Shown piece after piece: positions 1 to 64,000 of a stretch of DNA of 64,000 bases (positions within the stretch are counted from its first letter, which is position 1; the number at the start of each line of letters is the position of its first letter). The translations under genes and the position numbers were made by a program. Source of the DNA: Bdellovibrionota bacterium (lineage in GTDB: Bacteria; Bdellovibrionota_C; UBA2361; JAAYZI01); the NCBI GenBank assembly GCA_050950765.1, contig JBMNIF010000001.1, positions 64,001-128,000 of the forward strand, read 5' to 3'. A model generated the notes under the pieces. The model searched no databases and was not told the origin of the DNA. It worked only from the letters and a program-made list of their open reading frames with translations.

Positions 1-1141
1 CGGAGAACCTTAAATAAGCACCTGCATCATCCCAAGGCACGGTACAGATAGATTTCTCTTTAATCCAATATTGAGAGAACTCTTCAGCAGAATTAAATAC
101 GCTACCACCTTCTATCCCTGACGGAGCTTTGCAATATAAGAAGTACGTTCCACCAGGCATCGTTGCTTTAAAGCCTATGGAGGTAAGTGTTGCAACCAAT
201 TTTTTTAAACGTCTCTCATATTTTGTGCGAACCATAACGGGGATGCTTTCATCTTTTAGAGCTTGCACTGCTGCTTTCTGAATGGCAATGAATTGTCCGC
301 TATCGCAGTTGTCTTTAACATCAGCAAAGGCGTTGACGATCTTAGCGTTACCAGCTACGAAACCTAGTCGCCAACCGATCATGTTAAACCCTTTACTCAT
401 GGAGTGTACTTCAACACCAACATCTTTTGCTTCAGGTATCTGTAAAAAGCTGAGAGGTTTTTTCTGATACGTTAAAACGATGTGAGCTGCATCATGCACC
501 ACAACGATACGGTGTTGTTTAGCAAAAGCGATCACCTCTTCAAAAAACTTTTCAGTAGCTAAGACACCTGTTGGGCTGTTCGGATAATTTATCACTAGAA
601 GTTTGGCGCGCTCGAGGATGGTGTCTGGAATCGCTTTTAAATCAGGGAAGAAGTTGTTTTTTTCTTCTAACTTTAAATTATAAACTTCACCGCCGTAGTA
701 TTTTGTGTGAGTTCCTGCAACAGGATAACCAGGAACTGTCATTATTGTTACATCACCTTGATTGATAAAAGCTGCTGGAAGCATGGCGAGAGCGGTTTTA
801 GAACCCATGCAGTGATTAATCTCACTTTTCGGATCAAGAGTTACGCCATACTCTCTCTGCATAAACTCGGCGCAGGCATCCTTATATTCTTGGATGCCGT
901 TATCAGCATAACCGCGATTCTCGAGTTTGGAAGCTTCTTCAGCTAAAGCTTCTCGAACGGGAAGTGGTGCCATATCATCATTTTCTCCGATACCGAAATC
1001 TAAAAGTTCACGATCGGGAAAGTTTGCTTTCGCAGTTCTCTTAGCGCGTTTTATCTTTTCAAACTTATAAATATCGTTTGTTTTACCATAATTACGACCA
1101 CCGATACGGTTTGCGAAGAGTTCTTGAAAATATGGATCCAT
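1..1141 (-). CDS. dapL: LL-diaminopimelate aminotransferase (class I/II PLP aminotransferase), 3' end runs off the window
   Basis: Not in the ORF track. Manual translation from ATG at 1141: MDPYFQELFANRIGGRNYGK...YKFEKIKRAK...DFGIGEND...GSKTALA...PGYP...NYPNSPTG...DAAH...HSMSKGFNMIGWRLGF (PLP lysine motif); frame open to the window edge. Confidence 0.85.
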   Translation of the reverse strand, partial: MDPYFQELFANRIGGRNYGKTNDIYKFEKIKRAKRTAKANFPDRELLDFGIGENDDMAPLPVREALAEEASKLENRGYADNGIQEYKDACAEFMQREYGVTLDPKSEINHCMGSKTALAMLPAAFINQGDVTIMTVPGYPVAGTHTKYYGGEVYNLKLEEKNNFFPDLKAIPDTILERAKLLVINYPNSPTGVLATEKFFEEVIAFAKQHRIVVVHDAAHIVLTYQKKPLSFLQIPEAKDVGVEVHSMSKGFNMIGWRLGFVAGNAKIVNAFADVKDNCDSGQFIAIQKAAVQALKDESIPVMVRTKYERRLKKLVATLTSIGFKATMPGGTYFLYCKAPSGIEGGSVFNSAEEFSQYWIKEKSICTVPWDDAGAYLRFS

Positions 1142-1280
1142 CTTTTGCCAATAAATAAAAAATATCAAAATAGAGAGAGCGCCCCGAGCAAGTCGTATTG
1201 ATCGCTTCAATATAATAGGGGCTCCTAAAGTGTCTTAATCATACGAACCCTCCGTAGCCTTTGCAATTGAGAATTTATTA

Positions 1281-1567
1281 ACACCCTTTGGGGACAATCG
1301 AACGGGCTGCAACTAAAAAACGAATCAGCTAGATTTTGACGGAGGTAAAAGTACTTTTTAAGGACAATAGAAGGGGCTGTTATTAAAAACGAGTCAGCTA
1401 GATATTTACGGAGGTAAAAAGCGCTCTTTATGGACAATAGAAGGGGCTGCTATTAAAAAACGAATCAGCTAGATCTTTACGGAGGTAAAAAATTAACATT
1501 TTTTAAGGACGCTCGAACGGGCTGCTACTGCAAAACGAATCGGTTAGGTTTTGACGGAGGTAAAAAA
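1281..1567 (+). repeat. Repeat family A, array 1 (4 degenerate units, period 70/70/75 bp)
   Basis: GGAC at 1292, 1362, 1432, 1507, each followed by variants of ...GGGCTG..A.TAAAAA.CGAATCAGCTAGAT.TT.ACGGAGGTAAAA. Confidence 0.9.
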
Positions 1568-1911
1568 AGTTAGGTATCTTCTTATGGGGGGGACTTGTTA
1601 AGGAGGTTAATATTTGGAGCTCTGAACCTTTAAAAGTGTAGTACCTTAATAATTTTAATAGGTTAAATTATAGAATCGGTTAAAGGGGGGTCTTCTTTTT
1701 AAGAAAACTATTCATGGAAAATTGATAATTAAATGATTTAAATTTAAAAAAACCTTGCTATAGTGTGGCAAACTAGAAAACTTTTGATGGAAAAGTGCGA
1801 GAACTTGTGCATAGTTGTGCCGTGGTTGGTGCAAAAGTGTGCGTGTGCTTTAGAAATAAAGGTGACCATGCGCTGTATTTTAATGCTTTTTATATATGAG
1901 GATATAATCAG

Positions 1912-2376
1912 ATGGGAGTAAATAAAGTTATTCTGATCGGTAATTTGGGAAGAGATCCTGAAGTTCGTTATACTACTGAAGGAACGGCGGTGGCTACAAT
2001 CGCCCTTGCAACGGGAGAGAGGAGAAAAGATTCATCAGGACAGTGGGTTGATCATACGGAGTGGCATCGTTTGGTTTGCTTCGGCAAGTTAGCGGATTTT
2101 GCAAAAAATTACCTTAAAAAAGGTACTCAGGTTTATGTCGAAGGACGTTTAAGAACAAATAAGTGGCAAGATAAAGAGGGGAAAGATCGTTATACTACGG
2201 AGATCGTAGTGGCAACGATTCAATTTGTCGGCTCTAAGAGAGATAGCCAAGAGGGTGCTCCAGAAATGGATAGTTTTGCAATGCCTGCGGGGTTACAGTC
2301 AGCCGATTCTTTGGAGGCATCTTCTGAAATGGATCCTATCTCATCATCTTTTGATGATGATGATGTGCCGTTTTAA
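1912..2376 (+). CDS. ssb: Single-stranded DNA-binding protein
   Basis: [35 protein letters not shown], acidic tail DDDDVPF. Confidence 0.98.
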
Positions 2377-2400
2377 GATTAGGTACAGTGCTGTAAAGAG

Positions 2401-2424
2401 TAGCGCGGCTTTTTAGCCGCGCTA
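2401..2424. terminator. Perfect 10-bp hairpin between ssb and nadB (terminator or mRNA stabiliser)
   Basis: TAGCGCGGCT-TTTT-AGCCGCGCTA followed by TTTG. Confidence 0.55.
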
Positions 2425-2461
2425 TTTGTATACGAACTGTGTATTCTTGTATCTTCGTTCT

Positions 2462-4045
2462 ATGTATCATTTTGATTTTTTAGTTATCGGTGGCGGAATT
2501 GCGGGTCTTACTTTTGCTTTGAAAGTAGCGAAAAAAGGTAGTGTCGCCGTGCTTTTTAAGCGTGATGTTGAGGAATCTTCAACTGCGGGAGCACAAGGAG
2601 GAGTAGCTGCCGTTACAAGCGCTGATGATGATTACAATCTGCATATTGAAGATACATTAGTAGCTGGCGCAGGGTTATGTAAACGTGATGTGGTTGAAGT
2701 TGTTGTCAGGGAAGGTCCTGAGAGAGTTAAAGAATTAATTCAGTTGGGCGCCACTTTTGATAAAGTGGATGACAATACATATCATTTACACCGCGAAGGC
2801 GGACACTCAAGGCGGCGCATCTATCACATGGCTGACTCAACGGGGTTTGAGATTCAACGAGCGTTACTAAAACATGCTGAGAATAATCCGAACATCACTT
2901 TTTTCCATCATGCCAGTGCTATCGATCTAATCTCTGCAAGAAAATTAGGCTTGAAAGGTTTTAGTTCCGATAGGGTGCTTGGTGCGTACGTTTATATGAA
3001 AGATGAGAGTGTGCAGATCTTTGCTGCGGATAAGATTCTTGTAGCAACTGGTGGTGCTGGAAAGGTTTATCTCTATACATCAAATCCGGATGTTGCTTCT
3101 GGTGATGGAATCGCCATGTGTTATCGCGCTGGTGTGCCTGTTGCCAATATGGAGTTTTTTCAATTTCATCCGACCTGCTTGTATCATCCGCAAGCTAAAA
3201 GCTTTTTAATTACAGAGGCGATGCGTGGCGAAGGTGCTGTATTAAAGCGTATTAATGGCGAAAGATTTATGCCGAAGTATCATGAATTGGCAGAGCTTGC
3301 GCCGCGTGATGTTGTAGCACGTGCTATCGACCATGAAATGAAGGTGCATGGTGAGGATCATGTTTTGTTGGATATCTCACATCGAGATAGTGATTTTATA
3401 AAAGAACATTTTCCAACAATTTATGAACGGTGCAAAACATTTGGATTCGACTTAACTACGGAACCTATCCCCGTTGTTCCGGCGGCGCACTATTTATGCG
3501 GCGGAGTTGTGACGGATCTAAATGCGGCAACGTGTCTGGAAAATTTATATGTTGCAGGTGAAACAGCTTGCACAGGCTTGCACGGTGCTAATCGTTTAGC
3601 GAGTAATTCATTATTAGAAGGGCTTGTTTTTGCGTATCGTGCCGCTGAAGATGCTATTTCTAAGTTTTCAGGGGAGCATCACACTTATCAGATTCCGGAA
3701 TGGGATGCGGGTAACGCTGTAAATAGTGATGAGGCGGTAGTCGTGACTCAAAATTGGGATGAGATTCGACGCTTGATGTGGAATTATGTCGGGATCGTTA
3801 GAAGTGACAAACGGCTGGAGCGTGCATTGAGGCGTAATGATCTGATCGGAAAAGAGATTAACGAATATTATTGGAATTTTAAGATTAGCCCTGATCTACT
3901 TGAATTGAGGAATTTGTCGCTAGTGGCAGACTTGGTGATCCGTTCTGCTATGGCGAGAAAAGAGAGTCGTGGTTTACATTACAATATCGATTATCCGGAA
4001 AAATCCGCAGTGATTAAAGATACAGTCTTGTATCCGATGATTTAA
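2462..4045 (+). CDS. nadB: L-aspartate oxidase
   Basis: GGGIAG FAD motif, AQGG, EGGHS, QFHPT, LAPRD, HYLCGG, LHGANRLASNSLLEG, ESRGLHY; ATG 2462 preferred over upstream TTG 2426. Confidence 0.95.
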   Translation: MYHFDFLVIGGGIAGLTFALKVAKKGSVAVLFKRDVEESSTAGAQGGVAAVTSADDDYNLHIEDTLVAGAGLCKRDVVEVVVREGPERVKELIQLGATFDKVDDNTYHLHREGGHSRRRIYHMADSTGFEIQRALLKHAENNPNITFFHHASAIDLISARKLGLKGFSSDRVLGAYVYMKDESVQIFAADKILVATGGAGKVYLYTSNPDVASGDGIAMCYRAGVPVANMEFFQFHPTCLYHPQAKSFLITEAMRGEGAVLKRINGERFMPKYHELAELAPRDVVARAIDHEMKVHGEDHVLLDISHRDSDFIKEHFPTIYERCKTFGFDLTTEPIPVVPAAHYLCGGVVTDLNAATCLENLYVAGETACTGLHGANRLASNSLLEGLVFAYRAAEDAISKFSGEHHTYQIPEWDAGNAVNSDEAVVVTQNWDEIRRLMWNYVGIVRSDKRLERALRRNDLIGKEINEYYWNFKISPDLLELRNLSLVADLVIRSAMARKESRGLHYNIDYPEKSAVIKDTVLYPMI

Positions 4046-4319
4046 CTTTTGACAGGAAGCAGGATTGTCGGGATAAAAGCTAACAGATTCAAATCATTAC
4101 AGGAATAGTCTGATAGGAATAAGGTCTGATTTTTTTATGGCGCTTGTTGAGAATTGTCTAAAAGCTTGCTATAACTATGCGCCGTTAGAAGAGGTAACTG
4201 ATCTTACCGATAACTACTCATGATTCTTTAAAGAGTGCATGAGTTATTACTTTGATAGTAATATTCTAAGTAAATGATATTTGCTATTTTAATTATTTTA
4301 ATGAGTTAGGGGAAGAGAA

Positions 4320-4520
4320 ATGGGAGTTCCCAAAAAACGTACTACAAAATCAAGACGTAATCAGCGCAGATCTCACGATTCTTTAACAGCTGCACATCCT
4401 ATCATTTGTCCGAATTGTGGAGAAAGGGTTCTGCCGCATCATGTTTGTATGGCTTGCGGACAATATCGTGGAAAAACAATAATCGATATGTCTGAAGAGG
4501 ATACGACTCAAGAAAAGTAG
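4320..4520 (+). CDS. rpmF: 50S ribosomal protein L32 (Zn-ribbon form)
   Basis: MGVPKKRTTKSRRNQRRSH...CPNCG...PHHVCMACGQYRG. Confidence 0.97.
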   Translation: MGVPKKRTTKSRRNQRRSHDSLTAAHPIICPNCGERVLPHHVCMACGQYRGKTIIDMSEEDTTQEK

Positions 4521-4565
4521 AGACTACTTTTAGATAGTACGTTTTGAGATACATTCTTTAATTAT

Positions 4566-4593
4566 AAAAAGCGGGCACAACGACCCGCTTTTT
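4566..4593. terminator. Bidirectional intrinsic terminator
   Basis: AAAAAGCGGG-CACAACGA-CCCGCTTTTT between convergent rpmF and aminopeptidase. Confidence 0.8.
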
Positions 4594-4632
4594 GTGTTGC
4601 TTTTTTATAATCCAATTAACTAATGTTAGAGG

Positions 4633-5877
4633 TTAAAATGCCCAATCGCCGTTACGGAAGATGGCGACCTCTGTGCCGTCACTTTTAATGCCGGTGATAT
4701 TCAGGTCTTTTGTCCCTAACATAAAATCAACGTGTGTAACACTATCGTTAATGCCAGCGGCTAAAAGCTCTTCCTTTGTCATCTCCAGTCCGCCACTATA
4801 ACAGTCAGGGAAGCCTCTACCGATCGCCATATGACAACTAGCATTTTCATCAAAGAGGGTGTTTAAGAAGAGCACCCCTGTTTCTCTAATCGGATTGTTA
4901 TAAGGGACTAGCGCCACCTCTCCAAGATGCTTTGCGCCCTCATCAATTTCAATAATCTCTTTTAAGGTGTCATAACCTTTCTCTGCTCGGTAGTCAGTAA
5001 TTCTACCGTCTTTAAAGGTGATGGAAAAATTTTCTATTAACGTTCCGCAGTGATTAAGGGGCATGGACGAAAAAACAACACCATCAGCACGATTCCTATC
5101 AGGAGAGGTGTAAATTTCTTCTGTTGGGATATTTTTGAAAAAATAAGTACCGTCAACTGTTTCTGCACCTACGTCACGCCAATTTGAAGCAGCGGTTAAC
5201 CCTACGGTGATATCTGTGCCTAAGGAATTTTTATAGTGCAAACGATCAAACTTCTGTTTGTTAAGCCAAGCTTTACGCACTGTAAAACTATTTTTATGTG
5301 CTTTCCAAGCTGCAATAGGATCGGGCGTATTAACGCGTGTTGTAGTAAAGATAGCTTGCCAAAGTTTCTCTATGGCTTTCGCTTCTGTTAGATTTGGGAA
5401 GACCTGTTTTGCCCAAGCTGGACTGGCAGCACCGGCGATACACCAAACATTTTTCCCAAAATCAATCCCATTCCGCCAATCTTTACAAGCTGTATGTGCA
5501 GCTTTTCTAAAGGTAGCGATCTTTTTTTGATCAACTCCCGCGAAAGCTTTCGGATCTTCAGCAGTAATGAAGAGTAGGGCAGCACCACGTTTTGCTACGC
5601 CGTTCTGTAAGAGAGCTTGCCAATCAGGAAAAATTTCAAACGCTGCTAGCGGCTTACTATCGTAACTTATTTTTGAGACTACTTCATCTGTATATCTTAC
5701 GATGACATCTTTCGCACCTTGCTCATAAGCTTCTTTTACAAGCTTACGTACAAGATCTGAATTTGCGATATCTGATGCGATGAAAAGTTCTTGATCTGCT
5801 TTTAAGTTACATCCGGCACGGATCAGAAGTCGTGCATATTTTTCAAGACTTTCCTCTAAATTAAATTGAGACGACAT
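4633..5877 (-). CDS. Aminopeptidase, M29 (AmpS/PepS/AmpT) family
   Basis: LEKYARLL, NIPTEEIYTSP, LGEVALV, LFDENASCHMAIG, INDSVTHVDFMLG. Confidence 0.92.
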   Translation of the reverse strand: MSSQFNLEESLEKYARLLIRAGCNLKADQELFIASDIANSDLVRKLVKEAYEQGAKDVIVRYTDEVVSKISYDSKPLAAFEIFPDWQALLQNGVAKRGAALLFITAEDPKAFAGVDQKKIATFRKAAHTACKDWRNGIDFGKNVWCIAGAASPAWAKQVFPNLTEAKAIEKLWQAIFTTTRVNTPDPIAAWKAHKNSFTVRKAWLNKQKFDRLHYKNSLGTDITVGLTAASNWRDVGAETVDGTYFFKNIPTEEIYTSPDRNRADGVVFSSMPLNHCGTLIENFSITFKDGRITDYRAEKGYDTLKEIIEIDEGAKHLGEVALVPYNNPIRETGVLFLNTLFDENASCHMAIGRGFPDCYSGGLEMTKEELLAAGINDSVTHVDFMLGTKDLNITGIKSDGTEVAIFRNGDWAF

Positions 5878-5926
5878 GAGATTTTTTCCCCTTTTTAATA
5901 CCGTTATTAGTTTAATAGTTATTAGA

Positions 5927-7381
5927 TTAATCTACTTTGCAGACGTGCATCTCACTTGTGCCTGATTTGGCGCTTAATCCGCCTGTAATAACTGCGATGG
6001 AGCCTGCTTTCAATTGCCCCTTCTCTTTTAGAAGAGCAAAAAGGCGTTGATAGGAATCAGGATCGCTGAGGCTGACCTGTTCACCTAAGATGGGGTCTAC
6101 ACCTCTATACAACGCCATGCGTTGCAACGTACGTTTATCATCGGAAACAGCAGTAATTACCTGTTCCGGACGATATTTGGCTAAAAGTCTGGCAGTGGCA
6201 CCGCTACAAGTCGGTGCGATTAGCGAATCAGCATTAATGCGTTCTGCTGCACCAACAGCAGCGAACGCTAAGGCATCAGGAACCGTAGTGGAGCCAGCGT
6301 TACTGACGAAGCTTCTATGCGCTTTACTGTCGTAGTGTTGTTCAATCTCATAAGCTATTGAGCGCATATATTCAACGCAAGCGATGGGGTGTCGACCGAT
6401 GGCGGTTTCTCCGGAGAGCATAACGGCATCCGCACCAAGTCCAACGGCAAAAGTAATATCTGTCACCTCTGCTCTGGTTGGACGACTTTCCGTTATCATT
6501 GATTGCAACATCTCTGTTGCAACAATAACAGGGATGCCCCGTTTATTGCCTTTGCGGATCAACATACGTTGTATTCCAGGAACTTTTTCAACTGGTATCT
6601 CTACACCTAAGTCACCCCGTGCAACTAAAATACCATCACTGACATCAAGGATCTCATCAATACATTCAAGCGCTACGCGACGTTCTATCTTTGGAATAAA
6701 ACGGAGCTCTTTACCGGCGTTTTGTGCTATTTCGCGTAGACGAGTAATATCCGCTGCGTTTTGTACAAAAGATACAGCAACGTAATCGATGTCGTGTTGA
6801 AGCCCCCACTCTAAATCTTTCAGATCCTTTTCAGTTGTTGCAGGTAAGTTCATATCGCTATCAGGAAAGGCGATCCCTGCGTGTGAACGGACTTCACCAC
6901 CTTCTGTAACTTTACAGATGACAGAATCTGATTTTATATCTTCAACGATTAACTCGATAGTGCCATCGTGTAGCAAAACTCGCTCTCCCCGTTTTAGCAC
7001 AGTAGTCGGATCAATTATCTTTAAATAAAGTTTGGTGTTAAGAGAAGGGAGATCGCCGTACGCTATTTCGATAATTGAATTGGTTGGAAGTTGAATATTA
7101 GTATTATTTTCCATAGCAGTAAGGCGCATCTTCGGACCGCAAAGATCTTGCATCACTGCAACAGGTTGTGACAACTCTTCAGAAGCTTGTCGTATTGCTT
7201 GAAGTGCAGAGGCGTGTTCGTCATAATTTCCATGAGAAAAGTTAAGACGAAAAACATCGACTCCAGCGATTATTAGGTTTCTGACAATTTCTAATTCTCT
7301 GGAAGCTGGACCAATTGTGGCGACAATTTTTGTTTTTACAAAAGGTTGCTTCTCTGGGCTTGTTAATTTAGAAAACAACAT
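5927..7381 (-). CDS. pyk: Pyruvate kinase
   Basis: TKIVATIGPAS, RLNFSHG, DLCGPKMR, VARGDLGVE, PTRAEVTD, DAVMLSGETA. Confidence 0.97.
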   Translation of the reverse strand: MLFSKLTSPEKQPFVKTKIVATIGPASRELEIVRNLIIAGVDVFRLNFSHGNYDEHASALQAIRQASEELSQPVAVMQDLCGPKMRLTAMENNTNIQLPTNSIIEIAYGDLPSLNTKLYLKIIDPTTVLKRGERVLLHDGTIELIVEDIKSDSVICKVTEGGEVRSHAGIAFPDSDMNLPATTEKDLKDLEWGLQHDIDYVAVSFVQNAADITRLREIAQNAGKELRFIPKIERRVALECIDEILDVSDGILVARGDLGVEIPVEKVPGIQRMLIRKGNKRGIPVIVATEMLQSMITESRPTRAEVTDITFAVGLGADAVMLSGETAIGRHPIACVEYMRSIAYEIEQHYDSKAHRSFVSNAGSTTVPDALAFAAVGAAERINADSLIAPTCSGATARLLAKYRPEQVITAVSDDKRTLQRMALYRGVDPILGEQVSLSDPDSYQRLFALLKEKGQLKAGSIAVITGGLSAKSGTSEMHVCKVD

Positions 7382-7457
7382 AATATTAGATCCGTATAAA
7401 ATATAAGATTAAATAAATTATGATTAAAACAGAGGAATTTTTATCTTGTTATTAACA

Positions 7458-9110
7458 TCAGGTAATAACAGTAGGTTTATCTACTCCACAAAATTCCTTC
7501 AATTTTAAAAGTTGTAACATCGCTGTTTGATAAGGCTTAAGAACCTCTTCCAAATTCGCATCGTACTTTTTGTTGTAGACATCATGATAGATCCTAAGAG
7601 TAGCGCCACTCGTGCCGGTACCAGACAAACGGCAGATCACTCTACTACCATTATCAAGAATAATTCTTATACCTTGATTTTTTGTTACGGTATTTGTAAC
7701 AGGGTCTTCATAACAAAAATCATCAGCTTTAATAACGCTACGTCCTGCAAAAGGTTGCTTCTTTAAACCAGATAGCTGTCCGCGCAGATGAGATATCATC
7801 TTTTGTGCTTTAGCAGAATTAAGTTCTTCGTAATCATGACGTTGAAAATAGTTTCTGCCGTATTGTGACCAGTGCTGTAAGACGATATCTTCTACGGATT
7901 TGCCGCTTTTTGCGAGGATTGTGAGCCATGCTAAAACCGCCCAAATACCATCTTTTTCACGAACATGATCGGAACCTGTGCCGAAACTCTCTTCTCCGCA
8001 GATGGTACATTTCCCAGCATCCATCAGGGTAACAAAAAACTTCCAACCTGTTGGCGTTTCATAATGCGGAATCTGAAGCCTCTCTGCTACTAGATCAACC
8101 GCCATGCTGGTAGGCATAGAACGCGCTACACCAGCCAATCCGTTACGGTATCCAGGGATATAACGTGTGGCGTTAGCAACAAGGATCGCTAAAGAATCAC
8201 CAGGAGTGACAAAAAGTCCTCGTCCTAAAATAAGGTTACGATCGCCGTCGCCGTCGCTGGCAGCACCGAAATCAGGAGCATTCGGTGCGTACATCCTTTG
8301 CACCAATTCAGCAGCGTATTTTAAGTTTGGATCGGGGTGTAAACCTCCGAAGTCTTCCAGAGGTGTGCCGTGTAGAACTGTGCCGACGGGAGCTTTTAAA
8401 ATATCCTCAAAGATGTGTTTAGCGTAAGGTCCTGTGACGGCGTTCATGGCATCAAAATTAAACCTAAATACTCCGGAAAAGAGTGCTCGAATAGCATCAA
8501 AATCGAAGATCTTTTCCATTAAAGAGGTATAAGTTGTTAACGGGTCAAAAACGACGACTTCCGTATTCTTTGCTTTAAAAGTGCCCATCTGAGAGAGGTC
8601 GATATCTGGAAACTCTACGGTTAAATAAGTTGTAATATCTTTTGTGCGTGCAAAGATTTTTTCTGTCATCTCTTGCGGAGCAGGACCGCCACTACTCGGA
8701 TTGAATTTAATGCCGAAATCTCCATCTGCACCACCAGGGTTGTGGCTGGCTGATAAGATAAATCCACCGAGAGCGTTATTTTCTCTGATTACGGCAGAAG
8801 CTGCCGGTGTGGAAAGGATACCGTCTTTTGCAACCATAACGCGACCGAACTCATTGGCGACCGCCATTTTTACGATAGTTTGAATTGCAACTGAATTAAA
8901 AAAACGTCCATCACCACCCACGACTAAGGTGTGATCCTGAAATTGATCAGGAAAATCCATATAGAGAACATCAAAGGTTGATTGAACAAAGTTTTCTAAA
9001 TAATTTTGCTGCATAAAGACAGCAGTCTTTTTTCGTAACCCCGAAGTTCCAGGTTGTTGATCTTGAAACGGGATAGTGTGGATTGTAATTGGTGTTAAGT
9101 CTGGTCTCAT
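7458..9110 (-). CDS. pgm: Phosphoglucomutase (alpha-D-glucose phosphate specific)
   Basis: PGTSGLRKK, SASHNPGG (catalytic Ser), SDGDGDRN, CGEESFG, RLSGTG. Confidence 0.95.
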   Translation of the reverse strand: MRPDLTPITIHTIPFQDQQPGTSGLRKKTAVFMQQNYLENFVQSTFDVLYMDFPDQFQDHTLVVGGDGRFFNSVAIQTIVKMAVANEFGRVMVAKDGILSTPAASAVIRENNALGGFILSASHNPGGADGDFGIKFNPSSGGPAPQEMTEKIFARTKDITTYLTVEFPDIDLSQMGTFKAKNTEVVVFDPLTTYTSLMEKIFDFDAIRALFSGVFRFNFDAMNAVTGPYAKHIFEDILKAPVGTVLHGTPLEDFGGLHPDPNLKYAAELVQRMYAPNAPDFGAASDGDGDRNLILGRGLFVTPGDSLAILVANATRYIPGYRNGLAGVARSMPTSMAVDLVAERLQIPHYETPTGWKFFVTLMDAGKCTICGEESFGTGSDHVREKDGIWAVLAWLTILAKSGKSVEDIVLQHWSQYGRNYFQRHDYEELNSAKAQKMISHLRGQLSGLKKQPFAGRSVIKADDFCYEDPVTNTVTKNQGIRIILDNGSRVICRLSGTGTSGATLRIYHDVYNKKYDANLEEVLKPYQTAMLQLLKLKEFCGVDKPTVIT

Positions 9111-9324
9111 ATATTTTTACCTACAATATTCAATAATCTGATATCGATCATCATACTATCTAAGAGAGAGTGGATATCAAATTGTACTTTCTGTTCTATT
9201 ATTGATGTATGTTCGGCAGAGAGCAATTCCGAAAATATCTCTTTATTAGAAAAAAGGTGTTTTTTTTGTAAGATAGTTTTATTGTGCGTGTGATTTTAAT
9301 AAAGAATTACAGCCGTTATGAGGG

Positions 9325-9726
9325 TTATTGCAAGGTATGTTTTTGATACTCAGAGCATGAAGCCGTTACGGCGTTGTCACGAAGCGTGTCGTTACATTGT
9401 TTGATTTTTTGTATAACGATCTTTCGGCGTTGTCCCAATTTAATAGCTTTTGCTACTTCTTGAGTCATAAAGGTGCGAGGGAAGATGATGTCTTCTCCAG
9501 CTCGATAACCGCAACCTTTTTTTGTAACACGTCCTGTGAGCTGCATTAAGCAGAGCATATTTTGTGGGAGTCCGGCGCACCGTCTTTCATCTATCTGCAT
9601 AAGTTTTATATTAAGTGTGCAAGTGTCTGCGGGAACGGGGGTGGTAGGATCTGCTGCGTTCGCTGAAAAGAACGACAAGAGGGTAGTTAAGAGTATAAAT
9701 AAAAACTGTTTTATTTTTTGTGTCAT
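9325..9726 (-). CDS. Small secreted Cys-containing hypothetical protein
   Basis: Signal peptide (FLFILLTTLLSFFSANA), 6 Cys; co-oriented downstream of yaeQ. Confidence 0.6.
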   Translation of the reverse strand: MTQKIKQFLFILLTTLLSFFSANAADPTTPVPADTCTLNIKLMQIDERRCAGLPQNMLCLMQLTGRVTKKGCGYRAGEDIIFPRTFMTQEVAKAIKLGQRRKIVIQKIKQCNDTLRDNAVTASCSEYQKHTLQ

Positions 9727-9764
9727 TATTAAAAAGTTAAAATTAAAATCTTACCAACATTGGC

Positions 9765-10346
9765 TTAGCAATTACCGATACTCAACTGATAGTGTGACCA
9801 GATGTTAAGTGTAGTGATAGCTGAATGAAACTCCTTACCATCAATTAGGAGATAAACAGCACCATCGATAATGGTTACTTCCCAATTGGAACGCACCTCG
9901 AGAGTTTCGGAAAGGTCTTGCATAAAATTATTGTCAATCTGATAAAATTCAATTTTTTCAACCCAATTAGTGGCAGCGCCACGCATACATTCATGGCAAA
10001 AAAGGTTTACTTGATCATTTTGAAAGAAATAGACGCGACAGAGGCATTGAGGATCGCACGAGGCGTGGTATAGACGTTTTTTTTCAGGGTTTCCTACTTC
10101 AATCCAGAGGGTGGGGTCTCCTAAGAAATCTTTACTCCAAATTGCTGGTTGCTTCGGATCAAAAAGTCCTTGAGTAAACTCTATGCCATCAGTATAGCTG
10201 TGAATAAAAGCAAGAACGCGTGAAAGCATGTATTCTATCGTTTCGTTGGGGTGTTTTGCAGCTTTTATTCTGAGTTGCAGGTACTGATTCCGATCGGTAT
10301 CGGTCAGGTTGATTGCAAATGTATAAAGACCATCAATAAAAGCCAT
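9765..10346 (-). CDS. yaeQ: YaeQ family protein
   Basis: D.DR..Y, AKHPNETIEYMLSRVLAF, FTQGL...PAIW, LWIEVGNP. Confidence 0.85.
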   Translation of the reverse strand: MAFIDGLYTFAINLTDTDRNQYLQLRIKAAKHPNETIEYMLSRVLAFIHSYTDGIEFTQGLFDPKQPAIWSKDFLGDPTLWIEVGNPEKKRLYHASCDPQCLCRVYFFQNDQVNLFCHECMRGAATNWVEKIEFYQIDNNFMQDLSETLEVRSNWEVTIIDGAVYLLIDGKEFHSAITTLNIWSHYQLSIGNC

Positions 10347-10352
10347 CTTTTC

Positions 10353-10583
10353 TCACTCAAAACGAACAGGCACCCAATTGCGTTTAGCGCAAGCGCTTTC
10401 AGGGCATACGAAAACAGGTTCATCTAGATTAGGGATTAGATTGCGCACAAACCTTTTGCCACATGCGCCACATTCAATAATAACTTTCGTAGGAAATACT
10501 TCAAAGTATTTAGGAACGATAGCATTTTTCTGAGCTGCGCGGAGCCGCCACTCCTCTTTTTTCTGTGGGCTAGGTTCTGTCAT
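10353..10583 (-). CDS. Small zinc-ribbon hypothetical protein
   Basis: CGACG...CPESAC...NWVP; 6 bp upstream of yaeQ, same strand. Confidence 0.7.
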   Translation of the reverse strand: MTEPSPQKKEEWRLRAAQKNAIVPKYFEVFPTKVIIECGACGKRFVRNLIPNLDEPVFVCPESACAKRNWVPVRFE

Positions 10584-10670
10584 CGATAAAATACACCTAA
10601 ATTAATTAATAGTGGGCGGCATTCTACCCTGAAAGGAGCAGCTGATAAACCCCCCCTCGAGGAAGGACTT

Positions 10671-11505
10671 ACACCCTTTAGGGAGATGAGAACGGGCTGC
10701 AACTTGCAGAGCGAGTTAGCTAGATCTGGACGGAGGTCAAAAATTTGGTGCCACCCATTAATTTAGGAGAGTGAAAATTTGGTGCCACCCATTAATTTAG
10801 GCAGATTTTGCAGCTTGTCACTGGTGCCACCCTTCAGTTTGGGGGTTAAAAATTTGGTGCCACCCTTCAGGGACAGCAGGACGGGCTGCAACTGCAAAAC
10901 GAATCGGTTAGGTTTTCACGAAGGTTAAAAATTTGGTGCCACCCATCAGTTAAAGGTGGGTGTCCTAATTGCTCTGCTAATAATATCAGGATGTTAGCAA
11001 AAGTTTAGAATTCGGCAGGTTTTGGTGCCACCCTTCAGTAAGACGGGTTCTGGCAGATTTGGCAGGGCTAGGATCTGGTGCCACCCACCAGTAAGACGGG
11101 TTCTGGCAGATTTGGCTGGGCTTAGATCTGGTGCCACCCTTCTTTTTTGCTGCTTTGACGGCTTAAGCGACTGGATGAATTTGGTGCCACCCTTCAGGGA
11201 CAGCAGGACGGGCTGCAACTGCAAAACGAATCGGTTAGGTTTTCACGAAGGAGGTTAAAAATTTGGTGCCACCCATCAGTTTGGGCAGATTTGGGAGCAG
11301 CAGGTTTTGGTGCCACCCTTCAGTTAAAGGTGGGTGTCCTAATTGGCAGCTAATAATATCAGTATGTTAGTAAAAGCCCTGCATTCGGCAGTTTTGGTGC
11401 CACCCACCAGTAGGACGGGATCTGCAGGGCTAGGATCTGGTGCCACCCACCAGTTTAGGCGACTTGCAGATCGGATCGGCTAGGTCTTAACGGGGGTTGA
11501 AAAAT
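10671..11505 (+). repeat. Repeat family A, array 2: mosaic of full units and 13 GGTGCCACCC cores
   Basis: GGTGCCACCC at 10747, 10781, 10823, 10856, 10935, 11024, 11077, 11130, 11183, 11265, 11309, 11396, 11439; ~10851-10950 nearly duplicated at ~11178-11280. Confidence 0.9.
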
Positions 11506-11509
11506 AGAT

Positions 11510-11546
11510 AAAAAAAGGGTGACTCAAAACTCTTTTGAATCACCCC
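11510..11546 (-). terminator. Intrinsic terminator of the candidate sRNA
   Basis: Minus strand GGGTGATTCAAAA-GAG-TTTTGAGTCACCC followed by T7. Confidence 0.85.
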
Positions 11547-11736
11547 GAAAATGAACTCTGACCTCGCTAGTTCATTGAGCTTTTGGTACCCTCGCTACTT
11601 GAACGGTTTTAGATACCAATATCTTAAGTCGTTTTCTGTCATATACCTGAGAAAGCTAGGAATGTGTGTGTGGTAAGGAGGTAGTTCCTCAGGTATTTTG
11701 ACTTCCACAACCTTGCCCTATTGCAGGGCGTTTGTT
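11510..11736 (-). ncRNA. Candidate sigma-54-dependent small RNA (~225 nt)
   Basis: Bounded by a sigma-54 promoter and an intrinsic terminator; no ORF longer than 15 codons seen; stems GCCCU/AGGGC, AAGUC/GACUU, UACCUGAG/CUCAGGUA, UUGGUAUC/GGUACCAA, AAUGAACU/AGUUCAUU; 5' end inferred from the promoter position. Confidence 0.65.
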
Positions 11737-11746
11737 TCTACTCTAA

Positions 11747-11763
11747 AGCAAGTGCTATGCCAA
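11747..11763 (-). promoter_or_regulatory. Sigma-54 (-24/-12) promoter
   Basis: Minus strand TTGGCATAGCACTTGCT = GG-N10-GC with TGGCA and TTGC. Confidence 0.8.
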
Positions 11764-11776
11764 AAAAGTGCTTTTT

Positions 11777-11789
11777 TAACTTATTGAAA
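11777..11789. promoter_or_regulatory. IHF-like site
   Basis: TAACTTATTGAAA versus YAANNNNTTGATW (1 mismatch), in AT-rich DNA between enhancer and sigma-54 promoter. Confidence 0.5.
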
Positions 11790-11852
11790 ATACTTAATTT
11801 TTAAAAAATACTCTATTAGTGCTGGGAAACTTTTGCCTTAATCTTTGACAGC

Positions 11853-11873
11853 ACTGTCGTACATAACGACAGT
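11853..11873. promoter_or_regulatory. Palindromic candidate enhancer (UAS) for a sigma-54 activator
   Basis: ACTGTCGT-acata-ACGACAGT perfect dyad, ~120-135 bp upstream of the inferred +1. Confidence 0.6.
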
Positions 11874-11892
11874 TAAGTAGGATCTTTTTGCT

Positions 11893-12378
11893 TAGTGCCA
11901 CCCTTCAGGGACAACTGAACGGGCTAGAACTGCAAAACGAGTTAGCTAGATCTTCACGGGGGTTAAAAAACTGCTGCCACCCTTCAGGGACGATCGGACG
12001 GGCTGATACTAAAGAGCGAATTAGCTAGGTCTCTACGGAGGTTAAAAATTTGGTGCCACCCTTCAGGGACGATCGGACGGGCTGATACTAAAGAGCGAAT
12101 TAGCTAGGTCTTTACGGAGGTTAAAAATTTGGTGCCATCCACTAAGGACGATCAGTGACGATCGGACGGGCTGATACTAAAGAGCAAGTTGGTTAGGTTT
12201 TGACGGAGGTCAAAAATCTTTTCCATACCTTTCAATGACGGCTGAACGGGCTAGAACTGCAAAACGAATTAGCTAGATCTCTACGGAGGTTAAAAATTTA
12301 GTGCCACCCTTCAGGGACGATCGGACGGGCTGATACTAAAGAGCAAGTTGGTTAGGTTTTGACGGAGGTCAAAAATCT
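11893..12378 (+). repeat. Repeat family A, array 3 (6 units, period 79/79/89/80/79 bp)
   Basis: ACGG(A/G)GGT anchors at 11956, 12035, 12114, 12203, 12283, 12362; unit GGTGCCACCCTTCAGGGACGATCGGACGGGCTGATACTAAAGAGCGAATTAGCTAGGTCTTTACGGAGGTTAAAAATTT. Confidence 0.93.
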
Positions 12379-12620
12379 TTTCAAGACGCTTTTTTTAAGA
12401 GAAAAATACCGAATTGTAGAAAAAATTAAAAAATAAATTATTTAAAAATAATAAATGTCATTTTATCTCAATATATAATGATCATAGGTAGCTGGAATAG
12501 TTTTCAACGGTATAATACACAAGTAATCAACAGGTTTTAAACTTTTGAGGTTGAATCTGCTTTCTGTTATAAACGTAAGGTTGTTTCTGGGTTAACAGTC
12601 TGCATTTTTAATAGTGTATT

Positions 12621-13157
12621 ATGGAAAGTGAAACCTTTCAGATTCGTGTCTCAAAACTGATTCAGAAGTGCCGTAAGGCTGTGCGCTTATACAGCTCGGT
12701 CGGTCGTCTCGCTGGGGTTAAGCAAAACGAGTTTTCAGAACTTCAAGTTGCAGAGTGGAAAGATGTTAACATTCTGCTACTACAAGGGCTTACATCAATT
12801 ATGGAGGTTCCAGGAAGAAAAGGTTTAAGCGCAGATCTGTTTGCCTTAAGAGATCGTTTTTATATGTTGTGGCGTGCTGCGGAGTCCGATATGCACATGC
12901 AACATAAAGATCTGCTGGCAGTAGTTGAAGGGAGCGATTTTATTAAAGCAGCAAAATTAAGTAGTCAGTTAATATCATTAAAAGCAAGGGTGCAAGCGAC
13001 ACAAGCCGCACACCATGAATTACAAGACCTCCTTGATAAAAGTCATCTGGTACCACCTGCTATCGAGCTATCTAAAGAGGCTATACTTTCGGAATCGGTA
13101 GAAGAAGATACCACGTCGTTGGCAAAAGTTATCCCGTTACGTCGCAGATGTATTTAA
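12621..13157 (+). CDS. Hypothetical helical protein with C-terminal KVIPLRRR tail
   Basis: 178-aa ORF with ATG start and natural composition, between two repeat arrays. Confidence 0.75.
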   Translation: MESETFQIRVSKLIQKCRKAVRLYSSVGRLAGVKQNEFSELQVAEWKDVNILLLQGLTSIMEVPGRKGLSADLFALRDRFYMLWRAAESDMHMQHKDLLAVVEGSDFIKAAKLSSQLISLKARVQATQAAHHELQDLLDKSHLVPPAIELSKEAILSESVEEDTTSLAKVIPLRRRCI

Positions 13158-13170
13158 AATAAACAACACT

Positions 13171-13800
13171 TTTTACCTCCGTAAAGATCTAACCAATTCG
13201 TTCTTTAGTTGCACCCCATCCGATCTTCCCTGAAGGGCGACACTTTTAACCTCCGTAAAAATCTAGCTAATTCATCTTGCAGTTACACCCCGCTCCATTG
13301 TCCTTTAAAAGTGTTTTTACCTCCGTCCAGATCTAACCAATTCGTTCTTTAGTAGCAGCCCGTTCGAGCGTCCCTGAAGGGCGACACTTTTTAACCTCCG
13401 TAAAAAACTAGCTAATTCATCTTGCAGTTACACCCCGCTCCATTGTCCTTTAAAAGTGTTTTTACCTCCGTAAAGATCTGGCTAATTCGTTCTTTAGTAG
13501 CAGCCCGTTCGAGCGTCCCTGAAGGGCGACACTTTTTAACCTCCGTAAAAAACTAGCTAATTCATCTTGCAGTTACACCCCGCTCCATTGTCCTTTAAAA
13601 GTGTTTTTACCTCCGTAAAGATCTGGCTAATTCGTTCTTTAGTAGCAGCCCGTTCGAGCGTCCCCAAAGAGTGTTAATTTTTTAACCTCCGTAAAGATCT
13701 AACCAATTCGTTCTTTAGTAGCACCCCGTTCGAGCGTCCCCAAAGAGTGTTAATTTTTTTACCTCCGTAAAAACCTAGCCGATCCCGCTTTGCAAGTCTT
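13171..13800 (-). repeat. Repeat family A, array 4, inverted orientation (9 units)
   Basis: ACCTCCGT at 13175, 13249, 13319, 13394, 13464, 13539, 13609, 13685, 13761 (spacings 74,70,75,70,75,70,76,76); reverse complement of the array 1/3 unit. Confidence 0.93.
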
Positions 13801-13851
13801 AGTTCACTCAACTGCCACCTTGAAGGTGATCCAATCGTTATTGATGGGCAC

Positions 13852-15570
13852 CTACCTATTAACTATAATTAAAGGCGCATTGGCTGTTGTACGCCAAGAG
13901 ATCTTACTAAATCCGTTAGGAAGCGCTACTACATGCGAGCCATCTAAACGTAGCTGCACGCGAAATGATTTAGAAGTTTTTACAAGCATTAAACTTTCAG
14001 GACGCGCACCTAAAGGAAGATCAACCGTGTAACTTTTTTCTCCTCTGCTGTCGGAGAACGTCTCCGGTAAATCTTGAAAAAGAAGAGAGTAACCTTCGTG
14101 AACTAGATCGTTACCCATACCAGCTTTAAAATATTTTAGAGGAATCGTTGCTAGTAGTAACGGACGATTGCTCGGAGTATTAAGGGTGCCGGAATTTTTA
14201 AAAGCCTTAAACTGCGCTTGTGTGATCTTTCCTGAAAAGAAACCGATCTCTAATTCCTTTGATTGTTGTTTCCAGAGGGCAAACGTATCTGCATATTTTG
14301 AAAATAGATATGGTGCTACCTCTTTAGTGCTGTTTATGGTGGTTGTAAAACGTAAGTTCCAGAGCATTGAAACTGAATTTTCATTTAATTCTCTAGAAGA
14401 CCTAAATTGAAACGATATAAAAAGGTCTTCCTTATCCGCTAATCTGTTACACTTTAAAAAGAGAAGATTGTTATTCATCAAATCTGAAGGAAAAAGTTCA
14501 AAGCGATAACTTTTAAGATTTTCAGGCACAACTTTTTCATTCAAGATAAACTCGCCTTTTGAAAAGAAGGTATTGTCACAGTTAAATAGAGCATTCTCCG
14601 TATCAAAAACCATAAGTGCTGCCGGTTCCTTTCCGATTGCAGCAAGAGAGTCGTTTTGTAAGGAGGGGAGGAATTGAAGTTTTCCTTGCTCTTCTTCTGA
14701 GAGCTCTCCCAAGAAAAATGCAAACTCTAAAGTGTTTAATGGAGCTTTATTTTCACCTTTTTTAGCGATATGGCTATCGCTACTAATTATCCGAGTATAA
14801 ACAGATTTAAATGAAAGGTGTATCGTATCGTTTATCGTAACAGATTTAATACCATCCTGCGGAATAATAACATCATCTGTATTAGCATTGTAATAAGTTC
14901 TTTCCGTGACTACACTTTGTGATGTTCCCTCTGAATAAAGTCGGGCGCGTGCTAATGTCAGAAAACTTTCTGTTAAATATATTAGTACAACGGTGAATAT
15001 CAAACTGGGTAATAATAGGCTTCTTGATAATTCTACTCTTCTTTGTACTAAGGTTTTGCAGATTATATCATGCAAAGTTTGCTTTTTAGTTGTAAAAGCA
15101 GCCATTAAGTATCCGATGTAAAACGAAGCTTTTGATAAAATTTTAGCAATGTTCCTAAGGAAAACACGAGAAAAATTACAACGATTATGCTCTGTATCTT
15201 CAATAAATAAGCCGAAAGCGAGTTTGCCAGGAGTCGCTAGTAATGGAGAGCTTTCAAAAATTGTATAATATACAATATCAAGACTTAAGAGTAACAAAAT
15301 AGAGTATAATAAATGATCAGTGAGATTGAATATATCATCTTCCTGAATAGCATCGATAAAAGTGTCAGGTACTATTAGTAAAAATAAGGCAACGCATAAC
15401 GCAATAATAGTTTGATCTAGAATCGTTGCGTATAATCTAAACCAAAATCCAGCAGGAGCTATCTCTTCTTCGGGGACTTCTTCAGGAATTTTCCCAAATG
15501 GTGAATTTTCTAAATTATCTTCAGGTGGTGAAAAAAAACGCTTTCCCATAATCAATCCTAAAACAGGCAT
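13852..15570 (-). CDS. RDD family membrane protein with large C-terminal soluble domain
   Basis: AGFWFRLYATILD, ESS...ATPGKLAFGL, KKQTLHDIICKTLV; start may be the second Met (15549). Confidence 0.8.
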   Translation of the reverse strand: MPVLGLIMGKRFFSPPEDNLENSPFGKIPEEVPEEEIAPAGFWFRLYATILDQTIIALCVALFLLIVPDTFIDAIQEDDIFNLTDHLLYSILLLLSLDIVYYTIFESSPLLATPGKLAFGLFIEDTEHNRCNFSRVFLRNIAKILSKASFYIGYLMAAFTTKKQTLHDIICKTLVQRRVELSRSLLLPSLIFTVVLIYLTESFLTLARARLYSEGTSQSVVTERTYYNANTDDVIIPQDGIKSVTINDTIHLSFKSVYTRIISSDSHIAKKGENKAPLNTLEFAFFLGELSEEEQGKLQFLPSLQNDSLAAIGKEPAALMVFDTENALFNCDNTFFSKGEFILNEKVVPENLKSYRFELFPSDLMNNNLLFLKCNRLADKEDLFISFQFRSSRELNENSVSMLWNLRFTTTINSTKEVAPYLFSKYADTFALWKQQSKELEIGFFSGKITQAQFKAFKNSGTLNTPSNRPLLLATIPLKYFKAGMGNDLVHEGYSLLFQDLPETFSDSRGEKSYTVDLPLGARPESLMLVKTSKSFRVQLRLDGSHVVALPNGFSKISWRTTANAPLIIVNR

Positions 15571-15695
15571 CCGTAAGAAAATACATCTTAAAAATCTAAA
15601 AAATACAAAAGATAGAAGATAGTATCGTTACGCCGCTTAGATCGGTATTTTTGCATCAAAAGTTTAGAACGATCTCTATTTATGCAGAATCCTTA

Positions 15696-16175
15696 TTATT
15701 TAAAGGTTATTTCTGTTCCTACCTCAATCCCAACTTCTTTAGCTGTACCGGCGTTAAGCTCTATAACGTAGAGGCTTGGCTTCTTAATAGAAAGTGTTTT
15801 TTCACTCATAATCTTAGCATCGTTAATAATACCGACGACTTTCTGATCCTTACTGATAAAGATTAGATCGAGAGGGATAAAGGTGTTTTTCATCCAGAAG
15901 GTTTGAATCTGCTCTTCCGGATAGATAAAGATCATCCCTTCATCAGCAGGCATCGATTTAACGTACATCAAGCCCCGTTCTCGTTTAGCGTCGGTATCGG
16001 CAACTTTTAACGTAAAGGTAGAGCTCTCCTGACCCGTCGCATTTTTAAAAGCAACATACATTTTATCTGCAGCGCTTCCGTGCAAGGAAAAGGAGACGTT
16101 ATTAAGAATAAAAATACAGGCAGCAAGTAAACAAAAAAAAGATATGAAAGCGATTTTTGTATTGTTTTTAGCCAT
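15696..16175 (-). CDS. DUF192 family protein
   Basis: VADT..RERGLM, GMIF, FWMKNTFIPLDLIF, VIELNAG. Confidence 0.9.
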   Translation of the reverse strand: MAKNNTKIAFISFFCLLAACIFILNNVSFSLHGSAADKMYVAFKNATGQESSTFTLKVADTDAKRERGLMYVKSMPADEGMIFIYPEEQIQTFWMKNTFIPLDLIFISKDQKVVGIINDAKIMSEKTLSIKKPSLYVIELNAGTAKEVGIEVGTEITFK

Positions 16176-16334
16176 CTCTTTAAGATCCTATGCAAAGTAA
16201 TGTTAAATCGTAAGGTAGCAGAATTTCGCTTAAATGGGCAGTTTAAAAATTGCATTACAACAGAAAGAGACGAATAAATTCTAATACTAAGAAAGATCTA
16301 TCTAAAAGATAATGCTGAACTTTTTTTGAAGGAG

Positions 16335-16351
16335 TTGGCAGAGATATTGCT
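16335..16351 (+). promoter_or_regulatory. Sigma-54 (-24/-12) promoter of flgE
   Basis: TTGGCAGAGATATTGCT = GG-N10-GC, ~110 bp upstream of the flgE ATG. Confidence 0.75.
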
Positions 16352-16461
16352 TAATCAAAGAAGTAACAACGAATAAGAGCGAAAAAAGATAAAAAAGGGG
16401 CAATAAGTATCATTTAGGGCAAGATGGTAGGAAAAAATTGCTCGTTAATAATGAGGTTAGG

Positions 16462-17709
16462 ATGAGATTAGAAACAGCGTTGTCTACCAGTAGAGAGGGG
16501 ATAAATGTTCACGGACAAGCGATCGCCGTTGTCGGTGATAATATCTCTAATGCCAGCACGACGGGTTATAAAGCATCACGTGCAGAGTTCGCCGATCTTT
16601 TGGCTGATTCGGCCAACCCATCAGGAACCATAGTACACTCCGGTTGCGGCGCTACTCTGCAATGCGTGCGCACCCTCCATCAAACTGGAATTATCGAAAA
16701 CACAGGACGCAGCCTTGATCTTGCTATCGGTGGAAACGGGTTCTTCCTTGTAGGAAGTGCTGAAAGTCCGAACTTAACTAGAGCTGGTAATTTTCAGATC
16801 GGTCGAGATGGTTACTTAGAAACTGCTAGTGGCGATAAAGTGCTCGGCTTTAGTGGCGCAGACGGCACAACGCTCGGACCTATCAATATGTTGGATGTTA
16901 ATGTTACGGGTAGTCCTACGGGTAATATTAAGGTAGGAGGAAACCTTAGTAGTATGAGTGAAATTACTGCGCCACCAACAGCAGCAACCACTTTTCAAGA
17001 TATAAATAGAGCTGCTTCATTCTCATCTTCTGTTGAGATTTATGATTCTCTTGGTGGCAGACACGCTGTCTCCCTAAGCTTTTTTAAAACAGGTGATGGA
17101 GCGTGGAAAGCACAAGCTTTTGTGGATAGTGCAGAAACAGGCGGTACTGCCGGAGTGCCGCAACTTATCGGAGAGATAGATCTCGGATTTGATGAATATG
17201 GGCAGATCACAGCAGGTTCTAATGCAACTATGAACGCTAATGTTACATTTGCTGGGGCAGCAGCATCAGCTATCGCCATAGATTTTTCTGCTATGACACA
17301 GTTTGCTAATCAATCATCTATTAACAATGTCAATGCTGATGGACAAGGTGCGGGAGATATAACGGGGTATGAGATGTTGGAAGACGGTTCAATTCTAGCA
17401 CGCTTAAGCACCTCAGATGCTATTAAGGTTGGAACTATTCAACTTGGAACTGTGCAAAATATTGATGGTTTAGTGCGCGATGGTAACGGTCTTTATATGT
17501 TATCTGGAACTTCAGGAGAGTTGATTGTGGGAAGCCCCAATTCAAATTATTTTGGTTCTCTTGAAGGATCTTCTTTAGAAAATTCAACAACGGATCTAGC
17601 AACTGAATTTGTAAACTTGGTTATCTTACAACGTGGATATCAAGCTAATTCGAGTATGCTAAGTGAAGTCGGAACGTTGCTAAGAGAAACGATCTCTCTC
17701 TTACGCTAA
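16462..17709 (+). CDS. flgE: Flagellar hook protein (FlgE family)
   Basis: VVGDNISNASTTGYK, TGRSLDLAIGGNGFF, TRAGNF, IYDSLGGRH, LENSTTDLATEFVNLVILQRGYQANS; ATG 16462 with GAGG RBS. Confidence 0.9.
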   Translation: MRLETALSTSREGINVHGQAIAVVGDNISNASTTGYKASRAEFADLLADSANPSGTIVHSGCGATLQCVRTLHQTGIIENTGRSLDLAIGGNGFFLVGSAESPNLTRAGNFQIGRDGYLETASGDKVLGFSGADGTTLGPINMLDVNVTGSPTGNIKVGGNLSSMSEITAPPTAATTFQDINRAASFSSSVEIYDSLGGRHAVSLSFFKTGDGAWKAQAFVDSAETGGTAGVPQLIGEIDLGFDEYGQITAGSNATMNANVTFAGAAASAIAIDFSAMTQFANQSSINNVNADGQGAGDITGYEMLEDGSILARLSTSDAIKVGTIQLGTVQNIDGLVRDGNGLYMLSGTSGELIVGSPNSNYFGSLEGSSLENSTTDLATEFVNLVILQRGYQANSSMLSEVGTLLRETISLLR

Positions 17710-17729
17710 AAAAATTAAAATATGAAGCT

Positions 17730-17760
17730 TAAAAGCCAACTGTAAAATAGTCAGCTTTTA
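17730..17760. terminator. Possible terminator between convergent flgE and pilin
   Basis: TAAAAGC...GCTTTTA stem with imperfect interior. Confidence 0.35.
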
Positions 17761-17778
17761 AGCTTTTAAAAATAATGT

Positions 17779-18150
17779 TTAACCGAGTCCTCCTTCTCCA
17801 ATAAATCCGCCTTCTCGACTATCCCACAGAAAGATTTTACCTGTACCTTTCGGGTGAGAGGCTTGCGCCTGAAAACCTTCATCATCAGCTGTAATTGAAA
17901 GCTCTACACCTGCGGAGAGCGCTGCAAAACCAGGTAGGCTTGTACAAGCTGCATTACTGCAAGCCAGATACTCTTCATTATCCATAAAATACGCCTCTTC
18001 TGCGATAGCAGCGTTATGCAAGTCGCTCAAAGCGCGAGTATCAAAGGCGCGTTGCTTATAAGAGTTGTATTGCGGTACGGAGATCGCCGTTAAAACGGAA
18101 ACGATCGTGAGAACTACTAATAATTCCAATAAGGTGAATCCATGATCCAT
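17779..18150 (-). CDS. Type IV pilin-like protein (prepilin N-terminal methylation motif)
   Basis: G|FTLLELLVVLTIVSVLTAISVPQY with Glu at +5; A.SDL.N...AEEAYF. Confidence 0.88.
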   Translation of the reverse strand: MDHGFTLLELLVVLTIVSVLTAISVPQYNSYKQRAFDTRALSDLHNAAIAEEAYFMDNEEYLACSNAACTSLPGFAALSAGVELSITADDEGFQAQASHPKGTGKIFLWDSREGGFIGEGGLG

Positions 18151-18370
18151 AAAAATACTCCATTAATAATTAACGTTATAAAAAATGCACTGAAGAAAAA
18201 ATTCTTCAGATGTTAAATTTTCGTAGAAAATGGAGTATTCGTTGCCTGTGGTCCCTGCTTTTTTTACAAAAAATAAAAATTATATTGCATCTCTCTTAGC
18301 AGATAAGACAGAGAGGAGAGGCTTGGTTTTTCTAAAGATCTTAAAATGAAATTTTACACAAAAGAATTAC

Positions 18371-18652
18371 TTAGAGCTTGCTGATTACTCTTTCCATGAT
18401 ACTTGCTAAGTTTGATCTGATAATAGTTGCGAAACGTTCTTTTATTAAGGGTTGTGCTGCTTCAAAATGCTCTTTAAGCCCTGTTGTAATAGTATGGATA
18501 AGTTCGTGGTATTCTACACAGTCAATGTCAATGAAGATGCCGCTTTCTTCGTTGTAAGAACAGGGAAGTTTATTATTACAAAGAAGCCATAAAATAGATG
18601 TGTCTGAAAAACCGCTCAGCTCTTTAAATTCAGAGAGTGATATCTTTGTCAT
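18371..18652 (-). CDS. Small hypothetical protein (possible MerR/excisionase-like N-terminal HTH)
   Basis: 93 aa, ATGA overlap with the upstream activator; ISLSEFKELSGFSDTSILWLLCNNKLPC. Confidence 0.65.
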   Translation of the reverse strand: MTKISLSEFKELSGFSDTSILWLLCNNKLPCSYNEESGIFIDIDCVEYHELIHTITTGLKEHFEAAQPLIKERFATIIRSNLASIMERVISKL

Positions 18653-20190
18653 GGCTTAACCTCACTTTCTTTTGTCGCAATAATATTTGAAGCAACAAAG
18701 GTCATTAACGGAGCGTGGTCTGCGATTTTTTCTGCTGCTAAATTTAGATCTCCGCCTGTTGCTTCAAGCGCATGAGAACGCACTAATGTGGTGAACTCAG
18801 AGACACCATCTTGCAAAGATGAAATAGGTTTACTTAAGGCACGTTGTGCCAAGTCTAGGGCAGCTTCGGCTAATATTTCAGATGATGTAACGGCTTTACC
18901 GAAGAACTTTGATTCAAAAACTTTACCGACATCAGCTGCATCAATAATGGAGCTTCCCTTAAAGTCGGCCATTTCACAAAGTTTAGCGGTACTGTTTTCC
19001 AACTGTCTTAAATTTCCTGGCCAGCTATGACTGAAAAGCAAACGGTAAGCATCATTACTAATGCCGAAGATGCGTGAATTATGAGCGCGTTGTCTATGAA
19101 TTTTAGCTATGGCATAAGCTAGCCCAGCTGCAATATCTAAACGTCTTTCTCGTAACGGCGGAAGTTCAAGACTAACCCTCTCAAGGCGATAGGCGAAGTC
19201 GTGTCGTAATACATCGCAATCCATTAGATCAAAGAGCGCTTCATTTGAAGCAAAAACAAAACGAACATCGGCAGAGGTTGTCTCTGTGCTACCGACTCTA
19301 CGATAAACTTTACTCTCAATAAAAGTGATCAACTTTCCCTGTAAGGCTTTATCGATACTTTGTAATTCGTCGATAAAAAGGGTACCTTTTTCTGCACTTT
19401 TTACTAAGCCCCACTTATCAACGGCACCCGTATAGGCACCTTCAACGGCTCCGAAAAGTTCAGCTTGAATTAACTCTGATGATGAAAAGTCTCTCGGGGT
19501 AATACTGATAAACTTTCCAGATCTTCCCGCTAGAAGATGCAGAGCTAAAGCAAGATTGGTTTTACCTGTGCCTGTCTCTCCGATAATGATCGGATTTTCA
19601 TTGGTATATTTGGCGTAGCGTGGCACCCAGACCATCCACAACTCACGGCTACGTGGGTCAGCTAAAGATTGTGCCCAACCATTACTGTTTAATGTCGGGA
19701 GAGCACTTTGTCCTTCAGCGCGGCGTTGCAACTCTTCTTGACAGAAGCTAAGAGCGTTTTGTAATTGAGCGTTAAGTGGCGTAACGGAAGGAATATTTGA
19801 AGGAGGAGCTGCTATAAAAGTATCAATAAAGCTTGAACCGTGCAGAGTTTCATCTTCAAAAAGAAGGTCTCCGCCGTATCCAAGATGTGCAGGAGACAAT
19901 AGAGCTGTAATGATAAAGATCTCGGATCCGTAACGTTCTCGCACTTGAGATAAAAAGTGTCTTGTCCAACTATGCACGGACTCCGAATAGTGCGTGCCTA
20001 TCTCCAGTAATATAACATTCGGTCTATGACTTGAAAGTAATTCCCAAGCGCCACTAAATGAAGCACTAAAACTTTTTTCAGCTAACCTAGCGGTTGTGAT
20101 ATAAGAGTCCATTTTACGACAAAAATCGCTGCTGCCTAAGATAGCGATGTGTAATCGAGGAGTGTCTTTCCCGCTAGTTTGGGTATTCAT
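18649..20190 (-). CDS. Sigma-54 enhancer-binding protein with intact AAA+ module, degenerate receiver-like N-terminus and degenerate HTH
   Basis: GETGTGKT, AELFGAVEGAYTGA, GTLFIDE, RHDFAYRL, LPPLRER, WPGNLRQL. Confidence 0.88.
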   Translation of the reverse strand: MNTQTSGKDTPRLHIAILGSSDFCRKMDSYITTARLAEKSFSASFSGAWELLSSHRPNVILLEIGTHYSESVHSWTRHFLSQVRERYGSEIFIITALLSPAHLGYGGDLLFEDETLHGSSFIDTFIAAPPSNIPSVTPLNAQLQNALSFCQEELQRRAEGQSALPTLNSNGWAQSLADPRSRELWMVWVPRYAKYTNENPIIIGETGTGKTNLALALHLLAGRSGKFISITPRDFSSSELIQAELFGAVEGAYTGAVDKWGLVKSAEKGTLFIDELQSIDKALQGKLITFIESKVYRRVGSTETTSADVRFVFASNEALFDLMDCDVLRHDFAYRLERVSLELPPLRERRLDIAAGLAYAIAKIHRQRAHNSRIFGISNDAYRLLFSHSWPGNLRQLENSTAKLCEMADFKGSSIIDAADVGKVFESKFFGKAVTSSEILAEAALDLAQRALSKPISSLQDGVSEFTTLVRSHALEATGGDLNLAAEKIADHAPLMTFVASNIIATKESEVKP

Positions 20191-21518
20191 AATGCAACCT
20201 CCCTCCTCTGTTTTTGATCTACGTTGTGAGTGTTATGGGAAGAGGAAGACAAAACTTTACGAAGAGCTGTCACAGAACAGCCGAGACGTGCTGCTGCAAT
20301 GCGGTAGTTAAAGTTACACTGCTCTAAGATGCGAAAAGCTGTGGCAACGTTAAGCATATTATTATCTTCCGAAGTACAGTTTTGAAGAGACCACATCTCT
20401 CTACCGTTTTCTATCAATTCTTGTAATGAAAAATCTGTGTTTGCGTTACAGAGTGCTGCATCAAAGAGCACTTCTTTTAGCTCTTTTATCTCCCCCGCCC
20501 AAGTTAGTGTTGATAGCCAAGAGTAGATCTCTTCAGAGAAAAGAAGGGTGGGTTTTCTTCTATTTTGCGGAATTTTTTGTAGAAAGTATTGTGCTAGGAG
20601 GGGAATATCTTCTGTTCTTTCTGAAAGACTTGGGATCCTTATATGGCTTGCTCCTGTTAATCTTAGCCACGCTTTGGAAAGTTCAGCCGATTGAGTACAG
20701 ATAAAAAGGAAGGAATCATTTGTTGAAGAATTAGCACTCCAGATCCGCGAATGGTTTTTACTGATGAAATCAAGTACATCACACTCATCTTCTGTACAAT
20801 TTGTAAGTATTAATGAAAGATTTTTACCGAGAGATGCTCTTGAAGTATCATCATAATGACGAGTTCCGAAAAGCGTTTCAAGATCGCCATCATAAAGGCT
20901 AATATCTACTGTTTTTAAATGTGATTTTGAATCTTTGCTATTAAAAATTATGGAAGCGATGGTCTTTTTGCCCACACCTGCCGCACCTTCCAGCACTAAA
21001 ATAGGAGAGCTCTTCATGCTTTGAGATCTAATCTGATCTAGTAATTTCAAGTGTGGTTTTGAAACGCCGACCAGATCAGCTAATGTCTCCTGTTGTGGAG
21101 GCTCTTGCTTGATAAATGATTTTGTAGAAAGCGCTTGTGCAGCCAGATCTACAACACTTCTTATGGCTTGTATGTGTCCGATCTCAATATAATCTAAAGC
21201 TCCAAGCTTTAGAGCTTGTACTGCAACTGAGATACTAGGTTCATCAGTAAGGAAGATCACAGTCGGCATCTCTTCTTTGCCGTAATGATCCAGCAGCGCT
21301 TGCATAATGTCCAGCCCAGTGGAGTAGTCGCCGATCAAGTAGTCTAAGATAAGTACACGCGCATTACGTTCCAACAAGATCGGAATAATATCTTTACCGA
21401 TCGGAATTCGAAACGAGGTTATATTTTTTTGAGAAAACTCTTCCTGTAAAGCTGCGGCAACCTTAAATTTTGTCGGCTCTCTTTCATTTAGAACAATATT
21501 AATCGGTTCCTGCATCAT
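20187..21518 (-). CDS. NtrC-like protein: atypical receiver, degenerate AAA+ domain, Fis-type HTH
   Basis: ILDY and AVQALKLGALDYI (receiver); GAAGVGKKTIA; no GAFTGA or Walker B; IPSLSERTEDIPLLAQYFL; WAGEIKEL; NYRIAAARLGCSVTALRK. Confidence 0.8.
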   Translation of the reverse strand: MMQEPINIVLNEREPTKFKVAAALQEEFSQKNITSFRIPIGKDIIPILLERNARVLILDYLIGDYSTGLDIMQALLDHYGKEEMPTVIFLTDEPSISVAVQALKLGALDYIEIGHIQAIRSVVDLAAQALSTKSFIKQEPPQQETLADLVGVSKPHLKLLDQIRSQSMKSSPILVLEGAAGVGKKTIASIIFNSKDSKSHLKTVDISLYDGDLETLFGTRHYDDTSRASLGKNLSLILTNCTEDECDVLDFISKNHSRIWSANSSTNDSFLFICTQSAELSKAWLRLTGASHIRIPSLSERTEDIPLLAQYFLQKIPQNRRKPTLLFSEEIYSWLSTLTWAGEIKELKEVLFDAALCNANTDFSLQELIENGREMWSLQNCTSEDNNMLNVATAFRILEQCNFNYRIAAARLGCSVTALRKVLSSSSHNTHNVDQKQRREVAL

Positions 21519-21662
21519 ATTAAAGAATCTTCCTTTCTTAGATATGATGAAAGAAGAGAGAGGATGGATGCGAGTGTTAAATAAACTATTTTTGATTGAG
21601 GCTCTTCCTCTCCTGTGAGGTGGGGAAAAGAACCTCTTTATTCAGTCGGGGAACCTGAAAAG

Positions 21663-22262
21663 ATGAAGGATATTCTGATTGTAGAGGATGGAAAACAGGA
21701 GAGGGAACGCTTGCAGAGGTTGTTTGAAGGTGTCGGATATGCAGTGGAGTCTTTCGAAAATGTTACGGATGCGGAAAAGCGTTTGGAAATAGAAACGTTT
21801 CGCTTGGCTATTCTGGATATTGGGCTTAATGACAGATCTGGTTCGTACCTCTTTAGCGTTATCAAACGAAATAATTGTGCTAACGATGTAATTATTTTTA
21901 CAGGGAATCCCTCTGTGCATTTAAAACAACGCTTCATGGATGAAGGGGCTGCCGATTATATAGTAAAAGCATCTGTGCAAGCGCAGGATGAAAATTTTCT
22001 TTCGAGAGTTAATGAGATCTTGGGCACACCGTATCATACTAAAAAAGATGGCATAGATTTAAAGTATTTTCTCGAAAATTTTTTACCTGAAACATCAAAA
22101 GCATTGTTCTTGGATATGGATAATACCTTCCCGAAGTGTGCATCCTGCGGGAGACAGGAATATGTGGTGACTTTTTCTCAACAAACACAGATACCACCTG
22201 AAATAACAGGTCTCGTTGTTTGTGCAGGGTGCGGTAAAATCATGGATCCTGAAATTGAATAA
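21663..22262 (+). CDS. Response regulator with C-terminal zinc ribbon
   Basis: ILIVEDG, ILDIGLND.SG, IIFTG, GAADYIVK; C-terminal CASC...CAGC; ATG 21663 preferred over GTG 21615. Confidence 0.82.
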   Translation: MKDILIVEDGKQERERLQRLFEGVGYAVESFENVTDAEKRLEIETFRLAILDIGLNDRSGSYLFSVIKRNNCANDVIIFTGNPSVHLKQRFMDEGAADYIVKASVQAQDENFLSRVNEILGTPYHTKKDGIDLKYFLENFLPETSKALFLDMDNTFPKCASCGRQEYVVTFSQQTQIPPEITGLVVCAGCGKIMDPEIE

Positions 22263-22271
22263 TATAGTAAG

Positions 22272-25040
22272 ATGAATACTCCTTCAGAAAATAAAAAAAT
22301 TGCAAAAGAAGGAAGACTTTTTAAAAAGATTGGAAGTGCGGCAGATTATTGTCGGTATGTTTTTATTCCACAACTTCTTTTAGTTATACCGATACTGGCG
22401 CTAAATATTCCGCTAATGAAAACTATTAGTGGGAAGATCTTTTTACTATTCGGTATCTACATAGTAGCTCATTTTTTCTTCGTGGTTTTCCTAAAAAGAT
22501 CTTATTCAGGAGCAACTTTATTACTTAATTTTACGGGAATAATACTTTCTTTTGCAGGTGTCTGTTTTTTTTATGGAGAGACTCCTGAAGTCTTCTATTA
22601 TCTGGCGACGGCTGTATTATTATTGCCGCTCTTTTTCAGTATCTGCCGTCCTGAGATCGCACTTACAACTAATTTTATAATTGTTATAGCTGTTTTATCT
22701 TTTTTTAAAATCGAAGAAGTTAAAGAGAATCGAGTTATACTTTTTCTAAATGCCTTAACCTTAACTTTCCCCTGTATCTGGTGTGCTCTTTTGGAGAGTA
22801 TGCAGTGTATGAAACGGTTAAGAGAAAAGAGCTTAAAAGAACGACCGATTTTTACCTTTCAGGAGACATATAAAGAACGGGGACAACGTGAGAAGTTAAT
22901 TAAGATCAGTAAAAATTTATTGTTGGAACGGTTGCGTTCATCTGCGATCTGGAAAATTGTTGCGACAGTTTGTATAGCGGCTATTACAACTTTTGGTGTT
23001 GCCGTACTTAGAGGGGAAGATTCTTTATTATTCCTTCTGTTATGGAGTGTCATAACTTTAACTCACTTACTGATATTAAATCTAATTTTAAAAACAAAGC
23101 GCTTACACAATCTGTGCACCTTATTAGTAATTCTACTTATTGTGGGGATTAATTGGTGGTTAATCGGGCAGTATCTCGGTTTTTATGATGACATCTCTGG
23201 TATCGTGGTGCTTTCTGCTCTGATATTTATGTATGGCAGCGTGGCGTTACCCTTTAAATGGTATGCTTATTTTTTCTTAGCAGCTCTACTTTATGCCGCA
23301 GGTGCGGCAGTTGAAGGAGATACATTCCTCTCTTTTTGTATCTTTGCCGCTACTTTTCTAGTTATGTTTCGTAATGCCTTTGTAAATTATCTGGAGATTT
23401 ATACAGATGTTTCTACAATCGTTTTGACGCGAGGAGGAGAAGTCGGAGTAGCAGGTCGTTCTCTTATTCGAGTGTTGGCGTGGCAGCTCTGTGTTGCTTT
23501 AAATGTAAAGCATGTCTTAATTTGTTCTAAAAATTTAATTGAAGCCGTCTTTGATAACAGCGCTAAGATACTGGAGACAGATTCTAATTTAAACAAGACT
23601 TTGTTTGAGGTAGCACAAGATGAGAGCGGTTTGATTTATGAGCAAGACATCGATCAAAGTGTTAAAGGAATATATAAAAAGTTTTTTAAATTTAAGCCTG
23701 CGGCAATTGCTTTTGAAAGGTTCAGAGTTACGAATAAAGATCAGGAAGAGCAGATTGTGCTACTAGTCCCTATGGGGGAGATCGCTGCAATTATAGGTTT
23801 TGAACGCGCCTTTAAAACTGTTCATCTTTTATCTGCAATTGTGCGTATTGCACTAAGCGCTACAAGGTTACGCCGCCTTTCGTCTAATGCCACTGTCGAT
23901 TCTCAACGTTTTGCACTGGAGAAAGATCGTGAAATGAATCTAGCGGTGCATTTTGTAAATAATTTAGTGCAAGATGTTGTAATTCAATGCGAAGATCTTA
24001 AACGTAAGATAGAAGGTGTAAAGGTTAAGAAAGAAGCTATCTCTGAGGATACCCTGCAAGAGATCGCGCAAGCTGTAACCCAGATCGAATGTTATTCAAG
24101 GATGCTATCAAACCACATAACCGATCTGAAATTGCTAAAAGAGATGAAAGCAATTCGTATCTTTGAAAGAAAGGAAAAAAGTGGCGTGGCAGTAGTGCTT
24201 GAGGAGTTTTCTGAATATGTACGCAGCTCAGCTTTACGTTACGGTTATTCTTGCGAAATTGATCTGCAAATTAAAACAGATGCGGCGTTCATCGTTTCAG
24301 CCGGACAGGAGTTTGTTTCTACGGCGTTACGCGCTATTTTTTATGTGATCGCTTCTTCTTTAAATAGGGGTAAAAAAATTCATCTGATAGTTAGTGCACA
24401 AGAAGAGCAGATCGATTTTAAGTTCTTGTATAACGGCGAAGCCATTTCGCTTTCACAACTTGAAGATACTTCCTGTTTTGGGAAAGATGAAAAGGAGTGG
24501 CGTAAAATAGAGTATCTTTCTGCCGTATCCTCTTTTGCAAAGGTGAGTGAAGGCACCTTTGAGGCACTTTCAGCAGAGGCTCCTTATACTAACGGCATCT
24601 CTTTGAAGTTACCGTTTTTAGCTGAAGAAAAGGCGGAAATAATAGGATCGGGTTGGGCGCTACTGGTAGATGATAATCCACAAGTACTGACCTTTTATGC
24701 ACGGGCTGCTCAAGCATTAAACTTAGAATATCAGATGGCGCACTCTAAACTTGAAGCTGTAAATATCATAGAAGAAAATGGTACCCCCGCTATCGTTATT
24801 TCAGATTTACGCTTGGAGAGTGCAGAGAGCGGATTTGAGTTGATTAAGCATATTAGAGAGTTTTGTGGCGCTAATGTACCGATTCTTGTGGTGAGTGGCA
24901 CAACTGACAGGGAATACGTTAAAAAAGCACTTGCTTATGGAGCTGATGCCTACTTAACAAAACCGCTTGGAAGAAAAAAACTGTTTTCAGAAATTAGTGC
25001 AAATTTAAAAAAATCATTGGAGAAGAAAAATGAATGCTGA
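22272..25040 (+). CDS. Multi-TM hybrid sensor-like protein with degenerate HisKA/HATPase and C-terminal receiver
   Basis: Many hydrophobic helices; AVHFVNNLV (H-box-like); N and G boxes not recognisable; LLVDDN...ISDLRL...SG...GADAYLTKP. Confidence 0.75.
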   Translation: MNTPSENKKIAKEGRLFKKIGSAADYCRYVFIPQLLLVIPILALNIPLMKTISGKIFLLFGIYIVAHFFFVVFLKRSYSGATLLLNFTGIILSFAGVCFFYGETPEVFYYLATAVLLLPLFFSICRPEIALTTNFIIVIAVLSFFKIEEVKENRVILFLNALTLTFPCIWCALLESMQCMKRLREKSLKERPIFTFQETYKERGQREKLIKISKNLLLERLRSSAIWKIVATVCIAAITTFGVAVLRGEDSLLFLLLWSVITLTHLLILNLILKTKRLHNLCTLLVILLIVGINWWLIGQYLGFYDDISGIVVLSALIFMYGSVALPFKWYAYFFLAALLYAAGAAVEGDTFLSFCIFAATFLVMFRNAFVNYLEIYTDVSTIVLTRGGEVGVAGRSLIRVLAWQLCVALNVKHVLICSKNLIEAVFDNSAKILETDSNLNKTLFEVAQDESGLIYEQDIDQSVKGIYKKFFKFKPAAIAFERFRVTNKDQEEQIVLLVPMGEIAAIIGFERAFKTVHLLSAIVRIALSATRLRRLSSNATVDSQRFALEKDREMNLAVHFVNNLVQDVVIQCEDLKRKIEGVKVKKEAISEDTLQEIAQAVTQIECYSRMLSNHITDLKLLKEMKAIRIFERKEKSGVAVVLEEFSEYVRSSALRYGYSCEIDLQIKTDAAFIVSAGQEFVSTALRAIFYVIASSLNRGKKIHLIVSAQEEQIDFKFLYNGEAISLSQLEDTSCFGKDEKEWRKIEYLSAVSSFAKVSEGTFEALSAEAPYTNGISLKLPFLAEEKAEIIGSGWALLVDDNPQVLTFYARAAQALNLEYQMAHSKLEAVNIIEENGTPAIVISDLRLESAESGFELIKHIREFCGANVPILVVSGTTDREYVKKALAYGADAYLTKPLGRKKLFSEISANLKKSLEKKNEC

Positions 25041-25497
25041 TAAGAACCTTATTGAAAAAGTCTCCGAGAAAAATAAAAAGATAGAGGGATTTCCTTTTGA
25101 TGACCTCCTTGAAGGGTGTTTTAAAAGTTGTGAAAAAGCTATACAGGAAGCTTTTGATGAACGCTCTGAGTTTTTTGTACATGAAATTTTACAAGCTCTT
25201 TCAAGAAACTGTGTAAAGGCAGAATCTAAAGCTAATGCGTGGATAGGGATCGGATCTCTTTCGAGGTTACGTTCCGAAGTGGGGGGACGCTTTCAAAATT
25301 TACGTGATAGGTGGTTACAGGCAGGTTTTCCATTGCGTGAACATCGCGGAGATAAAACTGGTGCTTATGAGGTAAATCTTGAAGGTTGGACCGAATTAAG
25401 CGCGTGGATATTAAAGCAGGGCTATGAATGTAAACTATCTCCCGCTGAATCAGAGTTTCTTTTTGAAGTAAGAGCGTTGGAAGAAGATAAAATATAA
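25030..25497 (+). CDS. Hypothetical protein
   Basis: 155-aa ORF overlapping the sensor stop by 11 bp. Confidence 0.7.
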   Translation: MNADKNLIEKVSEKNKKIEGFPFDDLLEGCFKSCEKAIQEAFDERSEFFVHEILQALSRNCVKAESKANAWIGIGSLSRLRSEVGGRFQNLRDRWLQAGFPLREHRGDKTGAYEVNLEGWTELSAWILKQGYECKLSPAESEFLFEVRALEEDKI

Positions 25498-25564
25498 TCT
25501 AGCGTCATTTCTAAAAAGTGAGAATTTAAAACTTCTTAAAATTTTCTCAAGAATGATATAAAAC

Positions 25565-26557
25565 TCACAGCTCTATAAGTTCGCCGCCATGTTTATGTAT
25601 TCTAAAAAATTCATTCTCTATCCGTTCTGAAGTTCCGCTCCGCATGGCAACGCTAACCTCTTCTCCTTGAAGAGCGTAACAAGGTTCGCCCACAGGTGGC
25701 ATAACAATCAGCGCAGCATTTCTATTAGGATATTTTTGTGGCATTACAGAAAGCTCATCATTTAATATTGAGGAGAGTATTTCAGGATGCTTATTAAAGA
25801 TCAGCGGATCCCGTCGCAACTCTTCACGCATAGCGGCTAAGACATATCCTGATAGTGCTATCCCCATAATAGCCTCACCACTGCCCGTAGTAGAAATAGC
25901 AGCAATATTGTTGTCTGCATAAACTCCTGAACCGATAATAGGAGAATCACCAACGCGACCATTTAATTTAAATGTAACCCCACCAGTAGAGGTTCCAGCA
26001 CATAAGGCACCTGTGCTATCTCTTACCACACAACCGACAGTTCCGTGAGAGCCCGTGTCGTGTATTAAATCATCTTTTAAATTTTCGTGTTTACTTAGTA
26101 ATTTTCGCACATGAGGAGCAACAAGCTCTTCGTGTGTTGCAACCCAACCGAACTTCTCACGTTCTTCTAAAGGCATTGCATCCAGTGCGTTCATTAGCTC
26201 ATGAGTCCAGATGGTTATCAACGGAAAATCTCTTTCTAGTAACATCTTCAGAGCAAGAGCTGATGGGAACTTTACACGACGAAGATTAATGATTGAAACA
26301 AAATGCCCCGTTCCTTTCATCATTCCGATATCGAGTAAAACGATACCGTGAATATTAGGGTATCCTCCAAAACCGGCATTAAAATATTCACACCCTTCCA
26401 TTACTCTTAAGGCAGCTGCCACAGCGAACTCTCCTGATTTCCCAGCAACTAACTCTTTCCATGCTGCATCAATAGCGACCTTTAGGTACGGTAATTTTAA
26501 TACTGTATGACCTTCCAGAAAATGCCCAGAACCACCATGTATCATTACACTTAACAT
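25565..26557 (-). CDS. iaaA: Isoaspartyl peptidase / L-asparaginase (Ntn-hydrolase, asparaginase 2 family)
   Basis: IHGGSG, FNAGFG, HG|TVG (Thr nucleophile), GTSTGG, GRVGDSPIIGSG, STTGSGE. Confidence 0.85.
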   Translation of the reverse strand: MLSVMIHGGSGHFLEGHTVLKLPYLKVAIDAAWKELVAGKSGEFAVAAALRVMEGCEYFNAGFGGYPNIHGIVLLDIGMMKGTGHFVSIINLRRVKFPSALALKMLLERDFPLITIWTHELMNALDAMPLEEREKFGWVATHEELVAPHVRKLLSKHENLKDDLIHDTGSHGTVGCVVRDSTGALCAGTSTGGVTFKLNGRVGDSPIIGSGVYADNNIAAISTTGSGEAIMGIALSGYVLAAMREELRRDPLIFNKHPEILSSILNDELSVMPQKYPNRNAALIVMPPVGEPCYALQGEEVSVAMRSGTSERIENEFFRIHKHGGELIEL

Positions 26558-26559
26558 TT

Positions 26560-27843
26560 TTATATCCTCCGCATTCCTAACTCTTCTAAAGCCTGTGCCA
26601 AGTATTCTATGTGATACATATCTTCAGCTATAAGAACAGGCGCAAAAACTCCGTTAATTGGTATAGTATCGCAGTCGTAAGGGAAAACTGCATTGATGGA
26701 GGTACCATCATATAAAATCGGTGCCAACTTTTTACGAAGATCATTAAAAGAACTAAGGTCTGTCTGTGCCTTAAAGAACTTCCAACAAGCGGGACGCTTC
26801 CCAGTTACTCTCTCGATATTATCAATAATAGCCATAGTAAAGGAGGATCCGTTTAGTCGTGCATTATTTTCAATCGGAAATATCCCTTGTGCTGTGACGA
26901 TATAGTCAATGCCTAAGACTCCTCTATAGCCGTGAGTTGCCATATTTTGTACGATTTTTAACGAAGTGCTCTGAATATAATTAGAGATCCGTTCTGAAAA
27001 GTACTGTCCATATAAATTACCTATATGGTGCAGCCCTGCAAAAAGTTGTGCCGAACATCCTAAATAATGAACATTACCGTTGCGATCAATTGACCATTGA
27101 TCATTGGGAGAAGCAACAACTTGTAAAAACGGTTCAATTAACAGATGTTCATCATTGCTGTCTTTTATGTTTTTTAAAATTTGCTCCACATCAGTGTTTT
27201 GTACTTTATAAGCAGAAGATCCGGCAGCACCTAAAGATCCTCTGATTAGTACTGCTGGATAAGATTGCAATAGCCCGTGAACAATATCAGCCAACTCTAA
27301 AGAATTTAGACCGCTGGTGTCCCTTGATTCTCCACTTACGACAGGGATTCCGAGTGCCAAACACTCTTTTTTAAAGGTGTCTTTATTAAAATATTTTAAT
27401 GACAGCTCTTCAGGAGAGCCGAAGAGTTCGGCTTTAATAAGACGTGCTGCCTTCTCTTCTGCCTTACCCGAATAAAATGGAACAAACACCGGTTTTTTTC
27501 CAGTATCTGCAATTGCTGTAAGTAATGCTTGCGGATCTTTGATGATAAGATCGCTTAGGGGAACGGCAGCTGATTTGCAATTATAACTGACGATGTGTTG
27601 TGTGCTAAATCCGATCTCGCGCAGCCACGTGTAATATTCAAGATTTAGTGGTCCTGTCAGCACAACGATATCTGATTCTTCGGCGATAGGTAGACTACGT
27701 GCAGTTTTTAAATGAATGTTAGGATCAATATCGCGTAAGAGGTCTCTATAACAGGGTTGAGATAAAACATCGCAAGCAAAGATTCTAGTTTCTGTTTCGT
27801 CTTCTGAAATAGTGTGGAGTAAAAATTTTTCTTTTTGAATCAT
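26560..27843 (-). CDS. ATP-grasp peptide ligase with pre-ATP-grasp domain (PGM1-related type)
   Basis: RSLPIAEESDIVVL..P....YYTWLREIG, FNKDTFK...LGIPV, GAAGSS, LIEPF, GYRGVLGIDYIV, IENNARLNGS. Confidence 0.72.
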   Translation of the reverse strand: MIQKEKFLLHTISEDETETRIFACDVLSQPCYRDLLRDIDPNIHLKTARSLPIAEESDIVVLTGPLNLEYYTWLREIGFSTQHIVSYNCKSAAVPLSDLIIKDPQALLTAIADTGKKPVFVPFYSGKAEEKAARLIKAELFGSPEELSLKYFNKDTFKKECLALGIPVVSGESRDTSGLNSLELADIVHGLLQSYPAVLIRGSLGAAGSSAYKVQNTDVEQILKNIKDSNDEHLLIEPFLQVVASPNDQWSIDRNGNVHYLGCSAQLFAGLHHIGNLYGQYFSERISNYIQSTSLKIVQNMATHGYRGVLGIDYIVTAQGIFPIENNARLNGSSFTMAIIDNIERVTGKRPACWKFFKAQTDLSSFNDLRKKLAPILYDGTSINAVFPYDCDTIPINGVFAPVLIAEDMYHIEYLAQALEELGMRRI

Positions 27844-27922
27844 TCAGACCTTATAACAAAATATTTAATATTTGTAATCAATTGGTAAATATTGCGAAAA
27901 TAATAGAGAATTTATTTTAGTT

Positions 27923-28777
27923 TTAAGGAGCTCCTTCTTGTTTTTTACAAAGCTTGTCTGAACAGCTAATTAAAGTGTCCATACTTCCCGATTGAAAACC
28001 TTCTAGATCTAAGGTGATATGTTGAAAGCCTAACGCTTTTAAGGCGGAGCAGATTTCAAGTTTCTTTTTTAAAAATAGTGAAAATTGTTGTGGTAAGATT
28101 TCAACGGTGGCGATCCCGTCACGGTAACACCGCAGCCTTAATACTTCAAAACCCATAGATCTTAAAACTGCTTCACCCTGCTCTATTTTTTGCAATACTC
28201 TCTCTGTTAATGTACTGCCGTACGGGAGCCTTGTTGCCAAACACGATTCTGCTGGAGCATCGGCAAAAGGGAGGCTTAATTCTTGAGCTAATAATCTGAC
28301 CTCTTCTTTAGTAAAATTAAACTTCTCAAAAGGTGAAATAACATCCAACTCTAGCGCTGCTTTTTTACCAGGTCGGTGGCACTTTGCATCATCGGCATTA
28401 CTACCATCTAATAAAAATCTTACCCCTGAAGCATCAGCAATCTTACGTGCTAAAGAAAAAAGTTCTTTTTTACAGAGATAACAACGGTTGTGCGGATTGT
28501 CTTGCATCTCAGGGAGGCTCAAGACCTTAAAGTCTACGATTTCGAGCGTAGCTTCTAACTTGGCTGCATTTAGTAAGGCATCAGAAATCGCTTTTTTTGA
28601 TTGGAATAGCGATCTGAAAAATAAAATTTTAAGGTTAAATGTTAGAGCCTCCGTTTTAAGGTGCATTAGTAGTGCAAGAAGGGTTGCACTATCAACTCCA
28701 CCTGAATAGGCAAGACAGATCCCTTGTGGTGCTAACTCTTTAAGGTAACTTTTTAGATGCGTTGTTTTGTTCATCAC
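27923..28777 (-). CDS. larE: ATP-dependent sulfur transferase for nickel-pincer cofactor
   Basis: AYSGGVDS PP-loop, NRCYLCKK, DGSNADD..HRPG, SCLATRLPYG, LDLEGFQSGSMD. Confidence 0.92.
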   Translation of the reverse strand: MMNKTTHLKSYLKELAPQGICLAYSGGVDSATLLALLMHLKTEALTFNLKILFFRSLFQSKKAISDALLNAAKLEATLEIVDFKVLSLPEMQDNPHNRCYLCKKELFSLARKIADASGVRFLLDGSNADDAKCHRPGKKAALELDVISPFEKFNFTKEEVRLLAQELSLPFADAPAESCLATRLPYGSTLTERVLQKIEQGEAVLRSMGFEVLRLRCYRDGIATVEILPQQFSLFLKKKLEICSALKALGFQHITLDLEGFQSGSMDTLISCSDKLCKKQEGAP

Positions 28778-29954
28778 AAGCTAACTTATAAACAGTTTTA
28801 AAGTCTAAGCCGCTTTCTGCAGCAACTTTCTTAACACTTTCATATTCAGGATAACGTCGCACCAACTCTCCCCAGCGACACTCTTTGATAGTAACTACAC
28901 CGAACGGCAACGTTACCTCCTTACTCTGTCTCTCCATGCAGGAACGGTATAGCGGAAATTTGCGAAGTCCGATTGAAGTCGTTGTTTTAAAAATTACCTC
29001 TTCCAAAGTTGGGATTAATGCCTCATCAGCTATAACACGTAAGATCCAAGCTGGACGATTCTTCTTCATAAAACACGGAATGTAATGTACATCACGAGCA
29101 CCGTGCTCAAAAAGCTCTTCCAGTGCCGTTGCTAAACACTCTCCGCTAGCATCATCGATATTGCTTTCGAGCATCCAGATATTTTCTTCGGAGTCCTGTT
29201 TTTGAATTATCGGAGTTAATAAAAAAGCCCGCAAGATATTTGGTCGTCCAAAATCACGCTTACCCGCACCGATGCCGATACCGTTGATCGTACAAGCTTG
29301 CGGTTTCGTGCAATTTTTAAGTGCTGCCACGATGGCAATCCCAGTTGGTGTTATCATCTCTCCGCAAGTTTCAGTTATCCTTAACGGAATCTGATACTGT
29401 TTAGCAATTTCAGTAACGGCAGGTACAGGGATAGGTAGATCTCCATGTTGACATTTAACTAGACCTGCTCCTTCAGTAAGAATAGAGCAGGCAACTTTAT
29501 CTATCTTAAGGTTATCAATGCAGTACGCTACGGAAAGGATGTCCATAATGGAATCAATGGCACCTACTTCATGAAAGTGCACTTTTTCAAGGGGTTCTCC
29601 ATGCACAGTAGCTTCTGCTTTTGCTATGATATTGAAGATCTTTTTTGCAATGTTACGCGCTTTGTCTGTTAATAAAGCTTCATCAATAATCTTTTCAACA
29701 TCGTTAAGATGGCGGTGCTTATGTGGCTCTAAGGTCGTGTGTGAATGATCGTGTCCATGAAGGTGAACGTCAAAGTCACAAGCTAAAATACCGTGATTGT
29801 TTAGATGTGATATTTTATAATGACAACCTTCCAGATGAAGAGAGGCAAGCATCTGCTCTAAGCCGTCTCTATCTGCACCCAGATCTAACAGGGCAGCAAC
29901 CGTCATATCTCCGCTAATCCCGTTTGAGCAATCAAAGTATAAAACCTGTTCCAT
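28740..29954 (-). CDS. larC: Nickel insertase for nickel-pincer cofactor
   Basis: FDCSNGISGDM, His-rich linker, HFHEVGAIDS, HGDLPIPVPA, TPTG, ESNIDD, PEYE. Confidence 0.95.
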   Translation of the reverse strand: MEQVLYFDCSNGISGDMTVAALLDLGADRDGLEQMLASLHLEGCHYKISHLNNHGILACDFDVHLHGHDHSHTTLEPHKHRHLNDVEKIIDEALLTDKARNIAKKIFNIIAKAEATVHGEPLEKVHFHEVGAIDSIMDILSVAYCIDNLKIDKVACSILTEGAGLVKCQHGDLPIPVPAVTEIAKQYQIPLRITETCGEMITPTGIAIVAALKNCTKPQACTINGIGIGAGKRDFGRPNILRAFLLTPIIQKQDSEENIWMLESNIDDASGECLATALEELFEHGARDVHYIPCFMKKNRPAWILRVIADEALIPTLEEVIFKTTTSIGLRKFPLYRSCMERQSKEVTLPFGVVTIKECRWGELVRRYPEYESVKKVAAESGLDFKTVYKLACDEQNNASKKLP

Positions 29955-30051
29955 TTTATAAGATATCTCTCTTGTAAAGGTTATCTCCGTTAAGTCTGCA
30001 ATAATAATTTTAAAATATTACTACCTTGTTTAGCAGCAGCTACGACATAAA

Positions 30052-30726
30052 TTAACTTTTTTGCATCCCTCTTAAAATCCTGCAAGCAGTAACTGCAGCA
30101 CCATAACCGTTATCTATATTCACCACAGAGATCCCTTCAGCGCAAGAGTTTAGCATCGTTAGAAGTGGTGCTAATCCTCCAAAAGAAGCCCCATATCCAA
30201 CGGAGGTCGGGACAGCTAAGATCGGTACAGAAACAAGTCCTGCTATGACGCTGCCGAGCGCTCCTTCCATTCCAGCAACGGCTATTACAACATTAGCTTT
30301 TTTTATATCATCTATTTTTGAAAGGAGTCGGTGAATTCCTGCTACTCCGATATCGTAGTGGCGATTAGCTGTTGCGCCGAAAAACTCCACACTTTTAGCA
30401 GCCTCTTCTGCAACTGGGATATCAGCAGTGCCACCACTACAGATCGCTACCACACCATTAAGTACAGTCTCTCGTTTCTTTGGTGTCATGATAATTTTCG
30501 AAACGGGATCAAAAACGAGATCAAGTCCAGCATCTTTTAAAAATAAAAATTGTTCTTGTGTGCAACGTGTGCCGAGCACAGGACGACCTTTTTTAATAAA
30601 AGCTTCAAATATTTTTTGTAACTGTTCGCAACTTTTTCCTAAGCAGAAAACAGTTTCTTCTATACCTGTTCTGTTAGGACGTGAGTGGTCTAATTTTGCA
30701 AATCCCAAGTCTTCAAAAGAATTCAT
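30052..30726 (-). CDS. larB: Nickel-pincer cofactor carboxylase/hydrolase (AIR carboxylase-like)
   Basis: GTADIPVAEEA, DIGVAGIHRL, AGMEGAL, PTSVGYGAS, LNSCA, VVNIDNGYGA. Confidence 0.95.
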   Translation of the reverse strand: MNSFEDLGFAKLDHSRPNRTGIEETVFCLGKSCEQLQKIFEAFIKKGRPVLGTRCTQEQFLFLKDAGLDLVFDPVSKIIMTPKKRETVLNGVVAICSGGTADIPVAEEAAKSVEFFGATANRHYDIGVAGIHRLLSKIDDIKKANVVIAVAGMEGALGSVIAGLVSVPILAVPTSVGYGASFGGLAPLLTMLNSCAEGISVVNIDNGYGAAVTACRILRGMQKS

Positions 30727-30858
30727 CTTTTATCGTCCAATAATTATAAAGTAGCTATCCCAGTTATTTAATCCTACATCAAAAGGATTTTTTTAAAAAC
30801 TTAGTAAGATGCGCATACTTTGTAAAAAACAGAGAGTAGCTTTTATAAGTAAAACCTT

Positions 30859-31884
30859 TCACAGTTGGATAATAAAAATTTCAGGATGAAAACCACCTTG
30901 AAAAACCTTTCGTCTATGGACGACCTTAAGGTGTTGTTGTGCTATGACCTTTTCCAGATTTTTTATATCTTGAGTGATTAATCCGATGCGAGCAGTACTA
31001 ACAGTGATGCGTTGTGCTTCCTGCAAAAATTGAGAGTATAACTCTAAGTTCTCCTGTCTACTTCCAATGTTTTCGCCCCAAGGTAAGTCTGCTAGAACGA
31101 CATCAAATGAGCCATCTGCAAAAGATGTTTCTCTTGCATCCATCTCGAACACTTCGACATCGCGGATATTAGCATTTTTTAGGTGATCTCGGCAGTATCC
31201 CAGCACTTCACTGTTATTATCAATACCTACGATACGAGAAAGCTTTCTACGTTGAGAAGCTTCAATTAAAATAGTGCCAGATCCGCACATGATGTTAATG
31301 AGTCTATCATCTTTTTTTATCCCTGTTAGGTCATATAAAACTGCAGCGAGAACAGGATTTAAAGCACCTTGAAAGTTATGAGTTCTCCACGCTTTTGCAG
31401 ATAGTGGACGAGATGAAAGCCTGATTAAAACCTCCCAAGCTTTTCCACTCGGATGTTTTCTAAAGCGTAGTAAGAGGTCGCCGTTCTCCTTATCAAAAGT
31501 TAATCCGGTAAAGTGTTCGATCTTGGAGGCGATCTCAGAGTATGTTTTTGAATCACTACCAGCAGCGTTTATGCGGAATGTTTTTGCGGGGAAATCCAAA
31601 GAGTTTTTAATAGCTTTTAAGATGTGTAAATTGATATCTGCCAAAATATCTGCTTTGAGTAAGCTACCCGGCCCTTTAACAGGGAAACACAGTAGGTAAT
31701 ATAGTGATAGAACTTTCCTTAAACTTTTTAATTTTGTGTAATCTTCTTCTGCAACAAAAACCACAGAATCTGAAGTGTCTGTCTTAAAGATCTGCAGCTT
31801 ATCGCCCAGTTTAAGCAACTCTTTTTCTACTAAATCTTTAGTACCATCTAAACAGGATGCTTCAAATAATAGTGTGTTTTTCAT
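30859..31884 (-). CDS. THUMP-type SAM-dependent RNA methyltransferase (RlmL/Trm14-like)
   Basis: RPLSAKAWR, GALNPVLAA, MCGSGTILIE, DLPWG. Confidence 0.8.
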   Translation of the reverse strand: MKNTLLFEASCLDGTKDLVEKELLKLGDKLQIFKTDTSDSVVFVAEEDYTKLKSLRKVLSLYYLLCFPVKGPGSLLKADILADINLHILKAIKNSLDFPAKTFRINAAGSDSKTYSEIASKIEHFTGLTFDKENGDLLLRFRKHPSGKAWEVLIRLSSRPLSAKAWRTHNFQGALNPVLAAVLYDLTGIKKDDRLINIMCGSGTILIEASQRRKLSRIVGIDNNSEVLGYCRDHLKNANIRDVEVFEMDARETSFADGSFDVVLADLPWGENIGSRQENLELYSQFLQEAQRITVSTARIGLITQDIKNLEKVIAQQHLKVVHRRKVFQGGFHPEIFIIQL

Positions 31885-32004
31885 GGTGTTAGAGACCCGT
31901 TTTTTGTGTTGTAATGAATCAATATCTTACGCTAAAACACTTTAGAAAATATAGGGCGATCTTTTCCGATATTACAATAAGTGAATATTAATGGAGTTTT
32001 AAAG

Positions 32005-32940
32005 ATGAAAAGTTTAACGAAAGTTAGTGACATGACTAAAGAAGATGTCGAATTGATAATGACACGAGCACGGGCGTTCGATGAAGCCTATTCTAAAGGT
32101 GTGCGTAGAGATGATATTTTACACGGTAAAGTGGTTGCTATGGTGTTTGAAAAACCGTCATTACGTACAAAGGTTGCCTTTGAAGTTGCCGCAACGTATC
32201 TCGGCGGTACGCCGGTGTTTCTTTCTAGCTCTCAGATCCTCGCTAGCGGCAATAATGTTAAAGGGAGAGAATCAATTCCAGATATCGGAAGAAATTTAGA
32301 GCGTTTTTGTGATCTGTTAGTAGCTAGAGTTTACAGTCATAACACAATTATAGAGCTTAGAGATTCTATCACTATTCCTGTTATTAATGCTTTGTGCGAC
32401 AAGCACCACCCGACACAAGCGCTAGCTGATCTTTATACGATAAGATTGAAAAAACCAGCTTATCCTAAGATTAAAGTTTCTTACGTTGGTGATGGGAATA
32501 ATGTAGCAACTTCCTTGATGCAAATCTCTGCTTTAATGGGGATGGATTTTGCGATAGCAACGCCAAAAGGTTATGAAATCCCGCAAAAAGAACGAGAAGT
32601 GGGAGAGTCGTTTGCTGCACAAAGTGGATCAACGCTACACTTTTTGCAGCATCCTGAAGAGGCAGTTGCAAATGCCGATGTTGTTTATACCGATACTTTC
32701 GTTTCTATGGGGCAAGAAGAGGAGACTCAAATTAGAAGAGACGCCTTCGCAGGGTATCAAGTAAACCTTAGTTTGTTAAAAAAAGCTAAGCCTGATGCGG
32801 TTTTTATGCACTGTTTACCGGCACATCGTGGTGAGGAAGTAACAGATGAAGTGATGGACTCTGCGCAATCCATAGTTTTTGATGAAGCAGGTGCAAGGCT
32901 ACATATCGCCAAAGCTTTAATATCTTTAATGTTGGAATAA
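32005..32940 (+). CDS. argF: Ornithine carbamoyltransferase
   Basis: FEKPSLRT, HPTQALAD, GDGNNV, DTFVSMG, FMHCLPAHRGEE; ATG 32005. Confidence 0.92.
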   Translation: MKSLTKVSDMTKEDVELIMTRARAFDEAYSKGVRRDDILHGKVVAMVFEKPSLRTKVAFEVAATYLGGTPVFLSSSQILASGNNVKGRESIPDIGRNLERFCDLLVARVYSHNTIIELRDSITIPVINALCDKHHPTQALADLYTIRLKKPAYPKIKVSYVGDGNNVATSLMQISALMGMDFAIATPKGYEIPQKEREVGESFAAQSGSTLHFLQHPEEAVANADVVYTDTFVSMGQEEETQIRRDAFAGYQVNLSLLKKAKPDAVFMHCLPAHRGEEVTDEVMDSAQSIVFDEAGARLHIAKALISLMLE

Positions 32941-32962
32941 ATCGTTAAGATAGAGTGAAAAG

Positions 32963-32998
32963 AAAAAAGGCTGCTCAAATAATTGAGACAGCCTCTTA
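32963..32998. terminator. Terminator between convergent argF and terC-like gene
   Basis: AAAAAAGGCTG-CTCAA-ATAA-TTGAG-A-CAGCCT. Confidence 0.6.
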
Positions 32999-33026
32999 CT
33001 TAATCCATTAAAGGCGGTATAAAAAA

Positions 33027-34043
33027 TTAACTCCTCTTTTTCGCTACGATACTAGCGAAAGCAGCGATACCGATCAGGAAGAGGATGATAAAAATAGAAT
33101 ATAAAGGATCGATCTCCATATATTCTAATCCAGGGATACGTTGACAGATCGCTGTTGTCATCCCTACTTCTGCGTTTGGATCTACTTCTGCAAGGTGTAT
33201 TAACGTTTCACAAGAGTGAGCAACCATCTTTAGTCCTGCAAAAATTAAGACTGCTGCTAAGCCGTAATGTAGATACTTTAAGTCAGCGATCAATCCAGCT
33301 AACAAAACGTAAAGAGCACGGAGTCCTAAGATGGCAAAAGCGTTAGAGCTGTAAACTATGAAAACCTCTTGTGAAAAGGATAGTGCAGCAGGCACTGAAT
33401 CAATGGCAAAAACTATATCAGTTAATTCAAGTGCTACGATTGATATCAAAATGGGGGTCATCTTTAACTTGCCATCTTCATGCACAAAAAAATGTGCTGT
33501 TTCAGGGTTTTTACTGATGGGCAGATGTTTTGAGAGCCAATTCACGATGGCACTCTCTTCATCATCACTATGCTTTGCAAAAAACGCTTGAATTCCAGCG
33601 TAGAAAAGTAAAAGGGCAAATATTATTCCGACGGCAGCCCACCGTTCCAGTGCGGCAGCACCCAAATATATAAAAATGGCACGGAAAACTAATGCTCCGA
33701 GAATACCCCAAGCTAACGCCGTTCGTTGGAACTTTCTAGGGATCTTCATCGCTCCAAAGATGAGGAGGAACACAAAAAGGTTATCTACACTAAGAGCTTT
33801 CTCTATAAGATAGGCAGCAAGGTATTCATTGCGCGCCTCGCTACCCCATCTGAAGTGTACATATAAGGAGAAAGCCAAGCCGATGCCGACCCAGATACAG
33901 CTCCAGATGGCAGCTTCTTTTTTGGAGCTGCCGTGATCGTTTCTCTGAATCCATAGATCAACAAATAATAGAGAGAAAAGAAGAATGCAAAAAAATCCCC
34001 AGTCCATTGGGGTAGTATTAAAATCAGGTAATGATGTTCCCAT
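33027..34043 (-). CDS. TerC/Alx family metal homeostasis membrane protein
   Basis: YLIEKALSVDNLFVF, GILGALVFR, ELTDIVFAIDSVPA, SNAFAILGLRALY. Confidence 0.93.
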   Translation of the reverse strand: MGTSLPDFNTTPMDWGFFCILLFSLLFVDLWIQRNDHGSSKKEAAIWSCIWVGIGLAFSLYVHFRWGSEARNEYLAAYLIEKALSVDNLFVFLLIFGAMKIPRKFQRTALAWGILGALVFRAIFIYLGAAALERWAAVGIIFALLLFYAGIQAFFAKHSDDEESAIVNWLSKHLPISKNPETAHFFVHEDGKLKMTPILISIVALELTDIVFAIDSVPAALSFSQEVFIVYSSNAFAILGLRALYVLLAGLIADLKYLHYGLAAVLIFAGLKMVAHSCETLIHLAEVDPNAEVGMTTAICQRIPGLEYMEIDPLYSIFIILFLIGIAAFASIVAKKRS

Positions 34044-34197
34044 AGTTTATGTGTCCGTATAAAAATTGTGATAAGAAATTATATCGCGCGGAATATAGCA
34101 CCATTGTGAAAACGGTAGAAGATGCCTTTTTTCTCACTTTATCTGATAGAGATTTTAGAGTAAATTGCCTTAAGACTTTTTAAATGAGGATAAAACA

Positions 34198-34935
34198 GTG
34201 AAAGGAGTATTTCTTCAACAACAACTTGAATTCCGATTGAATGCGGAAGGTGATTTTAGGCAGGGTTCTGCCATAAAATGTGAGATGTCTGTAAAAAACC
34301 ATCTTGCAGAAGATAGGGTCTTAAAAAACTTAGCACTCTGTTTAGCTTTGGGCGATTTAAAAAAAGTTAAACGAAAAGAACAAGATGCCTTTACTATTGT
34401 ATCTGCTGCAGAGTTGCCGCTTGAGGTGCACTTGAAAGCGGAAGATACGGTGAATTATTCTTGGACATTCACGATTGATCCTAACGGTGTTATTAGTGAT
34501 AAATCTCAAAGTTTATATATTTTATTCGGAAATAGTGCGAATCTTGATGTTTTAGGGCAGTTGCCACTTACCGTAACACCGCATCAAGATATCGTCGAGG
34601 TGTTGGCAGTTTTTGAAAGCGCCTTTAATTTCGTTGTAAAAGGGAAAAAATCATCAAAAGATTGGCTCTGTATAAAAATACAACCTGCCGCTGCGGCGAA
34701 GTATTCGATGTTGGATCAATTAACACTCTCTACACACTTCGACGGAGAACTACTAAAATTAAAATATGTTTTTGATCTGAAAAGATTTGAAGCTACTGCG
34801 TCATCTCTCGGTGTCAGTAAAAAGAAAAGTACTGTTTTGCAAGATTTTCCCGCTGAACAGTATAAGCGAGATGGTTTTGTAGATCACGGTGTGATCGAAG
34901 AGCAGATCAATGCAGCTTTAGCAGAGGTGATATAA
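34198..34935 (+). CDS. Hypothetical protein
   Basis: 245-aa ORF, GTG start with GAGG RBS. Confidence 0.7.
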   Translation: MKGVFLQQQLEFRLNAEGDFRQGSAIKCEMSVKNHLAEDRVLKNLALCLALGDLKKVKRKEQDAFTIVSAAELPLEVHLKAEDTVNYSWTFTIDPNGVISDKSQSLYILFGNSANLDVLGQLPLTVTPHQDIVEVLAVFESAFNFVVKGKKSSKDWLCIKIQPAAAAKYSMLDQLTLSTHFDGELLKLKYVFDLKRFEATASSLGVSKKKSTVLQDFPAEQYKRDGFVDHGVIEEQINAALAEVI

Positions 34936-34952
34936 ATATTTTTTAAAGGTGT

Positions 34953-36149
34953 TTATCCGTTCTGTACTAATGGCTCACTTAAACTTTGATCCGCTGAGAA
35001 GTGCTCTTGTAACAGATCTTGATAAATAGCGTTATAATCAGCACCCATAGCGTTAACATAGCGCGGCTTGGGGAGTTGCCAACTTTTCCAATCTTCATTT
35101 TGCAAAAACCATTTTAGTGCTGCAACTAAGGAAGCTTTATCTCCTGCTTTGAACTTCTTACCGTTTATTCCATCATCAACACGCGCTTTCATAGCACCGA
35201 TATCAGATACAAGCGGCACCACATGACCTTGCCACAACTCTGACAATACTAAACTGTAAGTTTCCGGAAAGAGAGAGGGGATAACTCCAACGTTTATATT
35301 GGAAAGAATCTTGGGTAGTTCACTACGTTTATAAAGTCCGTGAAAACTGATATTGGGACGTTTATAACTCGGATCAGGCACACCGCCGTAAATATGAAGT
35401 TGAGCATCAGGAAATTCCGCTTGCACATCGCCGAAAGCTTCTAACAACATCTCCCAACCTTTTTGTGGCTGCATAGTCCCGATATAACCGAAGCGAAGCC
35501 CCGTCCAGTTGCGTGAAGGATCTTGAATAGTAAAAGGTTTAATGCCGTTTTCTATGACCGTAAACTTATATGGGAAAACTTGTTGTAACTGTTCTGCTAA
35601 ATATTGAGAGGGTACGATCAGTTTTTTTACGTAGCGAAAACTACGGATTAAATTATTACGTCGACTAATTAGATAATCAGAGATATCAGCATCAAAATAT
35701 TGTAAAGAATAATCCTTCGAAACAAGCTCTAAGGGGTTCTCTGCACCCTGCATAGTGTAGGACGGTGTAAGTGCGTAATAGTCGTGAAAATTAACAACTA
35801 CTGGCACACCTTTAGCTGTGGCTTGATCTATTATTGAAAGAGGCCAGTTCAGGAAGTGTTCAAAGTGAATTATATCTGGAGAGACACGATTTAAGATCTG
35901 CGCAAACGCCCACTCACTTTTTTGGGTGTGATACGGTGCAATTAGATCAATCTGATCCCCAGGGTAACGTAATAATCCTGCTCCATCTTGCATTAAAACT
36001 ATGGAGTTCCCATCGGGAAAACAAACGGAGATCTGATAATTATTTCTCAGGTATGAGACTAGAAGTTTTACATGCTCCTCAACACCTGCTTTGTTATTGT
36101 AGCCGTGCACTACAAAAAGAAGTTTTGGTTTTGTTTTAATAGCCCGCAT
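34953..36149 (-). CDS. Glycosyltransferase family 4
   Basis: AGVEEH, PDIIH, FHDYY, GYIGTMQPQKG, PSLFPETYSLVLSE, SDIGAM. Confidence 0.88.
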   Translation of the reverse strand: MRAIKTKPKLLFVVHGYNNKAGVEEHVKLLVSYLRNNYQISVCFPDGNSIVLMQDGAGLLRYPGDQIDLIAPYHTQKSEWAFAQILNRVSPDIIHFEHFLNWPLSIIDQATAKGVPVVVNFHDYYALTPSYTMQGAENPLELVSKDYSLQYFDADISDYLISRRNNLIRSFRYVKKLIVPSQYLAEQLQQVFPYKFTVIENGIKPFTIQDPSRNWTGLRFGYIGTMQPQKGWEMLLEAFGDVQAEFPDAQLHIYGGVPDPSYKRPNISFHGLYKRSELPKILSNINVGVIPSLFPETYSLVLSELWQGHVVPLVSDIGAMKARVDDGINGKKFKAGDKASLVAALKWFLQNEDWKSWQLPKPRYVNAMGADYNAIYQDLLQEHFSADQSLSEPLVQNG

Positions 36150-36662
36150 TTCTACGCCTTATAAAAATCTTTCAGCGTTGCAGGGCATGGTAGTCTTATT
36201 TCTATTACTGCGCAAGAAAGTAAAAAAATCAGATTTTTTATGTAGTTATCATGATGATAAAATTAAAAATACAGTCGGAAGAGCGCAGATATGTTTTTCA
36301 AACGCCTTTTAAATATTGAATCCGATCCGCATGGTGTTGTGATGTAAGAAAATTTTTTTCCTACAAGATTATGATTTTATATGTTACTGTGTAAGGAAGT
36401 AAGACCGTTGTGTGTATGTAGTGTTACAGGTTTTCTTCTGAAGTATTTTTATTTAAGCGCTGAAAGTGTTGCTTAATAAATTAAAATACTTGTGGTTATG
36501 CAGATTGAAGTGCTTGTTAAGGCTTCTAATTTAATTATTTACACCTAAGAGTAACGCAATATCTTACATCTTTATTTGTAGCGTAAGAGATGGCTTGCTT
36601 CTGGCGGGTGTGAGTAGTTTTTGCTTTAATAATAATCTGACATTTGGTAAGCGGGTGTAGAG

Positions 36663-36896
36663 ATGAGAAAAAAGAATCTAAATAGGGTTAAAGAGCAGGT
36701 CTTAACCGCATTACATTATCCTGAAGCAGAAGACGGGTTGTTCTTTAGAAACTTCTTCTATGTTCACGAAGAAGATGATCGACCTGTTGTAGAGGCTGAT
36801 CAAATTGATATCCTTAAAGCTTTAAATGAATTGGTTAAAGAGGGTGTTGTTAAGATAGATGACTCGGAAGAAGAGATGATCTTCTCTTTAGCTTGA
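36663..36896 (+). CDS. Small hypothetical protein (possible winged-helix)
   Basis: 77 aa, ATG start; ILKALNELVKEGVV. Confidence 0.65.
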   Translation: MRKKNLNRVKEQVLTALHYPEAEDGLFFRNFFYVHEEDDRPVVEADQIDILKALNELVKEGVVKIDDSEEEMIFSLA

Positions 36897-36919
36897 TAGT
36901 GCCTGTTTTGTAAAAATCA

Positions 36920-37150
36920 CTATCTTCGTTTTATAATCGGGATGGTGTAATAGATCTCGTCTAAGTCGTAGTTTTGAGCGATTTCAAAGTAGTTCAAAGA
37001 GTTCAGCTCTGGATAATATCTTTGGACGGTCTTTAGTTTAAAAAGAAGGAGGTCCTCTCTAAATGCGCGCACTCTCTGCGCTTCTGACACTTTGCTAATG
37101 TATAGTGTTACAAAAATTGAAAACATGGCAAATAAGAAAGCTGCTGTCAT
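36920..37150 (-). CDS. Small hypothetical membrane-anchored protein
   Basis: N-terminal hydrophobic helix, AAGGA RBS. Confidence 0.55.
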   Translation of the reverse strand: MTAAFLFAMFSIFVTLYISKVSEAQRVRAFREDLLLFKLKTVQRYYPELNSLNYFEIAQNYDLDEIYYTIPIIKRR

Positions 37151-37278
37151 CTTGTAAGTCCTTTTTAGCTAGGTAAGATATCTCCCCGTCTAGCTCTAAT
37201 TAACGGCATAACTGATAGAATTCTTGACCTGATTTTCGAGTTTTTTGAAGTTTTTAAAGGCGTTTTAAAGAAGTGCCG

Positions 37279-37365
37279 TTGGTGCCACCATTTTTTGTGG
37301 CGGTTTTTACATTAAGAAAGATGGGTGTCATTAGTACAGACGGGGAATTTGGTGCCCCTTCAGCT
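37279..37365 (+). repeat. Degenerate remnant of repeat family A cores
   Basis: TTGGTGCCACCA, ATGGGTGTCA and AATTTGGTGCCCCTTCAG match the sub-motifs of array 2. Confidence 0.55.
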
Positions 37366-37600
37366 AGGAGATTTTGGGAAAGTGTCTATATTGGAGGAAG
37401 TCAGGAATAGAGCTTTTGAGGTAAAAAATTTAGAGTTATTTCATTTTTTTCATTAGATATGGTTGTTGTAACTATATCAATTCGTTATGCTTTATGATAT
37501 CTTCCCTGCGGTCTCGGGAGTTGCAAAGCATAGGTACAAAGTTTTTAGTTTACATCAAGTTGTTATCTTGTTGCGTTTATATTTTATCTTGAGGGGATAA

Positions 37601-38221
37601 ATGTCACGATCTTCTTTGAAGTCACTTCTGTTTTTTTCGTTCATTTTAGCTTTTATACCGTTACAGATAGCCATCGCTCAAGAAAAAGAGGTTGTCGGAT
37701 ATATTGAAAAGGTGCGCTTACATCCTGAAAAGATTTTAGCTCATGCTAAGCTTGATACGGGAGCAGATATATCCGCTTTAAATGCTGAAGATATCGTTGA
37801 ATACAAAAAAGATGGTGTGCCGTGGGTGCGTTTTACGATTAGGAATCGTTTCGGAGAGCAGTTCCGTCTTGAAAGGGAGATTAAACGTACTACACGTATT
37901 AAACAACATAATAGACCGAGTCAAAAAAGATACGTTATCCGTTTAGGAATCTGCTTAGGGTCTGCCTATATGGAGGAGGAGGTCTCTCTTGTTAATAGGT
38001 CTCAATTTACCTCTCAGATGTTGGTAGGCAGAAGCTTTCTAGCTGGTAATGTTATAATCGATCCAGCGCAAACATATATGGTTGAACCGACGTGTCGGAA
38101 ATCTCCTTCTAAAACTGAAGTTAAGAAAGTTAAAAAAAATAAAAAGGTAGAAGATACACAGAAGCAGGAAGGACAATCTGTAAAAAAAGTTGAAGAAAAA
38201 ATTATTGAGAAGGAAAAATAA
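37601..38221 (+). CDS. Secreted retropepsin-like aspartic peptidase (RimK-associated; often annotated as putative ATP-dependent Zn protease)
   Basis: Signal peptide, AKLDTGA, RYVI, EVSLVNRS, LVGRSFL. Confidence 0.85.
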   Translation: MSRSSLKSLLFFSFILAFIPLQIAIAQEKEVVGYIEKVRLHPEKILAHAKLDTGADISALNAEDIVEYKKDGVPWVRFTIRNRFGEQFRLEREIKRTTRIKQHNRPSQKRYVIRLGICLGSAYMEEEVSLVNRSQFTSQMLVGRSFLAGNVIIDPAQTYMVEPTCRKSPSKTEVKKVKKNKKVEDTQKQEGQSVKKVEEKIIEKEK

Positions 38222-38223
38222 GA

Positions 38224-39744
38224 GTGAAAAAATACCATCTTCTATTATTAACGATAGCGTTGACCTTTTGTGGCGTGGGGATGTTCCTCTATAAAGCGTT
38301 GTGTTTAGATTATCCTGTTGTGCCGAATACTACGGAATCACGTTGGGTGGTGGAGGCACACCTTTCGTTTAACGCTAAAAATAAAGCAGTAAAAGCAGCT
38401 TTAAAGATCCCTAAGAGCACTGAAAATTTTCTTTTAATGGATGAAAATTTTATCTCGCGTGGGTACGGTTTGGCAACACGTACGATCGGCGATGATAGGG
38501 AAGCCACATGGACACGACGCAGCGCTATCGGCAGGCAGGGGCTTTATTATCGTGCTGTGATTAAAGATGGTGGTATTGATGGCAGGGTGGATATTCCAAA
38601 AAGTAGAGATCAAACTCCTGAAGGTGCTTTAAAAGAGGCGATGAACTCTATTATTGCAGATGCTAAACAGAAATCTGCTGACACCGAGACCTTTGTGACA
38701 TCACTAATCGGACTTTTTCAAACAAAAAATTCTAACGTAAAGATGTTACTCGGTTCACGACCTGATCGTGCCAAGAAAGCAAAAGTTGCTGTTGCTATTT
38801 TAAACGAATCAGGGCTGCGGGCGCGGGTGGTGCACGGTATCTTTTTAAATGTCGATCGAAATGTTCCAATAACGCAACGTGTACAGGTTCTTGATAATAA
38901 GACTTGGTTGATGTTTGATCCTGAAACGGGTGAGCGTACGGGGCAGGATCTCTTTTTGCCGTGGTGGTATGGTGATGCAGATATCGCTACCGTTACTAAT
39001 GCTTCTCAAATTCGAACCACTATTTCAGTTGAACGTTTTCAAGAAGAGGCTTTAACTGCTGCTAGTGAATACGCGCGTAAGGTTGCACCTAAGTTGGTGG
39101 ATTTTTCTCTTTTTAGTTTGCCCGTTGAGACGCAACGAGTTTATCGTGTTTTGTTACTTGTACCGATCGGTGCTTTCTTGGTGGTGCTTTTACGAAATAT
39201 TGTGGGCTTTGTTACGTTTGGTACCTTTATGCCAGTCTTGATCGGACTCTCTTTTAGAGAGACTGGGTTGAGTTGGGGTATAGTATTGTTTTCGCTTTTA
39301 ATTGGACTGGGTGTTATAGCGCGTTTTTATCTAGAGAGTTTAAAGTTACTTTTAGTTCCGCGTCTTTCGGCAGTGTTGATTATTGTAGTTTTAATCATGG
39401 CTGTTTTAAGTGTTATTACACACCAGTTAGGGTTGGAACGTGGTGTTTCAGTGGCGCTTTTCCCGATGGTTATTATCACGATGACGATTGAGAGGATGTC
39501 TATCGTCTGGGATGAGTTAGGAGTTTTTGCGGCGTTTAAGCAAGGCATCGGAACACTACTTGTGGCTTGTATAATTTATTTGATTATCAGGAGTCACTAT
39601 CTAGAACACCTTATTTTTGTATTCCCTGAGTTATTGTTGGTTGTGCTGGCTATGACCCTGTTAATGGGGCGTTATAGCGGATATCGATTGTTGGAATTGC
39701 GTCGTTTTCATGCTTTAACAAAAGAGCCGGTAAAAAATGATTAA
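38224..39744 (+). CDS. Inactive transglutaminase fused to 7 TM helices
   Basis: ENFISRGYG, FSLFSLP, RNIVGFVTFGTFMPVLI, LLLVPRL, FPMVIITMTIERMS, FVFPEL, GRYSGYRLLELRRF. Confidence 0.88.
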   Translation: MKKYHLLLLTIALTFCGVGMFLYKALCLDYPVVPNTTESRWVVEAHLSFNAKNKAVKAALKIPKSTENFLLMDENFISRGYGLATRTIGDDREATWTRRSAIGRQGLYYRAVIKDGGIDGRVDIPKSRDQTPEGALKEAMNSIIADAKQKSADTETFVTSLIGLFQTKNSNVKMLLGSRPDRAKKAKVAVAILNESGLRARVVHGIFLNVDRNVPITQRVQVLDNKTWLMFDPETGERTGQDLFLPWWYGDADIATVTNASQIRTTISVERFQEEALTAASEYARKVAPKLVDFSLFSLPVETQRVYRVLLLVPIGAFLVVLLRNIVGFVTFGTFMPVLIGLSFRETGLSWGIVLFSLLIGLGVIARFYLESLKLLLVPRLSAVLIIVVLIMAVLSVITHQLGLERGVSVALFPMVIITMTIERMSIVWDELGVFAAFKQGIGTLLVACIIYLIIRSHYLEHLIFVFPELLLVVLAMTLLMGRYSGYRLLELRRFHALTKEPVKND

Positions 39745-40744
39745 AGAAACTTGGAAAGAACTACGTGCACGTGGTGTGTTGGGATTAAATGATCGTAATC
39801 TACATTATGTTTCAAAATATAATGAGCGTCGTTTGTATCCTTTAGTTGATGATAAATATCGAACAAAAAAATTAGCGCGTGCAGCTGGTGTTGCAGTTCC
39901 TGAACTGTATGGCATGGTAGAGATCTTGAGGCAGGCACGCGATCTGCCTGCTGTGGTACAAGATAAGGCAGGTTTTGCTATAAAGCCTTCGCAAGGTAGT
40001 GGCGGATCGGGAGTATTGGTATTAACGGAGCGGACAAAAAACGGTTGGAGAAAATCTAGCGGTGATATTTTAACGTGGGAAGATCTGCAGTATCACATCT
40101 CACTAATCCTTTCTGGAATTTTTAGTTTAGGTGGACAACCGGATAAAGCGTTAGTTGAGTATCGAGTAGTTCCTGACAAGGTTTTTAATCAGATTAGCTA
40201 TCTGGGTGTGCCCGATATGCGTATCATAGTTTTCTTTGGGGTGCCTGTTATGACGATGGTGCGCTTACCGACACGAATTTCAGGCGGTAGGGCTAATTTG
40301 CATCAAGGCGCTATCGGAGTAGGGATTGATATCGCTACGGGGCAGACTCAAACAGGGGTGTGTCAAAATGAGATTATCACTGAGCATCCTGACACTGGTT
40401 ACAGCATTATGGGGATTGAGATACCACATTGGGAAGAGATGCTTGCTTTAGCAGCAAAATCTTATGAATTAACGGGTTTGGCGTATCAAGGTGTTGATAT
40501 CGTACTTGATAGAACGCATGGTCCTCTTTTGTTGGAGCTTAATGCACGTCCAGGTTTGAATATTCAGATCGCTAATAATTGCGGTTTGCTACCACGTTTG
40601 AAAAAGGTGGAGTGGAACAGAAAAAAACTTCGTACGCCAGAAGACAGGGTGAAGTTTGCGAAGGATGAATTCGGGGTGCAAAGCACTTTAAATGAGGCTT
40701 GGCGGAGGTATAAAAGGAGCACTTTTTTTGGGCGTGTCAAATAG
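39737..40744 (+). CDS. Alpha-L-glutamate ligase-like (RimK-related) ATP-grasp protein
   Basis: GVLGLNDRN, YPLVDDK, IKPSQGSGGSG, GVPDMR, ANLHQG, LELNARPGLNIQIAN. Confidence 0.9.
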   Translation: MIKETWKELRARGVLGLNDRNLHYVSKYNERRLYPLVDDKYRTKKLARAAGVAVPELYGMVEILRQARDLPAVVQDKAGFAIKPSQGSGGSGVLVLTERTKNGWRKSSGDILTWEDLQYHISLILSGIFSLGGQPDKALVEYRVVPDKVFNQISYLGVPDMRIIVFFGVPVMTMVRLPTRISGGRANLHQGAIGVGIDIATGQTQTGVCQNEIITEHPDTGYSIMGIEIPHWEEMLALAAKSYELTGLAYQGVDIVLDRTHGPLLLELNARPGLNIQIANNCGLLPRLKKVEWNRKKLRTPEDRVKFAKDEFGVQSTLNEAWRRYKRSTFFGRVK

Positions 40745-40885
40745 GTAAAAAACAGCTAGAGGCAGATCTGAATAAAAAATAATATTTTAAGTGGGAGATC
40801 TTCTAAAAAAAATCGTTTTTTTACACTTGATCGGTTGCTTCTGAAGTCTCTCTTCGATACATTCGCACTGTTTTGATTCTTTTAT

Positions 40886-40969
40886 GCCGAGGTGGTGGAA
40901 TAGGTAGACACACAGGACTTAAAATCCTGTGAGCTTTGGCTCGTACGGGTTCGATTCCCGTCCTCGGTA
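40886..40969 (+). tRNA. tRNA-Leu(TAA)
   Basis: GCCGAGG...GGTAGAC...CAGGA-CTTAAAA-TCCTG, long variable arm, GGTTCGATTCC, CCTCGGT-A; CCA not encoded. Confidence 0.95.
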
Positions 40970-41285
40970 CTCCTTATATTTTTCACCATCTACTCGTTCG
41001 TGTTTTACCCTATCTTTAATCTCTTTTATCTAATCTAATTTTACGCAACAAGATTTACGAACTTTTACGCAGTAGAGGGGTGGCTACCTCTCCTCTACAA
41101 GGGGTTTAGACTTTTTATAAAAAGCTATTGTCGTAGGTGAATAATCTTAAAAATAAAGCTTAAAAAGCTAAAGAAATTGAATAATTAATTTTTGTTGAAA
41201 ACGTTTCTTAAGTTTTTAAAAACATTATAATTCAAAAAACGTGTTTAATTAAAAAAGTATTATTATATTTGTATAAGGTAATATT

Positions 41286-42098
41286 ATGTCCGATCTTAAT
41301 TGTAATTGTGAATCAGAGGGGGGTGACTTACGAGCTGAAAATAAAACACAAATTCCACCTCTTAATCCTGCAAATGATCTATCAGCTAACCATTTCCGTT
41401 CTTCATCTGCTTCGGTCGCAAAAGGTGTTCTTATTGCTGCAAGAGAAGAAGAATTAAAAAAAGCAGGCTTTTCAGCGGAAGATGATATTGTTGCAAGAGA
41501 AGAAAAATTACATAGGGCAGGCTTTTCAGCGGAAGATATTGCTAAGATCAGAGAAAAAGTTCCAGATCTTGATGTGAGGACTATTCCAGTGAAGGAGGGT
41601 AGTCATATTCGGAAAATAGTGAATAATGCGATTAAGGTATGTAGAAAAACAAGCTCTTCAGTTGTATTTAAATCCGATAACATTGTTGTGATAGTTTCTA
41701 AAGGAGATACTAGGAAAGAAATACTTAAGGCGTATAATGCAGAATTGGAAGCTACAACAAAGAAGCCTAACCCGTATACACCTGAAAAAGCTGCTGCAGA
41801 GAAAGCGGAGACGGATGCTACTTATGAAGAATTGCCTCAATTTTTTAAAGATTGGGTTGATAAGGATGGAGGAGCTGATTGCTTCAGAAGACTTTATGTT
41901 AAGACAGCGGAAGATGCTTACTTGGTAGCGAAAACCTTAGAAACAATCGAGAAGGTTGAAGAGTGGTATAATTCTAGTTCAGAAAAGAGGGAGACGGATG
42001 TGCCAGGGTTCAAAAATGATGGCCATACTGGCTTTTCTCTTAGAGAAATGGTTGAGCTTGCTGTGAAGTATTTAAAATCAAAGAGTGCGGAGAGTTAA
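41286..42098 (+). CDS. Hypothetical protein with tandem IAAREE-LKKAGFSAED repeat
   Basis: 270-aa ORF; repeat module shared with 44551-45036; C-terminal DGHTGFS motif. Confidence 0.75.
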   Translation: MSDLNCNCESEGGDLRAENKTQIPPLNPANDLSANHFRSSSASVAKGVLIAAREEELKKAGFSAEDDIVAREEKLHRAGFSAEDIAKIREKVPDLDVRTIPVKEGSHIRKIVNNAIKVCRKTSSSVVFKSDNIVVIVSKGDTRKEILKAYNAELEATTKKPNPYTPEKAAAEKAETDATYEELPQFFKDWVDKDGGADCFRRLYVKTAEDAYLVAKTLETIEKVEEWYNSSSEKRETDVPGFKNDGHTGFSLREMVELAVKYLKSKSAES

Positions 42099-42952
42099 CG
42101 ATTTCTTTTCGTAAAAAGAGCAGAAGCCATCAACCATACCCTAAATATCTAAAGCTTAAAGACAAAGAATATCTGGAGCAGAGCTTTAGTTTAGGTAGAC
42201 AAGGTAGTGGGGAGGTCTAGGAGGATCTGATGTCATTTATTAGATCCTGCACAGTTTAGTTGTAGTAGCGGTTAAAATTGCTCATGGAGTAATAGTAGTA
42301 GTTAATTAGGGATTCGGATAAATTAAATTCGTAATATGCCGATTTGCTTATTAAAGAAAAACGTATCACATCTTTTAGCAAGTTGGTTGGAGTTGTGTTC
42401 AGAGTTTAATAAAGCGGCGACTTGCTACAAATGATAATTATCGCTACTCAGAATTTTTTATTTTAATTTTGGAGGAACAGAATGGGTGTGAATAATTATC
42501 TTGCGTCAGGCAGTGGACCAGAAGCACAAAGAGCCCTTAGTGATGTCAGCATATCTGTGAATGACGTAGCGTATAATCTAACACCAGATTCAACGGTTAG
42601 GATAATTTCAGGCGATATTTCACGTATTGACGCGGATGCTCTTATTACGGCTATAAATAGCAAGCAATGGTGGTCTGGTAATATTGACCGCGTTATTATG
42701 AAAAAAGCTGCGTACCATTTTCACCAGCAGGCTTCGGAATGCGATTTGCAAGATGGAAAGGCAATCGTCGCACGGGGTTCACAGGACGAAACAATAAGTG
42801 GTTCATTTCGAAATGTCGTTTTTGTGGTTGACGATTTAAAGCGTCCACTTCACGAAATTGTTCGTACAGGACTAGAGGCAGCCGCTGACGCGGGTTTTCA
42901 AAAAGTATCGTTACCAACTATTCGTATGGGTACAATGCTTGGTCGAGTTGAA

Positions 42953-44517
42953 CCCAAACTTTTCTGTGATTTACGTAACAATAAAGTAACATATTGTTAT
43001 AACCTATAGAAATTTTTTAAAAATTAACAAAAAAGGGGGTTGACTTTTTTGTTGTTTTGACATACGTATTTAGGTATGGGAAAGAAAGCAAAAATACACC
43101 CTGATTGGGCAACAAAATATCGAGAGAAAGGAAAAGAGGTACGTCTTATCAATGGGAGATATTACCTATATAGCTACAGCTATAAGTATGACCCTGAGAG
43201 GAAAAGGAGCGTGAAAGTTACTGGTAAATTACTTGGACGAATTACAGAAGAGGACGGTTTTATACCAAGTGAGAAGAGAAGCCTTGTACCTGCTGTGAAT
43301 ATTAAGTGCAGAGAGTATGGTTTATCTCAATTTATCCTCAATCAAAAAACAATTATTGAAAGACTTCGGTGTTATTTTCCAGATAAGTGGAAGGCTATTT
43401 TGCTGATGTCATACAGCAGGATCAAACATTGCTCTCCTATTAAACGCATGAATGATGATTTTGAAAACAGTATGTTGAGTGAAAAACTTAATTTTCTTCT
43501 TAATAAGAAAGCTATTCCGAATATTTTGCAATCGATTGGGAAAGATGAATTTGCTCGTTCTGAATATATGAAGAGTTTTATTCATGGAAAAGATTTTTTG
43601 TTAATTGATTCTACATTTCTTAGAACATCTATGAGAAAGTCGAGTCTTGCTAAAGGAGGATATAATAAAGACCATTTTTGGGAAACGCAGGCGAGTTTGC
43701 TTTATATTTACTCTAAAAAATTGCAACAACCAGTCTATTATAGGTTATTGGCTGGGAATATAAGAGATGTAAAAGCTCTATCTTTAACTATCCAAGAATC
43801 AGAAATTGGTGATGCTACTATTATTGCAGATAAGGGTTTCTATTCAGAGTCTAACGTTAAAGATCTTATAGAGAATAAACTTAGCTTTGTTATTCCATTG
43901 CGTAGAAATAGCTCTCTTATAGACTATGATGGAATAGAAACAAGCAGGAACGTTATTGAATATAATAAAACGTACTTAAGATATAAAAAATATAAGATTG
44001 GGAATGGATTTATATATCTGTTTAGAGACCCGTTTTTAGCAGGTGAAGAGGAAAATAACTTAGTTTCATTAACAATATCTCATCCAGAAAAATACAATTT
44101 AACAGATGTTGATTTAAAAAAAGTGAGGCTAGGAACTGTTGCATTCTTTTCAAATTTGGACTCATCCGCAGAAGAAATATACACGTTATACAAAATGCGA
44201 CTATCTATTGAACAATCTTTTGATACGTTAAAAACTGTTTTAAAAGCAGATGCTTCATATATGAGTGATGATGATAAATTTCAGGGATGGATGTTCGTGA
44301 ATCACATAGCAATACAGTGGAGCTATGAAATATTAAAAACAATAAAAAAACATAAACTTTCGACTTCAATATCATTAGAAGATGCTATCAGAAGGTTATC
44401 TGAAATTAAAAAAGTTAGGCTTGGGGACTCTTGGTATTTAGCCGAGCAAACTAAAGCAGAGCTAAAAATAGCCGAACTGTTACTTACTTAACATACGTAA
44501 AAAGGGGAAAGTTTGGG
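42953..44517 (+). mobile_element. Insertion sequence, 1565 bp, DDE transposase (IS1634/IS4-like)
   Basis: Imperfect IRs CCCAAACTTT...TTTACGTA and TACGTAAA...AAAGTTTGGG; 6-bp TSD GTTGAA at 42947-42952 and 44518-44523. Confidence 0.92.
43076..44491 (+). CDS. DDE transposase
   Basis: LLIDST (D1), GNIRD, IIADKGFYS (D2), YKMRLSIEQSFDTLK (YxxRxxxE/K signature). Confidence 0.93.
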   Translation: MGKKAKIHPDWATKYREKGKEVRLINGRYYLYSYSYKYDPERKRSVKVTGKLLGRITEEDGFIPSEKRSLVPAVNIKCREYGLSQFILNQKTIIERLRCYFPDKWKAILLMSYSRIKHCSPIKRMNDDFENSMLSEKLNFLLNKKAIPNILQSIGKDEFARSEYMKSFIHGKDFLLIDSTFLRTSMRKSSLAKGGYNKDHFWETQASLLYIYSKKLQQPVYYRLLAGNIRDVKALSLTIQESEIGDATIIADKGFYSESNVKDLIENKLSFVIPLRRNSSLIDYDGIETSRNVIEYNKTYLRYKKYKIGNGFIYLFRDPFLAGEEENNLVSLTISHPEKYNLTDVDLKKVRLGTVAFFSNLDSSAEEIYTLYKMRLSIEQSFDTLKTVLKADASYMSDDDKFQGWMFVNHIAIQWSYEILKTIKKHKLSTSISLEDAIRRLSEIKKVRLGDSWYLAEQTKAELKIAELLLT

Positions 44518-45404
44518 GTTGAAAAAACGACTGAAGAGGCGGTACAAGAAATGATTAAAGGAGTTGAAGAGTTTTTTAATGCGAATGCTAATTCATCGCT
44601 CAAGGAAGTTACTTTCGTTGTATTCGCAGATCCGGAAATTAAACGTGCTTTAATTAGTGCTCTTAAGACGGCAGCAGCTTTATCAACTAAACCAACTAAT
44701 GTGGAAGGGGATTTGTTAAATGAAGGATTTGGATCTCCACTCACAGACGCTGAACGTATCGCTGCAAGAGAAGAAAAATTAAAAAAAACAGGCTTTTCAG
44801 CGGAAGATATTGCTGAGATTAAAGGAAGATTTCCCAACCTTAATGTGGTACCTATGACACCTATAGCAGGTGATGATATTTCAGGGATTGTTGAAGATGC
44901 CGTAGCACTTAAAAGATCATTAGACCAAGGAGAAACTGAATTCGCAGTAGTTTTTAAGCTTAACGGTGATCTTGTGTTTGTTGATGAGGATGATACGCTT
45001 AAGAGAGTATGTGATGCTTATCTAAAAGCGAATTAGCTTAAGGACGTGTTGGATACTTAAAGGAAGATCTACTCTCCCCTTTCCAGTAGTAATCTTTAAC
45101 TTAATACTATTATATCAGATGTTTTATATAAAGTGACACGTTTAAAAAAATGTGTTCTCTTATATAGAGGATCAATAATCTTTCAAAATCACTACAAGGG
45201 AAACCATTCACATACAATGAAGCTTGTAATCAGGGGTTAACGTAGTATGTTACTCGAAAATTACTTAATGCGGGAGTAATTAAACATCTTGAGCGGGGGC
45301 TTTGTTGTTCAGTAGATGAGCTCTTTCATGATCTCGAATGAACGGAGTAAGGAAGTGCGTCTTGCATTAGCGAGCCTCTCGAAAACATCACCGTTTCCAA
45401 TTAA

Positions 45405-45680
45405 CGAACTTCATGTGACGCAGCTAATTCACGAGCTAAGGATCTTTTTGATCTGGTTGTGATTTACGATGAAGTTAAAACTAGGGTGCGATTGAAGAGA
45501 GCGATCAAGAAAAGTTTTGCAGATCGTAAAACAGATCTGCCCGCTTCATTCCTAGCATTTTTTAAGACTCTTGATCTTACGATTCTCGAGCGTTCATGGA
45601 GTAGCGTTAAGCTTTCAGGTGTAAAAAATGACCTTTACAACTTGCATACGAAGAGTGTCTTCGATTTTAAAGGGTGTTGA
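45405..45680 (+). pseudogene. C-terminal remnant of an AbiEii-like nucleotidyltransferase toxin
   Basis: Frame extended upstream of ORF 45459 reads ANSRAKDLFDLVVIY...LKRAIKKSFADRKT, like the AbiEii NxRxKDxxD and AIxxTFxxRxT motifs; in-frame TAA at 45402 and no N-terminal half. Confidence 0.6.
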
Positions 45681-45922
45681 TTCAATCCTCACCGAAAAAA
45701 AAGAAGCGATAATCATTTCTCTTAGTTCTTATGACCACTCTCCCTCACCTCTCTAAGACATACTAAAATAAAGTAATTTTAAGTCTAGCGATTTTTCTTA
45801 GAGAAAAATGAGAAGTTTTTAGGCGTGATTTATAAAGCGTAAGGTGTTTATAGTCGAACTCTCCCATATCTCCGAAGGTGTCTGGGTAGGACATCTTGCA
45901 GGTTGTACAGGGGGGGGGAATC

Positions 45923-46591
45923 ATGCAGACAGATCCGTTTTTTAGTTATATGGCTAGCGCTGCTCAAGAAGTAGGGGGTGAAAAGGTCTTTTTCGTTTTG
46001 GCGGCTGTTTTTAGTCTACTTTTTTTGAAGAAGATCTTACTTTTTTCTAATAAAGCAACTTGGGGTGTAATGTTGTTACCAACGGCGATTTATCTCATTC
46101 AACACCCTCTATGCGCACAACTCTCTTCACAATATCCGATAACAACCCTTATTCCTGCTGTGTGGGGGTGTGAGCTACTTTTATTTGTAGCTTTAAAGAT
46201 GGGACTCGGACTTTTTTCCGTTTTCACTCCTGTTAATTCAAAATTTTCGGTGTGCTTGGTTGTCTTTTGTGTGGCTTTTTTAGCTAGTGTTTATTTAAAA
46301 CCAGATTGGATCGCCACATACCTCCCTATGCTTAATAAAGAAACAGCCTGTCTCGTGGCGTGCGGTATGTTGTTAACGCTAGCTCTTTGGAAGGTTTTAA
46401 AAGCAGTACTCCCTGTTTTTATATGGAGTGGAATTGCTGTAACGATGCTCTTTCTTGTTTTTGAAAGTAACTATGTCAATAATTTAACAGATAACAGTGA
46501 AATTTTGGATTATAAACAAAAAGCGCTTAACGCATTCCATGACGGGAAAGCTGTACTAAATATCGCTATGCGTAACTATTTGGAATTATAA
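45923..46591 (+). CDS. Hypothetical multi-pass membrane protein
   Basis: Several hydrophobic segments; ATG 45923 preceded by a G9 tract. Confidence 0.65.
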   Translation: MQTDPFFSYMASAAQEVGGEKVFFVLAAVFSLLFLKKILLFSNKATWGVMLLPTAIYLIQHPLCAQLSSQYPITTLIPAVWGCELLLFVALKMGLGLFSVFTPVNSKFSVCLVVFCVAFLASVYLKPDWIATYLPMLNKETACLVACGMLLTLALWKVLKAVLPVFIWSGIAVTMLFLVFESNYVNNLTDNSEILDYKQKALNAFHDGKAVLNIAMRNYLEL

Positions 46592-46824
46592 AAAATATTT
46601 TTTTCTCTAACCTCCCTTTAAAATGCTTGCAGATATCTTTTTTGCTATGTATCGTTTAATACTTGTAGTTAATCTGAAAGCTTCTTTTTTCAGAGTAAGG
46701 AGTTTTTAAAGATTGTTTTAATTTATAAAAAACCGCGCTTCAGAACATTCGGGTATAGTTGAGAGTGTTACAACAAAAGATCGAGGAATGGTCATGCGGC
46801 GGTATATGACGTTAGGAGAATAAA

Positions 46825-47007
46825 ATGGCTGAGTGTGCTGTTGTAAATGAAGATCAATGTGTAGGTTGTGGCGCTTGTGTAGGTGTTTGCCCGGCTGAAG
46901 CTATTACAGTGTCAAGCACTGCGGAAGTCGATCCCTCAAAGTGTATAGGTTGCGGTGAGTGTGCTTCAACCTGCCCGACCGAAGCGATCACAATGACGGA
47001 AAAATAA
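46825..47007 (+). CDS. 2[4Fe-4S] ferredoxin
   Basis: CVGCGACVGVCP and CIGCGECASTCP; AGGAG RBS. Confidence 0.95.
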   Translation: MAECAVVNEDQCVGCGACVGVCPAEAITVSSTAEVDPSKCIGCGECASTCPTEAITMTEK

Positions 47008-47030
47008 GTTTTTTACTATAATTAACTCTT

Positions 47031-47072
47031 AAAAAGGAGATCGGCGTTATTAAATTCCGACCTCCTTTTTTT
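47031..47072. terminator. Bidirectional intrinsic terminator
   Basis: AAAAAGGAGATCGG...CCGACCTCCTTTTTTT. Confidence 0.75.
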
Positions 47073-47103
47073 GTAAAATAATTTATAAAATAAAAGATGT
47101 AGA

Positions 47104-47853
47104 TTAGTAAATTATAGCATCTGGAACTTCTGAAGAGATAAATTGTAAGAGCGCTTCATTCTGTAAGTTTATGTAATAAGCTGTCTCTCTGTTCGTACAT
47201 CCCATACCGTCGCCACTTGAGGTAATGCCCACTAAGGAAGTTTCAATATGTCCATCACTAAATTGAAGTTGCGCAACAACAGGTCCACCTGAATCGCCTA
47301 TGCAGGTGTTTTGATCGCCTTCAACAAAATCAATAATATGATTCGGAGTGATCTCATCAGGGTATATAACACCGCTACGCAACACACCGTAATCACCAGC
47401 TTCATTCAATCCGAAGCCGAACACTAAAAGAGGGGTGAACGGCTCTATCTGAATAGATGAAAGAAGTGGGAGGACGGGTAAGTTTAAGGGAGTCTCTGTT
47501 CTTACGATCGCTATGTCATTAAAAAGAGCTACATCATTTGAAAAAAAGTCAGGTGCGACGACGACCTCCGTAACGGGATAGACACCGTCTTTAGTGCGAA
47601 GTGTTGCAGCAGTAATACCATCTTGAGCAAAACAGTGCGTCGCCGTAATGACAGCATTTGATCCGATGATTACTCCGGAACAGAGGCTTTGACCTTGATC
47701 TGAGGTTAAAATAATCTCGACGAACTGAGGAGATGCCTCTTCAGATACTTCAACGCCGTTATATATCTTAGCGATAAAGTTGGAAGAGTCTTCCGATGAT
47801 TGAGCACAACCGACCAATAAGAGGGTAAAAAGTAAAAACGGTAATGTTTTCAT
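47104..47853 (-). CDS. Trypsin-like (S1) serine protease lipoprotein
   Basis: Lipobox LLVGC, KIYNG, CSGVII...ITATHCF, NDIAIV, CIGDSGGP. Confidence 0.9.
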   Translation of the reverse strand: MKTLPFLLFTLLLVGCAQSSEDSSNFIAKIYNGVEVSEEASPQFVEIILTSDQGQSLCSGVIIGSNAVITATHCFAQDGITAATLRTKDGVYPVTEVVVAPDFFSNDVALFNDIAIVRTETPLNLPVLPLLSSIQIEPFTPLLVFGFGLNEAGDYGVLRSGVIYPDEITPNHIIDFVEGDQNTCIGDSGGPVVAQLQFSDGHIETSLVGITSSGDGMGCTNRETAYYINLQNEALLQFISSEVPDAIIY

Positions 47854-48135
47854 CGTAATATTCCAAGAGAAAAGTATATCGTTGTAACGATTAGTCATTG
47901 TGGCATTGTAACTTATGATGCAAAAAGTGACCAACATTTATTTTTTACTATATGCAGTGCTTTTGAACGGGAGATAGCCCCTTGATTTTATTACTAAAAT
48001 ATTCAAAATCATAACAATTAAATTCTCTTAGCTTCTGTAAAAAGGCTTTTAAAAATATCAGATTGAGGGAGTCCAGATCTTATCCTATTATATTAAGAGG
48101 TTAAAGAAGTTCCTGTTTACGCTCTATAAAAAGGT

Positions 48136-48711
48136 GTGCATATGCTTTCAAGTGCAGCAACTAAATATATCAAAAGACTACAAAAAGGGTTTAAGTTCGT
48201 ATGGGGTTTGTGTGTAGCGATGCCACCACTGGCAAATCTTTTGGTCTGCATTTATATAGCCGGAGATGTTGTTGAAAGCGGTGATACGTTTTTTATAATG
48301 CCATACTATCTTCTTGCTTTATTATGGGTACTCGTTGTTTTCTGTATCTTTAAAAGGTTCGATTCTACAAAGATTTTAAAGAAAATATATAAAAAGGTTA
48401 ATCTTTTTGGGGCATCAATAGAAACCCTAAATGATATAAAAACTGCTCTCCCTACTGCAGCAGTAAAGGAGATTACAGAGAGGGAGATGAAAATTATTGA
48501 AGTGTTTAAGAGGTACACCTTCGCTTTTTTTTCTTATGTGGCGCTTGTTGATTCGGTATCCGTAGTGGGTTTCCTACTTAGTGTTCGGAGTATGAACATT
48601 GATATTATGTTTCTCTTTACTGTTTTCGCTCTTCTTCTTTTATGGATGATACCTCGTCCGCAGTTCGATCAACTCCTTGATCAGATAGACCGAGAAGTTG
48701 TTGAACAGTAA
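48136..48711 (+). CDS. Hypothetical membrane protein (about 4 TM)
   Basis: Hydrophobic helices; 3' end overlaps the convergent ORF by 95 bp. Confidence 0.6.
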   Translation: MHMLSSAATKYIKRLQKGFKFVWGLCVAMPPLANLLVCIYIAGDVVESGDTFFIMPYYLLALLWVLVVFCIFKRFDSTKILKKIYKKVNLFGASIETLNDIKTALPTAAVKEITEREMKIIEVFKRYTFAFFSYVALVDSVSVVGFLLSVRSMNIDIMFLFTVFALLLLWMIPRPQFDQLLDQIDREVVEQ

Positions 48712-51661
48712 GAAGGATCTTGATTGCTGCAATAGAAAGGTCTTCTCTTGATCTCTCTGTTAAAAGGGTCTCCTGTTTTGCAAGCTCTGCTATAATAATT
48801 TGAGCCTCTTCTATCTTAAAGCCTAGTTGGCGTAGTGACATAAAAAGGTCTATTTCAAAGTTTTCAGGATCGTCAAACCTCCACTCTTCTGGCTGAAAAA
48901 AGGGTTTCCGTTTCTGAAGTGCTAGAAAATTTAAAAACTCAATGATTCTTGCTGCAGAATAATCTATCTTAATTTTTTTAACTTTCTCCTGTCGTGGTGG
49001 AAGTTCCTTAGTAGAAGTTTCCTGCATAGTGGGTCGGCGTGGAGAATGCTCCTGAAGTTGTTTGCGGAACCTTTCAAGTATCACCTCTCTAGCACGACGT
49101 TGTTTTTCTAAAACAGCTGCAATGTGTTTCCGTTTTGCAGCGCTATCAATGGCACGTCTTTTTCGTTTTGTCTTAAAGGAGTTTTCCCTCTGCTGCTGCT
49201 CAACGTGAAGTGGTGTAGGTTGTGATGGCTTAGGTTCTATCTGTTTTGGTATAGCCCCTGTTTTTATAACGGAAAGTTTAGGCTGTGATTTTGTAGGAGG
49301 CGAAACACGATTTTTAGAGGTGTCATCTGTTCGTTCATTTATGCCTTTTTGTTCTCGTTGCTGCTCCGCTAAAGGTTTATTTGCAGTGCTTCTAATATAT
49401 GGTTGTTGCTTTTGTGCAGGTTTAACTTTTGTAGAAGATGGAGCGTGTTGTAAAAAGGAAGTGGTGTTATCTTTTTCGATCTTTCTTTGATCTTCCTTTT
49501 TAAGTGGATTGGTTGGAGTTGCTACGTGTTGTAAAGAAAATCTAGTAACCTCTTTTTCGGCAGATGGTTGATCTGTTACTACTGTTTGAAGAACGTTTTG
49601 AGGTGGTGTCTTTCTAAGGTGTGTTTGTTTAGAAGAGGTAGTAAGAGCGCTCTCTTTCTCTCGCAATTCAACCGCAGCAGGTTTTTTTAACGCCGTGTTG
49701 TACAGTGCTTCATTTATTCTACTTATCTCTCTTTCTCTATGTAGTTTTTCGTCTTGTTGAAAACTTTGCTTATTAGGTTGCTTAAATGTTTTTTCTGTTT
49801 CTATTTTAAGTAACGGCTTAGTAAGGCTTGCGTCTACTTTAGAGGTATCAGTATTTTTTAGTAGGGGCGATCTTTTGTTTAATGGATCGTGTTTTGCCAC
49901 TTGTAGAGGTGTTGTTTGTGATTGTTGTTGTGGTGGTAGCTTTGTCTGTTGTGCTTCCGTATATTGTGTTAACGCTTTCTGCCTTATTAAGTGTTCTTCT
50001 CTCTGTTGTGATGGTTTTAAAGGCTGCGTTGCAGTAGATAATTCCTCTTGAGTGTGTATCGCTTTAATACTTGTAGCTTGTAGCTGTTTATTCGTAACAG
50101 GGTGAAGATATTTTGCAGAAAGTTGCTCTATGTTTTTTACCTCGTTTTTATTTTTATTTATAAGGGGGATCTGCCCTCTATTTTTTAATAAGTTATCTTG
50201 ATTTGCTAAAGTCTCAACGTGTCCAATTTCTATACTTTCAACTATCGGAGTTTTGTTAGTAGTAGCAGTTTGTAGTGTTGTTTTAGTGTTAAGTTGGGTA
50301 GGGGTTGTAGAGATAGTTACATTTTTCTGTGCAAGATCGTTTGAGGTAGGTATGGCGTTTTTTATTTCGTTTTTATTTATAAGGGGATTTTGTTCTATAT
50401 TTTTTAATGAATCACTTTGATTTGCTGAAGTCTCAACGTGTCTAACTTCTATACTTTTAACTATTGGAGTTTTGTTAGTAGTAGCAGTTTGTAGTGTTGT
50501 TTCAGTGTTAAGTTGGGTAGGGGTTGTAGAGATAGTTTGTCCATCTACTTTAGTAAGATCGTGTAAAGTAAAAGTTATATTTTTATCTTCTCCTTTAGTT
50601 ATCGGGGTATTTTGTTCTATATTTTCTAATGAAGTGTGGCGATCAAATACAAGATCGGTAACGGAGGGGTGCTCTTTAGAAGGTATTAAATCTTCAATGG
50701 AGAGTTCACCACGTACGAGAGGCAACGCTATCTGACATAACTTTAAAACGCCCCTTTCAAAATCGTCACAGTTATTTAAATAGGTTTTAAAAAGCTCTTT
50801 AATCTCTGTTTGACGATTTTTTAATTCGTGTTGATATCTGTCAAACTCTTTTGCTAGAGCCACCTGACGTTCAAAAACTCCTGCGGTAAGGGGTTGATAC
50901 GTTTTTAAGTTTTCTTCCATTAAGGTTAAGATATGTTGTACTTCGATGGGTGTTGCTTGATCAAAGAGAAGAGGGACGGAAATACCGAGTTTTTGACCTT
51001 GCAGGTCGCTTGTGGGGATGGCTTTTTCTTGTAAAGTAGTAAGTAAAGCTTGTAAGCCTTCATTTGAACTAGGGTATTCTAAGGAGATGGCGGAAACCTT
51101 TCGTGCTTCAATGTCAAAAGTATAAATATAGATAAATGAACCTGAACAGTAATTCTCTTCCTCTTCTTCTTCGGCTTCACGGCGTGGGCTGATTAAAATA
51201 GCTTGTTTTATCCCTGACTGTTCGGCAAAGGCGTCACGCATCGCAAGTAGGCCGTCAAAGATCTCAGAGTCTGCACGATTATGTTGTAATGAGCGCTCTG
51301 CCATCTTTTCAAGGGTATCACCTTGAGAGGTGACCATAGTGTTATTTTGCCAGTCATAGCCGAAAGAGATTAAACCACTCGGTTCGATGATTGCAAAAGC
51401 GGTATCTTCCGCCATAATCTGAGCGATAATCTCGGTTTTTTCAGAGCGGTCAAAGTTATGAGAGTTTAAAGCTGAAAGTAGACGTGTTACGACAGCAGCT
51501 TGAAGGGTAGGGTCAAAATATTTTTCCAGCTCTTTAGAATTGTTATTTATTACTTCGGATACGATGTTAGAAGTTGCAAGATCGTGGTCCCCTTTTGGGG
51601 GAGGTATGGCAATGGCATCTAATTCTTGTGCGGTGTTATGTATGGAGATGTCTAGTGACAT
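48617..51661 (-). CDS. Large hypothetical protein: globular N-terminus, Thr/Gln/Lys-rich low-complexity middle, helical C-terminus
   Basis: 1014-aa open frame with an internal 73-aa (219-bp) duplication. Confidence 0.8.
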   Translation of the reverse strand: MSLDISIHNTAQELDAIAIPPPKGDHDLATSNIVSEVINNNSKELEKYFDPTLQAAVVTRLLSALNSHNFDRSEKTEIIAQIMAEDTAFAIIEPSGLISFGYDWQNNTMVTSQGDTLEKMAERSLQHNRADSEIFDGLLAMRDAFAEQSGIKQAILISPRREAEEEEEENYCSGSFIYIYTFDIEARKVSAISLEYPSSNEGLQALLTTLQEKAIPTSDLQGQKLGISVPLLFDQATPIEVQHILTLMEENLKTYQPLTAGVFERQVALAKEFDRYQHELKNRQTEIKELFKTYLNNCDDFERGVLKLCQIALPLVRGELSIEDLIPSKEHPSVTDLVFDRHTSLENIEQNTPITKGEDKNITFTLHDLTKVDGQTISTTPTQLNTETTLQTATTNKTPIVKSIEVRHVETSANQSDSLKNIEQNPLINKNEIKNAIPTSNDLAQKNVTISTTPTQLNTKTTLQTATTNKTPIVESIEIGHVETLANQDNLLKNRGQIPLINKNKNEVKNIEQLSAKYLHPVTNKQLQATSIKAIHTQEELSTATQPLKPSQQREEHLIRQKALTQYTEAQQTKLPPQQQSQTTPLQVAKHDPLNKRSPLLKNTDTSKVDASLTKPLLKIETEKTFKQPNKQSFQQDEKLHREREISRINEALYNTALKKPAAVELREKESALTTSSKQTHLRKTPPQNVLQTVVTDQPSAEKEVTRFSLQHVATPTNPLKKEDQRKIEKDNTTSFLQHAPSSTKVKPAQKQQPYIRSTANKPLAEQQREQKGINERTDDTSKNRVSPPTKSQPKLSVIKTGAIPKQIEPKPSQPTPLHVEQQQRENSFKTKRKRRAIDSAAKRKHIAAVLEKQRRAREVILERFRKQLQEHSPRRPTMQETSTKELPPRQEKVKKIKIDYSAARIIEFLNFLALQKRKPFFQPEEWRFDDPENFEIDLFMSLRQLGFKIEEAQIIIAELAKQETLLTERSREDLSIAAIKILLTVQQLLGLSDQGVDRTADEVSSIKEEERKQ

Positions 51662-52022
51662 ATCAGTTTGTTTTATGATTATAGCCCGTATATAAACGAA
51701 GCATTCTCTCTAAAAATACCTTAACTGGCAAATCTTAAACGGTATAAAAATAATCTTGCTTAAAACGTATTGATTATATTTATAAATTTACTAATTTCAT
51801 TCACAAATCTTTCCTACCTTTTAAAAACTATATTCTCAAAAAATGACCTCTTTTTCACTATAATTTCACATTACAGCGGCGATTTTTAAGCCTTTTTCTA
51901 TAAAAATAAGGTATTTGCCGATCGTGAAAAATATAACAGAATAAGAACGCCGCAGAGCTGCTTTCTAGGAAGCGAATAATTTCAGCAAAACAAAAAACAG
52001 AATAAAAAGAGGTATAACTCAG

Positions 52023-55000
52023 ATGGAAAAAGAAAGGATGATGAAGGTAAAAGCAGTAGTGTTTTTATTGGCTCTAATCTTACTACTGCTAATTGGTGTC
52101 CCGAACTTTTTTAACTTTACCTCTAATGCTCCTAATAACGTTCCTAGCTCTGGCGGTGAGAAGTTAGAGATAGGAACTGCCCTCTTACCCGCAACACTAC
52201 CGTTTGACCTCACTACTAAAAAGGGAGGAGAGGTTGTAAAGTGCACTAACTTTAGCGAGACTTTAGACGCTACTGTTTCAATAACTGTAATCGGTGCTAA
52301 AAATGAAGTTACAACTGAAGATATCTCTATTAAAGCAGCTTCTGAAGAAGTTTTCGATATTAGACAGATTGCAGGATTTAAAAAGAAAATTAAAAGGTCA
52401 AAATACGGTATAATTGATTTTAACTCACAAGATAAAGATGTAAGTTGTGAGATAATCAATTATGACTATCAGTATCGTGATATTTTAAAAGATGTTTATA
52501 GTACCCGTTCAGTTGGAAGAGACGACATCCTCTCTGGAGAGAGTTACATTATCGCAAGCCCTCATATCTATAAAAAACCCCTTGATCTAAAAACCCTCAT
52601 TATTCACAACACTGCTTCAGAGCCGTTAAACCTAAATATTACAGGATACTCTAATGTAGGAAAGAAGATTCTAGGAAAGGATAACGTTTCAATCCCTCCT
52701 TATGGCAGATACGCCTTAAGAGTACGTAATTCTGCCCACGCCACATATCACCTTACACCTAACGTTACAGAAGGGGCTGCTACACCTCAATATGTAGCTT
52801 ATTTAAAGGTAACCTCTAATGCCCGTGAGTCTGCTCCTTATCAGAAAGTACACTTTATAAAACCGAGTAAAACCTTTGAAGAGAGCGCTCTTTTCCCTGC
52901 AAAAGGGGTGCTAGTTGTTTCAAATATAAGTTCAGCTCCTACACTATTTAACTATGAAGTTTATACGAAAGGTTTAAAGGTTTATGAAGGTACAGAGTGG
53001 GTTTTACCGTATGCACAGAGGTACTTGGATTTAAAGAAACAACTTAAGAAGTTAGATAAACCAACGATAAAACTTATCCCTGAAAATCAGTTTCGTCCTA
53101 AGGTATGTGATAGTGAAGGTAATTGTGTAACCTCCATGCAGCGGGGACTCCTCGTAGTTAATCAGTATGACAGTGTAAAACGGAATCCGTACCAAGTTTT
53201 TGATAACCGCTATTATAACGGCACCTCTTTATTTGCTACATTTGATAATACCTTAAAGGAGAAGACAACATTACAGATAGTTAACTCAAACCCTAAAGAT
53301 GCGGAGGTATCTTTACTGATAAATCAGGGTGGTGATTATAAAGAGTACGGCTATACACTTGGAGGGAGCTCAACTTTAACCGTAGCATTAAGAAAACTAG
53401 TTAAGAAAAACACCTTAGGTTATATCCTCTTTTCTTCAGATAAGGCTATTACAGTACATGTTCGTTCTTTTTATAAGGGAGGTTCAAGTAGAGAATACTT
53501 TGCTATTCCGTTAGAGAACTTAGATAGTGATTTTGTTAGTGATAGTAGCTTTAGAGATAATACCTTACAGGAGAGTTTTAACTTTAGCTCCGCCGTTACC
53601 TATTCAAAATTACCTGTAACGTGTTTTAAGTATGCTGGTTTTAAAGACAGTGATGGTGATGGTTTATGTGACCACGAAGAGGCGGTAATCGGTTCTAATC
53701 CTAGAAAAGGAGATACAGATAACGATGGTATCTCTGATGGTGAAGAGCTTTATCACTATTTTTCATCACCTCTTTTAAAGGATAGTGATAACGACGGTTA
53801 CTCTGATGCAGAGGAGATTGAAGCGGGAACAAGACCCTACGATGCGAATGTTTTTCCTGAAAGAGAGCTTGGAGATTTAACTATTCGTTTTGATAGTATA
53901 GGGCAGGTTATGAAAACCCGTCCACCTATCTCTTATGCTTTAAACTCTGCACATACTTGGCCAGGAAATACATTTAAAAGTAGTGATTGGGAGTATCCAA
54001 GTATTACGGCGCTGCTGCCTTTTGGAAGCTATCACCACGTTAAACTTTACAATAAAATAGCAAGTGGAGAAACTATTACCTATGCTGTTATAGATAAGAG
54101 AGAATCTAAGACTACACGAAAAAATTTTTCTCGGGATGATGTTGCAAAGCTTACACGGATGTATATTGAAGCTTATTTGGGGATGATAAGAGACGTTATA
54201 AAAAATGCTTCCTGTAAAGTTATAGATGTGACATATGCAGTTGATGCTGGTCATATAATGAGTTTTCCAGATATTAAAATATCTCTCCGTGATACAATAC
54301 CGTTATTTCCGATTGAATATAACGAAGTTGGACGTTCTTATGCTATATGCCAAAATAATTCTGTCACGTTATATCGAGTAGGTATCGCGCCTTTTTCTAA
54401 AACAGAGCAGACACTTGCACATGAGCTTGGGCATAAGTTCGGTTTAGATGATTTATATTCACCAGGAATAAGGAGGATGGCTCCTAAGGGTATGATGGGA
54501 TGCGATAGCCCCTGCATGACAGATTTTGATGTGCTTAATATCTATATTAGAAGCATTATGCAGCTAACTAATTTTAGCCTCTCTTACTCTGATATTATTC
54601 AAGAGCATCTAGTAAATTGTTCTACAGATTCTGCACCTGACGGAGTAAAGATAGTTTTTGAATATAATGGTGAAGTTCAAGAAACACCCTGCCTTAAAAA
54701 AGATGAGATAATAGTCAGATCTCCTCTGGCTCCTGCAAAAGAAGATACTGATAAATATAAAAAGTGCGCATTAACTGCATTAAACAACACCCAACCAGAA
54801 GAGATCTTTCCTGTTAAGGTATTAAGCCAGAACTGTCTTGCTACTGATGATAATTGCAATAATAAGGAAGTTAAGTGCCGAGCAGAGTATATGACCCATT
54901 ATAATAACGATTGTTCTTCTTTTGATGGTGAACAGAAGCAAGCCTGTGAAGATACTAATAGTTCTAAGAGAGCTTTCTATGCTTGTAAGATAAGGAATTG

Positions 55001-57572
55001 TAAAGACCTTTTACTAGAAAATAACTCTTTTAATTTAAGCGTAATGCGTTGCGATATCTTTTATTGTGAAAAGAAGATGGCAAATTTTCAGGATGCCGTA
55101 GAAAATTATCATAAAAAATATGGAGATAAGTATCATTACCATACCTGCGAAAAAGGCACATGCCCAAGTAATCAACATAAAAAATATATAAAGCCTTGGG
55201 GGAAAAACTTATGTCAGTGTAGTAATAGTAGGTGTAAGGAAGGAACGTTTTTAATTGAAAGCCCTGATAAAGATGGTAATGATCTCTGTTGTCCGCGTAA
55301 TGATGATAAGTATTGTAAAACACTAACAGGGGAGCTTGGAGCTACTTGTTGTCCTGCTAGTTGGAGTTGTATTAAAGATCACTTTAATGATACCTCTAAC
55401 GGAAGGAAAGTCTGCTGCGATAAGCCGTTTACAGATCCTAGTGGAACTACATTTTGTTGTGATAGTAAAAGAGCCCAAAAACTTCCAGCATGTAGATGTG
55501 GTGGTAAATATCAGATCTTTACATCTTCTAAAAAAACTGACTACATCTGTTGTAAAGATAAAAACGCCGTAGCTTGTAGCGGAAAATGTTGTAACGGTAT
55601 CTGTGATAATGGTAAATGTTGTGGGAAAAATAAGATAAATTGTGGTGGTGCCTGTTGTGCAAAGGGTAGATGCGCTCAGTCTCCCATAAAATCAAAGTGC
55701 TGTCCATCAGGAACGAATGCTTGTGGAGACCTCTGTTGTGAGAAGTGTAATGTTGTTAGATCTAGTAGTGATGTTGGTTATTTTTGTGAGGGGTGCCCAG
55801 AAGGGCAATATACCTGCGGAGGAAAGTGTTGTAAGCCAGAAGATTGTGAGAGGGCTTTAGTTCCTTTTCCACCAAGTGGGTTTAAATATACTTGCCATAA
55901 TAATTGCGGAGCAGATCAATACGAATGTCCTGATAGTGAAAGGTGTTGTCCACTAGATACTGAGTGTTGTGATAATACAGATGAAAAAGGTTGTTGTCCT
56001 AAGTGCCCCAGAGGGGATGTCTTTCTTGGAAGAAAAGATAATGAAAAAAGAGATCCTATCTGTTGTCCGGAATTAAAGCCATATTATAAAGGTGATGATA
56101 GTGAAGGAAATACAGTCTGCTGCAATGAAGATGAGATTAATTGTGGCGGAAGGTGTTGCGGAGAGGCGTATTGTGAAAACGAAAAGTGTTGTTCAGGAGA
56201 TACCCCTCATTATATCAGTAGAGTAAAGCCGAGTGCCGGAAAGTGTTGTAAATTTAAGTCAGACATTCTTTGTGGAGGTTCTGAGGTGCAGTGTTGTGCT
56301 AAAGGGCAATGTACCTCAGGAGATTGGGGAAGTCAGATCTGCTGCGCTGATACTACCCCTGATGGTAAAGAACAGATAGCTTGCGGAAAAGTTTGCTGCG
56401 AAAAAGAGTATTGCGAAGATGGAGTTTGTAAAACTCCTACGCCCACCCCGACTACAACGTCATCACCCACACCAACGCCGCACCCTGAGTGCGTTGATGG
56501 GATAGACTTTAATGAGATGACGGGAGAGTGTTGTCCATTAGACCTTCCTCACTATGCTGTTAAAGTAGGTTCTAATATAGGGCTATGTTGTAAATCTGAA
56601 ACAGAAGTCTTTTGCGGAGGAGTCTGCTGCGAGGTGCAGTATTGTAAAAATAAAAATCAAGTTTGTAGAACTCCGACACCAACTCCGACTACAACGTCAA
56701 CACCGTTTTACACACCAATCCCTACAAAGACTCCTACACCGTCAAAGAGTCCAACAGCAACACAAACACCTAGTGAGACGCCGCCACCTTTTGTAACAAA
56801 AACTCCGTTAAGAACGATAACTCCTACGGTAGTGCCATCTGGGACAGTAATACCTAGTAAGACTCCGACTATTACAAAAACTCCTACTCCAACAAAAACG
56901 GCTACACCAACGAAAACTCCGACAAAGACAAGAACACCTACAAAGACTCCGACGAAAACACCTACGCCGACGAAAACCCCTACGCCTACGCCGACGGTAA
57001 CAAAAACACCAACTCCTACACCTACATGCTCTGCGGGAGTAGACTTTAATGAGATTAGTCAAAGGTGTTGTTCGAAAGACCTTCCGCACTATGTCACTAT
57101 GAAAGATCCAGGTATTGGGATGTGTTGTAAAGGTGCAACAGATACCCTTTGCGGAAGTTATGAAGTACAGTGTTGTGCTAGTGGACAGTGCACTTCGGGA
57201 GACTTGGGAAATCAGACCTGCTGCGCTACTACTACCTCTAGTGGCAAAAAGCAGATCGCTTGCGGAAGTGTCTGCTGTGAAGAAATATATTGTAAAAACG
57301 GAGTTTGCAAAACTCCTACACCGACTCCAACGCCCACGCCCACACCTAAACGGACTGCAACGAAGACTCCAAGTGTAACAAAGACACCAACGCCAAGCGC
57401 AACAAAAACGCCTTCATTGTTCTACACACCTAGTGCAACAAGCTCTCCGTTCTGGGCCTATACACTACCACCAACCCTTTCCCCGTTCTTCTCACCAACC
57501 CCAATGCCAACACCGTTCTACACGGAGACAATAGGTGTGCCGACGCTATCCCCAACCTTCTGGGTATGGTAA
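52023..57572 (+). CDS. Giant secreted or anchored protein: beta-rich N-terminus, DxDxDG Ca-binding repeats, zinc metalloprotease motif, Cys-rich repeats, Thr-Pro stalks
   Basis: N-terminal hydrophobic helix; [30 protein letters not shown] plus GMMG; many CC/CGGxCC units; (TP)n tracts. Confidence 0.85.
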
Positions 57573-57796
57573 GGGGCTTAATAAAATTTACGGAGGTTCT
57601 TCTTTAAACAGAGTCTTACATTATTTTGTTCGTTATCTCGCAAGAAAAAATCTTAAGATCGGATTTAAATTGTTGTGACTTAATATGTACATTTTAATCT
57701 GTTGTCGTTGACAAAAAGTAGTTAAAAGTACAAAGTTCCAACGAAGTTGATTTAGAGAGGATCCGCATGATTGTGTGACGCTACGTTTATGTAATC

Positions 57797-59242
57797 ATGC
57801 GGATTTTCTTATATCTAGCCTTAATAATATCGGAAGAGGAATGTGTGGCTGTAATTGCGAAAAATAATATTCATAATGAAGGAGGCTTTAGTGATAGTGG
57901 CGAGGTGTCTGAAAAGAATACTAATTTAAAAGATGTAGCTACAATCTCTCAAAAACAACTCTTTTGGTTGTGGTTGCCGCTGGTTGCGACGTGGGCTCTG
58001 ATAGGGCTGGAGCTGCCTATGGCGCATATTATGTTAACACGCCTCCCGAATGTAGAAGAAAATCTGGCAGCTTTAGGTGTGGCGTTCTCCATTTTTATTA
58101 TCGTGGAGTCTCCGATCTTTTCAATGATGTCGGCAGCCACCGTCTTAGTCTCCGATAAAAAAGCGTATTACAAGTTGCGTAATTTTAATTTTTGCTTAGG
58201 TGCTACACTTAGTTTCTTTCTAACGTTGCTTTTGATACCAAGTGTCTTTAAGTTTTTGACGACTACAATTTTAGCGTTACCTGAAGACATTCTACACAAT
58301 GTTTGGTGGGCGTTATTACTGTATGTGCCGTGTCCATTCTTTGTTGGATACAGACGCTTTTATCAAGGTATACTCGTGCGTTCTGGGATGAACTCCAGAG
58401 TTGGTATAGGAACTATGGCACGTGTTTTCGTTTCTATCGGTTCTATGCTGCTCCTCGCCACCTGCGGTTTCCCAGGGGCAATTGTTGGAGTAGGGGGGTG
58501 TGTTAGCGGTATGCTTTTTGAAGCTGGTATTTCACGTTATATGGTAAGACCCGCCTTGAAAAAACTTCTTGCAGATCCAGCTTCGGAGAATACTTTAACT
58601 TACCCCTATATCGCTAAGTTTTATGTGCCGTTGGCATTAGCAAGTATTATGGGAACTGCCATCACACCCGTCTTGGTTTTCTTTTTAGCGCGAGGCTCCT
58701 TTCCAGTCGAATCTTTGGCGGTATACCCCGTTCTTTCGGGAATAATAAACTTCTCTGCTTCAGCTATAATCGGTCTACATGATCTTATGCTTGGAACACT
58801 AGGAGATAAATATGAAAATCTTTTACAACTAAAGATATTCACAAAGCGTGTCGCCTTTACGCTTATAGCTATTTTATCTATCTTGTTATTTACTCCACTT
58901 AAACTTCTTTTATTTGGAGTTATCTACGGATTGCCTGAAAACTTAATACATTTTGCTACCGATGCCGCTATCTTTATAGTTCTGTTTTTGATCACTGATG
59001 TTTATGCTTTTTATGTACGTGCAGTTTTGATTCGCGCCAGAAAAACAGCGATTGTTACCTTCTCCAGTGTTATGTTTTTGCTTTCAGTTTTTGTTTTGAT
59101 GATGCTTTTGATTGATCACACTTCAATTTACGGTGCTACTGCTGCTGTTATTGCATTAGTAATCGGAAATTGTATCGGGATAATGAGCTTTTTACCTGAA
59201 TACAAAACTACTCTAAAGAATATTCAGAGACTCGCACCTTAA
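57797..59242 (+). CDS. MATE/ANKH-like (MOP superfamily) membrane transporter
   Basis: About 12 TM in two halves: WLPLVATW...ENLAALGVA...ESPI and FYVPLALAS...ESLAVYPV; start may be GTG 57845. Confidence 0.72.
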   Translation: MRIFLYLALIISEEECVAVIAKNNIHNEGGFSDSGEVSEKNTNLKDVATISQKQLFWLWLPLVATWALIGLELPMAHIMLTRLPNVEENLAALGVAFSIFIIVESPIFSMMSAATVLVSDKKAYYKLRNFNFCLGATLSFFLTLLLIPSVFKFLTTTILALPEDILHNVWWALLLYVPCPFFVGYRRFYQGILVRSGMNSRVGIGTMARVFVSIGSMLLLATCGFPGAIVGVGGCVSGMLFEAGISRYMVRPALKKLLADPASENTLTYPYIAKFYVPLALASIMGTAITPVLVFFLARGSFPVESLAVYPVLSGIINFSASAIIGLHDLMLGTLGDKYENLLQLKIFTKRVAFTLIAILSILLFTPLKLLLFGVIYGLPENLIHFATDAAIFIVLFLITDVYAFYVRAVLIRARKTAIVTFSSVMFLLSVFVLMMLLIDHTSIYGATAAVIALVIGNCIGIMSFLPEYKTTLKNIQRLAP

Positions 59243-59244
59243 AA

Positions 59245-59283
59245 GACATGCAAAAGGTGGTAAGAAAACGCCTTTTGCATGTC
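59245..59283. terminator. Strong hairpin between convergent genes
   Basis: GACATGCAAAAGG...CCTTTTGCATGTC 13-bp perfect stem. Confidence 0.7.
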
Positions 59284-59303
59284 GGACTACTAGAGGTTAT
59301 CAG

Positions 59304-59669
59304 TTAAAAGCTTCTGATGAAATCGGTGATGCCCCAGACAGCACTGGTGGTGCCACGAACCTCGTTAATTCTGTTACGGATAGAATCATGACGATTCTTT
59401 TCGGCGTGACCTTCAACCCCTAAACGATGGTCTGCTACGCCTAAGACGGCATGTTGAGAATCTGCGTTGTTTTTAACGATCTCGTTTTGTAATCCGGTAA
59501 CGACAACCTGTTTCTGTAATGCGGCGACGTTTTGAGTGTTCGGAATACCACCGTTAAATGCAGCAGCTTCTGCTGTATATTGACTGGTAGCAAGTTGACT
59601 ATATCCAGTACATCCGGTAGCAAAACAAACGAGAGCAAGTGAGAGGTAGTATTGAACCTTTTCCCCCAT
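59304..59669 (-). CDS. Hypothetical lipoprotein
   Basis: LALVCFATGC lipobox-like signal. Confidence 0.6.
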   Translation of the reverse strand: MGEKVQYYLSLALVCFATGCTGYSQLATSQYTAEAAAFNGGIPNTQNVAALQKQVVVTGLQNEIVKNNADSQHAVLGVADHRLGVEGHAEKNRHDSIRNRINEVRGTTSAVWGITDFIRSF

Positions 59670-59778
59670 AAAAACGGGTGGTTATGTTTGCACTTGGTGT
59701 TGAAAAAAATAATTAGGCGCTAGTTCTGCAAAAGATTTTTTTTAATCGGTGTCATCCATCAGGGTTAGAGACTTCATC

Positions 59779-61665
59779 TTAAGCGGAGAGCCCGTAAATC
59801 TGAGATACTAAAGCATCAATTTTAAGATCTAATGTAGAGGAATTATCTTTAGCGTTAAGCCGTTCTTTTGCCAGTGCGGAAAGAGCTTCAATATGAAGTT
59901 TAAAATCTTTAGGGATAGGAAAATTGTGAAGATCGGCAGCGACGATTTTAGGGAAAAGATTACGCTGCGACTTTCGACCTTTTAATAATATAATCAAGGA
60001 GCCTAAGTTTGAATTTAAAATAGTAAGTAGTGCCTGTAATGCAGCGGAGCTATTTTCTCCCCGTTGAGAGATATGCAAAACAGATTTATTGTAAAGATAT
60101 GGCGTATCAACATAAGTAGCATAAAGCATGTAGGGGCGTGGTGCTAAAATTTCACGTAAGATAATACGAGGTCTAGTATAACGCTCTAACGGTTGAAACT
60201 CTGCTAAGCAGGGGCCGTGCTTTAGATATGACCCCGACCATTGTACGGCGTAACGTGTGATGTCAGCACCTTCTAAGTACGGTAAAAAATCAGGGCTGTC
60301 TTTTGTTCTTGAGTGATAGATATGATTTTTTACATCCTCTGCGCTTTGTGGAGGTGTGCCTTGACCTGTGGCGTAGGCTTGTAACGCAATGGCTGGTACA
60401 AAACCGAACTGAGTAATAGCGCTACATGAAGATCTTATTTTTCTTAGGAGATCTTCTGCATTATCAAACCAGAAAGTGGGGATGCGTGATCCGAATTCGT
60501 CTAAACAGACCTGATGTGAAATGCTAAAACTTTCTTTTTTCGGGATCTCGTCTTTAGATTTAGCATTAAAGATCTTTATAGCAGAGGTTGGCAAATCCTT
60601 TACTACTTTAAAGATAACCGTTTCAACACCGAGATTACGGAAAACAGGTTTCTCAAAAGTTATTAACTCATGTAAAGAGGTGTCAGTTAAGAAACGTTTG
60701 CGAATAACACTCCCGCCATCTATACCGAGCCAAGCATTAGGAACAATAAAGGAGAGAGTCCCGCCGCTCCTTAAGAGATCATAACTTCTAAGCATAAAGG
60801 CGATGTACTTATTAATCTTACCTGATGAGGCAGTGTTGTATTTTCGTAAAAGGCAGGAGTTTTCATGCTCTGATAACTGTTCATTACGTTTTAATCCGTA
60901 AGGAGGGTTGCCGATAATGTAATAAAACCCGCCTTGCTGCATAATTGCAGGAAATGAAGCTTCCCAGCTTAGAGCATCAGGGAGTTCATGGGATAGGGAA
61001 AAATCATCTTCTGGAGAAAGTAAGGAATTTCCACAAACGATATTTTTTGAAAGGTCTATAAATGGCAAATTAGCGCAAGAACCTTCTTCAAAAAGTTTGC
61101 AAAGAAGAAGTATTTTACAGATCTCAACAGTGGCTCTCTCCTTATCAACACCGAAAATTAAATTTTGTAAAAGTGTTACCTTCTTATCAAAAGTTTTGTT
61201 GCTTGATTTAGAAAAAAGAAAATCCAACGCTTCAAGTAGAAAAATACCAGATCCACAAGCTGGGTCTAAGATCTCTTTATTAGTATCACTTGTTATTGTG
61301 TTGTGTATGATATGGCGTACAACGGGAAGGGGGGTGTAAAAAACCCCACCTTTTTTTGATTCGGTAAGTGTTAAAGTGTCTTCCCAAAGTATGCTTAAAT
61401 CACCCACTGATAAAGAGCGAGACCTCTGTTCTGCGCTAAGAAGATCTTCAATAGAAAGGTCTTCCTTTGTAGTAAAAAAGATATCTGTTCTGAAAAAATT
61501 ATTTAAAGTGTCAAAAACTGCTAAAACTTGAGATGGTTCTTTAAAAGATGGTGCTGTTACAATGTAAGGAAAACGATAGGCGATAAAGTTTGCTAAAAGA
61601 AGAAGAAAAGATTGACGTTTTAATCCACCCTCTGTTTTTTTATTACTTGTTGCTTGATTCTTCAT
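59779..61665 (-). CDS. N6-adenine DNA methyltransferase (gamma class, TaqI/Eco57I-like) with C-terminal TRD
   Basis: GVFYTP, ILDPACGSGIFL, IFGVD, NIVCGNSL, IIGNPPY, SFIVPNAWL, PYLEGADITRY, ILNS. Confidence 0.9.
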   Translation of the reverse strand: MKNQATSNKKTEGGLKRQSFLLLLANFIAYRFPYIVTAPSFKEPSQVLAVFDTLNNFFRTDIFFTTKEDLSIEDLLSAEQRSRSLSVGDLSILWEDTLTLTESKKGGVFYTPLPVVRHIIHNTITSDTNKEILDPACGSGIFLLEALDFLFSKSSNKTFDKKVTLLQNLIFGVDKERATVEICKILLLCKLFEEGSCANLPFIDLSKNIVCGNSLLSPEDDFSLSHELPDALSWEASFPAIMQQGGFYYIIGNPPYGLKRNEQLSEHENSCLLRKYNTASSGKINKYIAFMLRSYDLLRSGGTLSFIVPNAWLGIDGGSVIRKRFLTDTSLHELITFEKPVFRNLGVETVIFKVVKDLPTSAIKIFNAKSKDEIPKKESFSISHQVCLDEFGSRIPTFWFDNAEDLLRKIRSSCSAITQFGFVPAIALQAYATGQGTPPQSAEDVKNHIYHSRTKDSPDFLPYLEGADITRYAVQWSGSYLKHGPCLAEFQPLERYTRPRIILREILAPRPYMLYATYVDTPYLYNKSVLHISQRGENSSAALQALLTILNSNLGSLIILLKGRKSQRNLFPKIVAADLHNFPIPKDFKLHIEALSALAKERLNAKDNSSTLDLKIDALVSQIYGLSA

Positions 61666-61796
61666 GGTGATTAAGTTAAACGCTGCAAAAAAAACATATT
61701 GAATATTACGGGGATAGTATTTAAAAAAATGAATACTTACAAGTTGTTTGCTCTTACCTTAGAGTATGATATTAATCGGAAGAGGGGTATTTTGAT

Positions 61797-62735
61797 ATGG
61801 CAGATTCAACAAAAGATGGGCACATTCTCCTGTTCTTTCTAAAAATAGCGGTTTTTTTACTATCTCGATTTCCGTATCTTACGCGAATTAAAATTCTTAC
61901 GGCATTGATACGTTTCGGTGTGGCGTGCTCGCCGAGTCATAAACGGGTAGCACATAAAAATTTAAGTTTTGTATTCCCAGAAAAAGATGCCGCATGGCGT
62001 GAAGAGATTATTCGCAAACACTGTACAGTGCTGGCGCAGCTCCTTGTAGATTTCTTTCGTATCCCCTCTTTAGATGAAGAGTGGGTTAAAAAGCATATGA
62101 AATTCCCAGAAATGCAACGTTTTACTGAAGTCGTCAGGGCAGATCCTAATAAAGGTGCCTTCATTATGACGGGGCATATAGGATCTTTTGAATTAGCGCC
62201 GCTTGCTTCCGCAATGGGGCAGGCACCTGTCTGCATTATCGTACGTGATATGAAACAAAAAGCGGTAAATGAGTGGTGGAATGCCTTTCGTTGTACTCAC
62301 GGAAACACCGTTCTCTCTCGTAACGGTGCTGTAAAGGGTATGATCAAGAGGATAAAAAAAGGTCAAGATATAGGCTTTCTTTTTGATCAAAATGTAACAC
62401 GGAATAATGCTATCTTTGTTAATTGGTTTGGTCGTTTAGCAGCAACTTCTGAAGCTTTCGGACAATTAGCGATGAGGCTTAAAACACCTGTTGTTATCAT
62501 TTGCGTCCGTACGCGTGGTGTAGATGACTATGAAATCCCATTTTACCATGTACAAACAGATGATCTTTATAATGATGAAACTATCACTATTGATGAAGGC
62601 GCTAGAATCATAACTGAAAGATCTGTGGCAATTATGGAAAAAATAATTAAAGAAGAGCCTGAAGCTTGGTTCTGGTTTCATAAACGTTGGAGAACCACAC
62701 CTTCAGAAGATATCCCAGAAGATTTTTACGATTAA
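61797..62735 (+). CDS. Lipid A acyltransferase (LpxL/HtrB family)
   Basis: NL..VFPE, TGHIGSFE, FLFDQ, PEAWFWFHKRWR. Confidence 0.88.
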   Translation: MADSTKDGHILLFFLKIAVFLLSRFPYLTRIKILTALIRFGVACSPSHKRVAHKNLSFVFPEKDAAWREEIIRKHCTVLAQLLVDFFRIPSLDEEWVKKHMKFPEMQRFTEVVRADPNKGAFIMTGHIGSFELAPLASAMGQAPVCIIVRDMKQKAVNEWWNAFRCTHGNTVLSRNGAVKGMIKRIKKGQDIGFLFDQNVTRNNAIFVNWFGRLAATSEAFGQLAMRLKTPVVIICVRTRGVDDYEIPFYHVQTDDLYNDETITIDEGARIITERSVAIMEKIIKEEPEAWFWFHKRWRTTPSEDIPEDFYD

Positions 62736-62770
62736 ATAAGTTTTTGCAACTGAATTAAAATTAGATAAAT

Positions 62771-63244
62771 TAAGGAAGAAAACGCTCATCGAATCGCGTT
62801 TCCGTATTGTTGCTATCACTCAGTGTAAACATTCGTTTACACGAAAAAATAAGGAAGGAAACGCTCATCGAATCGCGTTTCCGTATTGTTGCTATCACTC
62901 AGTGTAAACATCCGCGAAGCTCCGTTTGCAAATAAGGATGAAAACGCTCATTGAATCGCGTTTTCGTATTGTTGCTATCACTCAGTGTAAACATTCGCGA
63001 AGCTCCGTTTACAAATAAGGAAGGAAACGCTCATTGAATCGCGTTTCCGTATTGTTGCTATCATTCAGTGCAAACATGCGTTTGCAAATAAGGATGAAAA
63101 CGCTCATTGAATCGCGTTTTCGTATTGTTGCTATCACTCAGTGCAAACATGCGCGAAGCTCCGTTTGCAAATAAGGAAGAAAACGCTCATCGAATCGCGT
63201 TTTCGTATTGTTGCTATCACTCAGTGTAAACATTCGTTTACACG
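62771..63244. repeat. Repeat family B: 6 tandem two-hairpin units of 73-83 bp
   Basis: Units start TAAGGA at 62771, 62850, 62933, 63016, 63089, 63172; consensus TAAGGAWGRAAACGCTCATYGAATCGCGTTTYCGTATTGTTGCTATCACTCAGTGYAAACAT..(GCGAAGCTCC)GTTTRCA. Confidence 0.95.
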
Positions 63245-63246
63245 AG

Positions 63247-63319
63247 TGACCCCAAGGGGACTCGAACCCCTGTTTCCGGCGTGAGAGGCCAGCGTCCTAG
63301 ACCACTAGACGATGGAGCC
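63247..63319 (-). tRNA. tRNA-Glu(CTC)
   Basis: GGCTCCATCGTCTAGTGGTCTAGGAC-G-CTGGC-CTCTCAC-GCCGG...GGTTCGAGTCC...TGGGGTC-A; CCA not encoded. Confidence 0.95.
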
Positions 63320-63478
63320 ATATAGCATGAAGGGCGAATAGTACATATTTTATGCGCTTTAGGCAACCTCTGGGAGTCAGCTCAGTTATAAAAAATTGTA
63401 AAAATACCTAATGACCTAGAAATGATACGGGAAATAACTTGTTTTTTCTGATAACTTCGCTATAGTTTTGCACCGTGT

Positions 63479-63552
63479 TCGCCCATGGTGTAATGGTAGC
63501 ACGCCAGGTTCTGGCCCTGGAAACCGAGGTTCGAATCCTTGTGGGCGAGCCA
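63479..63552 (+). tRNA. tRNA-Gln(CTG)
   Basis: TCGCCCATGGTGTAATGG...CCAGG-TTCTGGC-CCTGG...GGTTCGAATCC...TGGGCGA-G-CCA. Confidence 0.95.
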
Positions 63553-63602
63553 TAATTTATCATTATATATGCCTCATCTCCTCGCAGAGGCGGAGATTCC
63601 TA

Positions 63603-64000
63603 ATGAATTATTTTTTCAATATTCGTTTTGATACCGCACTTTTTGGATTATTTCGCTCTCGTATTATTTTACTTGTAATTGTTGCATTATTAACAAATGC
63701 CTGTTCCATCAAGACGAGCCGAAGTATTCCGCAAAAAGAATTAGCTTTAGGTAAAGAGAAAAAAAACGTTAAGGATCCTAAATTTGAAAAAAAATCTAAA
63801 GCTATGCACCACTACTTGGTAGGGCAGCTTTCTTTAAACAAACAAGATTATTCAGATGCTCTTACTAATCTAGCAAAAGCTAGTGACCTCGTGGGGGGAT
63901 CCTCCAGTACGCTACACCTGCAACTAGCACAACTCTATATGAAAGACGAACGGTTTCAAGAAGCCTTAGAGGAGCTGCAAAAGATATTAAAAACAGATCC
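63603..64000 (+). CDS. TPR-containing lipoprotein, runs off the window
   Basis: Manual translation: MNYFF...[14 protein letters not shown]...AMHHYLVGQLSL..QDYSDALTNLAKA...LHLQLAQLYMKDERFQEALEELQKILK. Confidence 0.75.
   Translation, partial: MNYFFNIRFDTALFGLFRSRIILLVIVALLTNACSIKTSRSIPQKELALGKEKKNVKDPKFEKKSKAMHHYLVGQLSLNKQDYSDALTNLAKASDLVGGSSSTLHLQLAQLYMKDERFQEALEELQKILKTD

Follow-up and report, generated by a model that had tools for sequence, protein, structure and literature searches.

Introduction

Does a stretch of unique sequence, wedged between repeat arrays in the genome of a member of the Bdellovibrionota, encode a regulatory RNA, and if so, what switches this RNA on and which partner does it bind? 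Bdellovibrio-like predators live alternately as flagellated attack cells and as growing cells, and to our knowledge next to nothing is known of the RNA regulators of these organisms. A full-text literature search found no paper on a small RNA of Bdellovibrio or Bdellovibrionota that depends on sigma-54. The locus lies in a window of 64,000 nucleotides, i.e. the whole stretch of DNA that was analysed, and coordinates without a prefix are positions in this window. An earlier sequence-only reading had proposed a sigma-54-type small RNA gene that it could match to no family, with promoter, upstream element, IHF-like site and terminator. By following up this proposal with genome, metagenome and structure comparisons, we describe what appears to be a new gene for a small regulatory RNA in predatory-type Bdellovibrionales, which appears to be switched on together with flagellar hook genes.

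A predicted small RNA gene with a sigma-54-type promoter

The dyad, the IHF-like site, the promoter and the terminator are all present on the minus strand where the sequence-only reading had placed them, and the gene does sit on an island, since the 380-nt stretch that holds it occurs only once in a whole-genome comparison and arrays of ~79-nt repeat units flank it on both sides (10672-11503 and 11889-12393). The sigma-54 promoter, TTGGCATAGCACTTGCT (11747-11763, minus strand; -24 GG, -12 GC), is near-consensus, and the pattern TGGCAC-N5-TTGCW is matched with exact spacing by TGGCATAGCACTTGCT at 11762-11747. The strict form TGGCAY-N5-TTGCW is found once in the 64-kb window, where 0.15 occurrences are expected (14 of 100 shuffles contained at least one), and seven times in the 2.64-Mb genome, which also encodes RpoN (PF04552, 206.9 bits, C2:349810) and about nine enhancer-binding proteins (nine strong PF00158 matches). 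An IHF-like site, TTTCAATAAGTTA (11777-11789, minus strand), agrees at 12 of 13 positions with the IHF consensus WATCAANNNNTTR. With the start placed 12 nt past the -12 GC and the end at the T-run, the predicted RNA is 227 nt long (11510-11736, minus strand), and it is from these signals that we infer its transcription, its ends and its dependence on sigma-54.

The RNA has a predicted folding energy of -69.3 kcal/mol (z = -4.3), and none of 200 shuffles was equally stable. Its predicted elements, all on the minus strand, are a 5' hairpin, SL1 (GCCCUG-CAA-UAGGGC, 11715-11729), a long hairpin bearing the conserved apical loop, P2 (11626-11713, from folding and stem complementarity), and, from folding, a variable hairpin, SL3 (11584-11619, with a first GCGAGG at 11595-11590), and SL4 (11552-11576), which has an 8-bp stem and the loop AGCGAGGUCAG with a GCGAGG at 11567-11562. 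These are followed by a Rho-independent terminator (11510-11546) with a 14-pair stem that includes G-U, a 3-nt loop and U7 (T7 in the DNA). A scan of the window with Rfam (4227 models) returned nothing at gathering thresholds; the only match at E<=10 between 11200 and 12200 was L10_leader (E = 1.3, 19.4 bits vs. a threshold of 44), and it corresponds to the terminator. A candidate second copy at C2:633006-633170 (31.8 bits with the covariance model) was rejected, as it has neither the loop motif nor the promoter and looks to be a match to a terminator only. No RNA run was listed for the locus. Of four runs compared with it, one that is probably DNA gave a 154-nt contig over 11771-11900 only, and three metatranscriptomes gave no match; neither has a bearing on expression.

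Distribution and conservation of the family

The covariance model was built from 11738-11508, i.e. from the RNA alone with the promoter left out, and the homologues that it recovered in three other families of the order each carry TGGCAY-N5-TTGC just upstream. The homologue search yielded 21 distinct homologues, 16 among the 91 species genomes of the same order and five more in metagenome contigs, and the promoter is kept in 21 of 21, always as TTGCT. When the pattern was scanned across the phylum, 16 of 124 genomes matched, all inside the order, with no homologue in the 33 genomes of other orders and no match to a reversed-pattern control. A scan of 185,579 species genomes gave eight loci, all with the family features in their sequence, seven of which are labelled Bdellovibrionales, Bdellovibrionota or 'Deltaproteobacteria' and the eighth only 'bacterium'. 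Six of the 11 loci from a metagenome scan are genuine; L027, L029/L030/L033 (one sequence) and L035 were discarded as false positives. A promoter-free pattern matched 13 genomes vs. three control matches, and all ten genuine members among them have the promoter. In G065 (L053), and likewise in G053, G079 and G028 among the promoter-free matches, none of the other features is present, and these were taken as chance; a weak match was noted in G047 (L014). In the searches made, the family thus appears confined to one order of Bdellovibrionota, with the window RNA as its founding member.

Family members share a predicted architecture, with first a 5' hairpin, next a long hairpin with a ~30-nt G-poor loop at its tip, then one or two hairpins with U(A/U)GCGAGG(U/A)A, and a terminator, which was found in 19 of the 21 members and in every one of the 19 complete copies, the other two being cut by contig ends. 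Covariation was scored on a four-sequence alignment and by script, the MAFFT loop-hairpin and 65-hit model alignments being unusable for pair counts. In this alignment 88.5% of cells are paired and both sides have changed at 36 of 63 pairs, a level that none of 500 shuffles reached, and slid controls gave 35-48%; in SL1, both sides have changed at five of the six pairs. The P2 stems vary between members and yet remain complementary, with 7.43 of 8 pairs within a sequence vs. 3.89 of 8 across sequences (14 sequences), and the P2 helix measures 8.6 bp vs. 3.7 bp with shuffled flanks. The IHF-like signal is patchier: CAA-N4-TTR lies 16-26 nt upstream of TGGCA in six of 21 members vs. 3% of shuffles, and the full IHF consensus is present in L028 and L051. 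As promoter, compensatory hairpin changes, loop and terminator are all kept in the homologues, the proposal of a sigma-54-type small RNA gene has held up well, and from this conservation we consider it very probable that 11736-11510 (minus strand) is a real sigma-54-dependent gene for a stand-alone non-coding RNA of ~227 nt.

Two other readings of the transcript can be weighed on the same comparisons. An ATG ORF of 15 codons, MTENDLRYWYLKPFK, does exist at RNA positions 95-142, and the sequence-only reading had allowed that it might be the real product, which would make the transcript a small-protein mRNA; however, an ORF comparison found no ORF conserved among the 21 members, L043, L028, L074 and L042 have no ATG ORF of at least eight codons (L028 and L042 are cut by contig ends), peptides in other members are unrelated, and no properly spaced Shine-Dalgarno sequence is found. 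Translation is not supported, and the likelihood of this reading is close to nil. The RNA might also be a cis-acting 5' leader or attenuator of a downstream minus-strand gene; in G015 the longest downstream ORF (NAGPA-like, 285 aa) begins ~10 nt past the terminator, and a homologue of it lies ~157 nt downstream in G001. The downstream genes nevertheless vary, from ~900 nt of repeats followed by a 76-aa ORF and YaeQ on the minus strand of the window to an RNase E/G gene ~330 nt away in G026, a strong terminator followed by a U-tract closes every complete copy, and no antiterminator pairing is conserved, which leaves a leader function highly improbable. The neighbour that is kept in the closest subgroup is a divergent 178-aa gene (12621-13157, plus strand; 45-50% identity in G001 and G015), for which no Pfam or NCBIfam match was found.

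Upstream element and candidate activator

The perfect dyad that had been read as the enhancer, ACTGTCGT-N5-ACGACAGT (11873-11853), overlaps GACAGTGCTGTC (11858-11847) in a set of TGTC/GACA repeats (11847-11873, minus strand). This arrangement has little depth in the family, as GACA-N2-3-TGTC is kept only in the closest relatives (the window, L049 and L028) and TGTC-N8-11-GACA in just two of 20 upstream regions. A PilR-type activator was also considered, given a likeness between these repeats and the two copies of GCGACATTTTTTGTC in the pilA promoter, and was not retained. The element that is conserved instead is an A/T-centred palindrome, GGnAA-N3-6-TTnCC, which is kept upstream of the family promoters and has the form GGCAAAAGTTTCC(C) in the window (11824-11837, minus strand). 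Counted on the same sequences on which the motif was defined, perfect GG[ACG]A[AT]-N3-6-[AT]T[CGT]CC is found in nine of 20 upstream regions vs. 0.8% of shuffles, and arms that agree at 9 or more of 10 positions in 19 of 20 vs. 20% of shuffles. By sequence alone, a conserved candidate activator site is therefore present within ~200 bp of the promoter.

The same palindrome lies just downstream of the flgK sigma-54 promoter in six genomes, where promoter and palindrome are perfect in G000, G001, G005, G008 and G026 and the match is 9/10 in G015. In the window genome, two of 62 palindromes adjoin strict sigma-54 promoters, namely those of the RNA gene and of flgK, whereas ~0.07 are expected. That the element is common to the RNA gene and flgK suggests a flagellar activator. 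The window itself holds flgE (16438-17709, plus strand) with a sigma-54 promoter, TGGCAG-N5-TTGCT, at 16336-16351, and since flgE has this promoter and flgK the common palindrome, co-regulation of the RNA with flagellar hook genes, an idea first raised for flgE, is compatible with the sequences. The further suggestion that an activator pair at 18.6-21.5 kb is in control is not supported, as orthologues of the 513-aa protein are absent in six of 15 other RNA genomes and present in 18 RNA-less genomes. Genomes of family f8 carry the RNA and have only three true enhancer-binding proteins, which match the FlrA-like/kinase/regulator locus plus one more. On this comparative evidence, the palindrome, 55-130 bp upstream, probably activates the RNA through a flagellar enhancer-binding protein that also serves flgK. 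The window genome has three conserved enhancer-binding proteins, at C2:444411-445823, C2:447649-448752 and C2:809272-810636. The first of these, a response regulator of 470 aa, or else the 367-aa protein next to it, would be the candidate for this FlrC/FleR/FlbD-type activator, and with flgK-type activation from the palindrome the RNA would belong among the hook-stage flagellar genes.

The conserved apical loop and its candidate targets

The most conserved part of the family is the apical loop, AACUACCUCCUUACCACACACACAUUCCUAGCUU (11653-11686, minus strand), which is G-free in the window and corresponds to a family-wide G-poor element, CCUCCU..ACC..CACACACAU, at the tip of the long hairpin with its covarying stem. 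It combines an anti-Shine-Dalgarno core, CCUCCUU (11681-11675), with a CA box, ACCACACACACAU (11674-11662), and the segment ACCUCCUU is found both in the loop and at the 3' end of the 16S rRNA of the window genome. The loop is unpaired in 14 of 14 predicted folds, so that the features of trans-acting small RNAs, namely a seed that is conserved and single-stranded, structure in the rest of the molecule and an intrinsic terminator, are all present by prediction. Internal pairing of GCGAGG with CCUCC was rejected on inspection, as a C-C mismatch is always left and no covariation is seen. Apart from the RNA gene itself, the genome has no full-length complement of the loop within three mismatches.

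Complementarity to the loop was found in flagellin mRNAs. In each of six RNA-carrying genomes (6/6), one flagellin gene has a sigma-28-like -10 element followed at 20-27 nt by a GU box, which by the sigma-28 consensus would lie inside the transcript, and the loop is complementary to this GU box at the predicted 5' end of the mRNA as well as to the flagellin ribosome site UUCAAGGAGG. In the window genome this flagellin gene lies at C1:529943. Contiguous loop-GU box helices in the six genomes are 13, 13, 11, 10/11, 9+5 and 7+6 nt long, and cognate loop-leader duplexes reach -20.5 to -30 kcal/mol vs. -13.9 +/- 4.6 for shuffled leaders. Among 25 flagellin genes of four RNA-less genomes, the GU box is present in one (in G013). 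The flagellin link was found after the fact, and its background is appreciable: in the window genome, 4.9% of 1828 ORFs are preceded by a sequence that can form a helix of at least 10 nt with the loop, so that two of seven flagellins amount to only ~p = 0.04. Cognate pairs hold no significant advantage over non-cognate ones (54 of 720 assignments do equally well), the G015 flagellin site suits a G026-type loop better than its own, and the pairing thus seems to rest on a common CA/GU core and not on lineage-specific covariation. In the window's subgroup the ribosome-site match is limited to the generic 7-nt CCUCCUU. TCAAGGAGG has 19 occurrences and is a ribosome site only for two flagellins, and genome-wide UGUGUG..GGAG sites are not enriched (14 observed; controls, 21 and 18). 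A search of the 94%-complete genome for Hfq found none. On balance, we give slightly less than an even chance to the proposal that the loop pairs, Hfq-independently, with a sigma-28-type flagellin mRNA. If so, the CA box (UUACCACACACACAU) would pair with the GU box close to the start of the long leader of the flagellin mRNA and CCUCCUU(GAA) with the ribosome site UUCAAGGAGG, which would tie the translation or the stability of the flagellin message to transcription at the hook stage.

An anti-Shine-Dalgarno loop could also act against other messages, in which case the RNA would be a real sigma-54-dependent base-pairing RNA that represses mRNAs whose AAGGAGG site is strong. The core of the loop, CCUCCU, is invariant, and 35 ORFs of the genome have an AAGGAGG ribosome site. 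The best single start-region match is a 112-aa ORF (C2:1031253) with 12 + 7 bp, approximately third of 8534 candidate starts; this ORF was dismissed as a target, as its protein has no family match and none of five other genomes, including three with the RNA, holds a homologue. Likewise, the start regions of four FlgM-like genes and of neighbouring genes, including the 178-aa gene, are not complementary to the loop. Moreover, the CA box is conserved like CCUCCU and needs a partner of its own, and the flagellin GU box is the one conserved complement that turned up, so we consider a target other than flagellin unlikely.

The hairpin motif GCGAGG raises a different prospect, in which Shine-Dalgarno-like GCGAGG(U/A)A loops and the G-poor, CA-rich loop titrate an RNA-binding protein or 30S subunits. 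One or two copies are present in 17 of 19 complete RNAs where ~0.05 per RNA are expected, often on the 5' side of a hairpin loop and on 8-9 bp stems in the window, L043, L040, L039 and L031, and CsrA is encoded in the genome. CsrA sites have a GGA core, which GCGAGG lacks, and the hairpin context of the motif is no better than in shuffles (mean stem 5.3 vs. 4.6 bp; at least 5 bp in 12 of 24 vs. 45%). With one or two motif copies per RNA, unlike known sponges, and no candidate protein found, such a decoy is in our view decidedly unlikely. Returning to flagellin pairing, a more elaborate version is a two-site clamp, in which the single G-free loop would grip the 5'-terminal GU box and the distant UUCAAGGAGG at once and loop out ~130-230 nt of leader, while the GCGAGG loops would tune the clamp as competitors within the RNA or as a decoy for ribosomes; we offer this as a speculation on the doubtful side.

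Discussion

Small RNAs under sigma-54 control are known from several lineages, and the RNA described here resembles each in part. CJnc230 (FlmE) of Campylobacter jejuni is a 98-nt small RNA that depends on RpoN and belongs to the flagellar hierarchy; its sequence lies downstream of flgE and is released by processing of the flgE mRNA, its targets are flgM and a flagella-interaction regulator, and small RNAs of that lineage use a single-stranded anti-Shine-Dalgarno motif to repress flagellar mRNAs (PMC11187230). The present RNA is similar in being a predicted sigma-54 small RNA with an anti-Shine-Dalgarno motif and an inferred flagellar link. It differs in having its own promoter and candidate enhancer, in its length of ~227 nt, in its position 4.7 kb from flgE on the opposite strand and in its candidate target, flagellin in place of FlgM, and the two share no sequence similarity. 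Pxr, which controls development in the former deltaproteobacterium Myxococcus xanthus, is a multi-stem-loop small RNA; its predicted promoter is of the sigma-54 type, an enhancer region lies upstream, and the gene directly follows pxrR, which encodes an NtrC-like regulator (PMC5684412). The present RNA matches that outline in its stem-loops, predicted promoter and upstream element, but no enhancer-binding protein gene adjoins it (its neighbours being the 178-aa gene, repeats, YaeQ and NAGPA-like genes), and it has no Rfam match. GlmY works by protein mimicry, and both structure and proposed mechanism differ here. GlmY and GlmZ are enterobacterial sigma-54-dependent small RNAs whose activator GlrR binds TGTC(N)10GACA (PMC4987338); the window has TGTC-N9-GACA, not N10, in a dyad that is not conserved in the family, again without an Rfam match.

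The present RNA is also unlike the Vibrio Qrr RNAs in being single copy, in a genome where no Hfq was found, and in having no Rfam match. Qrr RNAs are Hfq-dependent, ~100 nt long and multicopy, and adjoin luxO. A preprint presents them as trans-acting repressors of translation whose expression needs sigma-54 and an activator (bioRxiv 10.1101/2021.07.01.450815). IHF sites are on record for flagellar promoters of the sigma-54 type too (PMC3096577). In the Caulobacter ftr/FlbD and Vibrio FlrC systems, the placement of enhancers downstream of the promoter mirrors that of the flgK palindrome. Work by Mullin and Newton in 1993 and by Gober and Shapiro in 1992 reportedly shows that such flagellar enhancers can lie downstream of a sigma-54 promoter. 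We know of no small RNA driven by either the Caulobacter or the Vibrio system.

Taken together, an RNA gene under flagellar activation whose loop pairs with flagellin mRNA is our best overall explanation of the locus, and we hold this combination to be somewhat more probable than its negation. The family alignment is suitable for an Rfam entry, and the promoter, the candidate enhancer palindrome, the seed loop and the flagellin GU box with its ribosome site supply testable sites. Should the clamp be real, flagellin translation would be gated by the hook assembly state, under the same enhancer as flgK, a flagellar checkpoint that has not been described before. If flagellin pairing is true, the family would constitute a conserved RNA-based connection from the hook tier (sigma-54) of flagellar assembly to its filament tier (sigma-28), operating in a lineage for which Hfq was not found, and, after Campylobacter FlmE, would count as the second case of its kind, independent of the first and directed at another target.

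RNA gene and its genomic setting

By sequence inspection of the minus strand, a perfect dyad ACTGTCGT-N5-ACGACAGT (11873-11853), an IHF-like site TTTCAATAAGTTA (11789-11777), a sigma-54 promoter TTGGCATAGCACTTGCT (11763-11747), about 225 nt of unique sequence and a terminator (11546-11510) follow one another in the order that the sequence-only reading had described; the terminator is a 14-pair hairpin followed by T7, where a 13-bp stem and the same seven-T run had been reported. The promoter pattern TGGCAY-N5-TTGCW has a single match in the window, where 0.15 would be expected, and seven in the whole 2.64-Mb genome, which encodes RpoN and about nine enhancer-binding proteins. The predicted RNA (11736-11510, minus strand) has a computed fold of -69.3 kcal/mol (z = -4.3). 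The earlier claim that it matches no known family was borne out by an Rfam search over the window, which returned nothing at gathering thresholds; a weak likeness at the locus (L10_leader, E = 1.3) covers the terminator only.

As had also been recognized, the RNA stretch is an island, single copy in the genome, between two arrays of ~79-nt repeats (10672-11503 and 11889-12393). Each repeat unit carries a GGTGCCACCC..GGGTGGCACC hairpin, and the repeat, which looks like a REP- or MITE-type element, recurs across contigs (C1:254461, C2:453662, C2:1183733-1183885, C4 and C5). Within it, TGGCACCAAATTCGCT mimics a sigma-54 -24/-12 pair and is the source of most loose promoter matches. In the window, the repeats appear to have displaced a downstream NAGPA-like gene that is present in the related genomes G001 and G015. 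A divergent gene (12621-13157, plus strand), conserved beside the RNA gene in three genera, encodes a 178-aa protein that matches no family; its ATG is not preceded by a Shine-Dalgarno sequence.

Homologues and taxonomic range

A BLAST search of 40 relatives returned nothing beyond a 22-nt exact match in the sole other genome of the same family. The locus of that match holds a full homologue, with TTGGCACGCCGATTGCTT, a hairpin at the 5' end, a long hairpin that presents the same loop, then AGCGAGGU and a terminator. A covariance model of the single window RNA, promoter excluded, brought up homologues from three further families of the order (genomes G001, G015 and G026), each with TGGCAY-N5-TTGC directly upstream. 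A pattern scan of 185,579 species genomes gave eight loci, all with the family features, of which seven are titled as Bdellovibrionales, Bdellovibrionota or 'Deltaproteobacteria' MAGs and one only as 'bacterium'; a metagenome scan gave 11 loci, six real and five false. Across the phylum, 16 of 124 genomes matched, all in the window's order and one of them (G065) doubtful, with no matches in 33 genomes of other orders or with a reversed-pattern control. A loop-only pattern without the promoter matched 13 genomes versus three control matches; ten are real members, among them the new G002, and in every one the promoter lies 60-100 nt upstream. The remaining three were rejected as members, being without every other feature.

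The homologue search proposed in the sequence-only reading yielded 21 distinct sequences, with the RNA in 16 of the 91 genomes and 7 of the 21 families of the order, and none in its largest genus except the doubtful G065. A weak model match in family f13 (locus L014, genome G047) has AGUAGCGAGGUCAG, without loop motif or promoter, and a divergent relative of the RNA in that family is possible.

RNA structure and coding potential

TGGCAY-N5-TTGCT is present in 21/21 members, its final T lying outside the requirement of the search pattern, and a terminator ends 19 of them, the other two being cut by contig ends. GCGAGG motifs, one or two per RNA, occur in 17/19 complete RNAs, their hairpin context not being significant. 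In all 14 folds, CCUCCU-N4-10-CACACACA occupies the apical loop of a long hairpin whose stems vary freely in sequence while keeping complementarity: stems pair with themselves at 7.43/8 positions versus 3.89/8 across sequences, and loop-closing helices average 8.6 bp versus 3.7 bp with shuffled flanks. When the four closest sequences were aligned to the model, a fit that biases in favour of structure, 88.5% of cells paired and 36 of 63 pairs had changes on both sides, a level reached by 0/500 shuffles, and slid controls paired at 35-48%. The window loop is G-free and includes ACCUCCUU, which is also the 3'-terminal sequence of the genome's own 16S rRNA.

The 15-codon ORF that had been raised as an alternative product is private to the window; no ORF is conserved across the 21 members, and four have no ATG ORF of at least 8 codons. 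The genes 3' of the RNA differ from genome to genome, which speaks against a leader and in favour of an independent RNA gene. In two f8 RNAs (L040 and L041, from G037 and G026), at ~206-250, a GCGAGGUAAAAA(A/U)AUG loop opens a 10-codon ORF, MHSSCLSELA, which is absent from the f8 relatives L039, L032 and L038.

Putative enhancer and activator

The perfect dyad did not hold up as a conserved enhancer: TGTC-N8-11-GACA occurs in only 2/20 upstream regions, and GACA-N2-3-TGTC in the three closest relatives only. Conservation lies instead in an A/T-centred palindrome, GG[ACG]A[AT]-N3-6-[AT]T[CGT]CC, located 55-130 bp 5' of TGGCA (window copy GGCAAAAGTTTCC, 11837-11825, minus strand). Counted in the same sequences on which it was defined, it is perfect in 9/20 upstream regions versus 0.8% of shuffles and 1/20 transcribed controls, and matches at least 9/10 arm positions in 19/20 versus 20% of shuffles. 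Six of 21 members, versus 3% of shuffles, have an IHF-like CAA-N4-TTR 16-26 nt 5' of TGGCA.

Only two of the genome's 62 palindromes lie beside strict sigma-54 promoters (~0.07 expected), at this RNA and at flgK. In five other carriers of the RNA, flgK has a sigma-54-type promoter with the palindrome 25-40 nt downstream in 5/5, perfect in G001, G005, G008 and G026 and at 9/10 positions in G015; downstream enhancers are known at flagellar promoters of Caulobacter (studies cited in PMC3096577, which also treats IHF). A near-consensus sigma-54 promoter, TGGCAGAGATATTGCT (TGGCAG-N5-TTGCT, 16336-16351), precedes the window's flgE (16438-17709), and an imperfect A/T-centred dyad, GGCAG-N9-TTGCA, lies ~80 nt upstream. 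Elsewhere in the genome, at C2:541915, a type IV pilin gene has a sigma-54 promoter, TGGCATCCGAATTGCT, ~250 nt before it; the palindrome GCGACATTTTTTGTC, probably a PilR-type enhancer, stands twice, in direct orientation, ahead of that promoter.

In the AT-rich family f8, which has the RNA, no more than three true enhancer-binding proteins occur. Their counterparts are a 367-aa protein that has no receiver domain, a 470-aa response regulator encoded at the same locus together with a kinase, and a separate 454-aa regulator. From these comparisons we infer that a flagellar FlrC/FleR/FlbD-type regulator would activate the RNA. The AAA+ proteins at 18.6-21.5 kb, put forward earlier as its possible activators, probably do not: orthologues of the 513-aa member, found in 27 of 90 other genomes of the order, are missing in 6/15 other carriers and present in 18 non-carriers. 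This pair (18649-21518, minus strand) adjoins a minor pilin gene (17779-18150); the first protein (513 aa) has a partial sigma-54 interaction domain, and the second (443 aa) a receiver and AAA-lid with no detectable sigma-54 interaction domain.

Comparison with known small RNAs

Sigma-54-dependent small RNAs are a known kind. The window RNA is not a Qrr, having no Rfam match, nor a GlmY/GlmZ, whose activator GlrR has the site TGTC(N)10GACA (PMC4987338), whereas the window dyad is N9 and not conserved in the family. Pxr has an adjacent regulator gene (PMC5684412) and the window RNA has none. Campylobacter jejuni FlmE carries an anti-Shine-Dalgarno motif (PMC11187230), and of the RNAs compared it is the one that the window RNA would work most like; membership fails, as the window RNA is not 3' of flgE. 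A search of the full-text literature found no description of this family.

Flagellin as a candidate target

The genome encodes CsrA, and Hfq was not found in it. No full complement of the loop was found, FlgM genes and the RNA gene's neighbours showed no complementarity to it, and UGUGUG..GGAG sites were not enriched. The best translation-start match in the genome, a 112-aa ORF (C2:1031190-1031253; 12 + 7 bp with the loop, UGUGUGUGGUAA..GAGGUAG), was rejected as lineage-specific: five related genomes encode no homologue, and the protein matches nothing in Pfam.

Flagellin genes were examined because the enhancer palindrome pointed to flagella. Six of six carriers have one flagellin gene (class MA[IV]T[IL]G[ST]NI..SL) with a sigma-28-like -10 element (GCCGTTA, GCCGTAA or GCCGTAC), and 20-27 nt after it, again in 6/6, a GU box whose sequence complements the CA portion of the loop, a link found after the fact. 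With its longest contiguous helix, the box is UGUGUGGUAA in the window's genome (10 nt; 11 nt in a second flagellin gene), UGUGUGCGGUAAG in G026 (13 nt), GUGUGUGUGUGGU in G005 (13 nt), GGAUGUGUGUG in G001 (11 nt), AUGUGUGUGCGGUAG in G015 (9 + 5 nt) and GCUGAU-AG-GUGUGUG in G002 (7 + 6 nt); it would lie within the flagellin transcript. Cognate loop-leader duplexes reach -20.5 to -30 kcal/mol versus -13.9 +/- 4.6 for shuffled leaders. Five carriers each had one match to a -10 element, 10-40 nt and a GU repeat, 5/28 flagellin genes in all, versus 1/25 in four non-carriers. In G013, likewise of family f13 (L139, G013:C41) and without the RNA by the patterns used, a GU repeat also follows the -10 element of a flagellin gene.

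The GU-box flagellins have the ribosome site UUCAAGGAGG, with complementarity over 10 nt to the CCUCCUUGAA of many family members and over 7 nt to the CCUCCUU of the window RNA. Of the 19 occurrences of TCAAGGAGG in the window's genome, the only two that stand as ribosome sites precede flagellin genes. Helices of at least 10 nt with the loop arise upstream of 4.9% of the genome's ORFs, and cognate loop-leader pairs are no better than non-cognate ones (54/720 assignments equally good). The G015 box (L111, G015:C25) forms a 20-nt contiguous helix with a G026-type loop versus 9 + 5 nt with its own, and the site may predate the loop that G015 now has. Because the link is post hoc, such helices also arise upstream of other ORFs, cognate pairs have no advantage, the G015 box fits another loop better and transcription of the GU box is presumed, we hold targeting of flagellin mRNA by the loop to be tentative, a little short of an even chance.

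The proposal of a new regulatory RNA is upheld by the missing Rfam match and by 21 homologues that keep the promoter, and on comparative grounds we consider these RNAs a genuine and novel family of the sigma-54 type. The family probably belongs to the flagellar regulon, with flagellin mRNA as a plausible candidate target.
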